Source of the DNA: an uncultured Hymenobacter sp.
GTDB taxonomy: Bacteria > Bacteroidota > Bacteroidia > Cytophagales > Hymenobacteraceae
Direction: 5' to 3'
DNA length: 64,000 nt
NCBI GenBank assembly: GCA_964243255.1
Contig: CAXTFI010000002.1
Span: forward strand, 3,243 to 67,242
Part shown: piece after piece, positions 1-64,000 of the stretch
Layout of the letters: every line of letters starts with the position of its first letter
How positions within the stretch are numbered: position 1 is the first letter of the stretch
Translations under genes and position numbers: made by a program
Notes under the pieces: model-generated
The model's input: only the letters and a program-made list of their open reading frames with translations
Databases searched by the model: none
What the model was told of the DNA's origin: nothing

Positions 1-139
1 CGCTCATGCACGTGCACGCCTCACTGAAGCGCCAAACTACGTGCACAGTATCATCGCCACTAGGACTGCACTAGTCAGTTCAGCAGTATCAGCAAGGAGG
101 ACGACAGAGTATTTTAGCGTAAAATATTACAGTGCGCTC

Positions 140-170
140 TTGCATTCTAACGTGCTGGTTGCTATATTAT
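140..170 (+). promoter_or_regulatory. Putative promoter for the downstream structured element
   Basis: TTGCAT (140-145), a 17-bp spacer and TATATT (163-168). The predicted start (~173-175) coincides with the first base of the closing stem at 174. Confidence 0.5.
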
Positions 171-173
171 AGA

Positions 174-599
174 TGAGGGCCGGTTGTAGACGACCCCTCT
201 CACTGGTTTTTTCGCAGGGTTTGTACCGGACAACAACCCTGAGCCGTTGCCTGACTAGCTCCTGAGCTGGTCAGTGTCTCACTAACTCCACGTGTTAGTA
301 GCGAGGGGCTGATTGAGAGCAACGTTCTTCTATGACTTGTAACGACTCTCACTTGCACTCCAGCGACACATCGTCGCTGCAGGCAGGGGCAGCGAAAACA
401 ACTTAGTCTCCCAAGGGGGCGGGGGGCTGACTTGTTTAGACAGCAGACGACTACAGACGTCGACGATGATAGACAGCCGTCTTCGACTAGGGATGAGCAC
501 TCACAACGAATACGCTCTGCGTCGACATTAGGGAGTACTCATCCCTAGTCGGATAGAAGAGCATACACGAGCGCATCAAGTCCCTGAACGACGTCCTCA
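174..599 (+). ncRNA. Candidate large structured non-coding RNA, family unknown
   Basis: No ORF of 60 aa or more. The 5' end TGAGGGC-cg-GTTGT (174-187) pairs with ACGACGTCCTCA (588-599). Internal stems at 215-241, 251-274, 281-299, 314-351, 361-379, 403-430 and 482-553. G-U pairs mostly favour the + strand. Confidence 0.6.
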
Positions 600-631
600 G
601 AAATCAGCCATGAACTACATCGACGCGCTTA

Positions 632-1530
632 CTACACGGCCTCCGCATACTGGTTCACGCGCTCAACCATCAATACGGCCTCGCTCGCCTGGGCCTGGTT
701 GAAGACGCCGAGCAGGCTGTGGGCCGACACCTCTGTGAACGGCGATTCAAATAACTTCTGCGTCTTCAGGAAGCCGTTGATGCCCAGGTACTGCACGATG
801 AATGAGGTTGAGGAAGCGAGACAGGAGATGAGGTTGACGACCTCCGACACATCGATGTCGGTGTCGAGCATATCGACCGACACGGCAATGTGAGACGTGC
901 TGTCCCGGTCCAAAAACTTCTTGAGCAGGTCGTGGGCATAGGTCTCGTAGTTGTCGATGACCTTGCAGTACTCGCCCTTGTACTGCGAGCACTGAGCGTT
1001 GAAGAGTTCCTAGATGAACTTGGCGTGGGCGTGATTGCGAGCGAAGACGATGGTTTTGCCAATGCGGTCGCCGGCCACCTTCACCCCGTGCGTCATCAGG
1101 TAGGCTAGCACCTGGTTGACGGTGCCTTCGTTGAAAGGTCCTTGTACTTGATGCAATGGCAGTGAAACTTCAGCAGCACCGACACGCGCAGCAGCGGCAC
1201 CTGGTAGCCGTCGCTCACGGCCCGGTTGAGTTCATAGGCAAACGTGGGCACGCCTAGTTCCAACCCGAACAGGTGGTAGGTGTCGCGGTAGCCCTCGGCG
1301 CGGGGGTAGCGGTAAGGCCCGCCCGGTAACCATCGAAGTACTCGAAAATGCCCTCTAGCGGTTGTAGACCGAGCGGTGAATCTCGTCGAAAATACTATCT
1401 GCGCCCGGCCGTGTTCCTTGTCGCGGGTGAGGTTAGCAGCCGGTAGGTTGGTTAGGCTCGTAGTCAGCGCGTTCTTAGCTTGGTTGATAAGAATGTTATG
1501 GTCGACCAGGAACAGGACGCGCTCTACCTT
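632..1530 (-). pseudogene. hsdR: Type I restriction enzyme R subunit remnant (multiple deletions, frameshifts and stops)
   Basis: Across frames: VERVLFLVD..., FDEIHRSVYNR* (DExH), [56 protein letters not shown], and C-terminal LFESPFTE. Only ~0.9 kb remains. Confidence 0.85.
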
Positions 1531-1633
1531 TGTGGGCTCCACAGGTTGCACGCATCTGACTGGCACAGGTGCTGCCCTAGCTCGAGAGTCTCTAATCCCA
1601 TCAACTTCAAAAACAGGTAAAAGAAATGCTAGC

Positions 1634-2773
1634 TCAGCTGGCAGGCTGAGTAGCATCTACAGCAGCTGCCATCACGACCCACGGCGGAAGTTTCTCTTGT
1701 TCCAGGCGGGCGTTCGTGCGCAATAATTCCTGGTACAGTGCCTGCTCGTCGGCGGTGAGGTCAACTAAGACTTGCGCCACAAAGCCAGACCCGCGCCCGT
1801 CACCATAATAGCGCCGAAACGTGGCTGCGTCCATCAGTAGCGACTGCACTGCGGGGTAGTGCGTCCGCAACTGGGCCAGTATCTGAAAACCATGCACGTC
1901 AATATCACCCCAGTAAAAAAGCTCCTTTTCGGTTAGCCAAGCGGTGCTAGCCAGCAGCCGCACGGCAAAGCCACCACCCCAAATGGTCAGGCTATCTTCG
2001 CGCAGCGGAAACGAGAGAAACGACGTGAGATTCTCGATAATAAATACGCACCGGCCGGCCAGCTGCAGCTGCCTGAACTCGCTAGCCCACACGCTTAGTT
2101 GCGATAGGGCCGGATGCAGCCGCAGTCTCTCATCCAGGAAGCGGACTTTAATAGCTGGCTCTTCCAACAGCAAGTGGAACCGCCGAAAAAAATCGTCTTC
2201 CTCCGGCCGGATGTGCTCCGCAATCAGGAAGTTGAGCAGCGGGCGCAGGGCCGCCTGGTGCTGCTCCACAAACTTGGTGGGCAGGCCCAGCGGCAGGTTG
2301 CGCACGTACTCGTTGGGCTGCGGATGTTGCTGGAAGTAAGCGCACACCGTTAGTAAAGCGGGCCAGTCGGCCGCGTTATCCAGTAGCAGCCGGGGTAGGG
2401 CGGGCAACGGTAGCAGCGCAGGCACGGTGGCGGTTGTCACGGCTACATTAGCCTCGAAGGCGGCAAACGCAGCTGCCATGTCGGTAAAAGTGAGATAATC
2501 GGCCCGCGTCTCAAATTCGATGCGGGTTATTTCGCTCTGCCGGGTTTTAGGATTAAGCTTGAGCGTGAGCGAATATCCATGCCCGGTGCGCTGCTTGGAG
2601 TGAGCCACCAACTCGGCCTGCTGGGCATAAATGTGCGCGTGGCCCTGGCTGCGGTCGAGGGCCTTGCTGGCCCGCACGGGCAGCGGAAACAAATTTTCGC
2701 CCGCCAGGTGCGCCCGTAGCACACCACCCAGCTGGCGCAGGGCCTTGGCGCGCAGCTCGGGCAGGCTAATCAT
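1634..2773 (-). CDS. jetD: Wadjet JetD TOPRIM nuclease (DUF3322 + DUF2220)
   Basis: 379 aa with VFIIENLTSF, IWGGGF, YWGDIDVHGFQIL and RLEQEKLP motifs; overlaps the jetC stop. Confidence 0.9.
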   Translation of the reverse strand: MISLPELRAKALRQLGGVLRAHLAGENLFPLPVRASKALDRSQGHAHIYAQQAELVAHSKQRTGHGYSLTLKLNPKTRQSEITRIEFETRADYLTFTDMAAAFAAFEANVAVTTATVPALLPLPALPRLLLDNAADWPALLTVCAYFQQHPQPNEYVRNLPLGLPTKFVEQHQAALRPLLNFLIAEHIRPEEDDFFRRFHLLLEEPAIKVRFLDERLRLHPALSQLSVWASEFRQLQLAGRCVFIIENLTSFLSFPLREDSLTIWGGGFAVRLLASTAWLTEKELFYWGDIDVHGFQILAQLRTHYPAVQSLLMDAATFRRYYGDGRGSGFVAQVLVDLTADEQALYQELLRTNARLEQEKLPPWVVMAAAVDATQPAS

Positions 2774-5700
2774 AGGCGGCAGCTTCTTCGGCTTCCGACT
2801 CGGCCAGCAGCGCCTCCTTGCGCTCGGCGTAGCGCCCGATAGGAATGTCCACCACCATCGACTTGCGCGTGTCGGGCTTGCCCTTGGTCACCCAGTGAAT
2901 GACTTCCACGTCCTTTTCCAGCAAATGCAGCGACGTGAGCGGCGTCACCACCATCAACTGCAAGCCCAGGCGGCGGCAGAAGTTGAGCAGGTACTTCGAC
3001 TTGTCCTCGTCGAGCTTGCTGAACGCCTCGTCAATCACGATAAACCGGAACGAGCGGGCTGCCGGCGCATCGCGCCGCCCAATGCCGAACTGGTGCGCAA
3101 TGGCCGCGCCCAGCACTGTGTAGGCCAGCTGCGCGCCCTCGCCGCCCGAGAGGCTGCCCGAGTTTTCGTACACCTGCTTCAGCTGCTTGTCTTCGCGGTA
3201 ATACTCGCGGGCCTTGAACGTCGACCACTTGCGCACATCGGTCACTTCCTGCCGCCACTTCTCGTTTTCCTTGGCTTGCAGCTCGGCGATGAAGGGCTGC
3301 ACGTGCGCCACGAAATGCGCCATTTCGGCTTCCTTCGGGTCGGGGGCCAGGACCAGCAGCGTGAGGTCGGGGCGCCAGCTGTGCAGCTGCTCCTCGCGGA
3401 AGGTGCGGATGCGCGGCACCCGCGAGTCGCTGCGCACCAACTCGATGTAGGTGTGCGGGTTGAGGTTGAAATCGATGTCGCGCAGCGACTTATTAATTTC
3501 AGTTATGGTGTCGCAAATGGCTTCATGCTGCGTTTCCAGCGACTGGCAGTAGTCGGTCAGGGCCTTGGTCACGCCCCGGTTAAACTCGTCGCGGAAGCGG
3601 GCTTCCAGCTCGGCCAGCTGCTCGGTGCGGATTTGCTCGTAGCGGTCGAGGTACTCCGGCAGCTGGTCCAGCTCGTTGCGCAGCTCGCGGGTGTCGCTGT
3701 TCCAGTCGGCAAACTTGCTCAGCACCTCCTCACCCGGCAGCAGAAAGCCCCGCATGGCCGCCCGAATGTCCTTTTCCTGCCCCTCCTTGTCGCGGTGCAG
3801 GGCGGCCAGCTGCTGCGCCACCGTGCGTTCCAGCTGCTGCTTTTGCACCAGAAACTGCGCGTAGGTCAGCACCGCCCGCACGGGCTCCGTCAGGTCGGCC
3901 AAGCCGGCGGTGGGCGGGCCTAGGTCGGCCGCGTCGAAGGTTGCAAGCAAGTGTTGCTGCGCCTGCATTTCGTCGGCCAATATCTTGAGCATTTTCTCCG
4001 TGTCCTTGAACTCGTCGCGGGTGCGCTCCCGCGCTTCATCCAGCTTTTTAAGGATTTGCCTGAGCGCGGCCAGCTGCTCTTTCAGGGTTTTGAGGGAGGC
4101 GTTTTCGCTTTCCAGCGCCTCCTTTTGCGCGGCCAGCTGCGTGATGGCCTGTACGTCGGCCTGCCAGTCCAGCTTCGGAAATTGCTGGAATAACAGAAAC
4201 GCATCCAAATCCTTTTCGCGGGCTGCGGCGCGAGCCACTTCCTTGTCCAGGCGCTGCAACTGGCTGTCCGCTTGGCTGATGGCGGTGCTCAGCTCGCGGC
4301 CCCGGCGCTGGTAGTCGCGCAGCAGCTCCCGGTTGTCCCAGCCCAGAATGTGGCGGTGGGCGGCCGAGTCGTCGCGCTCGTGCCGGTTTCTGTTGCGCGT
4401 CAGGCCCGAGGGCAGCAGCGTCTTTTCGGCCCGCTCGAAGGTGGCAAAATCCTCGGTGCACACGTAGCCGAACCGCGTCGCCACGGCGTTTTCCACCCAG
4501 TCGGCGTAGGGGCTCTTGGGATTAAAATCGAGCTTGGCCACCACCATGCGCGCATCCGGGAAAATCGGGCGCGGCGCCTTCCCATCCACTCGGTGAAACA
4601 CGACTTTGCCGCGCAGGTCGCGCTGCTGGTGCACGTGCGCCCGCACCGCCGCGTACAGGCGCTCGGGCACCAGCAGGTCGCGCCCGAAGCTGTGCAGTAG
4701 CTTTTCGAGTGCCTCGTTCCACACGGCCTTTTCCGCCGGTTTTACCTGCATGATTTCGGCCGCAAACGGGATGTCGGCCGCACTCGCGCCCACGGCGTCC
4801 AGGATTTCCTGCCGGATGTCGGCCACCCGGCCCGTCAAGTTACCGGTGCTGTTTTGCAGCTGGGTCACCTCCGCGTTTAGCTGGTCGTGGGCCGCCTGCT
4901 GGGCGTCGCGGGTGGTGCGGGCAGTGTACTTCTGCTCGTCCAGCTGCTGCCGCAGCGCCCGCGTGGCCAGCAGCGCGCTCCTCGCCTGCGCGATGTTGGC
5001 CTCAAAAAGGCCTGCGTCGGGGTCGGGCACCAGGGCCAGCTGCCGGGCCAGGCGGTTGTAGTTTTTTAGCTCGTTTTCCTTGTCCTTTTTGCTTTTCTCG
5101 AGGCTAGTAATCTGGCGTTCAAGCTCCTTGATTTCGCGGCCAATCTGGTCGTTGTCAATTTGCCCGGCCAGGCGCACGCGCTGCTCGTCGGCCGCTTCGT
5201 AGTCGGTTTCCTGCTGTGCCAGCACACCTTCGAGGCGGGTCAGCTCCCGGTCGAGGCGGGCGGTTTCGGCCGCCCAGAGCCGGATTTGCTGCTGGGCAAA
5301 CCACGGCTCTAGCCGCCGCTGGTGCTCCCTGGTGTCGCGCAACTGCTTCTGCAAGCCAGCGTAGGTGTGGCTGAGGTCGTAGACCGGGCGCAGCAGCGCG
5401 AGCTGGGTTTTGGCCTTTTCCAGCGCCCGGTACGATACCAGTAGGGTCTGGTAGTTAGCCATCAGCTTGGCGAACTCGGCTTCGGCCGTGCTTTCCTCTA
5501 GCATATTCGTCCGAATGAAGTCGTCCAAATCACCGATGACCTTCATGCCCACCGTTTGGTTGAAGAGCGTCAGGGCCTTGTCCTTCATCCCAAACAGCCG
5601 CTGAAACGCCGCCGCGTACTTCGGAAACGCGTCGAAATCCTCCACCACGCCGGCCGCAAACTGCCGCTTCAAGGTGTTCACCCACTGCGTATTGGTGCCG

Positions 5701-6200
5701 AAGCAAATGTGTTCGGCAATGCTGAGCTCGGCCTTGGCCACCAGGTAGCGGCGCTGCATCCCCGCGCCGCTGAACCACCGCACCTGCACCAGCGTGACGG
5801 GCAGGCTCTGCGAGTTGGTGAACACGCCGAGTAGTATCGAATAGGTTTGCGCCCGGTTGGGCCGCAGCTTTTCGGGCTTGGTGTTCTGCTTTTCCTCGTC
5901 CTGCGTGCGGCTGTAGTGGCCTTCCACGTACGATTCTTCGCCGCGCCCGCTCCGGCTCTCAGCCCCCGACGACTGGTTGAAAAACCGCTTCGCCGGGTTC
6001 ACCAGCAGCGCCAGCAGGCCGTCCACGAGGGTGGTTTTGCCCGAGCCGTTGCTGCCCGTCAGCAGCGTGTTCTGGCCGTCGGGCACCAGCCGCCAGATGT
6101 CCTGCCCGCTGCCCTCGTGAAACGTGCCCCAGTTGAACACCTCTAGCGCCTTGAGCCGGTAGCCCGCCGGCCCGGCCGTCGCATCAAACAGATTCAGCAT
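2766..6200 (-). CDS. jetC: Wadjet JetC SMC-family ATPase
   Basis: 1144 aa with LEVFNWGTF, Walker A GSNGSGKTT, long coiled coils, signature LSGGE and Walker B FIVIDEAFSKLD. Confidence 0.92.
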   Translation of the reverse strand: MLNLFDATAGPAGYRLKALEVFNWGTFHEGSGQDIWRLVPDGQNTLLTGSNGSGKTTLVDGLLALLVNPAKRFFNQSSGAESRSGRGEESYVEGHYSRTQDEEKQNTKPEKLRPNRAQTYSILLGVFTNSQSLPVTLVQVRWFSGAGMQRRYLVAKAELSIAEHICFGTNTQWVNTLKRQFAAGVVEDFDAFPKYAAAFQRLFGMKDKALTLFNQTVGMKVIGDLDDFIRTNMLEESTAEAEFAKLMANYQTLLVSYRALEKAKTQLALLRPVYDLSHTYAGLQKQLRDTREHQRRLEPWFAQQQIRLWAAETARLDRELTRLEGVLAQQETDYEAADEQRVRLAGQIDNDQIGREIKELERQITSLEKSKKDKENELKNYNRLARQLALVPDPDAGLFEANIAQARSALLATRALRQQLDEQKYTARTTRDAQQAAHDQLNAEVTQLQNSTGNLTGRVADIRQEILDAVGASAADIPFAAEIMQVKPAEKAVWNEALEKLLHSFGRDLLVPERLYAAVRAHVHQQRDLRGKVVFHRVDGKAPRPIFPDARMVVAKLDFNPKSPYADWVENAVATRFGYVCTEDFATFERAEKTLLPSGLTRNRNRHERDDSAAHRHILGWDNRELLRDYQRRGRELSTAISQADSQLQRLDKEVARAAAREKDLDAFLLFQQFPKLDWQADVQAITQLAAQKEALESENASLKTLKEQLAALRQILKKLDEARERTRDEFKDTEKMLKILADEMQAQQHLLATFDAADLGPPTAGLADLTEPVRAVLTYAQFLVQKQQLERTVAQQLAALHRDKEGQEKDIRAAMRGFLLPGEEVLSKFADWNSDTRELRNELDQLPEYLDRYEQIRTEQLAELEARFRDEFNRGVTKALTDYCQSLETQHEAICDTITEINKSLRDIDFNLNPHTYIELVRSDSRVPRIRTFREEQLHSWRPDLTLLVLAPDPKEAEMAHFVAHVQPFIAELQAKENEKWRQEVTDVRKWSTFKAREYYREDKQLKQVYENSGSLSGGEGAQLAYTVLGAAIAHQFGIGRRDAPAARSFRFIVIDEAFSKLDEDKSKYLLNFCRRLGLQLMVVTPLTSLHLLEKDVEVIHWVTKGKPDTRKSMVVDIPIGRYAERKEALLAESEAEEAAAYD

Positions 6201-6716
6201 GAGTACGCAGTTTTTCGAGGAATTCGCCGAGTTTTTCTAGGCTGATTTTGGCCTTCAGCAAAGGCTTCACTTCGTAGCGCGTCTGGTCGGGGTTGAGGTC
6301 GTCTTTGCTGACGATTTTCAGCAAGCCGTTCTCCGTCAGACGCTCAATGAGGACATCCAGCTTTTCTAGCAATCCTTGTGGTTGGCCTGCTGCCGGAAAA
6401 ACAGCTCTATCCGCTCGCGCAGCTGCTCGCGGGTAGCATACAGGCGCGGGCTGGCGGCGTGGGCGCTGCTTTCGTGCTCCTCCAGCCACTCGCGCAGCAC
6501 TACGCACAGCAGGGCCTGCTCGTAGCTCAGCGGCACCCGGCGCAGCAGGCGCAGGGGCGGAGCCGGGTCGTCTTCGGCGGGCTCAGGCTGGGTGAGGCGA
6601 GCGTAGCCCTCAGCCCGGTTCAGGTCGAGCACGATGCCTAGCTGCGCGAAGTGCGCCCGCACGGCTGCCTCGTGCCCCTCCAGCTGCTGCCAGTAGGAGC
6701 GGTCGTTGAGGTCGCA
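6184..6716 (-). pseudogene. jetB: Wadjet JetB (DUF4194); N-terminus deleted and fused to jetA, with a frameshift at ~6375
   Basis: WQQLEGHEAAVRAHFAQLGIVLDLNRAEGYA...LSYEQALLCVVLRE lies in the 6366-7592 frame. The C-terminus LLEKLDVLIERL...YEVKPLLKAKI is in another frame ending at 6184. Confidence 0.8.
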
Positions 6717-7598
6717 GAGGGCGTGGGCGGCCACCACCTGGCGCAGCGTTACCTGGCTGTGGGTGCGCAGCAGGGCATTGATATTGGCCATGAGGGCGGC
6801 CTTGTCCACCACGCGGGTGCTCACCAGGGCCGTTAGCTTGGGCTCTGCCGGCTGCACCACGCTTAGCACACGGGGCACAATGGCGCTTTCGCGCTCCTTC
6901 AGCGCCACCGTGCTTTCGGTGCCGAGGTAGTCGGCGCGGCCTTCCAACTCCAGAAAAGCCGGGTCTTTGGGCGGGTCGCCCATCACCTCAAAAGCCAGCG
7001 CCCGAATGTCGTTGATAAGCAGCTGCGACTTGCGGCGGTCGCGCAGGCTCTTCTCCGACAAAATCTTCTCCAACTTGCGGGCCAGCGCGTAAAACGAGTC
7101 GTTCACTTTGCGGCCCTCGCCGTGCAGATACACCCGGATTTTGCGTAGAAACTCGTCGCCGGTCGTCAGGCCCCGGTCGTGCAGCAGCTCAAATACCTGG
7201 CGCACCAGCGCATCTAGTTCGGCTCGCTGCCGAGGGTCGTTGAGATGCCGGTAGAAGGCCTCGAAACTGCAGCCCTGATTAGTAAGGCGCAACTCATCCA
7301 GTGCATCGAGGGCCAGGCCCAACAGGCCGCCCTTGGTGTGGTTGGCGGTAGACTGCTGCTCGTAAATGCGCTGGGTAATGTCCCGGAAATTGCCCTCCAC
7401 TTCCCGGAAATCGCGCAGCAGGCCCCACGCCGCGCCGCTCACCGTCTGGTAGCGCTCCTCAATCTCGTAGTCTTCGTAAGTCCGCGCGGTTTTAGTCAGC
7501 TTCAACTCCCGAATCTGGGCGTCGAGAGCGCTGCGCTGCTTTTCCAGCTCGGCTAGCCGGGCCTGCCAGTCGTCGGCCGAGTTTTGCACCAACTCGCT
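6717..7598 (-). pseudogene. jetA: Wadjet JetA (DUF3375), lacking N- and C-termini
   Basis: Starts mid-protein at ELVQNSADDWQARLAELEKQR; contains LLRDFREVEGNFR and NQGCSFEAFY; runs directly into JetB sequence after QVTLRQVVAAH. Confidence 0.8.
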
Positions 7599-7745
7599 TA
7601 CGGCCTTATACTACCAACTTGGCTAAGTTTATTGGTAGCTGCTTTCTGTTATTATTGCTGCTGCAAGTATACTGCGCACTTAGTCAAAGACTTTTCAGCA
7701 CAAGAACTCGACCTGTAAAATAAGTTGTGGTCCGCTACCTAATTT

Positions 7746-9080
7746 ATGGAAGTAGATAGTCATTTTTATGATGAATTTCGCCGACAAGGCAAGCTGCTAA
7801 TGCCTGACCGGCCGGTACTGCTGGCCTTACTAAAACTCTACACTTGGCTTGCTACCGCAGGGGCCGACTTTTTTACGGAAGACCAGTTGCGGAATGCCTT
7901 GAAAGCCGGTGAGGCAGATTCTCCCGATACAGAGCACAATCCGCTTTACACGCCGTGGCAGCGGCATACCCTGACGGTACGGGAGCTGCAGGTGTATTGG
8001 CTACTGCGGGGCGTGGAATCAGGTACGACAGCGACTTATCGGTTTAAGCCCCATGCCAGGGCCATCTGCAAGCGCTTGCACTCTACTTTGTTTAGTAAGC
8101 TGGTGGTTAGTCAGGTGGAAGCGGCTTTTCGTCGCCTGCGGGAAGGACTCGGGGAAAGCGAGGAGGACTTTTTGAACTGGGCGCGGGAACTGCTGCCGTT
8201 GGGCCTGGAGGTGGAGCAACAACTGGTAGCCTTGGACAACGACATTGAGGATACAATCCGCCAGTTGCGGCAGCAAACTAGCCAAAGTGAGGAGTCCTTC
8301 CTGGCGGTACTGGACTACGTGAGCGCAACGCTAGATAACCTGTTGCAAAAAGCCGATGAGCTTAACCGCGCCTTCGACCAGGCGGCGGGCCTGGAGCAGG
8401 AGCTGACCCGCATTTACACGGCCAAGCAGTACGAGAGCGAGGCAGTGGACCGGGAGGCGCGGGAAGCCCTGCGCTTTATTCGCCGCGCCCGCCAGCGCCT
8501 CAACGAACTAAGCCTGCGGCTCGATTGGGTGCGGCCCCGCGTGCGGGCAGTATTTGGCAACTTAAAAAAGCTGCGGTTTGACCGCAAAACCGAACAGTTT
8601 TTAGAACGGCTACTGAATGCTGAGCCAGTGACCAAACCTCAACTGCCGGCTGGGGTAGCACTGGCGCGCCTTGTTTACCAGCCTTTGCGCTACGAGCGGG
8701 TGCCCCACGCGGGGCAAGTGCTGCCCGCCGTACCGGTGCCTGCGGCCGTGCGGACTATTAACCAGCGGGCTCAACAAGATTTTAAAGCCAAAACGGAGGA
8801 AATGCTGCGCGTGCGGAGCCGCGTGCAACACTGGCTGGCCCAACTGCGCGCTGAGCTATGGGAGCCCGGTGCCGTGGTTGATTTCAGGGTGTTTGGGCAG
8901 CGCCTCGCCGATGATGAAGGGTCGGTGGCCTACGAAGTATTGGCGCAGGTGCTGGCCACGGTGCGGCGCGAAGATGAGCTTGACCGAAACTGGCAGCTGC
9001 ACGTTACGGCGCAAGAGGAAGAAATTGAAAATGAGTTTGGTACTATCAATTTATGGAAGCTGACGCTGACCAACCCCTAG
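7746..9080 (+). CDS. Putative kleisin subunit (JetA/MksF-like) of a second SMC system
   Basis: 444 aa, helical with a central coiled coil; first gene of a tightly coupled four-gene operon. Assigned mainly by position and size. Confidence 0.55.
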   Translation: MEVDSHFYDEFRRQGKLLMPDRPVLLALLKLYTWLATAGADFFTEDQLRNALKAGEADSPDTEHNPLYTPWQRHTLTVRELQVYWLLRGVESGTTATYRFKPHARAICKRLHSTLFSKLVVSQVEAAFRRLREGLGESEEDFLNWARELLPLGLEVEQQLVALDNDIEDTIRQLRQQTSQSEESFLAVLDYVSATLDNLLQKADELNRAFDQAAGLEQELTRIYTAKQYESEAVDREAREALRFIRRARQRLNELSLRLDWVRPRVRAVFGNLKKLRFDRKTEQFLERLLNAEPVTKPQLPAGVALARLVYQPLRYERVPHAGQVLPAVPVPAAVRTINQRAQQDFKAKTEEMLRVRSRVQHWLAQLRAELWEPGAVVDFRVFGQRLADDEGSVAYEVLAQVLATVRREDELDRNWQLHVTAQEEEIENEFGTINLWKLTLTNP

Positions 9081-9715
9081 GCATTCCTGCCCCGCCCGAT
9101 GCTGCCGCCGGACAAGGGCTTTTTCATGAGCTGGACACGCTGCTGCGGAGCGGGGTGCATGTGCAGGCGGCGCACCCCGAGCAGCAGCACCTCGTGGCAT
9201 ACCTGCGAAAAAATGAGGCGGCGCTGGCTGCGTTCTACCGCGACTGGCACTTGGGGGCGCAGCTTCACCACCGCCATGAGGAGCCTCACCGCTACTACTT
9301 TCTGGAGCCGCCGGCCAGTAGCTGGGCGCAGGCAGGCGCGTCTTTTCAGCGCGAGCTGGAGGCCAAACACATCATCGTGGCGATGCTGCTGTGCAAGGTC
9401 TTCCTCATCGATTTGCAGAAGCCGGAGTTTGAGTCGGTGCCGGCACTGATGTATTTGCTGGAGCGTGAATACGAGGATTACCGCGACGGGCTGTTTCGGA
9501 AGCTTGCACAGGTTATGGACAAGCGCGAAACCCAGCTGGATAGCGAAAACGTGCAGAAGCTGGTGGGGCAATGCCTGTCGTTGTTTAAAGATTTAGGGTG
9601 GCTGTGCCGCACGGCTACCGGCGGCTGGCGGGTACTGCCGGCCCTGGACCGCATCCGCGACCTGTACCAAAATGAAATCAGGGCCATGCCCGACCGTTTT
9701 AAATCTGCTCCTTGA
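9053..9715 (+). CDS. Putative KITE subunit (JetB/MksE-like)
   Basis: 220 aa with a tandem winged-helix-like pattern (L..FY....G..L....YYFL; L..F..LGWL...W.VLPALDRI); second gene of the operon. Confidence 0.65.
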   Translation: MEADADQPLGIPAPPDAAAGQGLFHELDTLLRSGVHVQAAHPEQQHLVAYLRKNEAALAAFYRDWHLGAQLHHRHEEPHRYYFLEPPASSWAQAGASFQRELEAKHIIVAMLLCKVFLIDLQKPEFESVPALMYLLEREYEDYRDGLFRKLAQVMDKRETQLDSENVQKLVGQCLSLFKDLGWLCRTATGGWRVLPALDRIRDLYQNEIRAMPDRFKSAP

Positions 9716-9716
9716 T

Positions 9717-12700
9717 ATGCCGACCCCTTACTACCCCCGTCTGCATCGGCTCTCCACGCTGAACCTCATCTACCACGGCAGCTTCGACTACCAACTCAAT
9801 CCCTGGTGTACCAGCTTTGCCGGCGAGAGCGGGGTGGGCAAAAGCATGATAGCTGATTTGCTGCAATTAATTTTTGTAGGGGCCAGCGAGTATAAATCGG
9901 CTACGCACGCCAGGGGCAACCGCCCGCCCGAAGGATTGGTGCTGGATGACGCCGTGGCCGGTGGCAAAGGGCTGGGCTATGCTTTCCTGACGGTAGAGGT
10001 ACAAGAAAGCCGTTTTGTGGTGATTGGTTGCTACCTGGCGGCGGCCGCCCGGGTGGTAACGCCGTTCATCGTGCAGCAGGGCATCAGCTTCGCCGGCCAG
10101 TTGGAGCCGTTGAAACGGCCCCTCGGCTACCAGGATTTTTTGTCGACAGGGGGCCAAGTGTTACCGCGGGCCGATGCCGAAGCGCATATGCGGTCGAGCC
10201 AGCGGGTAACGCTCCGGTTTTTCGACCGGCTGGGCGATTATCACCGCATTCTGTACGACAACGAGATTTTGCCGCTGGACGTGAATCAGCCGGGGGTGTT
10301 GCGGAATTATGCAAAAATAATTCGGTCGTTTTCGCGCAGCGGCGATTTGGACCAGCACAAAACGAAAGACGATTTAAAGAACTTCCTTTTTGGTGAGGAA
10401 GCCAAAAAGACTATTTGGGAAGACTACCAGAAACGCATCGGCGAAATCAGCCAGCAGTTGGCCGACCATCAGCACAACACGGGCCTCATCGCGGATATAA
10501 CGGATAAGTTGACCCGGTTTCGGGGGCTGCACGAGCGCCGTCAGGTGGCCCGTAAGGCCGAAGAAGCCCTGCTATTGGCCCAGGTGATTTATCAGCAGGG
10601 CGAGGAGTTGCGGGGAACTGCCACACTCGCAGCGGCGGCGGTAGCTACGACGAATGGGCAAGCCAAGTTATTGCAGCTGGAACAGGCAGCCGCTCAGCAG
10701 CTAATGGACTCCGCACAGAAGGAGCTGGCTGACTATCTGCGGTTGAGCGAAGAGCAGAAAAAGCTGTTGGCCGAGCAGCAAGAATGGAGACAGGCCGAAT
10801 TGGCCGCTGAGCGCAAGCAGCAGGAATTGCGCCCAGCGGTCGATAAAGCCCGGCAATACCGGGAAGCAATGGCCCAGGTCACGGCTTGGCTGCGCACGCA
10901 CGGTAACCTCACCGAGCTACGGGCTACGCAACGACGGCACCAGCAAACCCGGCGGGACTACGAATTGGTAACGCGGCTGGATGAGCAACTGGTAGCCGAC
11001 AGGCTAACGACGGCTTTTGAAAACACTGGCTGGACCACGGCCCGCGCTGCGGAGCACGCCGTGGCCACCTTGCGCGAGCAGGTGGCAGAAGGTGAGCGCG
11101 GCCACGTCTTTACCGACTTGACCAATCCCGATTCGCTGGCGTGTTGGGCCTTCGAGCGCAAGCGGGCCTTGACGCTGGAGCAAGAAAGCATCCTGACGCA
11201 TTTTGGCCGCTTTGCCGAATTGCGCCGTGTAGAAGCGGAAGCGGCTCATTACCTGCACGGCCCCGACGAGCTGTTTGCACGGCCCTTGCAATTGATTGAG
11301 GGCGAGCAATCTGGGTTTTGGCTGCACTTGCAGGGCGTGCGCGTGTGGGTGCCCCGTTTGGCCCCGGCCGACTGCGCCTTCACCGATGCTAATGCCCACC
11401 GCATTACGCAGCTTTTTGCCAAGCGGCAAGAAGCCGCTCAGCACAACCTGAAGAAACTACAAGCTCGTTTGCAGCAGGAGGAAGCCGTGTACGCCGCCTT
11501 ACAGAAAGTAGCAGGCTGGCAACAGGCAATTGAGCTGGCAAGCCAGCGCGCCGTTCTCATTCAGGCAGTAGGAGCTGGGCTACTGCCCGATACCAGCATC
11601 TTCGATGAGCAGCTGGAACTATACGCCGCCGATGCCACCGTGCGCGCCGCCCATGAAGAAGCAGAAGCAGCAGCGCAAAAGGCCGACAAAACCTACACGA
11701 AAGCGCAAGTTCAGCAAGGTATCATTGGCAGTAGATTGAGTGATATCGCGGCTAAGCTTGTGGGTAAAGAGGAGTTGACGCTGACCAAAAAAAATACGAC
11801 AGCGCAACAAGCCAACACAGACGCAGAGCAGCAACTAGCTGGCTGGATGCGCGAGCACAGTATCCAGCCCGAACACCTGCCACTTGGCGAATCGGAATTG
11901 GTTTTGTTACGTGCGGATGTTGCGGCGTTGAGTGCCGCAGTAGGCACCCAGCGCACACTGGCCGGGGGGATGCGGAAAGACGAAGACGCCGCCCGGTTGC
12001 TACACGCTACGCAACTGGCGAAGCGCCAAGAAGCTACTGCCGTTTATGAAGAAAAAGCCGGGCGAACCGCACCAGCCCCGCCCGCCGTCGTGCCAGCGGC
12101 CAGCGAGGAGCCCAACGACACGGAGCATGAAGCAGCCGCGTCGGCGTATCGCAAGGAATTTGATGCATTGATGGGACGCTACCTGACGGATGCCGACAGG
12201 GAGCGGCTGAGCTATGATGATGAGTTGTCGCTGCTTATTCAGGAAGTGCTGCCCGATGTAGTACACGGCTTCGTAGAGTCGGAAGAAGCCTTGGGCTTGA
12301 TTGAAGCGCGGCTGCAAAACATCAACGAGGCCAACAATCAGATTGCCGGCTTAAAAATTCAACTGTTGCGGAGCGTATTTGTGCGGGTGCAGGAGGCTTT
12401 CGATGAATACGTGGAAGAAGCAAAGAAAATCAAGCGGTATTTTCTGGCCAAAAACGCGCAGATTACCGGCGGCTTCAGTCCCAAGCTGGACCTGACTATG
12501 TCGGACGAGTATCCCATTGGCTGGATTGGTGTTTTTGGCCAGCTGCTTAGCGAGCGAGCCGCGGGCAACTCCAGCCTCTTTGCACAGCTGAGCAGCCTGG
12601 AAAGTATGCAGGAGCTTATGCGCAAAGCCTACCTGAGTAGCGGCGGTAAGATGCAAAACGCCAAGGATACTGACCTGCTCAACCCCAAATCTTACCTGGA

Positions 12701-13109
12701 CCTGAGCTTTGACATGAAATCGCCGAGCGGGCGAATTAACCACGGTAGCACCGGGCAAACATTTATGGCCGCCGCACTGCTCAACATTGCGCGCCTTTCG
12801 GTCATTGGCGGCGGCAGCAAGCGCCCGGGCATCCGGCTGATACCCGTGGATGAGGCGCACGGGCTGGGCAGCAATTATAAAGCACTACTGGCCCTAGCCC
12901 ACGAGGAAAAATACCAGGTGATTTCGTTGTCGGTCGGCCCTATGATTGAAACCGCCAGTGCCGAACATCGGCTTTACTTCCTGGCCTTCGACCCCGACCC
13001 GAATGCCTTGTTAAACCTGCATCCCATGATGCTCAATTTTCAGCAAAAGCTGGTGCCAGCGGCACTGCCTGAGCTGCCAGCCGATAGTCTCTTTACCAAT
13101 GGTGATTAA
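9717..13109 (+). CDS. SMC-like ATPase (JetC/MksB/MukB-like), divergent
   Basis: ~1130 aa from ATG 9717, just after the upstream stop. Walker A FAGESGVGKS, coiled coils, signature GSTGQ, Walker B LIPVDEAHGLG. Confidence 0.85.
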   Translation: MPTPYYPRLHRLSTLNLIYHGSFDYQLNPWCTSFAGESGVGKSMIADLLQLIFVGASEYKSATHARGNRPPEGLVLDDAVAGGKGLGYAFLTVEVQESRFVVIGCYLAAAARVVTPFIVQQGISFAGQLEPLKRPLGYQDFLSTGGQVLPRADAEAHMRSSQRVTLRFFDRLGDYHRILYDNEILPLDVNQPGVLRNYAKIIRSFSRSGDLDQHKTKDDLKNFLFGEEAKKTIWEDYQKRIGEISQQLADHQHNTGLIADITDKLTRFRGLHERRQVARKAEEALLLAQVIYQQGEELRGTATLAAAAVATTNGQAKLLQLEQAAAQQLMDSAQKELADYLRLSEEQKKLLAEQQEWRQAELAAERKQQELRPAVDKARQYREAMAQVTAWLRTHGNLTELRATQRRHQQTRRDYELVTRLDEQLVADRLTTAFENTGWTTARAAEHAVATLREQVAEGERGHVFTDLTNPDSLACWAFERKRALTLEQESILTHFGRFAELRRVEAEAAHYLHGPDELFARPLQLIEGEQSGFWLHLQGVRVWVPRLAPADCAFTDANAHRITQLFAKRQEAAQHNLKKLQARLQQEEAVYAALQKVAGWQQAIELASQRAVLIQAVGAGLLPDTSIFDEQLELYAADATVRAAHEEAEAAAQKADKTYTKAQVQQGIIGSRLSDIAAKLVGKEELTLTKKNTTAQQANTDAEQQLAGWMREHSIQPEHLPLGESELVLLRADVAALSAAVGTQRTLAGGMRKDEDAARLLHATQLAKRQEATAVYEEKAGRTAPAPPAVVPAASEEPNDTEHEAAASAYRKEFDALMGRYLTDADRERLSYDDELSLLIQEVLPDVVHGFVESEEALGLIEARLQNINEANNQIAGLKIQLLRSVFVRVQEAFDEYVEEAKKIKRYFLAKNAQITGGFSPKLDLTMSDEYPIGWIGVFGQLLSERAAGNSSLFAQLSSLESMQELMRKAYLSSGGKMQNAKDTDLLNPKSYLDLSFDMKSPSGRINHGSTGQTFMAAALLNIARLSVIGGGSKRPGIRLIPVDEAHGLGSNYKALLALAHEEKYQVISLSVGPMIETASAEHRLYFLAFDPDPNALLNLHPMMLNFQQKLVPAALPELPADSLFTNGD

Positions 13110-14100
13110 GAATGCGTTGCTCCTCAACAAGGAATTTACCTGGCGCACCATGCGGGCCTTACAAGAACTGCGCCACCAAGGCCAAACAAAGCTGCAAGTA
13201 CTGCGCGGCAACGCATATATGCAGGACTTGCTGGCTCGCCACCTCATCGCGCGCAAGCCGCGCAACCAGCAGGTGCTGCTTAAGGTAGCGGGTTCAGGAT
13301 TCGATGATGAATTCGACAACGACATCGCTGCCGACTACACACAGGCCGAGCAGTTTTTGGTGAAGCATCAGCTAAACACCAGTTACCTGAACCACACGCT
13401 TGCTCAACTCCAAGGGCTGGCCGAGCTATTCAATAATGCCTTGCTCATTTCCCGCTCCGAGCTCAGTCGGCAAGATATCAGCAGCCAGTATATGGGCGGT
13501 AGCAAAGTGCTCAAAAAGCACCCGATGTTGTACCGCGATGCACTCAAGGTACTGGGGCTGCAGGCGATGCCTGTATCAGACCATATTTCCCAGACGGCGG
13601 TTTATAAGACGGGAGCGTTTCGGGCTCAGGTGATAGTGCTGTGCGAGAATGAGTCGTACCTAAAGCAGCCTGCCAAAGCGCAACGGGCCGGCGTGGAGCT
13701 GTTAAACGCCGGCGGCCGCAACGTAGGCAAACTCGAAAAATATTTTGTGCCCGCCGCAGATGTTTCGCTTTACTACGCCTGCGACTGGGACTATGCAGGC
13801 CTCACCATTTTTCGAACCATCGCCGCTGGCTATCGACGCCAGGGCCGGCAGATTCAACTTCTTACGCCAGTGGCAGGCGCTGAACGCAAAGCCGTACAGT
13901 CAGCCGACCATTTCAGCCAGTGGAGTTCCCGTTTATGGGATGACGACTTAGAGCCGGATGCCTTGGTGAAAGATGTTTTCTCGCCACAACAGCAGCAATT
14001 GATTACTGATTTAATGACAAAAAATGAGTGGATAGAAGAGGAGAGTAGTGAGTTTATAGCCCTGCTTAATGCCAATGGGGTAGCAAATAGCGCGCTTTAA
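13099..14100 (+). CDS. TOPRIM-fold nuclease (JetD/MksG-like)
   Basis: 333 aa with IVLCENE, NAGGRN, YYACDWDYAGLTIF (DxD) and C-terminal WIEEES, paralleling the JetD E..GG..DxD..EQE pattern. Confidence 0.75.
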   Translation: MVIKNALLLNKEFTWRTMRALQELRHQGQTKLQVLRGNAYMQDLLARHLIARKPRNQQVLLKVAGSGFDDEFDNDIAADYTQAEQFLVKHQLNTSYLNHTLAQLQGLAELFNNALLISRSELSRQDISSQYMGGSKVLKKHPMLYRDALKVLGLQAMPVSDHISQTAVYKTGAFRAQVIVLCENESYLKQPAKAQRAGVELLNAGGRNVGKLEKYFVPAADVSLYYACDWDYAGLTIFRTIAAGYRRQGRQIQLLTPVAGAERKAVQSADHFSQWSSRLWDDDLEPDALVKDVFSPQQQQLITDLMTKNEWIEEESSEFIALLNANGVANSAL

Positions 14101-14132
14101 TTAAGCGCACTAAGTTTGTTTTCAAACCAATA

Positions 14133-16259
14133 ACTCTCGTCTTTTGGCTGTCGGCCACGGCGCACATCCGCCGGGTGCTGCGCAACTTCGACTGGGCCGG
14201 GCTAGCCCAGCCCTCCGACCCGACGCAGTCGTTTCAGCCGCTGGAAAATACGCCCGACGACCAGCAGGACATCGCGCGCGCCAACGCGCAAAAGGCCGCC
14301 GTGCGGGCCAACGCACTGGCGCTGCACCAAGCCTTGCCGCTGGACATGGATACTGAATTTGGCTAGCAACTGGCCGCCATCGCCCGCAACCTCGACAACT
14401 TCGGCGAGGCCGGGCCGCACGGGCACCGGCTGCGGCGGGTGCGGCATTTTTTCGCGGTGCTGGCCCGGCTGGCCCAGCAGCACGCCGCCGGCGAACTGCC
14501 CGCGCACCAGACGCACCTGCTGTTTCTGGCCTCGGTGCGGCAGGTGGCGCAGCTGCTGCAAAAGGGCGGCGACGAAGATGGCTGCTACGGGGCCAGCCCG
14601 CTGCCGGGCGCTACCGGGCCGCTGCAACTCTACGATGTGTGGTATCGCGACGAGGCCACCGACGAGCGGCTAGCTTGCTATGTGGCCCTCTACGATGCCC
14701 GGTTTGGGCAGGCCCTGCGTGCCGACCCTACCCTGGACCGGCAATACAACGAGCTGTTCTGGCAGGGGCGGCCGGTGCTGGTGGTAACCACCTACCCATC
14801 GGCCGGCAACGGCGTCAACCTGCAATACTACCTGAGTAAGCCCGCCTACGAGGCGCAGGACGCCGCGCAAAAGCGCGATTTCCGCTACCTGCACCTGCTC
14901 GATGCGCCTTACTATTATTTCAGCGGCACCGACCAGCTGGAAGCGGCCGACCAAGAGCCGGCGGCCATCAAGCGCGACGTGTACGGGGTGATGAAGCTGC
15001 TGTACGCTAAGCTAATTTCGGAAGAGCAGGCCGTGGGCCAGCTAGGCCACGTGCGACACCTCAACCGCTTCAACCGCACCTACCTGGCCATGAGCGATGG
15101 CGTGCTGAACCAGGTGAGCGTGGTGGTGCAGGCGCTGGGGCGCATTGAGCGGGTGTGGCAGCCTATGCCCGACCAAGAGCTGTGGCTGGACGACGCGGTG
15201 TATGCCGTACTGGAAAAATTCGCCACCCGTCCCGAACTGACCGCCGACTGCCGCAACTACCTGCGCTACGCCTCGACCAACATGCAAACGCTGCTGGCGC
15301 ACATTGCCCAACAAGCTCCCGCCGAGCGCCAAGCGCTCGATGACGAAACCCTGGACCTGCACCGCCCCAACGAGGTGGCCCGCGAGCACATCCGGCAGCT
15401 AGTGCTCGATATCGAGCAATTCAAGCACACCGGCCAGCCCGCCGACACCCGCACTCGCTGGCAGCAGCTGCGCGAGGAAGTGTTGAAGCACGACCTACGC
15501 GGCCCGCAACTGCAAGCCGTGCAGGGCACTTTCTGCACCGACTACGCCCGCGATGGCCAGCTGTGGCTGAACGCCGACAACCAGGTTGCCCCGCCCCAGG
15601 TGCGCAGCGCCGATTTCGAGCCCTGGGACCTCAACGCGCTGTACCGGCCGCTCACCCGGTTTCTTGATTCATTTCTGGCCCGGCACTTTCGGCGGCAAGG
15701 CTTCGAGTTGGCCTTTCTCGACGGTGGCACCTACCTGCTGCCCTACGTGTACCAGTCCATCCTGGCCGGAGCCATTGGCGAGGAAGCGGTGGTGGCGGTG
15801 TTGCAGCACGCGGGCATCGCGGCCAGTAGCGACGGCGTGCCCGACGAGGTGTTTGAGGTGGCCGACCTGCGGGTGCACGACCGCCCCATTTTCATCGACT
15901 GCAAAAACTACGGCGTGCGCACGCAGCGGCAGTTTGCGCTATTGCCCGACGACCCACTCTACCACCCCAAGCTCAACGAGCCGCACTTCGTGGACGGCAT
16001 GGTGCGCAAGTGGCAGCGCCTGCACGCTGCCCTGCCGCCCGGCCAAACCGAGCCCTGCCGCCTGCTCATCATGAACCTGCTGGTGGACGACAGCGCTGCC
16101 CTGCGCTACTACGACGAGCAGTTCCGGTCGGTGGCCGACTGGGCGGCGGCCCGCCTCGTGGTGCTGACCGGCGTGCTGCTGCCCCAGCCGCCTTCCGCCC
16201 AAAACCTGCTCACCCCGGCCTGCCAGGCTCTGCTACAATCCATCAAGTTTCACCAATAA
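14133..16259 (+). pseudogene. DdmD-like SF2 helicase-PD-(D/E)XK nuclease, C-terminal part only, with in-frame TAG at 14364-14366
   Basis: One frame reads LVFWLSATA (motif III), TTYPSAGNGVNL (V), QALGRIER (VI), then GAIGEE..EVAD..FIDCKNY (nuclease). Walker A/B are absent. Confidence 0.75.
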
Positions 16260-16275
16260 GCCCCACCTCCGCCTT

Positions 16276-18471
16276 ATGGCTACTTCACCTTCTCCCGCTA
16301 AGCCTATGCCCGTCAAGGAAATCATGGTGGCTACCAACCAGCTGCATATCAAGCCGCCCACCGACTGGGCCGCCCTGCTGGGCAAGTACAGCCTCTGGTG
16401 CTACCGGCTCTCGGACGAGCAAAACCGCTTTCGCAAGTTTGCCGATGGCCGGTTCTTCAGCCGGTTCACCAACGACTACAAAAACAAGTTCGACCAGCCA
16501 TTTTACTTCTTCACCTTCGACCAGCCCGGCGCGTCGCTCTACACCCTGCTGCCCGCCGAGGCCGTGCCGCGCCCCTGGTACTACCACTTCGGCAACCCGC
16601 AGGAAGTTGCGCCCCAGGAAATCATCGCCGAGCGGGTGAGCCCCGACGAGCTGCGCCCGCATGTGCTGCTCAAGCTGATGTTGGCACTTTGCTTCTACGA
16701 AAATGGCCCCAGCGAGCGCGACCGCCGCGTGTGCCAAAGCAAGTTTTATCTGCGTGTGAAAAGCCAGGCTAGCGGCAAATACCTAACGGCCGTGGAGGTG
16801 CAACCCGTGGTAGAGGAGCGCCACACAAGCCACACCCTCACCATCAAGGTAGAGGCCAACACCTTTGAGCGCATCGAGCCGGCGAAAGTCAGCAGCTACG
16901 CCCATCTAGGGGCTTTCTACGAACTGTTTGAAAGCCGGGGCCACACGTATTTGCGGCAGCTGCGGCCTAGCCAGGTGGCTACATTCACGCGGGAGCTGTA
17001 TCAGCAGCGCACCTTCACGGGCCAGCGCACGCAGGCCGACTGGCACCACAACGGCAGCGCCAAGCACCCGCAGCAGTACCAGGAAAGCCGCTCGTATCAG
17101 GTGCGGCACGTGCAGGAGCGCTTGAGCCGCTTTCTGACCCGTTACGGGTTTAGTGTAGCGATAGCCGAGGAGCCTATGCAGCGCCAGAAACCGAGTAAGG
17201 AGACGCTGCCGCTGCACTGCCTGCCCGTGGTGCAGGTAGTAGATAACCGCCTCAACCAAGCTGCCGTGCCCGTTGCTGACTACCTGAGGTGGCTGAATGC
17301 GCACTTATTCACGCAGGGCAAAACGAAGCATACGCTCCCTTTCGAACTGGTAGAAGCCGGTAAAGTGGATGCCACGCGCCCGGTGCTGGCGCTGCTCGAC
17401 GCCGACCGCCCAGCCTTCGAAACCACTGACCGGCAGCTGGGCTTGCTAGCCTTGGCCGGGCATCAAGACCCGTACCGCCTGCTGTACGCGAAGCTGCCAG
17501 CTGCCGTGAGGCAGTCGCTGAACGTCAACCCCAACGCGGTAGAGGATTACACGGTAGCCGAAGATTTTCTGCGCTACGATGCGCCGGTTTCTATCGTTCC
17601 GCCATCTGACGACCAAGTAGTAGTTGCCGATGTGTCCGTCGAGCCAGCCGCTACGGAGCCCTTACCTGTAGACGATGCCGCCCCCGAATCGGAGTAAGAA
17701 AAGAAGGCCAGGTTAAAAGCCGCTCGGCAGGCCAAGCAGGCAAAGACGCTAGCCCTCAAGCTCGACGTGTGCCTGAGCGAGCTATGGCTAAAGTGGGTAA
17801 TTGCGGGCAAGGCTACTGCTGAGGCCGGTGGCGCTTCCCTGCCGCTGCTGCACCAGCTCACCGATGAGTGGGGCTTCATCACCAGCAACTGGCTGCTGTA
17901 CTTCGAACAAGGCACGCTGCGGTTTGCCGATGTAGATACTCCTGAAGGCAAGCGGCTTCTTAAAGCCCGCTTCACTCCTTGGAGCGAACTGAAGCAGCGC
18001 TTCTTGAGCCGCCAGCCGAAGTACGCTTCCCTGAAGCCAGGCGACGAAAAGGCCGAAGCTGCGCTGCGCAAAGCGCACTTCGTGCTCATTGGCCGCGTTG
18101 CCCTAGAAATTGAGCAAACCGAGGCCATTGCCATGCCCAACTGGCCCGTTATCGAGATGATAAAGGCTGCAGAACCGGGAGCGTCTGCCCGGTCACTAGC
18201 CGCGCTGGGGGTGTACGCGGGTGGGGTATGGGCGTCTCCCCAGCGTCATCACTACCTCGTGAGCGGGGCCACTTCCAGCCAGGGAGCCGAGCCGCGCGGC
18301 CACCATGTCTACCAGGTGCATCCCTACGCGCCAGTTTCGGCTGAGCAGCTGGCTACTCTCTGCACGCTGCTGACGGTCACGTTTGTGCGCCGTAATCAGT
18401 TTACTATCTGGCCTTATCCCTTCGACTTGCTTCGGCTGCATCAGGAAATGGCGTTGCCGTTGACCAGTTAA
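16276..18471 (+). pseudogene. DdmE-like Argonaute-related protein interrupted by in-frame TAA at 17695-17697
   Basis: ORFs 16276-17697 and 17767-18471 share a frame (~730 aa joined). N-terminal TNQLHI and C-terminal TVTFVRRNQFTIWPYPFDLLR resemble DdmE as I recall it. Lies 16 bp after the helicase-nuclease. Confidence 0.65.
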
Positions 18472-18482
18472 GAGTGAACCAG

Positions 18483-18530
18483 CAAAATCCTAAGCGCAAG
18501 TCCACTCAGAGGCTTACGCTTAGGATTTTG
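18483..18530 (+). terminator. Strong hairpin terminator after the DdmDE-like pair (possibly bidirectional)
   Basis: CAAAATCCTAAGCG / CGCTTAGGATTTTG perfect 14-bp stem starting 11 bp after the stop. Confidence 0.75.
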
Positions 18531-18879
18531 AGCAGGTATTCCATAGTTGGTCTGTTAATATCGACCACCAGTATGCAGCTACGGTACACCCTGATGAGCA
18601 TCTGGCAGCACTACCTGTTACCTCCTTCGCATTGCTCTACGTTGTCAGCCAACTCCTGCTGCCCTCGCAGGCTAACACAGCCAATACAAAAATCGGCACG
18701 GATGGAGTGAGCCAACGAGTTACGAAGCGTTGGTAGCGGTTACTAACCGATGTTATCGAAAATGCCGAGCACTTGCAGAAGAGATTTGCGTCGAAGATAG
18801 TAGATACACACAACTTGATGCTTAAGCTTAATAATACGCGCCGTACAAATTGCGCCTTGAGACTACGGAACGACTCGCT

Positions 18880-18900
18880 TGTTTTACCTATGTTTTACCC
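18880..18900 (+). repeat. Tandem arm-type-like integrase sites, left of the att core
   Basis: TGTTTTACC at 18880 and TGTTTTACCC at 18891. Confidence 0.55.
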
Positions 18901-18907
18901 GCAAAAG

Positions 18908-18944
18908 AAAACACCCTGCAAGTCGTTGACCTACAGGGTGTTTT
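18908..18944 (-). terminator. Intrinsic terminator downstream of the tRNA 3' fragment
   Basis: Minus strand AAAACACCCTGTAGGTC-AAC-GACTTGCAGGGTGTTTT followed by CTTTT; fully paired with G-U on the - strand. Confidence 0.7.
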
Positions 18945-18955
18945 TAGCATGTGTT

Positions 18956-18970
18956 GTAGTCCGTAGGGGA
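18956..18970 (-). other. att core: duplicated 3' end of a tRNA-Glu gene
   Basis: Minus strand TCCCCTACGGACTAC matches the Bacteroidota tRNA-Glu(TTC) 3' end as I recall it. The rest of the tRNA is absent. Lies 180 bp upstream of the integrase. Confidence 0.75.
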
Positions 18971-19084
18971 CACCAGTAATTGCACTCGGGTACGTCAAAA
19001 TACGTTCAAATGCTCTTTAAAGGTGCTTTCAGGCTACGTTCGTTAGGCAATTGAACGCATAATTATGCACTTAAACGTCATAAA

Positions 19085-19106
19085 TGTTGTACCCATTGTT
19101 GTACCC
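19085..19106 (+). repeat. Tandem arm-type-like integrase sites, right of the att core
   Basis: TGTTGTACCC at 19085 and 19097. Confidence 0.6.
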
Positions 19107-19150
19107 CTTACCAAGTTGGTTGTATTTTCGTGGAACAAATACCTTAGTAT

Positions 19151-20350
19151 ATGGCGTCCATAAAAGTCGTCCTTCGGGAGAGTAAGACGAACAAAGCGGG
19201 TGAAGCTCCCGTGTACCTGCGCATCACCCAGGAGCGCAAGACTAACTTCATCGCGCTTGACGTCCGGGTTAAACCCCAGGACTGGGATGCCGACTTGAGC
19301 CAGGTTAGGCGGTCGTACCCGAACTCGAAGCGGGTAAACAATTATATCCTCCAGCGTAAGGTTGATGCGGAGAACACCACACTGAAAAAGGAGTCTCAGT
19401 CTCACTCCTCCGAAAAACTGAAGAAGGTCATTAAGGGGGAGTCGTCGGAGAGCTTTTTGAAGCACTTCGCCCGGCACTTGGCTCGGCTAGAGAAAACCGT
19501 AAAGGTGAATACCCTACGCAAAGCCCAGTCGGTCTATAACAAGTTGGAAGCGTACCTCGGTAAACGCGACTTGCTGTTCGACGACATGACAGTCGCTTTT
19601 TTGAAGCAGTATGAGGCGCACCTGCGGGACGACCTGGGCAACGGTATCAACACCATCCATTCCGACCTGAAAATCTTCCGTAAGCTCATCTACGATGCCA
19701 TTCGGGAGGACCTGGTTTCCCCTGAGCGTAACCCGTTCCTGAAATTCAAGTTGGAGACGGAGAAAACGACGAAGGCCTACCTGACCGAGGAGGAACTCGA
19801 CGCCTTTTGGGAGTTACCGCTGAAGGAAGGTAGCAAGCAGTGGCATCACCGTAACCTGTTTGTTTTCGCCGCCGATGCGGGCGGCCCCCGCATCTCCGAC
19901 CTGCTACAACTCAAGTGGGCGAATTTCTCGGGCACGCACATCAAGTTCACCACGCAGAAAACTAACGACATGGTTTCGGTGAAGGTACCTAATCGTGCGT
20001 TAGCCATTCTCCAACTCTATCGCAAGGAGACGAGCAAGCCCTCCGATTTTGTGTTCGAGTTCATGCGTCCTGGTAAGGACTACTCCGACCCCTGGTTGCT
20101 GCAAAAAGGGCTGTCGGCGGCCAACGCTCACATCAACAAGAACCTGCGAATTATTGCCGAACGCGCAGGCATTGGGAAGAAAATCAGCTTTCACAGCTCG
20201 CGGCACACTTTCGCCACTCGTGCATTGACTAAAGGCATGCACCTGGAGTCGGTTTCTAAGCTGCTGGGACACAATTCTATCAAAACCACGCAGATTTACG
20301 CCAAAATAGTGGACGAAAAACTTGACCAGGCGATGGACGTGTTCAATTGA
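19151..20350 (+). CDS. int: Tyrosine recombinase/integrase (Bacteroidota type with N-terminal arm-binding domain)
   Basis: 399 aa with APVYLRIT arm-binding N-terminus and catalytic GPRISDL, FHSSRHTFAT, LLGH and TQIYAK. Confidence 0.95.
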   Translation: MASIKVVLRESKTNKAGEAPVYLRITQERKTNFIALDVRVKPQDWDADLSQVRRSYPNSKRVNNYILQRKVDAENTTLKKESQSHSSEKLKKVIKGESSESFLKHFARHLARLEKTVKVNTLRKAQSVYNKLEAYLGKRDLLFDDMTVAFLKQYEAHLRDDLGNGINTIHSDLKIFRKLIYDAIREDLVSPERNPFLKFKLETEKTTKAYLTEEELDAFWELPLKEGSKQWHHRNLFVFAADAGGPRISDLLQLKWANFSGTHIKFTTQKTNDMVSVKVPNRALAILQLYRKETSKPSDFVFEFMRPGKDYSDPWLLQKGLSAANAHINKNLRIIAERAGIGKKISFHSSRHTFATRALTKGMHLESVSKLLGHNSIKTTQIYAKIVDEKLDQAMDVFN

Positions 20351-20720
20351 AAAGTGGGTCCTTTTCCCTTGTCGAGGTGTCGCCACTCGCGTTGCGGAGA
20401 ATTATTGATGCCTCGCATAAGGTGTGTCCACTACCTCGTCACAATGCCGAATTAGGGTGGGGATTACTAGTCGGTCGCCGTGGGCTCAACTCCGAATTTA
20501 GTAACTTCTGCGCTCGTCAGGTTGACCCTGTAATGACCTCATGTGTAAAAGTCAAAAAAATGCGTGTTTTTATTGAGCGCGGAAAGGCGCACTATATGGC
20601 TAACTCGAAAACCGTATCACGTAATTCATCAAAAAGTTCTATTTCGGATTTGGGTAGCGTTGTTTTTTGAGCAAATGAGGCATAATTTTGTTTTGTCATC
20701 AACCTAATAACACAATCCAG

Positions 20721-21008
20721 ATGAGCGACATGATACTCCAGCAAGAAACTCTCAACCAGCTTCGGCACGACACTTTCCACTACATGCGTAACCTCTTCGA
20801 GGAGGAGCGCAGCAAACCCACGTTTAAGTGGGTGACCAGTAAGGTAGCTACGGAGTTACTCGATGTTAGCCCTCGCACCATGCAGAAGTGGCGCGATGAA
20901 GGCTTGCTTGGGTTCGCTCAAGTGGGCCACAAAATCTACCACAGTCAGGAGGACATCGACCACATGCTCCAGCGGCACTACTGCAAGCCATTTAAGGCGC
21001 TGGCGTAG
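20721..21008 (+). CDS. Excisionase-like helix-turn-helix protein
   Basis: 95 aa with WVTSKVATELLDVSPRTMQKWRDEGLLGFAQVGHKIYH, a typical HTH_17 pattern. Confidence 0.85.
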   Translation: MSDMILQQETLNQLRHDTFHYMRNLFEEERSKPTFKWVTSKVATELLDVSPRTMQKWRDEGLLGFAQVGHKIYHSQEDIDHMLQRHYCKPFKALA

Positions 21009-21309
21009 AGTGCTCTTACTAGTGCCTGTCGCAGCAGAGGTAATTACATCGAGCCGTCTTTCTTCTGGTCGTGATGAGTACAGCAGTAGTCAACGGCAGG
21101 TGCGCCGATGTAATGACTGGGGCAAGATAGGTGACCAGGAGCGAGTGCTACTTATCACGTTTCCTCTATAACTGACGGGCACAGTCAGCTTCATTAACCG
21201 TCTTACTTAAGCTGGGTGGCAGGTCCCCAAGCTGACATAAGGTGGACAGCGTGTTTGGAAGTTGATTTCTCGTCAGCCGTACCAAAAGAGCAGGTCATCA
21301 ACACCGTCT

Positions 21310-22005
21310 TTAGGGCGTTGCCAGCAAGCGAAAGCGTCTTTCCAACTCAAATTTGCGCTCGTAGCCTGAGCCGTAGGGTAATGTCCACTCCAACGCCTCA
21401 AGTAGGTCAGGGTGGCGTAGTAACTCAGTCACCTGCTTCTGAATATATTGGCGTACAGCTGGGTCAGCCGCGTTTACTTCAGCAGGTAGTGCGAGGCGAT
21501 TGTCGAGTACGTGCACCAAGTCTTCCAGGTCCTGGCTTAGCCGCAGGTCGGCCCATCCCCGGTCACGCAGGGCCACCAGTTTCGTAGCCACGAAGTAAGG
21601 TGGACTGAGAATGCGAATGGAGGTGCCATTTGGTAGCGCGTAAGGTATTGCTTGTGCAAACCCCGCTGGATACCAGGGGTTACTGAAGCCTAAGATGCCC
21701 GGTTCGGTAGGCATGATGTCTACGGTCAGCCCTTGTAGCTGCCACCGGCAGATAATCCCCGAGGATGTGTCGTTGGCAAAGCCTAGCGCCCGTAATTCTT
21801 CCTCTAGGGCGTAGAAGGCACTACGGGGAGCGACTTCCACAATGCAGTCTACATCGTCGGTGATGCGTGGCTCCGGGGTGCTGGTGGGCGTGGTGCTGTA
21901 TAAGTTCACAGTGGCCCCACCTACGAAGACCACGCGCTCACGAAGGGGACCGAGGGCGAGGGCTACTGCCTGCAGCCGTGGCAAATTTCGTGGCTCAGCT
22001 GGCAT
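21310..22005 (-). CDS. AbiEii-like nucleotidyltransferase toxin
   Basis: 231 aa with VFVGGA...PRITDDVD (Pol-beta-like NTase), ATKLVA and QDLEDL. Confidence 0.75.
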   Translation of the reverse strand: MPAEPRNLPRLQAVALALGPLRERVVFVGGATVNLYSTTPTSTPEPRITDDVDCIVEVAPRSAFYALEEELRALGFANDTSSGIICRWQLQGLTVDIMPTEPGILGFSNPWYPAGFAQAIPYALPNGTSIRILSPPYFVATKLVALRDRGWADLRLSQDLEDLVHVLDNRLALPAEVNAADPAVRQYIQKQVTELLRHPDLLEALEWTLPYGSGYERKFELERRFRLLATP

Positions 22006-22543
22006 AAGCAGAAGGAGTAATAGCGATGCCCAGTGCCTTTGCCAGCAGTTCGGAGGCAACCCGTCGCTCTCGTGGGCGGCCTAGGCGTAGCGCGTCGACC
22101 AAGGCCAGCAACTCGTACAGGTGGGCATCATCATGAGCCGCAGCGGGTGCGCCCGCATACAAAGGTTCCACAGCAGCTCCCCATACCTCGCCCGTCGCGC
22201 CAGGCCACACGTAGGCCGGCTCTGGGCCAAAAGTGGCTACTAATGGCGGCGCACTAGGCCCAGTAGCCAGCCCACGTGCCTGGGCGCCGGGCTGTACTGG
22301 AAACACGTAGGGCAACCCGTACAGTAGAAATTCAAGTAGCGCACGTGGCTGCACTTGCCGTAGGCGCGGGCTACCTTGCAGTAAACGGCTGTAGCGGCAC
22401 CGTTGAAGTGCATCTGAAACCTCTGCCGCGCTCAAATGCAGCGCATGTGCGAGTTCCTTACCTGACAACAGTTCTGCTGCTGGTAGAGTTAGACGCAGCA
22501 ATAATGCTACGTCCTGTGGTCTCATTCCTTTGTGTTTAAACAT
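21995..22543 (-). CDS. HTH-containing putative antitoxin (AbiEi-like partner)
   Basis: 182 aa from MFKHKGMRPQDV; HTH KELAHALHLSAAEVSDAL; LYELLALVDALRLGRPRER; overlaps the toxin start. Confidence 0.7.
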   Translation of the reverse strand: MFKHKGMRPQDVALLLRLTLPAAELLSGKELAHALHLSAAEVSDALQRCRYSRLLQGSPRLRQVQPRALLEFLLYGLPYVFPVQPGAQARGLATGPSAPPLVATFGPEPAYVWPGATGEVWGAAVEPLYAGAPAAAHDDAHLYELLALVDALRLGRPRERRVASELLAKALGIAITPSAYAS

Positions 22544-22551
22544 GATACACG

Positions 22552-22568
22552 ATTCGCGAATTGCGAAT
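22552..22568. promoter_or_regulatory. Inverted-repeat operator upstream of the TA operon
   Basis: ATTCGCGAATTGCGAAT, nested palindromes 8 bp upstream of the start codon. Confidence 0.55.
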
Positions 22569-22784
22569 TTACGATAAATGGCCCCAAGTCGCTTGCTAAC
22601 TGTTCTCGCACAAATCTGAATTAGCGCAGTAACAGCATGCTGCGCTGTAGCCACTTCAGTAGCAAAATTTACTACAACCTCGACGACACAGACAAGGCGC
22701 TGCGTAAGCAGTACAAGAAGCCGTTTGCGCAGGCGTAGTAACAGGGGTGACATGCGTCAAGGCACTCCTTTTGTCACCACCCTG

Positions 22785-23483
22785 CTACAGTCCAAACTGC
22801 GCCAGTAACTGCTCCTTGTACTGCTTGCCGATGGGCAGCTTCTCCGGCAGGTCGTACAGCTCGACTTCATTACCCGTGATAGCCTTAATCGCGTCGAGGC
22901 GCACGAGGTATGATTTTTGAATGCGGATGAAGCGAGTAGCCGGCAGCTGGTCCTCGATACGGCTCATTCGTAGGTAGGTGACTACGAAGCGGTTGCGCAA
23001 TACGATACGGATGTAGTCGCGCAAGCCCTCGACGTAGTATATCTCGTCGAAGAGCACGCGCTGCAGTGAATTGCCTTCTTTTACGAACAGGAACTGCGGG
23101 GCGGGCGCCGGCACTGGCACCGACTTGTTGCCGAGCAGCCCCACCGCTTTGTTAACGGCTTTAAGAAAGCGCGGGAAAGAAACTGGCTTCACCAAGTAGT
23201 CAAGGGCATCGAGCTCGAAGCCTTCGAGGGCGTGGTGGGGTGAGGCCGTAACGAAGATGACGTAGGGCGGGTTGGGCAGCGAGCGCAGAAACTCCAGGCC
23301 GTTGACCTGGGGCATATTAATATCGGAGAGCAGCAGGTCGATGCGCTGGCGTTGCAGCACCTCTAGGGCCTCGAATACGTGCGCGCAGCTGGCCACCAGT
23401 TGTAGCTGCGGCAGCTGGGCCATGTAGCTTTCGAGTAACTCGCGAGCAAAGGGTTCGTCGTCGATAATCAGGCAGTTAATCAT
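22785..23483 (-). CDS. LytTR-family response regulator
   Basis: CLIIDDEP, SDINMP, DYLVKP and a LytTR domain (YVEGLRDY, FIRIQKSYLV). Confidence 0.95.
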   Translation of the reverse strand: MINCLIIDDEPFARELLESYMAQLPQLQLVASCAHVFEALEVLQRQRIDLLLSDINMPQVNGLEFLRSLPNPPYVIFVTASPHHALEGFELDALDYLVKPVSFPRFLKAVNKAVGLLGNKSVPVPAPAPQFLFVKEGNSLQRVLFDEIYYVEGLRDYIRIVLRNRFVVTYLRMSRIEDQLPATRFIRIQKSYLVRLDAIKAITGNEVELYDLPEKLPIGKQYKEQLLAQFGL

Positions 23484-24616
23484 GCATGCGGGGCGAGGGT
23501 GGTGGCGAGAACTGGCTGGGAGGTGGCAGCTGCGGCGAGGCGTAGCGTGAGTAGTACCTCGTAGGTGTCAGGGCCGTGGCTAATGGCGAGGTCGTAGTCG
23601 GCCGGGGCGTAGTGCAGAGCTAGCCGCTGGCGCACATTGGCCAGGCCCACGCCGCCCACAGCCCGCTGGGGCGCCCCAGGGCTGTAGCTGTTGCGCACGG
23701 CGAAGTGCAGCTGCGACTGCTCGACCCGCACCGCGATGCTGACCCACGACTCATCCAGGCTACTGTCGATGCCGTGCTTGAAAGCGTTTTCCACGAAGGG
23801 GAACAGCAGCAACGGGCTGATGGCCAGGTTGGGCACCGGCTGGTCAACGTAGTAGTCGATGCGTACCTGGCGACCGTAGCGCAGGCGCTCCAGCTCCAGG
23901 TAGGCTTCCAGAAAGGCAACTTCCTGCGCGAGTGGGACGAGCGGAGCCGCCGCCTCAAATAGGGTATAACGCAGCAAGTCGCTGAGGTGCTGCACGATGA
24001 GCGGGGCGCGGGAGTCCTGCTTGACAACCAGCGTGTACAGGTTGTTGAGCGTATTGAACAGGAAGTGGGGATTCACCTGAGCTTTTAGGAAGCTGACTTC
24101 CAGGTTCAGGGTTTCGCGCTCCAGGCGCAGGCTGCGGTTGGCACTTGACAGCAGAAAGCGCACAAAGCGTACCACCAGCGGCGGCATCGTGGAGGCCCCG
24201 AAGTCGTAGAGCCCAATGCTGACGCCATGCCAGCTGAACACGCCCGTCCACAGCCCTTTATCCAGGATACGGTGTACGTAGTTGTGCATGTTGGTTGACA
24301 CCAGTCCGGCGTGGTTGAGCCAACTCATCCAACCGTAGTTAAGCAGCGCCCAGCTGTAGTACATGGCCGCCAGTCCCAGCCCGGTGAGTAGCCAGTGCCG
24401 TTGCAGAAGCCAGCGCGGCAGCACTACGCTGGCGAAGAAGTAATAACTGGCGACGGCCGCTAGCATCGTGATGCCAGCGAAGCCCCAGGTCACGAGCGGC
24501 CCCTCGTGCCAGCCCGTAAAAATGTAGTATAAATACAGCAGGTAGCCTCCCCACCAGGCAATGGGCGCCAGCCGACGCAGCGCGGGCGAAAGCGAAAGGG
24601 CAGTAGCGCGGGGCAT
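23480..24616 (-). CDS. LytS/YehU-type sensor histidine kinase
   Basis: TM helices; LKAQVNPHFLFNTLNN, FVENAFKHG and GGVGLANV. Confidence 0.93.
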   Translation of the reverse strand: MPRATALSLSPALRRLAPIAWWGGYLLYLYYIFTGWHEGPLVTWGFAGITMLAAVASYYFFASVVLPRWLLQRHWLLTGLGLAAMYYSWALLNYGWMSWLNHAGLVSTNMHNYVHRILDKGLWTGVFSWHGVSIGLYDFGASTMPPLVVRFVRFLLSSANRSLRLERETLNLEVSFLKAQVNPHFLFNTLNNLYTLVVKQDSRAPLIVQHLSDLLRYTLFEAAAPLVPLAQEVAFLEAYLELERLRYGRQVRIDYYVDQPVPNLAISPLLLFPFVENAFKHGIDSSLDESWVSIAVRVEQSQLHFAVRNSYSPGAPQRAVGGVGLANVRQRLALHYAPADYDLAISHGPDTYEVLLTLRLAAAATSQPVLATTLAPHA

Positions 24617-24619
24617 GGG

Positions 24620-25705
24620 TCAGAGGGCAAGGCGCAGCACGACGCGCAGATAGGGCGGCTCTTCGATGATGCGCAGTTCGTGGCCACCGGGGTATTGCAG
24701 CTGGAGCCGCCGCTCGGTGGCTTGCACGGCATCGGCCGCAGCGTAAGTAGGTAGCGGGGTAGTCGTATGACGCATCAGCTCCCAGGTGAGGCCGGCCGGC
24801 GCCAGGTGCAGGGCGCTATCGATAGTAAAGGCACCGGCGGGGTCAAGGGCTACAAATAGCTGCTCCAGCAGTGGTTGCAGGAGTAGAGGTGTGATGCTAA
24901 AGGCGTCGGCGGAATCGCCTGACACGCTATGGGTGATGGTGGCTGCCGGGTAGCGCAAGCGCTCCAGCGCCAGGTAGTCGGCCGTAAATTCCAGCTCGCG
25001 GGGGAGGAGCACGCGCTCGGCGTCGGTTTCGTAGAGCGTGTAGCGCAGCAAATCGGCCAGGTGCAGCACCACGTCGCCGGCGCGCGCGTCGCGGGCGCGG
25101 GTCAGGCTTTGGAGCTGGCCCAAGGTATGGAACAGGAACTGCGGGTTGAGTTGAGCCTTGAGGTAGCTCAGCTCCAGGCGAAAGAGGCTGCGCTCCAGGG
25201 CCAGTCGGCGGCGGTCCACGATGAGGGAGTAGGCCAAAAAGCTCACCAGCACTGGAAAGAGCATGGAGGCCAGCATGTCCCGAAAGGTGTATACGAACTG
25301 CAAGGGGCTGGTAAGCACCACCCACGGCGTCGGGCCACCCAGATTGGGCAGGTCGTGGCGCAGGTCGGGGTTGAGCGGCAGGTACGCCAGGGCAAACTGA
25401 GCACCCAGGTAAAACCAGTAGCGGTAAACGACCACCAGCAGCCCGCCGCCGGCCAGCGCCCGCCCGTAGCGCCCGCGCAGCAGCCAGCGCGGGATTATCC
25501 AGTACACCAGGCTGTTAAACAGTAAGATGGCGAAGCCCGCGAACAGCACGACTACCGGCCAGATGTTACCCTCGATGTGGTAGTTGGGCCGCTTGAACCA
25601 AGCCCAGTAAAACCCTGCCAGCAGTACCCATAGCGTCCCCTGGAGTAGCGCAGCCACGGTGCGCCCGGAGAGCTGGCGTGGCGGGCGGGGAATGGGAAAA
25701 GCCAT
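24620..25705 (-). CDS. LytS-like pseudokinase (phospho-His and ATP motifs degenerate)
   Basis: LKAQLNPQFLFHTL (H to Q), LLEQLF in place of ENAFKHG, and no GxGL box; ORF intact. Confidence 0.8.
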   Translation of the reverse strand: MAFPIPRPPRQLSGRTVAALLQGTLWVLLAGFYWAWFKRPNYHIEGNIWPVVVLFAGFAILLFNSLVYWIIPRWLLRGRYGRALAGGGLLVVVYRYWFYLGAQFALAYLPLNPDLRHDLPNLGGPTPWVVLTSPLQFVYTFRDMLASMLFPVLVSFLAYSLIVDRRRLALERSLFRLELSYLKAQLNPQFLFHTLGQLQSLTRARDARAGDVVLHLADLLRYTLYETDAERVLLPRELEFTADYLALERLRYPAATITHSVSGDSADAFSITPLLLQPLLEQLFVALDPAGAFTIDSALHLAPAGLTWELMRHTTTPLPTYAAADAVQATERRLQLQYPGGHELRIIEEPPYLRVVLRLAL

Positions 25706-25830
25706 GCAAAAATGCGGGACGAAACGCGGATTGGTGGTGGTGGGCGATGACTTGGTCGAAAGGATTTTCGGCCGGTTGGGGTGGGCGGCACCTTCGCTAT
25801 CAGTTCACTGCTCCTCAAAGAAACCACGCG

Positions 25831-28275
25831 ATGCCGGCTTTCACTACTCCTCGTTCTTTTCGTTTCGGCCCGCTGCTGGCCCTGCTGCTCTGGCTGGCCG
25901 CCCCCGCCGCTACCTGGGCCCAGACTACCCTCACCGGCCAGGCCCTCGACGGGGCTAGCCGAGCGGGCCTGCCCTTTGCCAGCGTGGTGCTGCAAACCGC
26001 TGCCCCAGTCGCTAAAGTAGCCCAGGCCGTGGTAGCCGACGAGGCCGGCCGCTTTAACCTGGGCAGCGTGCGGCCCGGCCACTACCAGCTGCAAGTGATG
26101 CAGGTAGGCTACGCCACCCTGACGCAGCCGGTGGACGTAGCCACCGGCTCAGCTTCTAGTCGCGACCTGGGCACCCTAACCCTGCTGCCCGCCGCTCAGG
26201 GCCTGGGGGAGGTAGTAGTGACCGGCCGCAAGCCCCTACTGGAACAGCAGCCCGACCGCGTAACCATGCATGTGGATGGTAGCCTGCTGGCGGCTGGTAA
26301 CAACACCTACGAGGTGTTGGCCGCCGCCCCCGGCGTGCAGTTGGTGGAGGGCCAGCCCCTGCGGCTGCGTGGCAAGACTGGCGTCGTCGTCTTCCTCAAT
26401 AACAAGCGGCTGCCCGGCGGTACCAGCCTCGAAACGCTGCTGGCCAGCATTCCCGCCGACCAGCTCGACCGTGTGGAGCTGATTCACAACCCCTCCTCAA
26501 AATATGATGCCGACGCGGCAGGTGGTGTAATCGAGATTTATACCAAGCGCAGCAAGGCTCCGGGCTGGACGGCCAACCTGGCGGCCAACGCGCGGCAGGG
26601 GCAGCGCACGGGCGGCGGCACCAGCGGCGGCCTGCAAGCCAGCAACGCTAAGTTTGACCTGGCTGCCAGCGGCAGCTACAGCCGGCGCGGGGGCTTCGAG
26701 CGCAACACGGGCAGCCGGACCTTTTTCGCTGGCAATATGCCGGTGGCTGGCCTTGCGCAACGCAGCGACCTGGACAAAGTGCTGACCGACGGCAGCTTCA
26801 GCGCGAGCCTCAATTACCACCCTAGCGCCCGCACTACGCTGGGCTTCAGCACTGACCTGCAAACCGGCAGCCTGGTGGGCGCCGGCTACACCGATGCCGT
26901 GCTCACCCAGCTGGCAGGCCCCACTACCAGCCATGTGCAGGAAACTGTAACGCTGCGTGAAAGCTTCGCCAACTACAACGCCTTTTATAAGCGTGAGCTG
27001 GACAGCCTGCACTCCTACCTGCTGCTGAGCAGCACCTACGCCACGCTCACCAATGTGCAGCAGCAAACCTTCGACCAGCTGCTGCGCGGCCCGGCCGATT
27101 CGACGGGGCTGCCCACCTACTTGCGCAACTACATTCCGGCCACTTACCACATTTCCACCACGGCCGCTGACTACGTGCACAGCTACCCGGCCGGCGCTCG
27201 CCTCGAAACGGGTCTGAAGTACACCGATACCCGCAACCAGAGCCGCCAGCAGGCCGAAAGCCTAGTGGCGGGCACCTGGCAGCCCCAGGCGCTGTCGCCT
27301 TTCGCCGAGCTCGGCTACCAGGAGCAGGTGGCCGCCGCCTACCTCACCGGTAATCGCAGCTTTGGAAAGCTCAGCCTGCAGGCGGGCCTGCGCGCCGAAC
27401 GCACACACTACCGCGTCGAACACGGCATCGACTCTACGTACTTCAACCTGTTTCCCAACGTGCGGGCTGATTACAAGCTGACCGCCAATTACACTGCCTC
27501 GCTGGGCTACGCCCGCAACATTCGGCGCCCCGCCTACGAGAGCCTGATTCCCTACGAGCGCTTCCAGGACACTTATACCAGTAGCCGGGGCAACGCCCGT
27601 CTGCAGCCCGAGTATGCCCACAGCTTTTCATGGAACAACATTTACAAGAATTACAGCCTGCAAATCAGCTACACGCGCACCAGCGGAGCCATTTCACTGG
27701 TTTACCTCTACGACCCTACTACCCTGCGCCTTACCGATACCCAGCGCAACCTCCTCAGCCGCCACCTGGCCAGCGCTACCCTCATCGCGCCCCTCACCCT
27801 AGCCAAATGGTGGACCATGAGCGGCAGTGCCATCCTCACCTACCAGCAGCTCAACCTGCCCGACCCACTCGATGCCACCCGCACCCTCAGCCGGTACAAA
27901 ACTGCCGTGGAACTCAGTAGCGACAACACTTTCAGCCTGGGCAAGAACTGGTCGGCGCGGGTGTACGGCGCCTACTATTCGCCTTCCCTCTACGGCATCT
28001 TTGATATAGACGCCTACTCTTACGCGGTAATAGGCGTGAAGAAGGCGTTCTTAGGTAAGCGCGCCACGCTCAACCTGTCGGTAACTGACCTGTTCTACCA
28101 ATTTGGCTCGCGGGTATCCACCGACATCCGCCCCGTAGTATTTGAGAACCGCCTGCGCAACGACACGCGCCAGGTGCGGCTGGCCTTCACCTTCAATTTT
28201 GGCCAGGCTGATTTCAAGAGCAAGCGGGTCGAAACTAATACCAACGCCACCGAGCGCGGCCGGCTGGGCATGTAG
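25831..28275 (+). CDS. TonB-dependent-like outer-membrane beta-barrel receptor with carboxypeptidase-regulatory-like N-domain
   Basis: Signal peptide, LPFASVVL, LGEVVVTG, plug ELIHNPSSKYDA..GGVIEI and barrel GLRAERT. Confidence 0.9.
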   Translation: MPAFTTPRSFRFGPLLALLLWLAAPAATWAQTTLTGQALDGASRAGLPFASVVLQTAAPVAKVAQAVVADEAGRFNLGSVRPGHYQLQVMQVGYATLTQPVDVATGSASSRDLGTLTLLPAAQGLGEVVVTGRKPLLEQQPDRVTMHVDGSLLAAGNNTYEVLAAAPGVQLVEGQPLRLRGKTGVVVFLNNKRLPGGTSLETLLASIPADQLDRVELIHNPSSKYDADAAGGVIEIYTKRSKAPGWTANLAANARQGQRTGGGTSGGLQASNAKFDLAASGSYSRRGGFERNTGSRTFFAGNMPVAGLAQRSDLDKVLTDGSFSASLNYHPSARTTLGFSTDLQTGSLVGAGYTDAVLTQLAGPTTSHVQETVTLRESFANYNAFYKRELDSLHSYLLLSSTYATLTNVQQQTFDQLLRGPADSTGLPTYLRNYIPATYHISTTAADYVHSYPAGARLETGLKYTDTRNQSRQQAESLVAGTWQPQALSPFAELGYQEQVAAAYLTGNRSFGKLSLQAGLRAERTHYRVEHGIDSTYFNLFPNVRADYKLTANYTASLGYARNIRRPAYESLIPYERFQDTYTSSRGNARLQPEYAHSFSWNNIYKNYSLQISYTRTSGAISLVYLYDPTTLRLTDTQRNLLSRHLASATLIAPLTLAKWWTMSGSAILTYQQLNLPDPLDATRTLSRYKTAVELSSDNTFSLGKNWSARVYGAYYSPSLYGIFDIDAYSYAVIGVKKAFLGKRATLNLSVTDLFYQFGSRVSTDIRPVVFENRLRNDTRQVRLAFTFNFGQADFKSKRVETNTNATERGRLGM

Positions 28276-28335
28276 GCGTTTCCAGCCGTTCGGCTCTATT
28301 GAACCAACTAACACGGATGTCTTAATCACCCATGA

Positions 28336-28842
28336 CTACGCCTCGCTGCCGGCCCGGTAGTGCAGCGGTAGCGAGCGGTGTATTTTGGTCGCTATTTCGT
28401 GAAGGACGGCGCGGGTACCGTTAAACAGGTGCCAGCCCTCGAGCTGGGCCAGGGGTACCCACTGCACACCGGTAGTTTCTGCTTCATTGCGAGTCAGGGC
28501 ATCGCCACGCGCAACCGCCAGGTAGATGAAGTCGATATGATAATGGGTGGCAGCAACTGAACTCGCGACAATGCGCTGTTGGTAAACGTATTCGGGCGGC
28601 AGAAGCCAATCGCTGTCACCTGCCGGTAATGGGTGGTGCAGGAAGGAAACCAGTTGGATAGAAACCCCCGTCTCCTCCCACACCTAGCGAATGGCCGCCT
28701 CCACCGGGTTTTCCGTCGTTTCTACGTGCCCGCCGGGCAGCATCCAGCGGCTGAGTTTGCGGTGGTGTATAAGCAGTACCTCGGGGGCCGTCTCCAGGGC
28801 CCTCAGAACGACAGTGCTGGCCGTGAAATGCTTCTCCATCAT
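28336..28842 (-). pseudogene. Nudix hydrolase with TAG inside the Nudix box
   Basis: LPGGHVETTENPVEAAIR*VWEETG; in-frame TAG at 28684-28686 replaces the conserved Glu. Confidence 0.85.
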
Positions 28843-28985
28843 GCGTAGGCGCGCGGCTGGCGGTGAGTGGTAAAATAAGAGCCAGCCGGGGTAGTCGCTC
28901 ACGCGAGCCGTACCGGGAACACCGCGCGGGTTCTGCCTTTTGTGTTGCGTTTGGGGCCAGTAGTGCCGGCCGGTATGCCCGTTCA

Positions 28986-29969
28986 TCAGCCGATTATTGG
29001 GGCAGGAGCACCCGTTTGCAGCTGGTGTAATAAATATGCGTAGAACCGAGGCTTATCTACGCGTTTGGCCACGCTTACCCACTGCCCCGACCCGGCCTGC
29101 CGGTAGGTCTGCCCTGCACTTGGCCCGTTGGGAGTTACGGCTAGTTCGAGGCGCTCCACGTCGAAAGCATGGGGGATGGCTAGGTAACTCGTCGCCAGCA
29201 CATCCCACATAAAATAGGTGTAAGCGTAGGCTGGAATCGTGTCGATGGTGGTAGCCCAAAACTGGCCGGCCAGGTTTACGAGCGGGTGGTTAGCCTGCCG
29301 CGCTAATTGTTGCAGAAACGCCCAGTCTACCGGCACTTCGTTGGTGACGTCGAGCGGAATGAGGGTCAGGGGCAGGTGAAGTGCCAGCAGTTGGCGGGCG
29401 GCCTCAGGGTCCCAGAAGACGTTCCACTCGGCGCTACCATCGTGGTTATAGGTTTGCACGTTACCGGACACGTCCACCGCGCCCCCCATCCAAACTACTT
29501 GTTCAATGCGCGACGCTAGTTCCGGCGCTAAGGCCAGGGCGTGCACGAGGTTGCTGCACGGTCCCGTCAGCAGCACCGTGACGGGCTGCGTAGCCGCTGC
29601 CAGCAGGTCGCGCATTACTAGTGGGCTCGGGCGCGGGTCTACCTGGGTAGGCGAGGGGCAGAGGTTGATAAGGGCCGGCAGCGCGTTAAGAATCCGTGGC
29701 TTAGCCCGCCACGTCGCTGGGAAGGCATTCACCCCGTGGAACTGTCCCACGCTTATGGGTACCGTCAGTTGCTGGTGTAGTAGCAGCAGTTTGAGGGTGG
29801 TTTCCAGCGCATTTTCGGCGTAGCAGTCGGCCGGCGTGATGCTGACACCCAGCAGCTCTACTTCCGCCATTGATAAGAGCAACAGCAGAGACAGAAAGTC
29901 GTCGGCCGACCCGTCGTGGTCGAACAGCACGGGTACGGGGCATTTTGGGGGTAGTTTTACCGCATTCAT
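28986..29969 (-). CDS. Nucleoside hydrolase (IU-NH family)
   Basis: DHDGSADD, TGPCSN, WMGGA, AEWNVFWDP, IPLDVT and YFMWD motifs. Confidence 0.92.
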   Translation of the reverse strand: MNAVKLPPKCPVPVLFDHDGSADDFLSLLLLLSMAEVELLGVSITPADCYAENALETTLKLLLLHQQLTVPISVGQFHGVNAFPATWRAKPRILNALPALINLCPSPTQVDPRPSPLVMRDLLAAATQPVTVLLTGPCSNLVHALALAPELASRIEQVVWMGGAVDVSGNVQTYNHDGSAEWNVFWDPEAARQLLALHLPLTLIPLDVTNEVPVDWAFLQQLARQANHPLVNLAGQFWATTIDTIPAYAYTYFMWDVLATSYLAIPHAFDVERLELAVTPNGPSAGQTYRQAGSGQWVSVAKRVDKPRFYAYLLHQLQTGAPAPIIG

Positions 29970-29978
29970 GAGTCTGAG

Positions 29979-30021
29979 TTAACGTAGTAATTACGTAAAC
30001 TTAGCGTATAAAGTACGTTTA
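29979..30021. promoter_or_regulatory. Two tandem NrtR-type operators
   Basis: TTAACGTAGTAATTACGTAAA (29979-29999) and TTAGCGTATAAAGTACGTTTA (30001-30021), both 21-bp GT-N7-AC palindromes. Confidence 0.75.
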
Positions 30022-30027
30022 TAAAAA

Positions 30028-30699
30028 ATGCTCTTCAAAATAGCAGTCGACTGCATTATTCTGGCCTACGACTGCGCAGCCAATCGCTTAGTCCTTTTGC
30101 TAGTGCGGCGGGAAAATGAGCCGGCGCAGGGCCAGTGGGCATTGCCGGGTGGCTTCGTTACCCAAATCGAGGATTTTGAGGTTACTGCCGCACGGAAGCT
30201 CCAGCAGGAAACCGGGGTAGAACAGGTGTACCTGGAGCAGCTGCGAGCCTACAGCCTGACCGATGCCAGCCCGGGGCAGCGTCTTGCGTCGGTAGCCTAC
30301 TACGCGCTCATCGAGTTGGCCCGTTATGCCCCCACCACCGCCCCAACCCACCAGGCCGAGTGGTTTCCGGTGGCGAGCCTGCCGGCCCTGCCCTTTGACC
30401 ACGGGCAGAAAGTGCAGGATGCCTTGCAGCGGCTTAAGGAGAGCTTACAAATTAAGCCCTTGCCGTTTTACCTGTTGCCGCGCAAGTTTCCGCTCAACCA
30501 GTTGCAAAAGTTCTACGAGGCCATCCACCAGGTGGTGCTCGACAACCGTAACTTTCGTAAGTGGGTGAAGGGGCGGCCGTACATAGAGTCGTTGAACGAA
30601 TTGGAAACTAACGTTTCGCATCGCCCCGGTAAGCTCTACCAGTTCAATCAGCTTACCTACGATGCGTTCACCCAGGCCACTCAGGGCTTACCTTATTAG
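30028..30699 (+). CDS. nrtR: NrtR family regulator (Nudix + winged helix)
   Basis: AVDCII, WALPGGFV, YLEQL, LPFDH and DNRNFRK...HRPGKLYQF. Confidence 0.9.
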   Translation: MLFKIAVDCIILAYDCAANRLVLLLVRRENEPAQGQWALPGGFVTQIEDFEVTAARKLQQETGVEQVYLEQLRAYSLTDASPGQRLASVAYYALIELARYAPTTAPTHQAEWFPVASLPALPFDHGQKVQDALQRLKESLQIKPLPFYLLPRKFPLNQLQKFYEAIHQVVLDNRNFRKWVKGRPYIESLNELETNVSHRPGKLYQFNQLTYDAFTQATQGLPY

Positions 30700-30758
30700 G
30701 GCCTGGTCTAGCCGCCACGTCGTGCGGGGGCGGCCAAATTAAGCGGCTACCTTTCCCT

Positions 30759-31966
30759 ATGTCAACAGTTAAATTTTGCTTCACTTGGTGGCAACTTCTT
30801 TGGTGCAGTGGCGGCCTCCTGATTAGTCAGCAAACTGTCTGTGCGCAGGGCACGCAGGCCCCCGTGGAGGTGCGCGTGCTGCTGGCCCCGCAGCCGGTGG
30901 CGGGCAGCGATGGGCTGGTGCACGTAGCCTACGAGCTGCACGTCACCAACTACTACCAGTCTACCGGCACGCTTCATCTCCAGCAGCTTACCGTGCGGGC
31001 CGACGACGGCCCGCTGGTGCTGGCCAGCTTTGCCGGCCCGGCCGCCAACCGCCTTCTAGGGCACCCGGCCACTGGCCCGGATACGGTGGCCGTCCCAATT
31101 GAGGCTGGTAAGCGCGTGGTGCTTTACCTCTGGCTCACCTTGCCCGCCAACCGGCCTCACCCTCAGTACTTGCGGCATCAGCTCGTTTTCACGGCCTCGG
31201 GCGGTGGGCGGCAGGTGGTAGATGGGGTCCGTACCACGCTGAACCCAGTTCCTCCGGTGGTGCTGGGTGCCCCGCTACGGGCGGGGCCGTGGCTCGCCTA
31301 CGCGGGGCCGGGCAATGCCCAGGCGCACCACTGGAATGGGGTGGTAGTAATCAATGGCCAGACGACGATTCCGCAACGCTACGCCACTGATTTTTACGGT
31401 CTCACGCCCACTGGGCACGTGCTACGCCGTCCGGTAGCCTTCGACCAGCTCAGCACCACCACGCACGCCGATTGGGTAGGCTTCGGGGCCGACGTGTTGG
31501 CCGTGGCCGATGGCATCGTACGCGATGCGCGCGACGGGGAGCCCAACCGTTTACCAATGAGCCCACAGCCGGCCCTTACTGACCTGACGGAGCGCATCCT
31601 GATGGGCAACTTCGTGGTACTGGAAGTTGCACCGGGCGTATTCGCGCACTATGCACACCTGCAACCCGGTAGCCTGACGGTGAAGGTGGGCGACCGGGTG
31701 CGGCGGGGTAGCGTGCTGGGCCGCCTGGGACAATCTGGTCAGGCTCCGCTGCCGCACCTGCACTTCCAGGTAAGCAACGCCATTACGTTTGAAGAATCGG
31801 AGGGCCTGCCATTCATTTTTCGAGCCTTCGAGCCTTCGAGCGTACGGGGTCGGCCACGCTGGGTGAGGCGCTGGACCAGACTATTAAGGTGCCCGCCACG
31901 TCGGCTCTAGCGAAACCCTGCCAGCAGCAACTGCCATTAGATGGCGATGTTGTCGTGTTTAAATAG
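30759..31966 (+). CDS. M23 family metallopeptidase; C-terminal tail frameshifted (stop at 31910, ancestral stop likely 31966)
   Basis: QRYATDF, VLAVADG, GNFVVL, YAHLQPGS and PHLHF; three TTCGAGC(C/G) copies at 31819-31842. Confidence 0.85.
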
Positions 31967-32163
31967 AAGTGTGTCAACTCATCAGCTACTGACTGAGCAG
32001 TTGCTAGTGGGCCAATTGGTTGAAGCAGATGGGCAGCAGGGTAGGGGGAGTTCAGTCTATACCGGGTCGGAGGCGTGCAGTGAGTAGGTAATTGGCTGGT
32101 CGCGTCACGCGCTGGAGCAGTACCGGGTGTTACATTTAGAACAACTTTTCGCCCGCTTGCTTC

Positions 32164-34308
32164 ATGGCTGCTACTCCACTCAAACTTGGTTCCTACGCCG
32201 GCCTTACGCTGGCGCTCTTTGGCCTCGCTTCGTATCGCTTTTATGAGCGCCAAGGTGCCCAGGACCCGCCGAGTAAGGAGCAGGTGCTGGTGGGTTCTAT
32301 TGCGCAGGGGCTTTCGCAAGCGCATTACCAGCCCCAGCGCCTCGACGACAACTTCAGCCGGCGCGTGTACGAGCTGGCCCTAAAGCGCTTGGATTACCGC
32401 CGCAAGTTTTTGTTGCAAGCCGACGTGGCGCAACTAGCGAAGTACCAGCTTGACATCGACGACGAGACTAAGCGCGGTACCCGGGAGTTCCTCGACCTGA
32501 GCACCCGGCTCATGACCGAGCGCACCCAGCAGGTGCAGGCTCTGGTGGCTGAGCTGCTGGCCCAACCCTTCACCTTCGACGCCGACGAGACTATCCAAAC
32601 CGACTACGAAAAGACGGCCTTTCCAACCTCAGTGGCTGACCGCCGGGAGCAATGGCGCAAGCAACTCAAGTACGAGACACTGGCCCGCGTAGCCGAGCTG
32701 CTCGACGAGCAGGACAAGCGTCGTGACCGGGTGCGCCTGGCCAGCCTGCGCCACGAGCCGCTGCCAACCGCCCCCGCCGAGCGTACCGTGGCCCAACTCG
32801 AAGTGGAGGCCCGCCAGCGCTTGCGCAAATACTACGATGAGCAATTCGCCGAGCAGCCCGACGCCGACGAACTGTTGGCCCGCTACGCTAACATCATCGC
32901 CAATACCTATGACCCGCACACCGACTACTTAGCCCCCCAGCGCAAGGAAGACTTTGACTTTCAGCTCACGGGGCGCATGGACGGCATCGGCGCGCTGCTG
33001 CACGAGCGCGAGGGCTTTATTTACATTGAAGACATTGTGCCTGGCTCAGCCTCTTACCGGCAGGGTGAGTTAAAAAAGGGCGACGCCATTCTGCGCGTGG
33101 CCCAGGGCGCGGCCGAACCCGTGAGCATTGAGGGCTGGCACGCCAATAAGGCCGTGACTCTGATTCGGGGCAAGAAAGGTACGGAAGTGCGCCTGACGGT
33201 GAAAAGGGCCGATGGCTCCACCAAGGTCATTTCCATCGTGCGCGACGTAGTACTGAACGAAGCCACTTACGCCCAGTCGGCCGTCATTAACGACCCGAGC
33301 GGCCTGAAAATCGGCTACCTGCGCCTGCCTGTTTTTTATGCCGACTTCAAGGATGAGGGTGGCCGTTCGTCGGCCGAGGACGTGAAGAAGGAACTGGCCA
33401 AGCTCACGGCCGAAGGTGTGAAAGGTATCGTCTTTGACCTGCGCGAAAACGGGGGCGGCTCCCTCCGTGATGCCGTGGACATGGCCGGCCTCTTTATTCC
33501 CAGCGGCCCGGTGGTGCAGGTGCACGACAGCCGCGGCACCACGAGCGTGCTCGACGACCGCGACCCGCGCGTGCAGTACGCGGGCCCGCTGGTGGTGCTG
33601 GTGAACAAGCACAGTGCCTCGGCCTCCGAAATTCTGGCCGCCGCCATTCAGGACTACAAGCGCGGCCTCATCATCGGCACGCCCACTACCTACGGCAAGG
33701 GTACCGTGCAGCGCATCGTGGACCTCGACGAAACGCTGCCCGCTACGCTCAATACCTTTAAGCCGCTGGGTTCTTTGAAGTTCACGATGCAGAAATTCTA
33801 CCGCATCACGGGCAGCTCCACGCAGTTCAAGGGTGTTGCTTCTGACATTGTGTTGCCCGACGTAGCCTCGGACCTCGACGAGGGGGAGCAGCAAGCGGAC
33901 TACGCGCTGCCGTGGGATGAGATTAAGCCTTCCAGCTACCGCCCTTGGGACGCGCAGCCCAACTACGCCCAGCTCGAAGCCAACAGCAAGGCCCGCGTGG
34001 CCGCCAACCCCAGCTTCCGGCAGCTGACGGCCATCGTGCAAAGCCTGCGCAAGCGCCAGACCGAAACAGTCGTAACGCTACAACTCGACAAATTCCGGGC
34101 CCGGCGCCACCTGCTCCAGACGGAGGCCGAGAAGTACGAGGCGCTGCAAGCCACGGCAAAGCCCCTGGCCCTGGCCCAGTTGGCCGCCGACCGTCAGGCG
34201 CTGCAAGGTGATTCAGCCCAGGTCAGCCGGGCCATGCGCTTTACCCGGGGGCTGCCCAAAGACCTGACCCTGAACGAGGCGGTGGCCGTGCTAAAGGACG
34301 CGCAATAA
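32164..34308 (+). CDS. prc: Carboxy-terminal processing protease (S41A, Tsp/Prc)
   Basis: YDPHTDY, PDZ GIGA, DLRENGGGSL, SASASEI, GKGTVQ and QKFYRITG. Confidence 0.93.
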   Translation: MAATPLKLGSYAGLTLALFGLASYRFYERQGAQDPPSKEQVLVGSIAQGLSQAHYQPQRLDDNFSRRVYELALKRLDYRRKFLLQADVAQLAKYQLDIDDETKRGTREFLDLSTRLMTERTQQVQALVAELLAQPFTFDADETIQTDYEKTAFPTSVADRREQWRKQLKYETLARVAELLDEQDKRRDRVRLASLRHEPLPTAPAERTVAQLEVEARQRLRKYYDEQFAEQPDADELLARYANIIANTYDPHTDYLAPQRKEDFDFQLTGRMDGIGALLHEREGFIYIEDIVPGSASYRQGELKKGDAILRVAQGAAEPVSIEGWHANKAVTLIRGKKGTEVRLTVKRADGSTKVISIVRDVVLNEATYAQSAVINDPSGLKIGYLRLPVFYADFKDEGGRSSAEDVKKELAKLTAEGVKGIVFDLRENGGGSLRDAVDMAGLFIPSGPVVQVHDSRGTTSVLDDRDPRVQYAGPLVVLVNKHSASASEILAAAIQDYKRGLIIGTPTTYGKGTVQRIVDLDETLPATLNTFKPLGSLKFTMQKFYRITGSSTQFKGVASDIVLPDVASDLDEGEQQADYALPWDEIKPSSYRPWDAQPNYAQLEANSKARVAANPSFRQLTAIVQSLRKRQTETVVTLQLDKFRARRHLLQTEAEKYEALQATAKPLALAQLAADRQALQGDSAQVSRAMRFTRGLPKDLTLNEAVAVLKDAQ

Positions 34309-34390
34309 GCTTCATGGGTGGAGTATGCGGCCGGCTCAAATGGAAAAGATTTGCTGCCGGCGGTTATCTACCCTCAGGCAACCGGGTGCA

Positions 34391-35470
34391 TTAGCGCCGG
34401 GGGTGGTTCTTTTTCAACTCGGCCAGCAGCACAGGGAAGAATTGCCCAAAGTCACGGTACTGCGAACGGCCGTAATACTGACGCTCGATGATACCTAACA
34501 GCTCGGCGTACAGCAGGTAGAACTCATCGGGCGACGTTTCCAGTTCGGCCTCCCGGCTAACCTTGCCCGTGCGAATGCGCAGCAGGCTCGTTACGGCCTG
34601 CGTTGTGTTCTCATTGAGGTAGTTGGCCCACCCCCCGCGCAACGCCGCCTTACTTTTAATGGCGGGGTCTTGCTGCATGATGTAGTCCAACGCCTGAATT
34701 TCTGCTTTGTGCTGCCGAAAGACCGGCGCCAAATACGTGTGTCCCAACTCGTGCCAGGTAAGCTGAGAAGTTTGGGCTGGTGCATAAAAAGTAGGAGTCT
34801 TCGTCAGAGAGTCGTGGTGCTGCACTACCTGACTATAGGCCACCATAATGGTACTCTGGTTGGGAAGGTTGGGGTTGATGCCGCGCAGGTCTGACATCGC
34901 GTAGGAGCCACAGTTGAGGGCCCCCAGCGTAAAGACTATGGGCTTACCGCGCCGCAGGCGGTAAAAGGCATCCATTGTTTGTAGCATACCCTCCTGGTAG
35001 AGCCCGTGCTCAAAGCTGGCAACCCAGCGGGCGTACTCGGGCGCGTGGGCTTGGTAAAAGTCCCAAAAATGACTGTCCTCGTAGAAGCGGGCACAGGCCT
35101 GGAAGTACGCCTGCAACTGGGCCAAGTCACCGACTTTCTCGTAGCCGTCCATATGGGCCGGCTGCATAGTCGCCACTTTTAGTGTCGGGAAATTATAAAA
35201 TGCCCAGCTCAGGCGCACTGGGAAGTCGCAACTGATGTGCGGCAGGCTGCGGGCAAGCCGTACGGCTGGGTGCTGCCGGTACGCCTGGAAATACCGAAGC
35301 ACTTCCCCGTTATAAGTAGACTTCGCCATTTCGGCCGTGTCGGCCAGTAGATGAATGACTTGCAGCAGCTCGGTGCCAGGATAGACAACCACTTTGACCG
35401 GAGCCTGGGCTCGACTCGGAGCGCAAAAGAATAGGCCCAGCAGGGCGAAGAAGTACAGGCGTAGTGTCAT
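34391..35470 (-). CDS. Secreted DUF4932-like protein (HExxH)
   Basis: Signal peptide; FYEDSHFWDFY, WHELGHTY and downstream NEN, a possible zinc peptidase. Confidence 0.65.
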   Translation of the reverse strand: MTLRLYFFALLGLFFCAPSRAQAPVKVVVYPGTELLQVIHLLADTAEMAKSTYNGEVLRYFQAYRQHPAVRLARSLPHISCDFPVRLSWAFYNFPTLKVATMQPAHMDGYEKVGDLAQLQAYFQACARFYEDSHFWDFYQAHAPEYARWVASFEHGLYQEGMLQTMDAFYRLRRGKPIVFTLGALNCGSYAMSDLRGINPNLPNQSTIMVAYSQVVQHHDSLTKTPTFYAPAQTSQLTWHELGHTYLAPVFRQHKAEIQALDYIMQQDPAIKSKAALRGGWANYLNENTTQAVTSLLRIRTGKVSREAELETSPDEFYLLYAELLGIIERQYYGRSQYRDFGQFFPVLLAELKKNHPRR

Positions 35471-35494
35471 GGGATGTAGATGAAAAAGCTTGAT

Positions 35495-37939
35495 TTAGAG
35501 GCCGCTGCCTGAGCGATTAGTGTTTTCCTGCACGTTGGTACTGCGACTGCTGGTGCGCGCATTAACGTTGCCCAGATTGTAGGTCAGTAGCAGGCGCAGG
35601 AGGCGGTTGGTGCCCCGGCTCACGTTGAGGGCCTGTAGCTCGGGGGCATCGTAGCGCACGCGGTAGCGGTAGAGGTCGAAGGCATCACTGAGGTTTAGCT
35701 TGAGGGTAGCCCGTTGGTGGGCGAAGGTTTTGCGCAGGCCAAAATCCACCGATGTGGCGGGGCGGCTGCGCTCGAAGGCGCCCATCGCCTCGCCCGACAG
35801 TGCGTCGGCGGCTACCTCTAGCACCCACTGCCGGGGTAGGGTGGCGGTAGCCGTCACTGCGCCCCCAAAAGAGGGCACTTGCGTGTTGACTTCGGTATCA
35901 TTCACCGTTACCTGGTACAGGCGATAAGCGTACCAGTAGCTCACATCCAGGTGCAGCCAGCGGGCGGGGTCGAGCGGCACCGTGCCGTTGACATTGTACC
36001 AGGCCACCTGGCGGGGGGTAGTGTTGGTGAAGGAAGTGCGCACCAGCGTCTCGCCCGGCCTGGTGGTTTGGTCAAGGGTGTAGTAGGAAGAGTAGACCTG
36101 GGTGGCCCGGTCGTAGGAAAGGGTCGTCACCACAGCCTCCTTCCAGACGTGACGCAACGACACACTGTGCGTAAGGAACGGCAGCAGCGTAGCATCGCCC
36201 TGGCGATACTCGTAGCGGCCCGTAAAGCGCTGAAACGGGCTGTACTGGTAGTAGTTGGGGCGGTCGAGGCGGCGGCTGTACGCCAGCGTCAGCTGCTGGC
36301 GCGGCCCCAGCGGCCGGGTCAGCGAGGCAGAGGGCATCAGGTTGAGGTAGCGGCGGATTACGACCGGGGCGCCCTGCTCGTCGTAGCCGTCGGCTACTGT
36401 TTGCTCAGCCCGTAGGCCCGCCTGCCACTTCAAACTATTGAAGTGCCCGCTAGCCTGCCCATAAGCGGCCCCGATGGCTTCAACAAAGCGGAAATAGTTT
36501 TGGCGCAGCGGGCCGGGTGCGAAGTCGCTGCTGAAAGGGTTGCGGTTGTCCGTGCGCGTGAGCTGGGTGCCCGCTTCATAGCGCAGCCCCCGGCGGGTAG
36601 GCTGCACGTAGTCGGCCCGGACCGTGAAAATGGGGCTGGTGAAGGGGCTGGCCAGGTGGTTTGCGGCTTGCTTGGCGAGAGCGGGCGGAGCCGGCACGTA
36701 GGTGCGGTAGGCGAAGTCGGACGTCAGCTCCTGGTGCAGGTAAGCCCCGTCGAGGCTCAACGTCAGCTGCCGGCCCAGCGAGTCGAGGCGGTGCACGAGC
36801 TGGCCACTGAGCGTGGTGTAGCGTTGGCGGGTCAGGCGCTGCTGGTCGGTGTGCAGCTCGTAGCCGGGGCTAGCCACCGGCTGGCTGCGTAGCACCCCGT
36901 GCAGGCTGAACTGGTCGAGGCTCCAGAGTTGCTGGGCCTGCACGCTCAGCGTGGTACGCGGCGTGGCGTATAGCTCCGCGTTGATAGTCAGGCGTTGCGT
37001 GCGCAGGTGGCTGCGGGTTTGGTCGTCACTTTGGCGCTGGGTCACCAGCTGGCCGTTTTCGAGCAAATGCTGGTCACGCCACTGCTCGCCGATAGTGTAG
37101 TTGTCTACGTTGCTGAGCGAGGCGTACACGCTGGCCCGCTTACCGCGCCGGCTAAAAGCCAGGTTTTGCTGGTGCTGAGGTGTGCTACCCAAAGCCCCAA
37201 AATAGCCGTAGGCCCCACCGGCTTGCAGGGTGTAGTAGCTACCGTAGCGCTGAGCCTTCTTGGTGCGGATATTGAGAATGCCGCCCGTACCGGATGCCTC
37301 GTAGCGCGCCGAAGGGTTTTGAATGACCTCAATGGTGGCCAGGTCTTCGCTGCGGAGCGAGCGCAGCAGTTGGGCGAGTTGCTCGGCTAAGAGGCGTACG
37401 GGCCGGTCGTCGAGCATGATAAGGGGCGGCTGGTTGCGTAGCAACACCTGTTCGCTACCCCGATTCACGGTCACGCCCGGCACCTTGGCCAACACCTCCA
37501 GTCCGTTGAGGCCGGCCTGGGTGGGGCTGGCTGCCACGTTGACTATCAGCTTATCGCCCTCCACCTGCAGCAGGGGTGGTCGGCCTGTTACAACCACCTC
37601 CCGCAAATCCTGCGCGCTGGCTTTCAGGGTGATGGTTGCCAATTGCCTACTGGGCTGCCCCGCCGCCAGCGTTACCAGCTGCCGGTAGGGGGCGTACCCC
37701 ACCGCCGAGACGCGCAGCAGATAAGGTCGCGGGAGCAGCTTGTTGAAGTGAAAATCGCCGTGCTGGTCGGTGGTCATGCCGCTCACAAATACCGAGTCAG
37801 GCGCGGTCAGTAGCACTACGCTGGCAAAGGGCAGCGGCTGCTGGTGCTCATCGCGTAGGTTGCCACTGAGGTGGCTGGTCTGGGCGTGTAAGCAACCGGG
37901 GAGCAGCATGCTGGCAGCTAGTAAGTAGCGGCAAATCAT
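35495..37939 (-). CDS. TonB-dependent-like outer-membrane receptor
   Basis: LPFASVVLL, LREVVVTG, IEVIQNPSARYEASGTGGILNI and GLRAEQT. Confidence 0.9.
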   Translation of the reverse strand: MICRYLLAASMLLPGCLHAQTSHLSGNLRDEHQQPLPFASVVLLTAPDSVFVSGMTTDQHGDFHFNKLLPRPYLLRVSAVGYAPYRQLVTLAAGQPSRQLATITLKASAQDLREVVVTGRPPLLQVEGDKLIVNVAASPTQAGLNGLEVLAKVPGVTVNRGSEQVLLRNQPPLIMLDDRPVRLLAEQLAQLLRSLRSEDLATIEVIQNPSARYEASGTGGILNIRTKKAQRYGSYYTLQAGGAYGYFGALGSTPQHQQNLAFSRRGKRASVYASLSNVDNYTIGEQWRDQHLLENGQLVTQRQSDDQTRSHLRTQRLTINAELYATPRTTLSVQAQQLWSLDQFSLHGVLRSQPVASPGYELHTDQQRLTRQRYTTLSGQLVHRLDSLGRQLTLSLDGAYLHQELTSDFAYRTYVPAPPALAKQAANHLASPFTSPIFTVRADYVQPTRRGLRYEAGTQLTRTDNRNPFSSDFAPGPLRQNYFRFVEAIGAAYGQASGHFNSLKWQAGLRAEQTVADGYDEQGAPVVIRRYLNLMPSASLTRPLGPRQQLTLAYSRRLDRPNYYQYSPFQRFTGRYEYRQGDATLLPFLTHSVSLRHVWKEAVVTTLSYDRATQVYSSYYTLDQTTRPGETLVRTSFTNTTPRQVAWYNVNGTVPLDPARWLHLDVSYWYAYRLYQVTVNDTEVNTQVPSFGGAVTATATLPRQWVLEVAADALSGEAMGAFERSRPATSVDFGLRKTFAHQRATLKLNLSDAFDLYRYRVRYDAPELQALNVSRGTNRLLRLLLTYNLGNVNARTSSRSTNVQENTNRSGSGL

Positions 37940-38145
37940 AGGGTAGCAGGGGAGACGGTGCCGTAAAAGTCCCTAGCCTACGCCACGCACTAAAGTCTTT
38001 TAGGCAAACCCTGGCCTCTTCTCGACCACCATCCCAGTCCGCAAAATCCCCGGCCTTTTTTTCGACCAACGCCCTTGGATTCTCGACAGCAAGGTTAGGC
38101 TCGTGGGGTGCTTGCGTAGTTCCTTCGGGGGCTTATTCCTTCCCC

Positions 38146-39276
38146 GTGACCATCCGCCAGCTACTCGACTATTATCAGCGCCAGCCGTGGCTGCGCGTCG
38201 CCGCCCACGGGCTGCTGTGGCTGTTGCTGTGGGTTTCGACGGAAGACCCTGACGCGTCTACGTCGGTCCTGTCCCGGCTGCTGGAGCTAGCCTACGCGAT
38301 GGTCAGCTTTTACCTGCTTTTTTATGGTCCGGTACCGCGCTGGTGGGGTAGGAGGCAATATGCGGGGCCGTTAGTGGTAGCGCTGGTCTTGGTGCTGAGC
38401 AGTGGCGCAGTAATCTACGGAGAGTACCAACTCGACAACCCGCACTCCACCTACGGTTTTTTGGCGGACTTCGAAAACTACGGGGTGCTGGCTATCTTCC
38501 TCTCTGTCCGGTACTTCTTCTACGCCTTTTACAACGGGCTGGTGCTCAACATGGCGGCCCCCAGCATGCTCAAATTGGCTAAAACCCTATACGAGCGTCA
38601 GTACACGCGCCAGCAAATCGAGCAGCTCACCCATCGCCTCCAACTCGACGCGTTGCTCGGCCAGGTCAGCCCGCACTTTTTATTCAACACCCTCAATAAC
38701 CTCTACGGCCTGGTGCTGCACGCCGATGCGCGGGCCCCGGCCATTACCCGGCAGTTGGCGGCCCTGCTGCGCTACACCGACGAGCTGGCTGGGCAGCCCT
38801 GGGTAACGCTGGAGGCCGAAGCTAATTTTATGGAAGACTTCCTGGCACTCATCCGACTCCGCTACAACTCGGGTGCGCGCCTCGAAAGCCACTGGCAGCT
38901 CGGGGCGGCCGGGGCCCGGCGCATTCCGCCGCTGCTGCTGCTGCCGCTGGTAGAAAATGCCGTGAAACACGGCCTGAGCCAGAGCCTGGGCGAGGCTTGG
39001 TTGTGCCTGCGTGCTGAAGTGCAAGCCAACGAAGTAGTCGTAATGGTGACTAACAGTCGCGTCGAATCACTGCTTCCGTCAGTCGCGCTAGGCGGCCTGG
39101 GGCTCTCGACTTTGCAGGAGCGGCTAGCGCTGATTTATCCCGGCGCCACCCCGCTGCACCTGGCGGCCACGGCTACAACCTTCCAGGCCACACTGCGGCT
39201 GCCGCTCCGGGCGGCTGCCAAGCCAGCTCACTCCTTACCGGTAACCGCTCCCTTGGCGGTGGCCGAGCCAGCGTGA
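38146..39276 (+). CDS. LytS-type sensor histidine kinase
   Basis: QVSPHFLFNTLNN, LVENAVKHG and GGLGL. Confidence 0.92.
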   Translation: MTIRQLLDYYQRQPWLRVAAHGLLWLLLWVSTEDPDASTSVLSRLLELAYAMVSFYLLFYGPVPRWWGRRQYAGPLVVALVLVLSSGAVIYGEYQLDNPHSTYGFLADFENYGVLAIFLSVRYFFYAFYNGLVLNMAAPSMLKLAKTLYERQYTRQQIEQLTHRLQLDALLGQVSPHFLFNTLNNLYGLVLHADARAPAITRQLAALLRYTDELAGQPWVTLEAEANFMEDFLALIRLRYNSGARLESHWQLGAAGARRIPPLLLLPLVENAVKHGLSQSLGEAWLCLRAEVQANEVVVMVTNSRVESLLPSVALGGLGLSTLQERLALIYPGATPLHLAATATTFQATLRLPLRAAAKPAHSLPVTAPLAVAEPA

Positions 39277-40352
39277 GCGCGCGCCTAGTGGTCCGCTGGT
39301 GGAGGGTGTGGACCGGAGCGGTGATGGCCTGGCTGGTGTTTTACCTCACGGTACATTTCAACGTCAACGACGAGCAGTATTCCTTCTGGCTGCCAATGAA
39401 ATTCATCGTAGCCGCGCCACAGGTGGGGTTTTCCATCGTCGCAGTATATGGCTTTGGGTGGCTGTTTGCCCGGCCGCTGGCTGTACCCGTGGGTTGGGTG
39501 CTGCTGTACCTGCTGGCAAGCTTCGTGCTGCTGCACGTTGTGTACTATTATGCCCTGGGGGCAGCCCAGCCTTTTGCGCCAGTTATCTCCGTGACGCACC
39601 GCCGCTGGACAGGCTTCATGGCGCACCAGGGGCCATTCTACTTTTTACGCAACGTTCATTACCTGCTCACCGTCAGCCCCTACCTATTTTTCTCCCAGCT
39701 GTGCGTGCCGCTAGGGGTGAAGCTGCTGGTCGATGCCCGGCGCGAAAACCAGCGCCTGGCCACCTCCCGCCAGCAGCAGGCAGCCTGGGAGCTGGTCGGG
39801 GTGCGCACCCGTCTCAACCCAGTCTTTTTGCAGCAGACGCTGGCGCACCTTCCGAAACTTCTGGCGGAGGGACAGCAGGCCACCGCTGCTGAGGCCACGC
39901 TTCAGCTGGCCCGGGTGCTGCGCTACACACTTTATGAAGCCCATACCACTTACGTCCTGCTTCAGTCTGAGCTGAATGCCTTGCTCGACTACGTGCAGTT
40001 GCAGGAGTTGCGCCTACAGGAGCAGGTGGAAGTATCGCTGCACTTAACGGTAGAGCATACCGCGCCGCAACAGGTGCTAAGTGGGCTGTTGCTACCCCTC
40101 ATCGAGCAGTGGCTAACGCTGGCCAACACCTCACTGGAACTCGACCTGCGGGTGTACGAGGCTGCGCTAACTATGGAGCTGCGGGCGGTTGGGTCGCCTG
40201 GGGCGGACCACGCTATTCCGGCCACCGTGCAGACTCGCCTGGCCCACTACGCGCCAGCGCACCAGCTAACTACTCACTACGCGGCCGGCTTACATACCCT
40301 CACGTTACGGCTGCCCCTACCCCCGGCGGTCGCGCCAATACTTAGCCATTAG
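39273..40352 (+). CDS. LytS-like pseudokinase
   Basis: TRLNPVFLQQTL (H to V), LIEQWL in place of the N box, and no G box; ORF intact. Confidence 0.8.
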   Translation: MSARLVVRWWRVWTGAVMAWLVFYLTVHFNVNDEQYSFWLPMKFIVAAPQVGFSIVAVYGFGWLFARPLAVPVGWVLLYLLASFVLLHVVYYYALGAAQPFAPVISVTHRRWTGFMAHQGPFYFLRNVHYLLTVSPYLFFSQLCVPLGVKLLVDARRENQRLATSRQQQAAWELVGVRTRLNPVFLQQTLAHLPKLLAEGQQATAAEATLQLARVLRYTLYEAHTTYVLLQSELNALLDYVQLQELRLQEQVEVSLHLTVEHTAPQQVLSGLLLPLIEQWLTLANTSLELDLRVYEAALTMELRAVGSPGADHAIPATVQTRLAHYAPAHQLTTHYAAGLHTLTLRLPLPPAVAPILSH

Positions 40353-40358
40353 CCCCTT

Positions 40359-41132
40359 ATGCTGCTCATCCGCTGCCTGCTGCTCGACGACGAGCCCCTT
40401 GCCCGGCAAGTACTACGCACCTACGCCGAGCGCCTGCCTTTCCTGCAGGTGGTGGGCGAGTGCAGCAACGCGCTGGAAGCCTATGAGTTGCTGCGCCAGC
40501 AGGAGGTAGAACTAATCTTTTGCGACATCGAAATGCCCCGGATTTCGGGCCTGGATTTCCTTAGGGCCCTGCCCCGCCGCCCGCTGGTAGTGTTAAGTAC
40601 GGCCTACGAGCAGTATGCCCTAGCCGGCTTCGAACTGGATGTGGTAGACTACCTGCTCAAGCCCGTGGCCTTCGACCGCTTCTGGCGAGCCCTGGAAAAA
40701 GTGAAAGACCGGCTGGCAATGCAGCACTGGAAAGGGTTGCCTCCCATGCCCCTAGTCGCGCCTGACTTGCCCCAAGACGTTCCCGCCGCCCCAGCCGATG
40801 CCCCTCACGACTTTATTATGGTGAAAGAAAACGGGAGTCTGGTAAAAGTGCTGCTAAGCAGCATTCACTACGTGGAGGGGATGAAGGACTACGTGAAGAT
40901 TTTCACGGGCGAGCGGCGGCTCGTCACCTACCTCACCCTGAAGAAGCTGGAAGAAGCGCTGCCTATCGACCAGTTTACGCGGGTGCATAAGTCTTACCTG
41001 GTCCGCAACGCGGGTATTCAGGCGTTACAGGGTAACATGCTGGAGCTAGCCGTAGGAGTGCAGGTACCGGTAGGAATGCAATACCGTGAAGCGTTGCTAC
41101 AGGTGCTGCACGTGCACATGGTGCGGCGGTGA
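40359..41132 (+). CDS. LytTR-family response regulator
   Basis: LLDDEP, CDIEMP, DYLLKP and FTRVHKSYLV. Confidence 0.95.
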   Translation: MLLIRCLLLDDEPLARQVLRTYAERLPFLQVVGECSNALEAYELLRQQEVELIFCDIEMPRISGLDFLRALPRRPLVVLSTAYEQYALAGFELDVVDYLLKPVAFDRFWRALEKVKDRLAMQHWKGLPPMPLVAPDLPQDVPAAPADAPHDFIMVKENGSLVKVLLSSIHYVEGMKDYVKIFTGERRLVTYLTLKKLEEALPIDQFTRVHKSYLVRNAGIQALQGNMLELAVGVQVPVGMQYREALLQVLHVHMVRR

Positions 41133-41172
41133 GGCAAACACTGGGCTTAGTCGGTACCAAGCCTGGCTGCCG

Positions 41173-42639
41173 CTACCGACGCAGCAGGACTAGCAACTGC
41201 GGTAGGATGGCATCGGTGTGGGTGGCCACCTGTCGGGGGGTAGGCACTACCTCAATGTCGGGCCGCACGCCGCGCCCCAGCAGTGGGTGGGGGCAGGCGC
41301 TCAGCATTCGAAAGTGCGGCAGGTGCAGCACCAGATGCGTAGCGGGTAGCTCCAACTCGGAGATGGTGCCGCCGCTGCAGCCCGCCTCGCTACCGCCTGT
41401 TTCCTGGCCGACAACCGTGATAGGCCGCTGCGCCCGCAGACTGGCTACGGCGTTGGAAGTAGCCGAAAAGCTGCCCCCGTCTACCAGCACCACTACTTGG
41501 CCTCCATAGTAATGGCCTCGATAGGGGTGCTGCCGCCCGATGTCGGAGTTGGCAAAGGCGAAGGAGCCATCGGGCAGCGTCCGCACGCTGGCGGGGTTGA
41601 AATACGCTGGCTTGGTCGAGTCAGGTTGCGTAAACGAAGGTACCCGCACGGCCGCTCGGGCGCTCGGAGTCAGTTCAAAGTCCGACCGTAGCAAGTACTT
41701 CAGCAGGTCGGTAACGATTTCTAAATTGCCGCCTCCGTTGCCCCGCAGGTCGAGTACCAAGCGCTTGATACGCCGGCGTTTCAAATCGGCAAATAGCTGG
41801 GCATGAAACTGTTTGTAGTTCTCCAGCTCGTCGTAGCTGAACTCGCGAATGCGCAGTACGGCCGTAGCAGGCAAGTGCGCCGGGTAGCTCACAGTGCGCC
41901 GCCGCTCTAATTGGCGGGCACGTTGCTGCTCAGACGTGAGGGGCACGGCGGCCGACGCGGGCCGGGGGCTAGCCGGCCGGGGCTGCGGAGTCAACACTTG
42001 TTGCTGGCCGGTGCTGTCGCGCACCAGTAGCGGGTACACCGGCCGGGCCGCGTAGAAATTCCAGTAGTACTCATCGAAAAAACCGGCCTCCAGCTCCTTA
42101 TCCTGAAACTGTGTGCCGTAGCCATCGGCCGTAATGAGCGAGCGCAGGCGCGGCAGCACCTCCGCAGTGGAGTGCCCGTCGATGGCCAGCAACTCGGTAC
42201 CCGGCCGCAGGGCGGCCTCCGTACTTTGATTCTCGGTGATAAACAGGCGATTGTCGCGCACTGCCACCAGGAAGGGGAGGTAGGCGTGTGGCTGTTGCCG
42301 GAACCAGGCCCGGTAGGCCGCCGAGTGCTGCACGCGCGTGTGGCCGCAGTGCACCCGCGCCACCAGTGCTTGCAGCAGTTGCCAGTATTCGGGCTCCGTC
42401 AGCGGGTGCGTGAGCGATGCAGCGGTGCGCGTAAAAACTTGGTCGAGTGAGTCTTTAGAGGTGTACAAGTACAGGGCGGGGTGCGCTTCCTCTAGCACCT
42501 GGCGCACATACGCTAGGTCGGCTTGCAACTCGGCCGGGGGGTAGCGGTGGGTAGGGTCGTAGACCGCCACCGGAGCAGGCTGCGCGTGGGCAAGGCAGGC
42601 GGATAGGAGACCAGCCAGCAGCAGAACGAGGAGTTTCAT
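41173..42639 (-). CDS. S41 family peptidase
   Basis: Signal peptide; LEEAHP, CGHT, LDLRGNGGG, SFSATS, VGQETGG and GVRPD. Confidence 0.9.
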   Translation of the reverse strand: MKLLVLLLAGLLSACLAHAQPAPVAVYDPTHRYPPAELQADLAYVRQVLEEAHPALYLYTSKDSLDQVFTRTAASLTHPLTEPEYWQLLQALVARVHCGHTRVQHSAAYRAWFRQQPHAYLPFLVAVRDNRLFITENQSTEAALRPGTELLAIDGHSTAEVLPRLRSLITADGYGTQFQDKELEAGFFDEYYWNFYAARPVYPLLVRDSTGQQQVLTPQPRPASPRPASAAVPLTSEQQRARQLERRRTVSYPAHLPATAVLRIREFSYDELENYKQFHAQLFADLKRRRIKRLVLDLRGNGGGNLEIVTDLLKYLLRSDFELTPSARAAVRVPSFTQPDSTKPAYFNPASVRTLPDGSFAFANSDIGRQHPYRGHYYGGQVVVLVDGGSFSATSNAVASLRAQRPITVVGQETGGSEAGCSGGTISELELPATHLVLHLPHFRMLSACPHPLLGRGVRPDIEVVPTPRQVATHTDAILPQLLVLLRR

Positions 42640-42813
42640 GCGGAAAGTGAGGTGCTAGACGGCACAATAGTACGAAAGTATTCGTACTTCTGACAAATCA
42701 GTCGCCGCTGGCTTGGAAGTCGGTTTTGCCACGCGGCTACCCCTGGTCCTACCCCTTCGCCAAGTGGTCAGGGGTAGCCAATACAACAGCGGGATCGGGC
42801 CGGCCCCAGGACC

Positions 42814-45222
42814 CTAATGCCCGGCGCGGCCTTCCTCATCGGCACTGCTGCTGGTGCGGGCGTTGTGCGTTTTGCCGCTGCCCAGTTTATAAGTGAAGCT
42901 CACCGTGAGCCGGCGGCTGTCGTAGCGGTTCACCCAGTCGGTGTTGATGTTCTGGTAGTGCAGCGAGCTAAACCACCCATTGGTGTAAAAGAGGTCGCTG
43001 AGCTTAAGGCTGAGGACTGCTTTCTCCCGCCACAGCTGCCTGCGCAGGCCCAGGTTCACGCTGCCGCTGGCCCGCAGAGCATACAAGCCGTTGACGCTGG
43101 GACCGCTGTAGTCGCCACCCACCAGCAGCTGGTACTGCCGGGGCAGGCTGAATGTGTGATTGGACGAGACGGCTGCTCCCCATCGGCGTAGCAGTACCAG
43201 CTGGTCGGCCACCTGAGCGCGCACCTCGCCGTAGGCTACCTGCAGCTGATTATCCATGCCCCACCACTTGGCCAGGTCGGTGTGTCCACCCGAGCTGAGC
43301 GAGAGCGTGAGCGCCTGGTCGAGGTTCATGGGCCGGGTAGTCGTTATTTTGGTTTGGTCGTCCTGGTAGGCCACTTCACTCACCACATTCGTTTCCAGCA
43401 GGTAGCTGAGGCTCAGCACCTGAAAGCCGCGGTGTAGGTAATTTAGCTCGAAGGAGCGGGCCAGCGAAGGCGCCAGAAACGGATTGCCCTGCATGACGGT
43501 GTAGGCGTCGGTATAATTCAGGAACGGATTAAGACTCTGGTATGAGGGCCGGCTGATGCGCCGTCCGGCCGATAAGCTCAGTTGGTCGTGCGGGCCGAAC
43601 TGGTAGCTGGCAAACGCCGTCGGAAACAGCTGGAAGTAGTCGCGCGCGACGCGTTGGCCGGTCGTGGGCGACTCGCCCACCGAGTGCGTGTGCTCGCCGC
43701 GCAGGCCCGCTTTCAGCTGCAGCTTGCGGAGCGTAGTGCTCAGGGTAACGTAGCCGGCTGTGATGCGCTCGTCGTACTGAAAGGTATTGGTGCGGCTAGG
43801 GTCGAGCCGCCACTCGTCGGCACTCCCAAGCCGCTCGAAGGCGATGCTGCTGCGGGTAGTCACCCAGCTGGCTTTGGCCCCTGCTTCGGCCCGCCAGTGG
43901 CCGGGCAGCGGGTGCACGTAGTCGGCCTTGAGCGCGCGTATGGAGACATCTGAGGCTTCGTCGCTGCGCTGCCGGCCCTGGAGGGCACCGGGCGCGCCGG
44001 CCGGCGGGGCAGTCAGGGGCAGAAAGTCCTGGTGGCCGGCACTGGCGCCCTGCACCCAGTCGGCATCGGCCGTCAGCTCGCGGCCCAGCGTGTCGAGGGC
44101 CAGACGGTAGTTCAGGTTCAGGGCCACATCGCGCGAGAAGTTGCGCCGGGGGTTGCTCATGGCCAGGCGGCCGGTCGGCTGGCCATTGGGGGCGGTGGTA
44201 ATGGACTCGCTGCTCACCTGATCGTCGCTGGTGCCGTAGCTGCCGCGCACCTGCCCGCCCAGCGTCTGGCGCTTGGTCAGGGCCACGTCGGCCCCGGCGG
44301 CGTAGCTCACGCTGCGGGTGAGCGGGTGCCAATAATTTTGCTGGGCAAAGGTGGTGTCGCGAATTAGCCGGCTGATGGTGAGCTGGTTGTACGAGTCAGA
44401 ATATCCCAGGCCGACCCGGCCAAAACTGCGGACCCGGCCCACGTTGTAAGCCAGATTTGTACTGGCACTGGCCCGGTCGTAGCGGGTTTTGCCAGCCGTG
44501 CCGGTGAGGGTGCCCGTCAGCCCGGGTAAGGTGCTGCGCCTGGTGCGGATGTTGATAACGCCCGCCGTGCCCGCTGCGTCGAGCGAGGCAGGCGGGTTGG
44601 GCAGCAGCTCTACCTGGCTGAGCTGGGCCGCGGGAATACTCTTGAGGTACTGGCTCAGGGCCTCGCCCGTGAGGTACGATTGCTTGCCATCGATGAGCAC
44701 CAGCACGCTGCCGCTGCCTCGGTATTGCAGATGCTCTTCCCGGTCGAGGGTAATGCCGGGTATCTTTTTGAGCGCTTCCAGGGCGTTGTCGCCGGCCGTG
44801 TTCAGGCGGTCCATATTCACCACGGTGCGGTCGGCATGCTGCTCCAGCAGCGGCGGGCGGCCCTGCACCACCACTTCCTTCAGGGCCGTGGCAGTAGCTT
44901 TTAGGCGTAGCGTAGGCACCTGCACCGGCGCGCTACCCACCACCACCGGCACCCGGCCGGCCGCGTAGCCCAGGGCCAATCCCTGCAGGCAGTAGCAGCC
45001 AGCCGCCACCCGCTCGAAGCGAAACGCGCCCTGCTCGGTAGTGGTCTGCGAAGCCGCTACGGTCGAGTCGGGCAGGTGGAGCAGCACGGCCGTGGCGAAG
45101 GGCAGGCCGTGGCCCGCCCCGTCCTGCACGGTGCCAGCCACCGGGGCCTGGGCGTGGGCGACAGTGGCAAAAGCAAGCAGCGAGGGCAGCAGGGCGACGC
45201 GGAAAAAAGAAGTGGCTCGCAT
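42814..45222 (-). CDS. TonB-dependent-like outer-membrane receptor
   Basis: Start MRATSFF; LPFATAVL, LKEVVVQG, ELLPNPPASLDAAGTAGVINI and GLRGEHT. Confidence 0.9.
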   Translation of the reverse strand: MRATSFFRVALLPSLLAFATVAHAQAPVAGTVQDGAGHGLPFATAVLLHLPDSTVAASQTTTEQGAFRFERVAAGCYCLQGLALGYAAGRVPVVVGSAPVQVPTLRLKATATALKEVVVQGRPPLLEQHADRTVVNMDRLNTAGDNALEALKKIPGITLDREEHLQYRGSGSVLVLIDGKQSYLTGEALSQYLKSIPAAQLSQVELLPNPPASLDAAGTAGVINIRTRRSTLPGLTGTLTGTAGKTRYDRASASTNLAYNVGRVRSFGRVGLGYSDSYNQLTISRLIRDTTFAQQNYWHPLTRSVSYAAGADVALTKRQTLGGQVRGSYGTSDDQVSSESITTAPNGQPTGRLAMSNPRRNFSRDVALNLNYRLALDTLGRELTADADWVQGASAGHQDFLPLTAPPAGAPGALQGRQRSDEASDVSIRALKADYVHPLPGHWRAEAGAKASWVTTRSSIAFERLGSADEWRLDPSRTNTFQYDERITAGYVTLSTTLRKLQLKAGLRGEHTHSVGESPTTGQRVARDYFQLFPTAFASYQFGPHDQLSLSAGRRISRPSYQSLNPFLNYTDAYTVMQGNPFLAPSLARSFELNYLHRGFQVLSLSYLLETNVVSEVAYQDDQTKITTTRPMNLDQALTLSLSSGGHTDLAKWWGMDNQLQVAYGEVRAQVADQLVLLRRWGAAVSSNHTFSLPRQYQLLVGGDYSGPSVNGLYALRASGSVNLGLRRQLWREKAVLSLKLSDLFYTNGWFSSLHYQNINTDWVNRYDSRRLTVSFTYKLGSGKTHNARTSSSADEEGRAGH

Positions 45223-45473
45223 GGCAGCGGGGCGTTGGTGAAGTGGTGCCCAAAGGTGCCCGGCCGTCCTGCCCGCCCGGAAAAACATTATTTCACTGCC
45301 TCCGAACGCCGGGTGAGTGGGGAATTGGGGGCGAAAAGCCGGTTGGCCCGGCCACCGACCAGGTTACCGGCGCTGCTGGCCCACTAACCCGCTCAGCTAG
45401 GGCGTTGACATAATAAAGTTGGCCGGTCGCGGGGCCGCCGGGTAGCTTTGCTCCGTCTTTATTCCTGGCCGCT

Positions 45474-46592
45474 ATGCTCTACCTGAAGAAGTTTTTCCGC
45501 TGGCACGTACTGGCCTGGACTGCCTACTTTGGCTACGTAGTGCTGGGTGGCCTGCTTACTCCCGAAACCGCCGGGCATAATCCCCGCGTTAGCCTTGCCG
45601 AGAATGTGTGGCTCGATGCCTCTTTTCTCGTGGCCCGCATTGCGACGTTCTATTTCTGCTACCTGCTAGTGTTTCCGCGCCTGCTGCGCGTGGGCCGGCT
45701 GCCGCTGCTGATGCTCGGGCTAGGGGTAGCCGGCCCCGTATTCGCCGGCGTGCGGGCTGCCCTCGAAGAAGGGCTGTACCCGTGGCTCCTGGGCTTCCAG
45801 AACTACTGGCCCGGTACCTCGCTCAGTACGTACTTCTTCGACGGCTTCTACTACGCCATCCCCAACGTGGTGTTAGCAGCCGCGCTGTGGGCGGCCGAGC
45901 AAGTACTGCACCGGGAGCGCGAAAATCAACAGCTCGTCGCCGCCCGCCGCACCGCCGAGCTTGCCTTCCTCAAAACGCAGCTTAATCCGCACTTCCTCTA
46001 CAACACCCTGAACATGCTCTACGGCTTGGCCTACGGCGTGGATAAGGCCCTGGCCGGGGGCCTGCTCAAACTCTCGGAGCTGATGCGCTACATGCTGCGT
46101 GACACCCCTGATGGCTTGGTAGACCTGAGCGAGGAAGTGACGTACCTCAATAATTTTCTCGACCTCTACCGCCTGCGCTACCCCGGCTGCCTGCACGCCG
46201 CGCTGACCGTGACGGGCGAACCCGCCGGCCACCGCGTGGCCCCGCTGCTGCTTATTCCCTTCGTTGAAAATGCCTTTAAGCACGGTGTGCTCGACGACCC
46301 CGCTAACCCCGTGCGCCTGCACCTAGTGCTGACCTCTGGTGCGGTGGAATTTACGGTCGAAAACCAACGCCACACCTACCAGCCCGACCACGGCAGCGGT
46401 ATCGGGCTAGCTAACCTGCACCGGCGGCTGGAGCTGCTGTACCCCGGGCAGTATGCCTGGCAGGTGGGACCGGTGGGCCAGCAGTTTCGGGCTCACCTGC
46501 GCCTGGATGCCCCGGCCGCTACGCCCGCCCCTGTAGTACCCGCGCCGCTGTCGACCGAGCTGGTTTCGCTGCTTGCCGTGGTGTCGGCATAG
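45474..46592 (+). CDS. LytS-type sensor histidine kinase
   Basis: LKTQLNPHFLYNTLN, FVENAFKHG and GSGIGLANL. Confidence 0.93.
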   Translation: MLYLKKFFRWHVLAWTAYFGYVVLGGLLTPETAGHNPRVSLAENVWLDASFLVARIATFYFCYLLVFPRLLRVGRLPLLMLGLGVAGPVFAGVRAALEEGLYPWLLGFQNYWPGTSLSTYFFDGFYYAIPNVVLAAALWAAEQVLHRERENQQLVAARRTAELAFLKTQLNPHFLYNTLNMLYGLAYGVDKALAGGLLKLSELMRYMLRDTPDGLVDLSEEVTYLNNFLDLYRLRYPGCLHAALTVTGEPAGHRVAPLLLIPFVENAFKHGVLDDPANPVRLHLVLTSGAVEFTVENQRHTYQPDHGSGIGLANLHRRLELLYPGQYAWQVGPVGQQFRAHLRLDAPAATPAPVVPAPLSTELVSLLAVVSA

Positions 46593-46624
46593 GCTGGCCC
46601 GCCCTACCCCTAGCTTTGCCTGCC

Positions 46625-47377
46625 ATGATACGCTGCCTGGTAATTGACGACGAGCCGCCCGCGCTGGCTATTCTGGCCGACTACATCAGTCAAACACCCT
46701 TTCTGACACTAGTTGGCACTACCACCGACCCCATTGAGGGCCTGACCTGGGTGCAACAGGGCCGTGCCGACCTCGTGTTTCTCGACATCCAGATGCCCCG
46801 CCTCACGGGGCTGCAATTCCTGAAGCTGGCCGGACATAAAGCCCGAGTGGTGCTTACCACGGCCTACCCCGAGTATGCCCTCGATGGCTACGAGAACGAT
46901 GTAGTAGACTACCTGCTCAAGCCCATCGCCTTCGAGCGCTTCCTGAAAGCCGCTCATAAGGCGCTGGCCCTGCTGGCCCCGGCTGCTGCGGCTGCCCCCG
47001 TGGAGGTTACCTCGCCTCAGCCGGCCGCTGGCACACCTCCTGTGGCGGCCCCCGACTACTTTTTCGTGAAGGGCGAAACAAAGAACAAGTACCTGCGCGT
47101 CGCCCACGCCGACGTGCTCTACGTGGAGGGCCTCAACAACTACGTGCTGCTGCACTTGTCTACCCAGCGCGTGGCCACGTATCACACCCTCAGGGAATTA
47201 GTGGAAACGCTGCCGCAGCCCCCGTTTCTGCGGGTGCACAAATCATTCATTGTCAACCTCGACCACGTGCGCCTGCTCGATGGCAGCACGCTCTATGTGC
47301 AGGACAAGCTGATTCCGGTGAGTGACACCTACCGCGAGGCCCTCTATCGGGTAGTGCGCGGGGGTAGGGGAGAGTAG
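46625..47377 (+). CDS. LytTR-family response regulator
   Basis: VIDDEP, LDIQMP, DYLLKP and FLRVHKSFIV. Confidence 0.95.
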   Translation: MIRCLVIDDEPPALAILADYISQTPFLTLVGTTTDPIEGLTWVQQGRADLVFLDIQMPRLTGLQFLKLAGHKARVVLTTAYPEYALDGYENDVVDYLLKPIAFERFLKAAHKALALLAPAAAAAPVEVTSPQPAAGTPPVAAPDYFFVKGETKNKYLRVAHADVLYVEGLNNYVLLHLSTQRVATYHTLRELVETLPQPPFLRVHKSFIVNLDHVRLLDGSTLYVQDKLIPVSDTYREALYRVVRGGRGE

Positions 47378-47455
47378 GGCAGGGACGCAACCTAACGGGT
47401 AACCCGGTAGTCGTTGGCTGGTGTGGGAATGGTTACGGCTCAAGCGCTTCTGTTT

Positions 47456-47822
47456 ATGCATTATTGGTGCTTCCTCCCCCGGCTTTGCTGGATAGTGCTG
47501 GTAAGCTATTGCCTGGGTTCACCCTCCCAAGTCGGAGCACAGGCTGCCGGCCCACCGCGCACCCCAGCCGACTTTGGCTACCAGCACCTGCTCATGCGTT
47601 TCGGTGCCGATAGCATACATCTACTGGTCCTTTCAGCGCCGGGCGAGGCGCAGGTACGCAAGCCTCTGCCCTTCTAGGCGCACAGGTCACTGCCTACTCC
47701 GCTGCTACTCTACGACCGTCGCGGGGCCTACCCGGTCTTTCCCTTTCATCCGAAAGCCGTGCTGAAGTACTGCCACCTCATTATCGTCAGCAAGCCGGGT
47801 ATTCCGCTACTGGCTTGCTTAA
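47456..47822 (+). pseudogene. N-terminal remnant of a secreted, probably alpha/beta-hydrolase-like protein
   Basis: Signal peptide; RKPLPF*AHRSLPTPLLLYD...YCHLIIVSKPGIP continues in frame past TAG 47675-47677, then breaks off. Confidence 0.55.
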
Positions 47823-47967
47823 CGAGTTGCGTGCCGACGTTTGGAGGTTTATACTTTATACCGATTAACGAGTCGTGACGCTACACTGCGAGAGAAGAGA
47901 CTGACGTCGGCCCCAATAAGCTTCCATCGGTTAGGCGTCGACGCCGTCCTTTCTAGGATGCAGGAGG

Positions 47968-50355
47968 TCAGTCAACAACGTCGAGCAGCACGCCTAAGCG
48001 CTGGGTCATCGCAATGGGCAGGGCCAGACTAGGATGATTGAGCGATTCACGCAGACGGACCGTCGCCTCGTGCAGCCAAGGCAGGGCGCGGTGCAGCCAC
48101 TGGTTCAGTTGGGGCTGGGTTAAACCGAAAGTGACGGCGTGGGCGGCTTGCCCTGGGTTATGCTTCAGGTAGCTCAACAGGCACACCAACAGGTCCTGCG
48201 TCGAAGCAAAGGCGCTGTCATGGAGTAGTTCACGGAGAGCACGCTTACGCCGCTGCCCCTGCAAGGTGTAGTGCCGACGGTGATAATCGACCACAGAGTC
48301 AAACGTGGTGTGCAGCGCTGTGAAGGCTGCTTCATCACAGTCGGTCGTGGCTAGCAGGCTGCCTGGTTGAGCGGATAGAGCGGTATAGGTAGTCTTCGCC
48401 TTGCGCACTGAACGCTTAATCGGTATAAAGCCAGGTGCCAGGCAAAGTAGCGGGTACCTCACCTCCCAGGAGGAATGAGGAGGCTGCCAAGTAGTGTCCT
48501 CGGGCGCCACGTTTGGCAACTGCACGAGTTGAATGACTTGGTCAGCGAACGAAGTGGTGGTCAGGCCTGCCTGTGCTACTATGGATACGCCAGCACTTAG
48601 TACGGCGTGCGTGGCGCGGCGAGCAGGGTCGGTGAATAGCTTACCCCATATCCGTGTAGTCGAGGCAGTTTTGCTATTCCATGCGGGTACATGTGGGCGG
48701 AGAAGCAAGGATTCGTCGGTGATAAATTGCCCTTGCAACGTCGCATAATCCTTGCCATGTACTCTTTGCTGTAGCGTTTCAAACTCAGAGATTAAATCGT
48801 TCTCTTCATCTGCAAGCTGCTCATTCAGAGTTGCTCCTGACAACTCTGTTACTTTCACGGTTGGCCTTACTCCTGTAAAAGAGTCGAAAAACAACTCCAT
48901 TTCGGAGCGCACTACTTCCGCGTGCTCGCGCTGAGTCAGGATGGCGTCATGAACGGTCAGAAGGCCGACGTGAGGATGTTTGTCGGCGATAATTTTGGTG
49001 AGTTGCTCCAGCATCAGCACGGCCTCTAAGCGCTGGAGGAGGATGGCTAGCGCGTTAGATTTTACCTTCTTGATGGCGTCCAGCACCACCGTCTCTTGGG
49101 GAAAGAGCGCCCGAAAAGTCTGATACGCCTTGACGGACTTGCTGCGAGCCTGGTTGAAATCTTCAAACAGCAGGTACATCATGGTCTTCTTCGCTTGTCT
49201 GCGGGTCTTGAACCCGTCAGCGCTGAGTTTAGGGTGTGCCCGTACGAGCTGCACTAGGTTCTCGTAGAAGTCCCCTGCTTGAAACAGTAAGCGGTACGGG
49301 GCCTGACTTCCCTGCGAAGCCAACTGCTCCAAAGTGCTCAACATAATGGTGTTTATGTGGCGACGTCGTCCTGCTAGCTCACTGTGCAGCCAGGGGTAGA
49401 CGCGCTCTATGGTTACTGCATCAGCACCCTGTGTGTTGGACTTACTGTACTTCTGGTATGCAGCCAACTGAACACTCTGCTGGGCTGGTGAAAAGACCAC
49501 TTTAGTTGGCTGTGTCGCTGATGATGACCAAAAGCTCTTCGAGAGAATGAGCAGTAGCAAGTAGGGCTGAGCAGCCCCCATGTCAACCTCATTTAATTCC
49601 CCGCCCTGGTACCTTAAAAAACTCCTGAGTTGCTTTCTCAGCCCCACTACCGGCGTGTGCAGGCGCAGGTTAGTAGACGACCTCGACGTCCCGTCAAGCA
49701 ACCCTGCGCGCTCCATTTTGAGCAACTGACGCTTGGTGTTGAGGGTGCTCAGATTCAAATTCGTAAGCATTTTCTCCAGCTTTCCTCGCTTCTTCGCGCT
49801 GGTGGATTCCGCCAATTCCTTCTGACACCGAAGAGTCATTCTGGTAGACATAGTTTCCAGGTAGTAGTGTGCGGCCTCCATGTCGATGGTGAGCCGGCCA
49901 GCCTCCAAGTGGTTGAGTAAGTGAGCAATGCTTTCGTCGGCCTGTAGTTTGGCCGCCATTTTGTCGTCATATTCTTGGAGATGTCCGGCGAATTTTGCGC
50001 TCGGCTCAACGTCCTTAAGCGGCTGAAAGCAGTAAGGCACACTTATGGTGTAGCAGCGCGACCGGCGACCGGCTAGGTATTGAGCCACTAAGGTGACGAC
50101 CCCAGCAGCTCGGAGCCTTTTGAGCGCTGCAGCTGCATTGCGGCCGACTATTGTAGCAAGCACCTTCAGGTTGAGCGGTACTCCCCCATATTCTTCCACC
50201 TTTTTCCGACCTTCGTTAGAGGTCAGTCTGTCAATCAGGTGATGCACGATGTAGAGGCAAGCATCGCGCAGCTTGGCCCGGTGGTCGCTACGTTTAACAT
50301 TTTCGACAAGGGCCTCGACGTCAAACTCAGCGGGTACTTGTAGCAAATTCTTCAT
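47968..50355 (-). CDS. Family-A-polymerase-superfamily (TV-Pol-like) protein with C-terminal transposase-type HTH
   Basis: RLHT, motif A-like VDMGAAQP, DFY..RRQAKKTMMYLLF (B), LQRLEA and TVHDAI (C). C-terminal LLVCLLSYLKHNPGQ..FGLTQPQLNQWLH resembles HTH_Tnp_4. Confidence 0.7.
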   Translation of the reverse strand: MKNLLQVPAEFDVEALVENVKRSDHRAKLRDACLYIVHHLIDRLTSNEGRKKVEEYGGVPLNLKVLATIVGRNAAAALKRLRAAGVVTLVAQYLAGRRSRCYTISVPYCFQPLKDVEPSAKFAGHLQEYDDKMAAKLQADESIAHLLNHLEAGRLTIDMEAAHYYLETMSTRMTLRCQKELAESTSAKKRGKLEKMLTNLNLSTLNTKRQLLKMERAGLLDGTSRSSTNLRLHTPVVGLRKQLRSFLRYQGGELNEVDMGAAQPYLLLLILSKSFWSSSATQPTKVVFSPAQQSVQLAAYQKYSKSNTQGADAVTIERVYPWLHSELAGRRRHINTIMLSTLEQLASQGSQAPYRLLFQAGDFYENLVQLVRAHPKLSADGFKTRRQAKKTMMYLLFEDFNQARSKSVKAYQTFRALFPQETVVLDAIKKVKSNALAILLQRLEAVLMLEQLTKIIADKHPHVGLLTVHDAILTQREHAEVVRSEMELFFDSFTGVRPTVKVTELSGATLNEQLADEENDLISEFETLQQRVHGKDYATLQGQFITDESLLLRPHVPAWNSKTASTTRIWGKLFTDPARRATHAVLSAGVSIVAQAGLTTTSFADQVIQLVQLPNVAPEDTTWQPPHSSWEVRYPLLCLAPGFIPIKRSVRKAKTTYTALSAQPGSLLATTDCDEAAFTALHTTFDSVVDYHRRHYTLQGQRRKRALRELLHDSAFASTQDLLVCLLSYLKHNPGQAAHAVTFGLTQPQLNQWLHRALPWLHEATVRLRESLNHPSLALPIAMTQRLGVLLDVVD

Positions 50356-50937
50356 CTTCGACCTAAGTCATCGCCGGCTAGCGTGGGCATCTTCCCCGCA
50401 ACTTGGAAGACGAATTTACTGCGCATTCAGCAACGGCTAACGATGGTCCAGTAGACGAACCATAGGGTGCTACTCAGGTACTTCTTAATAGTAGGCTCCC
50501 ACAGAATTAGTAAAACGCTTATGACCAGCCTGAAAAGCAAAACGGTCGTCCTGGCGGGCGACCGTTCAAATTCATCGGGGAAGGATAAGGTAGCATGGGC
50601 CTTAAACCCGGCATCTTCCACAGCGCCTTCACTTGGTTGGCGTTGAGGTCGGTCCTCACCGTTAGAATTTTGTCGGGGTTAGGGATTCAAGCAATCGGTC
50701 GATAAGCTGTGACCTCAGCACTTTTTTTCGATTCAACTTTGGGACGAATCCGAAATTATTCGCGAGTTATTGCAACACTACGACGAACTGCTGGGGACAT
50801 TCGTGCCCTTGTTCCTCTCAAACGAATCTGGATACTGGCTCCGCCCGAGGATGAGTAGGCGCTGCGAAGCAAATGGTAGCTTTAGTAGCTGTAGCCGCTC
50901 GCACCGTAGGCGGACGCAGACGAGGCGGGCGAGGTAA

Positions 50938-51963
50938 TCACGCAACCACACCTTTGTGCCGAAGGCGTGTTTCTATAATTTTCCGCATCCGTTTGTAGCT
51001 GGCATCGTGTAGGGGAGCGGTGTCCCATTGTATGACGAAGTGGTCGAGCAGGTGGTCCGCAAATTTGATGGGTAGGCGCACGGTCTTTCGTAGCCGTTGC
51101 TTATTGAGCAAGTCGTAACAGTACGACCGCTCCATCGCTGCACCGTCATAAGCGTCATTAAGTAATACAATCACCTTGTGCGCATTAAAAATCTCCACGT
51201 AGCAATACAGCAGCCCTAGCACAGGGTCAGCCTTCAGGTAGAGTAGATTAGAAACCTCATCTTGTCCCAAGGGGTGTACCTCCTGACTGGTCGGGTAGTA
51301 AAACTTGGCCGCATTCTGACGTGGATTTTCTTCCTGCAAAATGGCCAACGGTCGCTGAACGAAGCGCAGGTGCCCGCCCTGACTTAGGTAGTAGTTTACA
51401 GCGATTTTGATGATGCCTTTGTAAAAGTCTAGTCCACCGGTGCGACTGTGTTGGGGAGTCCAGTTAGAGAAAAATACTAATTCCTCAACTGGTGCTTGGT
51501 AATGTTGAGCATCGGCAAGCATCTTTTCTGGGTCCAAGCCAGGGTACTGACCTTTCTTCTGCTCTAGGTAACGCCGCGCTTTGGACCTGACTTCAGCCTC
51601 AGTTCTAGTGAAGTGGTAAGGCGGCTCATTTTTCCATTCGATGGTAAGTGTAGTCTCAGGTTCGAGATTACCCCGGAACGCAACCTCCCCGCCGCTTGCT
51701 AGCTTACCCGTCATCTTAATTGCGGGGCTTGGGTTCGGCTGGGCCATTGCCAGTAGCGGTATGATGTAGCCTACTTGGTCGGCCAGCGCTCGGTCGAGAG
51801 CAGAAGCCGGACCATTGTTGCACGCTTGGCAAAGCAAGTCAGCGTTGGTGGTACGTCCGCCAAGAGCAGCGGGAATAATATGCTCGTACGACTTATTAGC
51901 GGTGGTCAGTGCGGTCCCGCACCAGTAACAGTTCGTAGTTGCTTGTGCTTCTGAGTTTAGCAT
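50938..51963 (-). CDS. HNH endonuclease domain protein
   Basis: CYWC...EHIIPAALGG...LCQACNN; long C-terminal region of unknown function. Confidence 0.85.
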   Translation of the reverse strand: MLNSEAQATTNCYWCGTALTTANKSYEHIIPAALGGRTTNADLLCQACNNGPASALDRALADQVGYIIPLLAMAQPNPSPAIKMTGKLASGGEVAFRGNLEPETTLTIEWKNEPPYHFTRTEAEVRSKARRYLEQKKGQYPGLDPEKMLADAQHYQAPVEELVFFSNWTPQHSRTGGLDFYKGIIKIAVNYYLSQGGHLRFVQRPLAILQEENPRQNAAKFYYPTSQEVHPLGQDEVSNLLYLKADPVLGLLYCYVEIFNAHKVIVLLNDAYDGAAMERSYCYDLLNKQRLRKTVRLPIKFADHLLDHFVIQWDTAPLHDASYKRMRKIIETRLRHKGVVA

Positions 51964-52294
51964 TGGAGGTGAGAATCCAGAAATAATGAATAGTAAAAAA
52001 CGTAGGAGCTTACCTAATGGTCACACAGACAATAACACTACGCGCCCCTGCTGCTCCCTGCTGAGTTTCGTACTGCACGTAGTATTCCAAGTAGTGCCAG
52101 GCGCGAATACGTCCGCGTTGGGCGTGCAGGTATTGACGGCCAAGTGCTTGCAGGAAGCAGTCTCGCTGCCGACGCGGTGGAAGATGTGAGCGACTTCGAG
52201 CAAGTCTTTGGCAAAAGCCAATTGGCGTCCTGATGGGGTCGAAATCAGGTTAATCTGGGGAGGACATGCGGGTAATGACCAGACAGTATACCGG

Positions 52295-53065
52295 TTAGGC
52301 AACCATGCCCAACAGCAGAAACAGGAGAAAGCCAACGAAAAAGGCAAGGGTGAGCAGCGGCGTCTCGGTTTCCTCATGGGCCTCCGTCAGCAGCTCCTCA
52401 GTGACAAGGAAGAGCAGGGCCGCTAGGCCAAACGAGAGCACGATTTCGAGCAGGTTGCCGGTGGCCCCGCGCAGCACAGTATTACCGATACCCGCCCCGA
52501 GCAGCAGCATGAGCGAGGTGCCCGCCACGATGGCTACGGCGCGGCCTTTGCTGTTGCCCGCTTGGCGCAGCTCGACGGCGGTAGCTAGGCCCAGCGACAG
52601 CAGCTCGATGGTGAGGGCCACGGCCAGTAGGGTGCCTTCCTTGGCCCCGGCGGCAAAGCCAATGCCGAGCAGCAACCCATCGATGAGAATATCAATGCCA
52701 ATGGCCACCAGCAGGCCCCACGGCAGCGGGGCGGCGACGGGGATAGACGAAGCAGGCGATTCAGGAGCAGCATCTTCCTGCTTTTCCAGGCGTTGGGTGA
52801 GGGTGCGCAGCCCCAGCATGGCGGCCACGCCCAGGCCGAAGCCCAAGGCCACCTCGTAGGGAGCATGGTGCTGCACGATGTCGGGCAGCAGCTCAACGGC
52901 CACCACCGAGAAAATAACGCCGGCCGCAAAGTGCAGAATGGCACTGCGCAGCTTTGGGCCGGGGGGACGCCACACGGCCAGGGCCGCGCCGGCAATCATC
53001 ACCACGGCGGGCAGCAGCGAGAAGCCCAGCAGAGCAGTCCAGGGCGGAGTAGTGGCGGATATCAT
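52295..53065 (-). CDS. ZIP family metal transporter
   Basis: HFAAGV, ELLP, IDILIDG, IELLSLG and EELLTEAHE; multiple TM helices. Confidence 0.88.
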   Translation of the reverse strand: MISATTPPWTALLGFSLLPAVVMIAGAALAVWRPPGPKLRSAILHFAAGVIFSVVAVELLPDIVQHHAPYEVALGFGLGVAAMLGLRTLTQRLEKQEDAAPESPASSIPVAAPLPWGLLVAIGIDILIDGLLLGIGFAAGAKEGTLLAVALTIELLSLGLATAVELRQAGNSKGRAVAIVAGTSLMLLLGAGIGNTVLRGATGNLLEIVLSFGLAALLFLVTEELLTEAHEETETPLLTLAFFVGFLLFLLLGMVA

Positions 53066-53907
53066 TCGGCGCGGTCGGCTAAGAAGTCTAGTAAAGCCGC
53101 CTGACTTTCACCCAGCACCTGCCGTATCGGTTGGTTTACGCCGAGCAAGGCCATTAGCATTCCACTTATTTCCGTCACGTAAACCAGCGCTAGGAACCAG
53201 TTTCGGCACTCGTAAGCCGGGGGCAACTCGATAAAGTTTCGGTTGCCGGGCGCGTAGTGGTGCTGCTGTGATAAATGGCGCTGCAACAAGTACATATGAG
53301 CTAGGTGTGCGGTTTCCGGGTGAGCTTTGAGATGGTTAAACATCTCTTTTTCCGTTAACGGCTTGGTGTGGCCGCTGGGCGCGTGAAACAACTCTTTGTG
53401 GTGGGCGTCGCGCAGCATTTCCGGTTTTTTAAGCTGGCTGCCCCCCGGCACTTGTAGTAAATGCTCCGCCTTACGAGCCAATTCCGCCAGGCGAACCTGC
53501 ATTTCCTGTTCCACCGCGGCCGGGTCAGCATCCGGCATTTCCAAGGCGGTATTCTCGAAGATGGTCTTGACGTACTTGTAGTACTCCAAGTCCAATGCCA
53601 TCAACTCGTGTTGAAAGGCCTCTTCGTGCGTATGGAAGGTAGCCAGATACAAGCCGGTCAGCGCATCCGTCAGCGTGGTACGGAAAGCCAGGGAAATCGG
53701 TAGCTTTAGCTCTACCTGGTCGGGCCAGTGGTATAAATGAAGGATGATGCCCGACATATTGCACCAGATGCGACGAAGCAAATCCAAGTAGGTACGCTGA
53801 ACTAAGCTGCCGTTGGTGAAGGGCTCACCTGCCGCTTGGATGCTGCCAGCTAATGTCGTACAGTACTGCCGCAAAATGTCACTATCCTTTTTATCGCCTC
53901 GAATCAT
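53062..53907 (-). CDS. Hypothetical protein, possibly DUF5677/HEPN-like
   Basis: 281 aa from MIRGDKK; all-helical; late Y..QRHLSQQHHY; stop overlaps the ZIP start (ATGA). Confidence 0.55.
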   Translation of the reverse strand: MIRGDKKDSDILRQYCTTLAGSIQAAGEPFTNGSLVQRTYLDLLRRIWCNMSGIILHLYHWPDQVELKLPISLAFRTTLTDALTGLYLATFHTHEEAFQHELMALDLEYYKYVKTIFENTALEMPDADPAAVEQEMQVRLAELARKAEHLLQVPGGSQLKKPEMLRDAHHKELFHAPSGHTKPLTEKEMFNHLKAHPETAHLAHMYLLQRHLSQQHHYAPGNRNFIELPPAYECRNWFLALVYVTEISGMLMALLGVNQPIRQVLGESQAALLDFLADRAE

Positions 53908-53951
53908 GGGAATGGGTTTGGGAAGGGGGAATGAAGAATAGACCCGCATGG

Positions 53952-56078
53952 TTAAAACTTCATCCGCTGAATGCGCACGGCGTTCAGAATAGCCAGCAGC
54001 GCTACCCCCACGTCTGCAAACACGGCTTCCCACATCGTGGCCAAGCCGCCCGCGCCCAGGGCCAGCACCACGGCCTTCATGGCGAAGGCCAGCCAGATAT
54101 TTTGCCACACGATGGCATGGGTGGCGCGGGCGATGCGGCGGGCGGTGGCGATTTTGCTGGGGTGGTCGGTCTGAATTACCACGTCGGCGGTTTCAATGGT
54201 GGCGTCGGAGCCCAGGCCACCCATTGCGATGCCCACGTCGGCCAAGGCCACCACGGGCGCGTCGTTCACGCCGTCGCCCACGAAGGCCAGCTTGCGGCCG
54301 GCCGTGAGGTATTCCTGCACGTAGCGGGCCTTATCTTCGGGCAGCAGCCCGCCGTGGGCCTCGGTGATGCCTAATTCTTGGGCCACGCGCTGCACGATGC
54401 TGTCCTTGTCACCCGAGAGCATGACGAGCTTGGTGATACCGTCGGCCTTCAACTCGCGCACGGCCTGGGCGGCGTCTTCCTTGGGGGCGTCGGCTACGGT
54501 CAGGTAGCCGGCGTACTGGCCATCGACGGCGGCCACCACAATGCTGTCAGCCACCTGGTCGACTTCGGGGGGGTAGGCGACGCTGAATTTCTGCAGCAGC
54601 TTGGTGTTGCCGGCCAGCACGTCGCGGCCTTCCACCTTGCCGCGCAGGCCGTGGCCGGGTATTTCCTCCACGTTCTCGACCGCCGCACCCGCGCTGGCCA
54701 CCCCGACGTGCGCCACCACAGCTTTGGCAATGGGGTGGGTCGATTTGGCTTCCAGCGCGCCCACGAGGCGCAGCTGCTGCGTGGCGTCGGTGCCGGGAGT
54801 GGGCTGCACCTGCTGCACCGCGAACACGCCCTTGATCAGGGTGCCGGTTTTGTCCATCACAACGGTGTCAATCTCGCGCAGCACGTCCAGAAAGTTGGAG
54901 CCCTTGAAGAGGATGCCCGCCTTGGATGCCGCGCCGATGCCGCCGAAGTAGCCCAGCGGAATGCTGATAACCAGCGCGCAGGGGCAGGAAATCACCAGAA
55001 ACACTAGCGCCCGGTAGAGCCAGTCGCGGAACACGTAGTCGTGCACCACGAAGGAGGGCACCAGCACCAGCAGCGCGGCCAGCCCCACCACGATGGGCGT
55101 GTACACCTTGGCGAATTTGGTAATGAACTGCTGGGTCTTGGCCTTGCGGCCCACCGCGTCCTGCACCATCGCCAGAATCTTGCTGAGCTTGGTATCCTGA
55201 AAAGCGGCCGTCACGGTGACTTGCGCCAGCGTGTCGAGGTTAATCATGCCCGCCAGCACGGCCTCGCCGGGCTGCTTGGTTTGGGGGGCCGACTCGCCGG
55301 TGAGTGCGGCCGTGTTGAAGCTGGCCGGGCGGGCATTCAAAGTGCCGTCGAGGGCCACTTTCTCGCCGGGCTTTACTTCCATCACGTCGCCCACCTGCAC
55401 GGCTTTGGGGTCGATGACCAGGGGCTGGCCGGCGCGCACCACCGTGACTTCGGTCGCCTGGATTTCGAGCAGGGCCCGGATGCTGCGCTTGGCCCGGTTC
55501 ACGGCCGCGTCCTGAAACAGCTCGCCCACGGTGTAAAACAGCATCACGGCCACGCCTTCGGGGTACTCGCCGATGGCGAAGGCCCCAATCGTGGCGATGC
55601 TCATCAGCAGGAACTCGTTGAAGATATTGCCGCTAGGGATGCTGAGTACGGCCGCTTTCACCACGTTCCACCCCACCAGCCCGAAGGCCAGCCCGTACCA
55701 GGCCAGGCGCACGTAGCCGGTAAAGAAACCCGCTTTATAGTAGTCCAGGGCCAAGCCGACCAGCAGCAGCGCCAGGCTGAGGCCGGGCAGCAGGTAGGGA
55801 TTGGCGCCGGCCGGGCTGTGGTCATGCTCATCGTCCTCGTCAGCGAGGCTCAGCTCGTCGAGGTCGTGCGCGTGGCCGGCGTGGTCATGGCCTTCGTGGT
55901 CGTGGTGATGGCCGGCTTCGGCGGGCGCGTGGTCATGGCCGGGCACGTCGTGCCCCTGGGCTTCGGTGGCCGCCGTGGGCGTGAGTTGCTCGCGGCTGAG
56001 GGCACCCACGTTTTCGAGCTGCACCTGCTTGGCGGTGTTCAACTCTTCGTTGGTATTGGGAGAAGTAGGGTCGAGCAT
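53952..56078 (-). CDS. cadA: Zn/Cd-translocating P1B-type ATPase
   Basis: His-rich N-terminus, TGES, SCPCAL, DKTGT, HP and GDGVNDAP. Confidence 0.93.
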   Translation of the reverse strand: MLDPTSPNTNEELNTAKQVQLENVGALSREQLTPTAATEAQGHDVPGHDHAPAEAGHHHDHEGHDHAGHAHDLDELSLADEDDEHDHSPAGANPYLLPGLSLALLLVGLALDYYKAGFFTGYVRLAWYGLAFGLVGWNVVKAAVLSIPSGNIFNEFLLMSIATIGAFAIGEYPEGVAVMLFYTVGELFQDAAVNRAKRSIRALLEIQATEVTVVRAGQPLVIDPKAVQVGDVMEVKPGEKVALDGTLNARPASFNTAALTGESAPQTKQPGEAVLAGMINLDTLAQVTVTAAFQDTKLSKILAMVQDAVGRKAKTQQFITKFAKVYTPIVVGLAALLVLVPSFVVHDYVFRDWLYRALVFLVISCPCALVISIPLGYFGGIGAASKAGILFKGSNFLDVLREIDTVVMDKTGTLIKGVFAVQQVQPTPGTDATQQLRLVGALEAKSTHPIAKAVVAHVGVASAGAAVENVEEIPGHGLRGKVEGRDVLAGNTKLLQKFSVAYPPEVDQVADSIVVAAVDGQYAGYLTVADAPKEDAAQAVRELKADGITKLVMLSGDKDSIVQRVAQELGITEAHGGLLPEDKARYVQEYLTAGRKLAFVGDGVNDAPVVALADVGIAMGGLGSDATIETADVVIQTDHPSKIATARRIARATHAIVWQNIWLAFAMKAVVLALGAGGLATMWEAVFADVGVALLAILNAVRIQRMKF

Positions 56079-56133
56079 ATTATTTAGTTGATAATGCAGT
56101 AATAATCACTCATCCACAGATTGTTAGACCCCA

Positions 56134-56466
56134 TCAGGAACGGGGCCAAAACAGGACGATGCCGATGCCCACGAAGCAAATAACCCCGCCGATGACATCG
56201 AAGCGGTCGGGTCGGAAACCGTCGAAGTACCAGGCCCAGGCAATGGACATGACGATGAAAACGCCGCCGTACACGGCGTAGGTTTTGCCAAAGGAAGTCG
56301 GCTGCCAGGTAGCCACCCAGCCGTAGAGCATCAGCAGGACGGCCCCGGCCGCTCCCATCCAGGCGGGCTGGTCAGCCTTGAGCCACCGCCACATGAGGTA
56401 GCCACCCCCGATTTCGCAGAGCCCGGCCAGGAAGAAGACGAGCAAGGGTCTAAGTACAGTCAGCAT
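56134..56466 (-). CDS. ynfA: YnfA family (UPF0060) small membrane protein
   Basis: LAGLCEIGGGYLMW, FGKTYAVYGGVFI and PDRFD. Confidence 0.9.
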   Translation of the reverse strand: MLTVLRPLLVFFLAGLCEIGGGYLMWRWLKADQPAWMGAAGAVLLMLYGWVATWQPTSFGKTYAVYGGVFIVMSIAWAWYFDGFRPDRFDVIGGVICFVGIGIVLFWPRS

Positions 56467-56508
56467 GGGGCGGTTGGCAAGAATGAAATGGGCTAGAAGG
56501 GGAAGATG

Positions 56509-57705
56509 TTACTCTTCCTCAGCGGCGTTTTTGAGCTTGCCCAGCAGCGAATACGCGCCTTCGGTGACGAAGCGCAGGGGCCGCCCCTGCTCGGCGGCGG
56601 GCAAGTGCACTTCGGCGTAGCCGTCTTCATTTACGCCCCGCGTCACGGGTACCATGCGATAAATGGCGGTACCGGCTTTCGCGCCGGGCGCGTCGGCGGC
56701 CACGAACACGTAGGTCTGGGCCCCGAACTGCACCACGGCTTTTTCGGGTAGGGTAGGTACAGTGGCCCGGTTGGTTTCGATGACGGCCCGCACGAAGGTG
56801 CCGGGCAGCAGCTGCTCGTCTTCGCGGTCGAGGTGGGCGTGCACGCGCACGGTGCGCTCGGCGCTGATGGTCTTGCTGATGAGGTAGACGTGCGCCGTGC
56901 GCTCGCGGCTCACCGAGTCGTTGCCCAGCGAGAAGCGGATGAGCTGACCGGGCTTCACCTGCGGAATGTCCTGCTCGAACACCGTCAGTTCGACGTGCAA
57001 GTGGTGGGGGTCCACGATTTCAAACAGCACGTCGGTGGGCGTAATGCTCTGGCCCACGCTCACGTTCACGGCCTTCACAAAGCCGCCCTTGGGGGCCCGT
57101 AGCGTGGCCGTAGCCACGATGCGCCCGCCCACCGGCAGGCCGGCCAGGCGCAGGCGGGCGGCCTGGGCGTCGGTTTTCACCTGCAAGGCGCGGTACTCGG
57201 CCTGGGCGCGCTGGCAGTTTTTCTGGGGGGCTACTTCCTGGCGGTACAGCTCGGCCTGGCGCTCGTAGTCGGCTTTGGCATAAGCCAGCTGGCTGCGGGT
57301 TTCGAGGTAGTCCTGTTGCAGCTGCACGAAGTCGGGGTTACGGATGACGGCCAGCTCCTGCCCGGCCCGCACCCGCGAGCCTTGCAGCAGGTCGGTGCGG
57401 TCCACGAAGCCCCCCAGCGGGGCACTCACGGACACCAGGTTTTCGGGCGGCACGTCGAGCGTACCGTTCACTTTCAGCCCCCCGCTCATGGGGCGCTGGG
57501 TGAGGGAGCCAAGGCGCACGCCGCCCAGCTGCTGCTCGGCGGCGGTGAGCGTCACGCGGTCGGGGGCCGCTTCTTCAGCGGGTTCGGTTTTGTGGGCCGT
57601 GGCGACGACGGGCGCGTCGCCGGTCGCAGCCGTTTCGCCGGCTTCCTTTCTGCCGCAGCCGGCCAGCAGGAGTAAGAGCAGTAAGGAGGGGGGTAGGAAA
57701 CGCAT
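56509..57705 (-). CDS. czcB: RND periplasmic adaptor (CzcB-like)
   Basis: Lipoprotein LAGC; VSAPLGG, QLQQDYL and LELTVFE-like HVELTVFE. Confidence 0.9.
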   Translation of the reverse strand: MRFLPPSLLLLLLLAGCGRKEAGETAATGDAPVVATAHKTEPAEEAAPDRVTLTAAEQQLGGVRLGSLTQRPMSGGLKVNGTLDVPPENLVSVSAPLGGFVDRTDLLQGSRVRAGQELAVIRNPDFVQLQQDYLETRSQLAYAKADYERQAELYRQEVAPQKNCQRAQAEYRALQVKTDAQAARLRLAGLPVGGRIVATATLRAPKGGFVKAVNVSVGQSITPTDVLFEIVDPHHLHVELTVFEQDIPQVKPGQLIRFSLGNDSVSRERTAHVYLISKTISAERTVRVHAHLDREDEQLLPGTFVRAVIETNRATVPTLPEKAVVQFGAQTYVFVAADAPGAKAGTAIYRMVPVTRGVNEDGYAEVHLPAAEQGRPLRFVTEGAYSLLGKLKNAAEEE

Positions 57706-57732
57706 TTTTAAATAAGTCGAGGTGATGGGCGC

Positions 57733-60700
57733 TTATTCGCTGCCCAAGAGGAAGTCCAGCTCAATAATGGTCTGGTTGTGTTGCAGCAGCGCATCGAGGT
57801 AGTCGAGGCGCAGGCGGCGGGCGCGCTCCAGGTTGAGCAGGTATTCGGAGTAGCCGGTTTCGCCGGCCTTGTAGGCCAGGGTGGCCAGGCGCGTGATAAT
57901 GGCGGCCTGCGGCAGGGCAGTTAGCTCGAAGAAGCGCAGGCGCTGCTGCTGCTCGGCGCGGCGGGCGCGCAACTCGTCGAGGCGACCGGCCAGCTCGGCG
58001 CGGTAGCGGTCGTAGCCGGCCTGGGCTACCTGCTCCTGCAAGCGGGCGGCCTGCACCCGCGCCTTTTGGGGCCGGCGCCAGAGCGGGGCGGCCACGCCGG
58101 CCTGCACGCCTTGAAAGCGTGCGCTGCCGTCGTAGTAGCGCTCGGTGCCGCCCGCGTCCAGGCGCTGGAAACCGATGATGCTCTGGTTGAAGTAGCCCAG
58201 GGTGAGTTCGGGCAGGCCGGCGGCCTGGGCCACGCGGGTTTCGGCCCGGCGCTCGGCCACCTGCTGGGCCAGCACCCGCGCCTGGGGGTTGGCGCTAGCC
58301 AGCAGCGTATCGGGGCCCGCCAGGGCCACCGTGTCGGCCAGGGCCAGGGCAGTGGCGGGGCCGGGGGCCAGCGGCTGCAAGAGGCTGTCGGCGACGGCCA
58401 CCGGGGCGGGCGCTTGCAGTAGGGCTTGCAGTTGGCGCTGGGCCACGCGCAGGTCGGTGCGGGCGGCGCGCAGCTGGGTGCGGATGTCGCCCTGCTGCAC
58501 CAGGGCCGTGGCGGGTTCGAGGCGGGCGGCTTCACCGGTTTTGAAGCGCAGGTTGGCCGCGCGCAGAAACTCGGTGTACACGCTGTCCTGCCCGCGCAGC
58601 ACCCGCAGGCGGTGGCGGGCGTACACGGCCTGCGCGTAGCTCAGGCGCACCTGTCGGCGCAGCTCGGCCCGCACCTGCGCCAGCTGCGCCTGCTGACCGG
58701 CAATGCGGGCGTCGGCCAGGCCGGCCGCGCTGCGGTACACGCCGGGCAGCGCCAGCGACTGCGTGAGGGTGAATTGATTATCCCGGTTGGCCGAGTTGTA
58801 CTGCCCGTAGCTGCCGGTCAGGGTGGTACGGCCGAAGTCGTAAGCCGCCCGGCGCACGGCCTGCTGCGCTTCCAGGGCCCTAGTGCCGGCCAACACCGTG
58901 CCGTTGGCTTGCAGGGCCTGGCTCACTGCCTGGGGCGCGGTGAGCGGGGCTTGGGCCCGGCTGAGCAGGGGTAGGAAAAGCAGCAGGAGCAGCGAGGCCA
59001 CCGGCAGCTTGTGCACCGGGGCAGCCGGCTTCGGCTGGCTAGCCGGCGCGGTTTCCGTCGCCGGCGCGGCCGTTTTAATTCGCTCGCTCAGAGCGTAGAG
59101 CACCGGCAGCACCAGCAGCGTCAGCAGGGTGGCCGACACCAGCCCGCCGATAACCACCGTGGCCAGCGGGCGCTGCACCTCGGCTCCGGCCGACGTACTC
59201 AGGGCCATCGGCAGGAAGCCCAGCGAGGCCACGGTAGCCGTCATCAGCACCGGCCGTAGGCGTACTTCGGTGCCGTGCAGAATGCGCGAAAGCAAGTCGG
59301 CGTGGCCCTCCGCTTTGAGCTGGTTGAAGTAGCCGATGAGCACGATACCGTTGAGCACGGCTACCCCGAATAGCGCAATGAACCCTACCCCCGCCGAAAT
59401 GCTAAACGGCATTCCGCGCAGCCACAGCGCCGCCACCCCGCCGATGGCCGACAAGGGAATAGCGCTGAAAATCAGCACCGACTGCTTCAGCGAGTGAAAC
59501 GTGAAGTAGAGCAGCACGAAAATCAGCCCCAGCGCCACCGGCACGGCCACGCTCAGCCGCTCGGTGGCCTGGCGCAGGTTCTCAAATTCGCCGCCGTAGG
59601 TGGTGTAGTAGCCGGGGGCAAATTTGAGCTGTTTATCCATCTTGCCTTGCAGCTCCTTGACCACCGTTTCCACATCCCTACCCCGCACGTTGAAGGCCAC
59701 CGTAATGCGGCGCTTGGCGTCGTCGCGCTGAATCTGGTTGGGGCCCTCGCGCAGCGCCACGTTGGCCACCTGCTCCAGGGGCACCTGCTGGCCGTTGGGA
59801 GCCGCGATGAAGAGCCGGCGCACGCTGCTGATGTCCTTGCGCAGGTCGGAGCGCAGGCGCAGCACCAGGTCGTAGCGGCGCTCCTGCTCAAACACCTGGC
59901 CGGCCACCTCGCCCGCGAAGGCCGTTTGCACGGTGCGGTTCACGTCGGCCACGTTCAGGCCAAACTGCGCCAGGCGGTTGCGGTCGAGCTGCACCACGAT
60001 TTGCGGCAGGCCCGTCACCTGCTCCACGTACACGTCCTGGGCCCCCGGCACCCGGCGCACCAGGCGGCCCACCTGCTGGGCGTAGTCGGCCAGCTGCTGC
60101 AAATCCTCGCCGTAGATTTTCACTACCACGTCCTGCTTGGCCCCCGAAATCAGCTCGTTGAACCTCATCTGGATGGGCTGCTGGAAGCCGAAGGTGACGC
60201 CAGGAATGACGCTCAGGGCCTTCGCCATTTTGTCAGCCAACGCCTCGCGGGTAGGGGCCGAGGTCCACTCTTTTTGGTCTTTGAGGATAATCATCAGGTC
60301 GCCCGCTTCCACCGGCATGGGGTCGGTGGGAATCTCGCCGGCCCCGATTTTGGCCACCACCTCCTGCACTTCGGGAAACTGCCGCTTGAGAATGCCGCCC
60401 GCCTGCTGGGCCTTCTCAATGGTGTAGCTCAGCGACGAGCCGGTAAGCGTGCGCATCTCCACTGCGAAGTCGCCCTCGGTCAGCTGCGGAATGAACTCGC
60501 CCCCGAGGGTGCGGAACAGGAAAAAAGCGCTGGTGAGCAGGGCTGCCGCCAGGCTCAGCACCACGGCTTGGTGCCGCAGGGCGGCCTTAAGCAGCGGGTG
60601 GTAGAACCGGGTAAAAAAGGCCATCATCCGGTCGGAAAAGGTCTTCTCCGGGTCCGTGGACCGGCTCAGCGCCAGCGCCGACATCATGGGCACGTAGGTC

Positions 60701-62187
60701 AAGCTCAGAATGAAAGCCCCGAGAATGGCAAAAGCCACCGTCTCGGCCATCGGCCGGAACATCTTGCCCTCGATGCCGGCCAGCGCCAATAGGGGTAGGT
60801 ACACGATGAGAATGATGACCTCTCCAAAGGCCGCTGACGAGCGGATTTTGCTGGCCGCGTGGTAGGTTTCCTCGTTCATCTGCGCGGCCGTGAGGCGGTT
60901 GCCTGGCACTTGCAGCAGCCCGCCGTGCAGGCGGTGCACGATGGCCTCCACAATAATCACGGCCCCGTCCACAATCAGCCCGAAGTCGATGGCCCCCAGG
61001 CTCATCAGGTTGCCCGACACACCAAACAGGCGCATCATGCTCACCGCAAAGAGCATGGCCAGCGGAATGACCGAGGCTACCACCAGCCCGGCCCGCCAGT
61101 TGCCCAGAAACAGGATGAGCACGAAAATGACGATGAGAGCCCCTTCCATCAGGTTCTTCTCCACCGTGCCGATGGCGCGGTTTACTAGTTTGGAGCGGTC
61201 CAGAAACGGCTCGACGGTAACGCCCTCGGGCAGGGTTTTGCGGATGGTTGCCATGCGGGCCTGCACGGCTTTAATCACCTCGGCGGCATTGGCGCCCTTG
61301 AGCATGAGCACCAGCCCACCGGTTACTTCGCCCTGGTCATTGAGCGTCATGGCCCCGTAGCGCACGGCCGCGCCAATGCGCACCTGGGCCACGTCACGCA
61401 CTAGCACGGGCAGCCCGGTCCGGGTGCTGCGCACCACGATGGCCCCGATGTCCTGGGTAGAGGTGGCTAGCCCCTCAGTGCGGATGAAGGCGGCCGTGGG
61501 GTTCTGGTCGAGGTAGGCCCCGCCCGCGTTCTGGTTGTTGCGCGAAACGGCCTGAAACACCTCGTCCACCGTGACGCCCAGCGAGCGTAGGCGCTCGGGG
61601 TCGAGGGCCACTTCATACTGTTTGAGCAGCCCGCCGAAGCTGCTCACGTCGGCCACGCCGGGTGTGCCCAGCAGCTGCCGGCGCACCAGCCAGTCCTGAA
61701 TGGTACGCAACTCGGTGGCTGGATACTTCTTCTCGTAGCCCGGCTTGGCGCGCACCAGGTACTGGTACACCTCGCCCAGGCCGGTGCTGAGCGGAGCCAG
61801 CTCGGGCCGGCCAGTGCCGGACGGTATCTGGCTTTCGGCCTCGTTCAGGCGCTCCGCTACCTGGGTGCGGGCCCAATAAATATCGGTTTTGTCGTCGAAG
61901 ACGATGGTGACGACTGAGAGGCCGAAGCGCGAGAACGAGCGCACTTCGACCCGGCCGGGGATGGTGGCCATCGCCTGCTCGACGGGAAAGGACACCAAGC
62001 GCTCAATCTCCTGGGCAGCCAGCGAGGGGGCCACGGTGTACACCACTACCTGGTTGTTGGTGATGTCGGGCACCGCGTCGATGGGCAGGTGGGCCAGCGA
62101 GTAGCTGCCCCAGGCTATCAGGGCGAAGGTCAGCACCCCGATAATGAGCTTGTTGTAAATAGAAAACTGAATCAGCCGGTCGAACAT
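57733..62187 (-). CDS. czcA: CusA/CzcA heavy-metal RND transporter fused to a TolC-like outer-membrane factor
   Basis: LPIDAVPDITN, MSLGAIDFGLIVDG, RLRPVLMTA and GAEVQRPLA; ~400-aa OMF-like C-terminus. Confidence 0.93.
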   Translation of the reverse strand: MFDRLIQFSIYNKLIIGVLTFALIAWGSYSLAHLPIDAVPDITNNQVVVYTVAPSLAAQEIERLVSFPVEQAMATIPGRVEVRSFSRFGLSVVTIVFDDKTDIYWARTQVAERLNEAESQIPSGTGRPELAPLSTGLGEVYQYLVRAKPGYEKKYPATELRTIQDWLVRRQLLGTPGVADVSSFGGLLKQYEVALDPERLRSLGVTVDEVFQAVSRNNQNAGGAYLDQNPTAAFIRTEGLATSTQDIGAIVVRSTRTGLPVLVRDVAQVRIGAAVRYGAMTLNDQGEVTGGLVLMLKGANAAEVIKAVQARMATIRKTLPEGVTVEPFLDRSKLVNRAIGTVEKNLMEGALIVIFVLILFLGNWRAGLVVASVIPLAMLFAVSMMRLFGVSGNLMSLGAIDFGLIVDGAVIIVEAIVHRLHGGLLQVPGNRLTAAQMNEETYHAASKIRSSAAFGEVIILIVYLPLLALAGIEGKMFRPMAETVAFAILGAFILSLTYVPMMSALALSRSTDPEKTFSDRMMAFFTRFYHPLLKAALRHQAVVLSLAAALLTSAFFLFRTLGGEFIPQLTEGDFAVEMRTLTGSSLSYTIEKAQQAGGILKRQFPEVQEVVAKIGAGEIPTDPMPVEAGDLMIILKDQKEWTSAPTREALADKMAKALSVIPGVTFGFQQPIQMRFNELISGAKQDVVVKIYGEDLQQLADYAQQVGRLVRRVPGAQDVYVEQVTGLPQIVVQLDRNRLAQFGLNVADVNRTVQTAFAGEVAGQVFEQERRYDLVLRLRSDLRKDISSVRRLFIAAPNGQQVPLEQVANVALREGPNQIQRDDAKRRITVAFNVRGRDVETVVKELQGKMDKQLKFAPGYYTTYGGEFENLRQATERLSVAVPVALGLIFVLLYFTFHSLKQSVLIFSAIPLSAIGGVAALWLRGMPFSISAGVGFIALFGVAVLNGIVLIGYFNQLKAEGHADLLSRILHGTEVRLRPVLMTATVASLGFLPMALSTSAGAEVQRPLATVVIGGLVSATLLTLLVLPVLYALSERIKTAAPATETAPASQPKPAAPVHKLPVASLLLLLFLPLLSRAQAPLTAPQAVSQALQANGTVLAGTRALEAQQAVRRAAYDFGRTTLTGSYGQYNSANRDNQFTLTQSLALPGVYRSAAGLADARIAGQQAQLAQVRAELRRQVRLSYAQAVYARHRLRVLRGQDSVYTEFLRAANLRFKTGEAARLEPATALVQQGDIRTQLRAARTDLRVAQRQLQALLQAPAPVAVADSLLQPLAPGPATALALADTVALAGPDTLLASANPQARVLAQQVAERRAETRVAQAAGLPELTLGYFNQSIIGFQRLDAGGTERYYDGSARFQGVQAGVAAPLWRRPQKARVQAARLQEQVAQAGYDRYRAELAGRLDELRARRAEQQQRLRFFELTALPQAAIITRLATLAYKAGETGYSEYLLNLERARRLRLDYLDALLQHNQTIIELDFLLGSE

Positions 62188-62340
62188 GAAGCCGCTGGGA
62201 GGGGAAAAAGCCTAACCATAAGAAAAGCTTTCCGGCGCGCGAGCCCTAGCCCACCGCCAGAGGGGTAGGGGACGCAAACGCGCATCAGCCAGTCCTGCTC
62301 ATCGCAGGGCCGGGCCGCATAGCCGGAAAGAAATGGGTAG

Positions 62341-62676
62341 TTAGGCCCCCTGGGGCGGCTGCCACGGCGCGACTGTGGCGCGGGTCGGCACGGCCGGTAC
62401 CGGCTGGGCAGCAAAGCGCAACACCGAGTAGTGCATTGCCGGCCGGGTAACGAAGGCTACAACCGGGGCCGTGGGCAGGGCAAAGCCTGCGCAGCAGTGG
62501 CACTGGCACAAGGGCGAGCACCAATCGATGCCCCCATGCGAGTTGCCGCAGTCGTGATGTGCAGCCCGGATAACGGCCGTTGTAGCGGCCTGCTCGGCGC
62601 ACGGCTCCATGTCGGTGCAGGGCAGGCAGCCCAGTACGGTGAAGTAGATAGCGAAGAGCAGAGCAAGCAGGCGCAT
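62341..62676 (-). CDS. DUF6660-like Cys/His-rich protein
   Basis: LPCTD...CSPLCQCHCC...WQPPQ; customary gene upstream of Bacteroidota czcA. Confidence 0.8.
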   Translation of the reverse strand: MRLLALLFAIYFTVLGCLPCTDMEPCAEQAATTAVIRAAHHDCGNSHGGIDWCSPLCQCHCCAGFALPTAPVVAFVTRPAMHYSVLRFAAQPVPAVPTRATVAPWQPPQGA

Positions 62677-62724
62677 CGGGGCAAAGGTAAGCGCCTTAAA
62701 GTAAGTGCTGGTATTGGGATGGCT

Positions 62725-62966
62725 TCAGGCGCTCTGGGAATGAGTTTGTGCAAAGTTGTGCGAATAGGCTTTCACCTGTTCGCGCACGTACCGGAAAGCG
62801 GTTAGTATCTCTGCCTCATTGCCGATTGCCTTGGCTGGGTCAGGGAAGTTGTGGTGCAGCTTCTTCGCCGACGAGAGAGACACCGGGCATACCTCATTGG
62901 CGTGGTCGTATACAGTAATTACATAATCAAACGGCACAACCGCATACATGTCGACTTGGTTGCTTC
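62725..62966 (-). pseudogene. arsC: Arsenate reductase (LMW-PTP fold) C-terminal remnant
   Basis: SNQVDMY..FDYVITVYDHANEVCP..HHNFPDPAKA; the N-terminal CX5R loop is missing and a C to Y change sits in TVCD. Confidence 0.8.
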
Positions 62967-63009
62967 AGTTTAGGAGGCACTTGGGGGAGTGGCTTACAGT
63001 GAACTGGAT

Positions 63010-63420
63010 TTACCGGGTAAAGTGCTGCTCTAACAAAGTCGTGACTTTCTCGCGGGTCAGAGGCTTGCTGAGGAAGCCAGCGATGGGTAACTGTTGAGCG
63101 CGGGCCACGTCCGTGGGGTGCAGGGAGGTGGTGAGCATCACGATGACAATGGCTTTCTGGTGGGCTAGTGGCATCCGCACGTAGGCTTCCAAAAAGGCTA
63201 GCCCGTTGAGCACCGGCATGTTCATGTCGAGCAGGATGAGCCGGGGACACGCCGCAGTAGGCGGGGCAATGCACGTCTGGTCGAGCGTACGTAGGGCCTG
63301 CTCCCCGTTCTCGGCCACGAGAACCTGCTCAGCCACGCCCATGCGGGTCAGCAGCAGCTTGTTGAGGTAGTTGGTGGTGGGGTCGTCATCGACCGGCAGC
63401 ACACTGGTTAGGGGCGGCAT
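63010..63420 (-). CDS. Single-domain response regulator
   Basis: VDDD, LLDMNMP, MLTTS and FLSKPL. Confidence 0.9.
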   Translation of the reverse strand: MPPLTSVLPVDDDPTTNYLNKLLLTRMGVAEQVLVAENGEQALRTLDQTCIAPPTAACPRLILLDMNMPVLNGLAFLEAYVRMPLAHQKAIVIVMLTTSLHPTDVARAQQLPIAGFLSKPLTREKVTTLLEQHFTR

Positions 63421-63434
63421 AAAGCGAGGCGTGT

Positions 63435-64000
63435 TTAAACAGGAAATGTAACGGTGAAAGTGGTGCCCACGTTGGGCTGGCTCTGCACGGTGATAATACC
63501 CCCTGCATTCTCAATCAGGCGCTTTGTTATGTAGAGGCCTACACCCGTACCCTCGACATGGGTGTGCAGGCGCTGAAACAGGCCAAAGAGTTGGCGCTGT
63601 TGCACCTCACTCATACCCAGTCCGTTGTCATCCACAGTGAGCACCACGGCCTGCGACGTTTGCTCGGCGCGCACCTGCACCTGCGAGGGGCGGTCGGGTG
63701 CGCAGTACTTGATAGCGTTACTGAGCAGGTTGTAGACGATGCTGCGCAGATTGGCCGGTGAAAAGGACACTAGCAGCGCGGGTGGGACCACGACGGTCAA
63801 CTGGGTATTGACTGCCCCAATGGCGGGAGCCAAGTCCAGGCGCACGGCTTCTACCACTTCAGCCAGGTTAACCGGCTCGGCAGGCCCAGTATGCGCCAAT
63901 TGCAGCCGGGATATATCCGTGAGCTGGCCGATGGTCGCCTGAAAGCGGGCAACCGTCTGGTTGAGCAGGTCCAGCAGATGGGTTACTGTCTCCTCCTGCT
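63435..64000 (-). CDS. Sensor histidine kinase, C-terminal HATPase part (partial, continues beyond the window)
   Basis: NLLSNAIKY, DNGLG, FQRLH and GTGVGL. Confidence 0.9.
   Translation of the reverse strand, partial: QEETVTHLLDLLNQTVARFQATIGQLTDISRLQLAHTGPAEPVNLAEVVEAVRLDLAPAIGAVNTQLTVVVPPALLVSFSPANLRSIVYNLLSNAIKYCAPDRPSQVQVRAEQTSQAVVLTVDDNGLGMSEVQQRQLFGLFQRLHTHVEGTGVGLYITKRLIENAGGIITVQSQPNVGTTFTVTFPV

Follow-up and report, generated by a model that had tools for sequence, protein, structure and literature searches.

What occupies the gene-free stretch at the edge of a defence island in a Hymenobacter genome, and does it work as RNA or as DNA? The question is raised by the window analysed here, a 64-kb stretch of DNA taken from contig 2 (bases 3243-67242) of a metagenome-assembled Hymenobacter genome (G000 hereafter), which originates from a lichen metagenome, comprises 417 contigs and is 86% complete. 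The sequencing runs listed as containing this DNA are lichen-metagenome DNA runs, one of them possibly the source sample, with no RNA run among them. A first-pass annotation had described at 174-599 an RNA candidate of about 426 nt, with its own promoter, many stems and a closing helix, and had proposed that it belonged to a retron-like or DRT-like defence ribonucleoprotein. The comparison with homologous loci supports a promoter-driven, highly structured non-coding RNA candidate of no known family, but both the outline of the element and its proposed role had to be redrawn.

Homologues, promoter and boundaries

Homologues, which the first-pass annotation had suggested looking for, were found at eight intact loci, all of them in Hymenobacter (seven genomes and one metagenome contig), and a ninth copy is decayed. 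According to BLAST and to a covariance model of the best-conserved module (R1, scoring 72-85 bits on the intact copies), the element is present in 8 of approximately 151-165 species-representative Hymenobacter genomes. Six of the eight intact copies are full-length. The carriers are:

G000, the window genome
G033, H. mellowenesis M29
G074, H. chitinivorans
G136, strain HSC-4F20
G188
G082, H. frigidus
G129, strain CCM 8763
L066, a metagenome contig reached via close hsdR orthologues, with an intact copy 70% identical to that of G000
G167, with a decayed copy (L057:1490-1790) that runs into an IS5-like transposase fragment

In the decayed G167 copy the first conserved hairpin (H1, see below) is truncated, with four bases lost, and an insertion-sequence fragment lies inside the element; it thus offers a useful comparison with copies that have been maintained. 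Beyond Hymenobacter the element was found neither in a pattern search across 401 genomes of the order nor in a pattern scan of GTDB representative genomes, and searches of plasmid records and viral contigs gave no match either. Five near-identical metagenome contigs (L033-L037) carry only the short motif in GC-rich, coding-like DNA and were judged to match by chance. A match in G168 was excluded, as it resembles these contigs and falls below the R1 model threshold. The G168 contig 49 (L030/L025) is placed in Hymenobacter by GTDB and bears the public title of a Janthinobacterium lividum MAG, which may reflect a mislabel or a binning problem.

The features of the window copy and of its surroundings, in window coordinates, are the following:

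140-170, plus strand: promoter, with a -33 TTG (140-142), a 20-nt spacer and the -7 box TATATTAT (163-170)
174-202, plus strand: 5' hairpin GAGGG...CCCTC, from the fold of 174-445, conserved in G033
205-215, plus strand: unpaired U-run GGUUUUUUCGC, near-invariant in the alignment of the eight copies
215-241, plus strand: hairpin H1, a stem of roughly 10 bp interrupted by a single bulge, loop ACCGG
241-265, plus strand: linker GAGCCGUUGCCUGAnnnGCUCCUG, conserved in the alignments
251-299, plus strand: variable region with hairpins at 251-274 and 281-299, replaced by different hairpins in other clades
314-351, plus strand: hairpin H5, with the invariant interior CAACGUU...GACUUGUAACGA
361-379, plus strand: hairpin H6, free in sequence and kept in structure
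397-437, plus strand: hairpin H7, whose CU-rich arm pairs with the second G-run and is followed by CUUGUUU
484-551, assigned to neither strand: long hairpin, possibly not part of the RNA, with arms of 19 nt (484-502/533-551) that are 95% complementary
588-599, plus strand: 3' arm of the closing stem proposed earlier, unconserved
610-702 (contig 3852-3944), plus strand: 30-codon frame after an ATG, overlapping the hsdR remnant in antisense, not a gene
632-1656, minus strand: hsdR pseudogene of a type I restriction system, the right-hand neighbour, converging on the element
1634-2773: Wadjet JetD, beyond the hsdR remnant
2766-6200: Wadjet JetC, next to JetD
6366-7592: Wadjet JetA/B fusion-like ORF

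The two hexamers of the promoter aimed at about base 174 are present on the plus strand as previously described (TTGCAT at 140-145 and TATATT at 163-168, 17 nt apart). The pattern that is kept is of the Bacteroidota type, TTG-N20-TAnnTTAT, on the plus strand of all six full-length copies despite their diverged spacers; it occurs twice in the 64-kb window, against 0.11 occurrences expected by chance. Transcription is predicted to start at about 174-177. In the G074 clade the promoter lies approximately 90 bases further upstream, which results in a longer leader. Leaders differ among clades, and the 5' hairpin at 174-202 belongs to the G000/G033 clade only. In H. mellowenesis the sequence of the RNA start, TTAATGAGGG..., is repeated 123 nt upstream (L020:7947-7962 and 8070-8085), directly after the stop codon of a gene for a T9SS-sorted protein, and a 23-nt unit is tandemly duplicated just after H7 (L020:8350-8396).

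The 3' boundary is where the homologues depart most from the original outline of 426 nt. Sequence conservation between G000 and its closest relatives ends near base 445, and the conserved unit as judged from the alignments is the stretch from about 174 to a G-rich, terminator-like hairpin ending at about 440-445, and not to 599. This hairpin, H7, is conserved and was flagged by a terminator scan, and it is probably the 3' end of the RNA; as a terminator it is weak, with a short, interrupted and partly paired U-tail (CUUGUUU). The closing stem 174-187/588-599 does pair in the minimum-free-energy fold, but it has no counterpart in G033 or L066; the 5' end pairs locally instead, in the hairpin at 174-202, and the long-distance pairing is probably fortuitous. 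An ATG is indeed found after it, at 610, but it opens only the 30-codon frame antisense to the hsdR pseudogene listed above.

The element itself is not coding: all frames are short (at most 56 aa), and no plus-strand ORF of 40 aa or more follows it in the window. Another 30-codon frame, from an ATG at 173, was considered as a small peptide and rejected; it is shared by G000 and G033, L066 has its frame or start displaced, and in the G074 clade it is closed. The possibility of a decayed coding sequence, raised by the first-pass annotation against its own candidate, is not borne out by the copies, which have no conserved reading frame and differ by indels that are not multiples of three. The statement that the element matches no recognised family holds as well. 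Searches with the Rfam 15 covariance models, which cover families including retron, group II intron, RNase P, tmRNA, 6S, ROOL, GOLLD and HEARO, gave only chance microRNA matches in window bases 1-3000 (E<=1), at the contig start (gathering threshold) and at five homologous loci (E<=0.1).

Decay is visible at the locus of the element in the window genome, where a gene-free stretch of about 1.3 kb accompanies the hsdR pseudogene. What is left of hsdR covers only about residues 391-1111 of an intact orthologue and is spread over several frames; this remnant corresponds to the C-terminal two thirds of the gene, has lost internal segments, changes frame and lies against the 3' end of jetD. To the left of the window the same contig has approximately 900 gene-free bases, followed by an AbiEi/AbiEii pair and, where the contig ends, by an IS5 fragment. 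A conserved plus-strand motif, approximately RSTTAGCnATnTAnTGyrC, lies 160-550 nt upstream of the element in seven of the eight loci, in one to three copies; in the window genome it is found at contig positions ~3009-3040 and 3155-3186, just left of the window. One related island has the motif without the element; the sequences with the motif, taken together, are L003 (the window contig), L066, L021, L022, L023, L024, L029 and L067. The 14-nt core of the motif forms a perfect inverted repeat with the RNA leader in the G074 clade. The motif could be an operator or an iteron.

Folding, covariation and strand

The stems and the long hairpin listed by the first-pass annotation are all in the sequence at the places given (216-222/235-241, 251-260/265-274, 281-286/294-299, 314-319/346-351, 361-367/373-379 and 403-412/421-430, besides the hairpin at 484-551). 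The suspected excess of folding energy is also real: the plus strand of 174-599 folds at -164.5 kcal/mol (z -3.54), and none of 100 dinucleotide shuffles was as good. The minus strand gives a similar value (z -3.75), and since both strands are equally structured, that span alone cannot separate an RNA from palindrome-rich DNA. When the calculation is restricted to 174-445, the plus strand folds as RNA at -108.8 kcal/mol (z -3.06, with none of 200 shuffles as good), versus -91.9 kcal/mol for the minus strand (z -1.40, 19 of 200 shuffles as good). The consensus fold gives -57.4 kcal/mol on the plus strand versus -47.8 on the minus strand, and the consensus structure on the plus strand has 31 G-U cells and one A-C cell, as compared with 17 G-U and 18 A-C cells in the best minus-strand structure. 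When DNA parameters are used, H7 is lost and the two strands score about equally (z -2.8 and -3.1). Some parts point the other way: the G074 clade carries an inserted hairpin whose plus-strand A-C mismatches would read as G-U pairs on the opposite strand, and a minus-strand preference is seen in segments A and D of some copies.

The covariation proposed as a check by the first-pass annotation was found in the core. In positions 308-455 of six sequences 98.6% of the cells are paired, and 12 of the 36 core base pairs are changed on both sides, against 3.9 +/- 1.4 in shuffles (none of 500 reached 12) and only one to three pairs when the partners are slid; these statistics are modest, as the set holds six full-length sequences of about four lineages and the shuffle control overstates significance for kin. 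The comparison shows predicted helices that are kept by compensating changes and a pairing that would work only on the plus strand as RNA, the latter because of the reliance on many G-U pairs.

Individual helices differ in how they are conserved. H1 is the best-conserved module, present in all eight intact copies, with 95.4% of its cells paired in the alignment; one of its pairs is A-U, G-C or U-A across copies, and another is U-A in four copies and C-G in three. In H5 every cell is paired in the six copies, with changes from A-U to G-C and G-U, and in H6 all five pairs are changed on both sides. H7 has 12 pairs, many of them U-G, with 100% of the cells paired, and its G-runs (415-419 and 421-426 in the window) form a double G-run that recurs in all eight intact copies. 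The G082 and G129 copies keep H1, the linker and the double G-run hairpin, with different hairpins in between. The last seven bases of the linker (259-265) can pair with 382-388 in six copies (7/7, 5/7, 6/7, 7/7, 7/7 and 7/7 positions), with wobble changes only, and may form a long-range helix. Short direct repeats, TGACTTGT and GCAGCAA, each occur twice inside the element; together with the repeated upstream motif they would also fit protein-binding sites on DNA. Downstream of the conserved unit, the long hairpin at 484-551 has a conserved base (CGAYnAGGG/CCCTnGTCG) and a variable interior, and its middle base pair is T-A, G-C or A-T depending on the copy; in three of five copies the minus strand gives the better fold of this segment.

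Genomic islands and neighbours

The element sits in integrase-bearing islands, beside type I restriction or metal-efflux cargo. In G188 and G074 the tyrosine integrase, which has an arm-binding domain, is followed by uncharacterised genes, an SH3 protein, the element and a metal-efflux/P-type ATPase cargo. The same kind of metal cargo lies to the right of the element in G136, with an MmeI-type enzyme and an SH3 protein to its left; the integrase is absent from that 45-kb contig. In G082 and G129 the order is integrase, hsdM, hsdS, hsdR, element, AAA_24 and/or DUF3871, an XRE regulator and a tRNA-Gly(CCC), the latter about 3 kb away on the backbone side, and in G033 the element is separated from hsdR by genes for GmrSD and a SEC-C protein. 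Five loci have an XRE regulator. NCBIfam gave no family names for the uncharacterised proteins beside the integrase, and nothing relevant was found in the literature on DUF3871 or on Hymenobacter RNA motifs.

More widely, a family of Hymenobacter integrative islands (L024, L029, L066-L069 and L040) shares a backbone and has interchangeable cargo. Besides the tyrosine integrase and its arm-binding domain, the backbone includes DUF3871, AAA_24, an XRE regulator and a small SH3 protein, and the cargo may be type I restriction, extra helicases, a peptidase with an AAA ATPase, or metal efflux. In the 80 kb around the G188 copy (L038-L041) a GTPase-associated conflict system (GASH, DO-GTPase1 and DO-GTPase2) is found alongside metal-resistance genes.

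The arrangement of promoter, non-coding RNA and then a protein gene, on which the first-pass annotation had relied, is not what the homologues present. None of the eight intact loci has a gene on the plus strand after the element, and the right-hand gene in each (hsdR, GmrSD, a P-type ATPase or an HMA protein) converges on it from the minus strand, ending 30-450 nt away. Left-hand genes are also on the minus strand in most loci. The AAA_24-DUF3871 genes adjoin the element, in divergent orientation, in G074, G082 and G129. Neither of these neighbours was accepted as an obligatory partner: six other AAA_24 loci of the genus have no element within 1.5 kb and four close hsdR orthologues lie in other islands without it, so the element is bound to neither. 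Relatives of the SH3 protein were examined at three loci, and none of these has the element. In G000, G033 and L066 the island backbone genes are absent, yet the structure is kept through about 30% divergence.

Possible roles and significance of the element

We consider it rather probable that the element is a real RNA gene of the plus strand. The reading that we favour, with moderate confidence, is that the stretch from about 174 to 440 encodes a stand-alone structured non-coding RNA of approximately 270 nt, belonging to an undescribed family carried by integrase-bearing islands of Hymenobacter; the version of related clades would be about 360 nt, with a longer leader. A stand-alone RNA is the best reading because the promoter, the covariation and the dependence on plus-strand G-U pairs all speak for it. 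The main rival, which seems unlikely to us, is an island element that acts as DNA: a single-strand origin or priming site, an oriT for a helper relaxase, or an iteron origin served by AAA_24-DUF3871. The location inside integrative islands and the AAA_24-DUF3871 genes that adjoin three of the copies would suit such a site, as would the folds beyond chance on both strands with DNA parameters, the repeats within and upstream of the element, and the block formed by H1 and the linker (block A), which is conserved nearly base for base, like a protein recognition site. The conserved plus-strand promoter would be left unexplained, however, and H7 and several other stems make use of G-U pairs and vanish or weaken as DNA. 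Moreover, Pfam and NCBIfam find no relaxase, Rep or conjugation gene in the flanking genes tested, several island proteins being without a family; block A was found in no other GTDB representative genome, plasmid or viral contig searched, which argues against a helper element with the same site; and the structure persists in the three copies that lack the backbone genes. Since the right-hand gene is on the minus strand at every locus, as are left-hand genes at most, and the distal long hairpin folds better on that strand in three of five copies, the element might instead be part of the minus-strand transcripts on either side, as a structured 3' UTR, a terminator or an insulator separating cargo from backbone operons, or act from the plus strand as an antisense brake in cis on a converging cargo gene such as hsdR. 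This we regard as distinctly improbable: the core clearly folds better on the plus strand, the converging gene varies from hsdR to GmrSD, the ATPase or the HMA protein, which makes a specific target unlikely, and the four other islands with close hsdR orthologues do without the element.

The original proposal of a retron-like or DRT-like RNA whose reverse transcriptase or other effector has been lost or lies elsewhere is largely refuted, and we give it very little credence. It drew on a promoter-driven structured RNA in a defence-rich island (Wadjet, type I restriction, AbiE), and some DRT-associated RNAs are of a similar size. The link with defence amounts to co-location only, and three of the eight intact copies flank metal-resistance cargo instead. 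In addition, the RVT_1 profile has no match in the whole assembly (86% complete), no Rfam family is matched, the closing inverted repeat is unconserved and none of the intact loci has a plus-strand gene after the element. Least credible of all is a decayed-gene remnant or a functionless set of palindromes that came together by chance. The window locus, with its hsdR pseudogene and gene-free kilobase, would lend itself to such a view, but compensating changes, a conserved promoter spacing, indels that ignore the reading frame and the lack of any conserved frame speak for maintenance, and the truly decayed G167 copy displays what neglect looks like, with its truncated H1 and inserted fragment.

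If the stand-alone RNA is the correct reading, the transcript would be made by the host polymerase and would fold into H1 and a multi-helix core. Several near-invariant stretches are unpaired in the consensus fold, namely the U-run, the linker GAGCMGYUGCCURA, the interior of H5 and the exposed G-run, and these would contact a partner, protein or nucleic acid, encoded elsewhere. Near-invariant unpaired stretches among covarying stems suggest a partner-binding scaffold. As for the role of the RNA, we tentatively guess that it might serve the upkeep of the island, either by copy control or priming of replication after excision, or by regulation of backbone genes; the guess is a doubtful one and is made because the RNA travels with the island backbone (AAA_24-DUF3871 being adjacent in three lineages) and because the double G-run is universal. 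A more specific version, which appears quite unlikely, is that the RNA is the core of a novel type of maintenance or conflict module of Bacteroidota islands, in which a structured RNA acting independently of protein would, through an R-loop or quadruplex formed by its double G-run, prime or gate the replication of the island after excision, or in which a ribonucleoprotein with a protein encoded elsewhere would protect or police the cargo slot. We do not think that the RNA would template cDNA.

Retron non-coding RNAs (msr-msd) are followed immediately, in the same orientation, by a reverse transcriptase gene and are closed by the terminal inverted repeats a1/a2. Like these and the DRT RNAs, the element is promoter-proximal, has multiple hairpins, measures a few hundred bases and is located among defence genes; unlike them, it lacks a neighbouring reverse transcriptase, its ends carry no conserved inverted repeat, and the next gene is convergent. 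No reverse-transcriptase domain was found in the flanking genes tested at the homologous loci. With large orphan RNAs of prophages and mobile elements, such as ROOL and GOLLD, and with motifs of plasmid replication regions, such as ARRPOF, the element shares the many covarying helices, the near-invariant unpaired stretches, the residence on mobile DNA and the lack of an explanatory neighbour gene, but it does not match their covariance models, is shorter (~270-360 nt) and has so far been seen in one genus, at nine loci.

The element also resembles the primer or R-loop RNAs of replicons (ColE1 RNA II, the G-run of mitochondrial CSB II) in that a promoter precedes a structured RNA with a conserved pair of G-runs and no element-specific initiator protein is needed. 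These cases can serve only as a lead; the G-run of the element is partly sequestered in a hairpin, and the element persists where the island backbone is gone. Single-strand origins, ssi/Frpo-type elements and oriT are likewise non-coding, orientation-specific, hairpin-rich and carried by integrative elements; in contrast to them, the element has G-U-dependent stems and a conserved promoter of its own, no relaxase or Rep was recognised nearby, and none of the plasmid records is similar to it in sequence. The mobilisation sRNA of SGI1, as outlined in PMC9299015, indicates that an island may depend on a small RNA of its own in order to be mobilised.

Thus, we take the element to represent a real, previously undescribed family of structured-RNA candidates with a narrow range. 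Structured RNAs of 270-360 nt with at least seven helices and no known family are rare, and earlier cases opened new biology. Several of the carriers are cultured type strains, and the candidate is therefore directly testable; the cultured carriers include H. frigidus CGMCC 1.14966, H. mellowenesis M29 and H. chitinivorans. The RNA would mark Hymenobacter integrative islands that swap restriction, defence and metal-resistance cargo beside it; if it should prove to be a DNA-level site instead, the element would still define the junction between backbone and cargo of these islands. As regulatory RNAs are poorly known in Bacteroidota, it may inform how the islands of this phylum are kept, copied or regulated.
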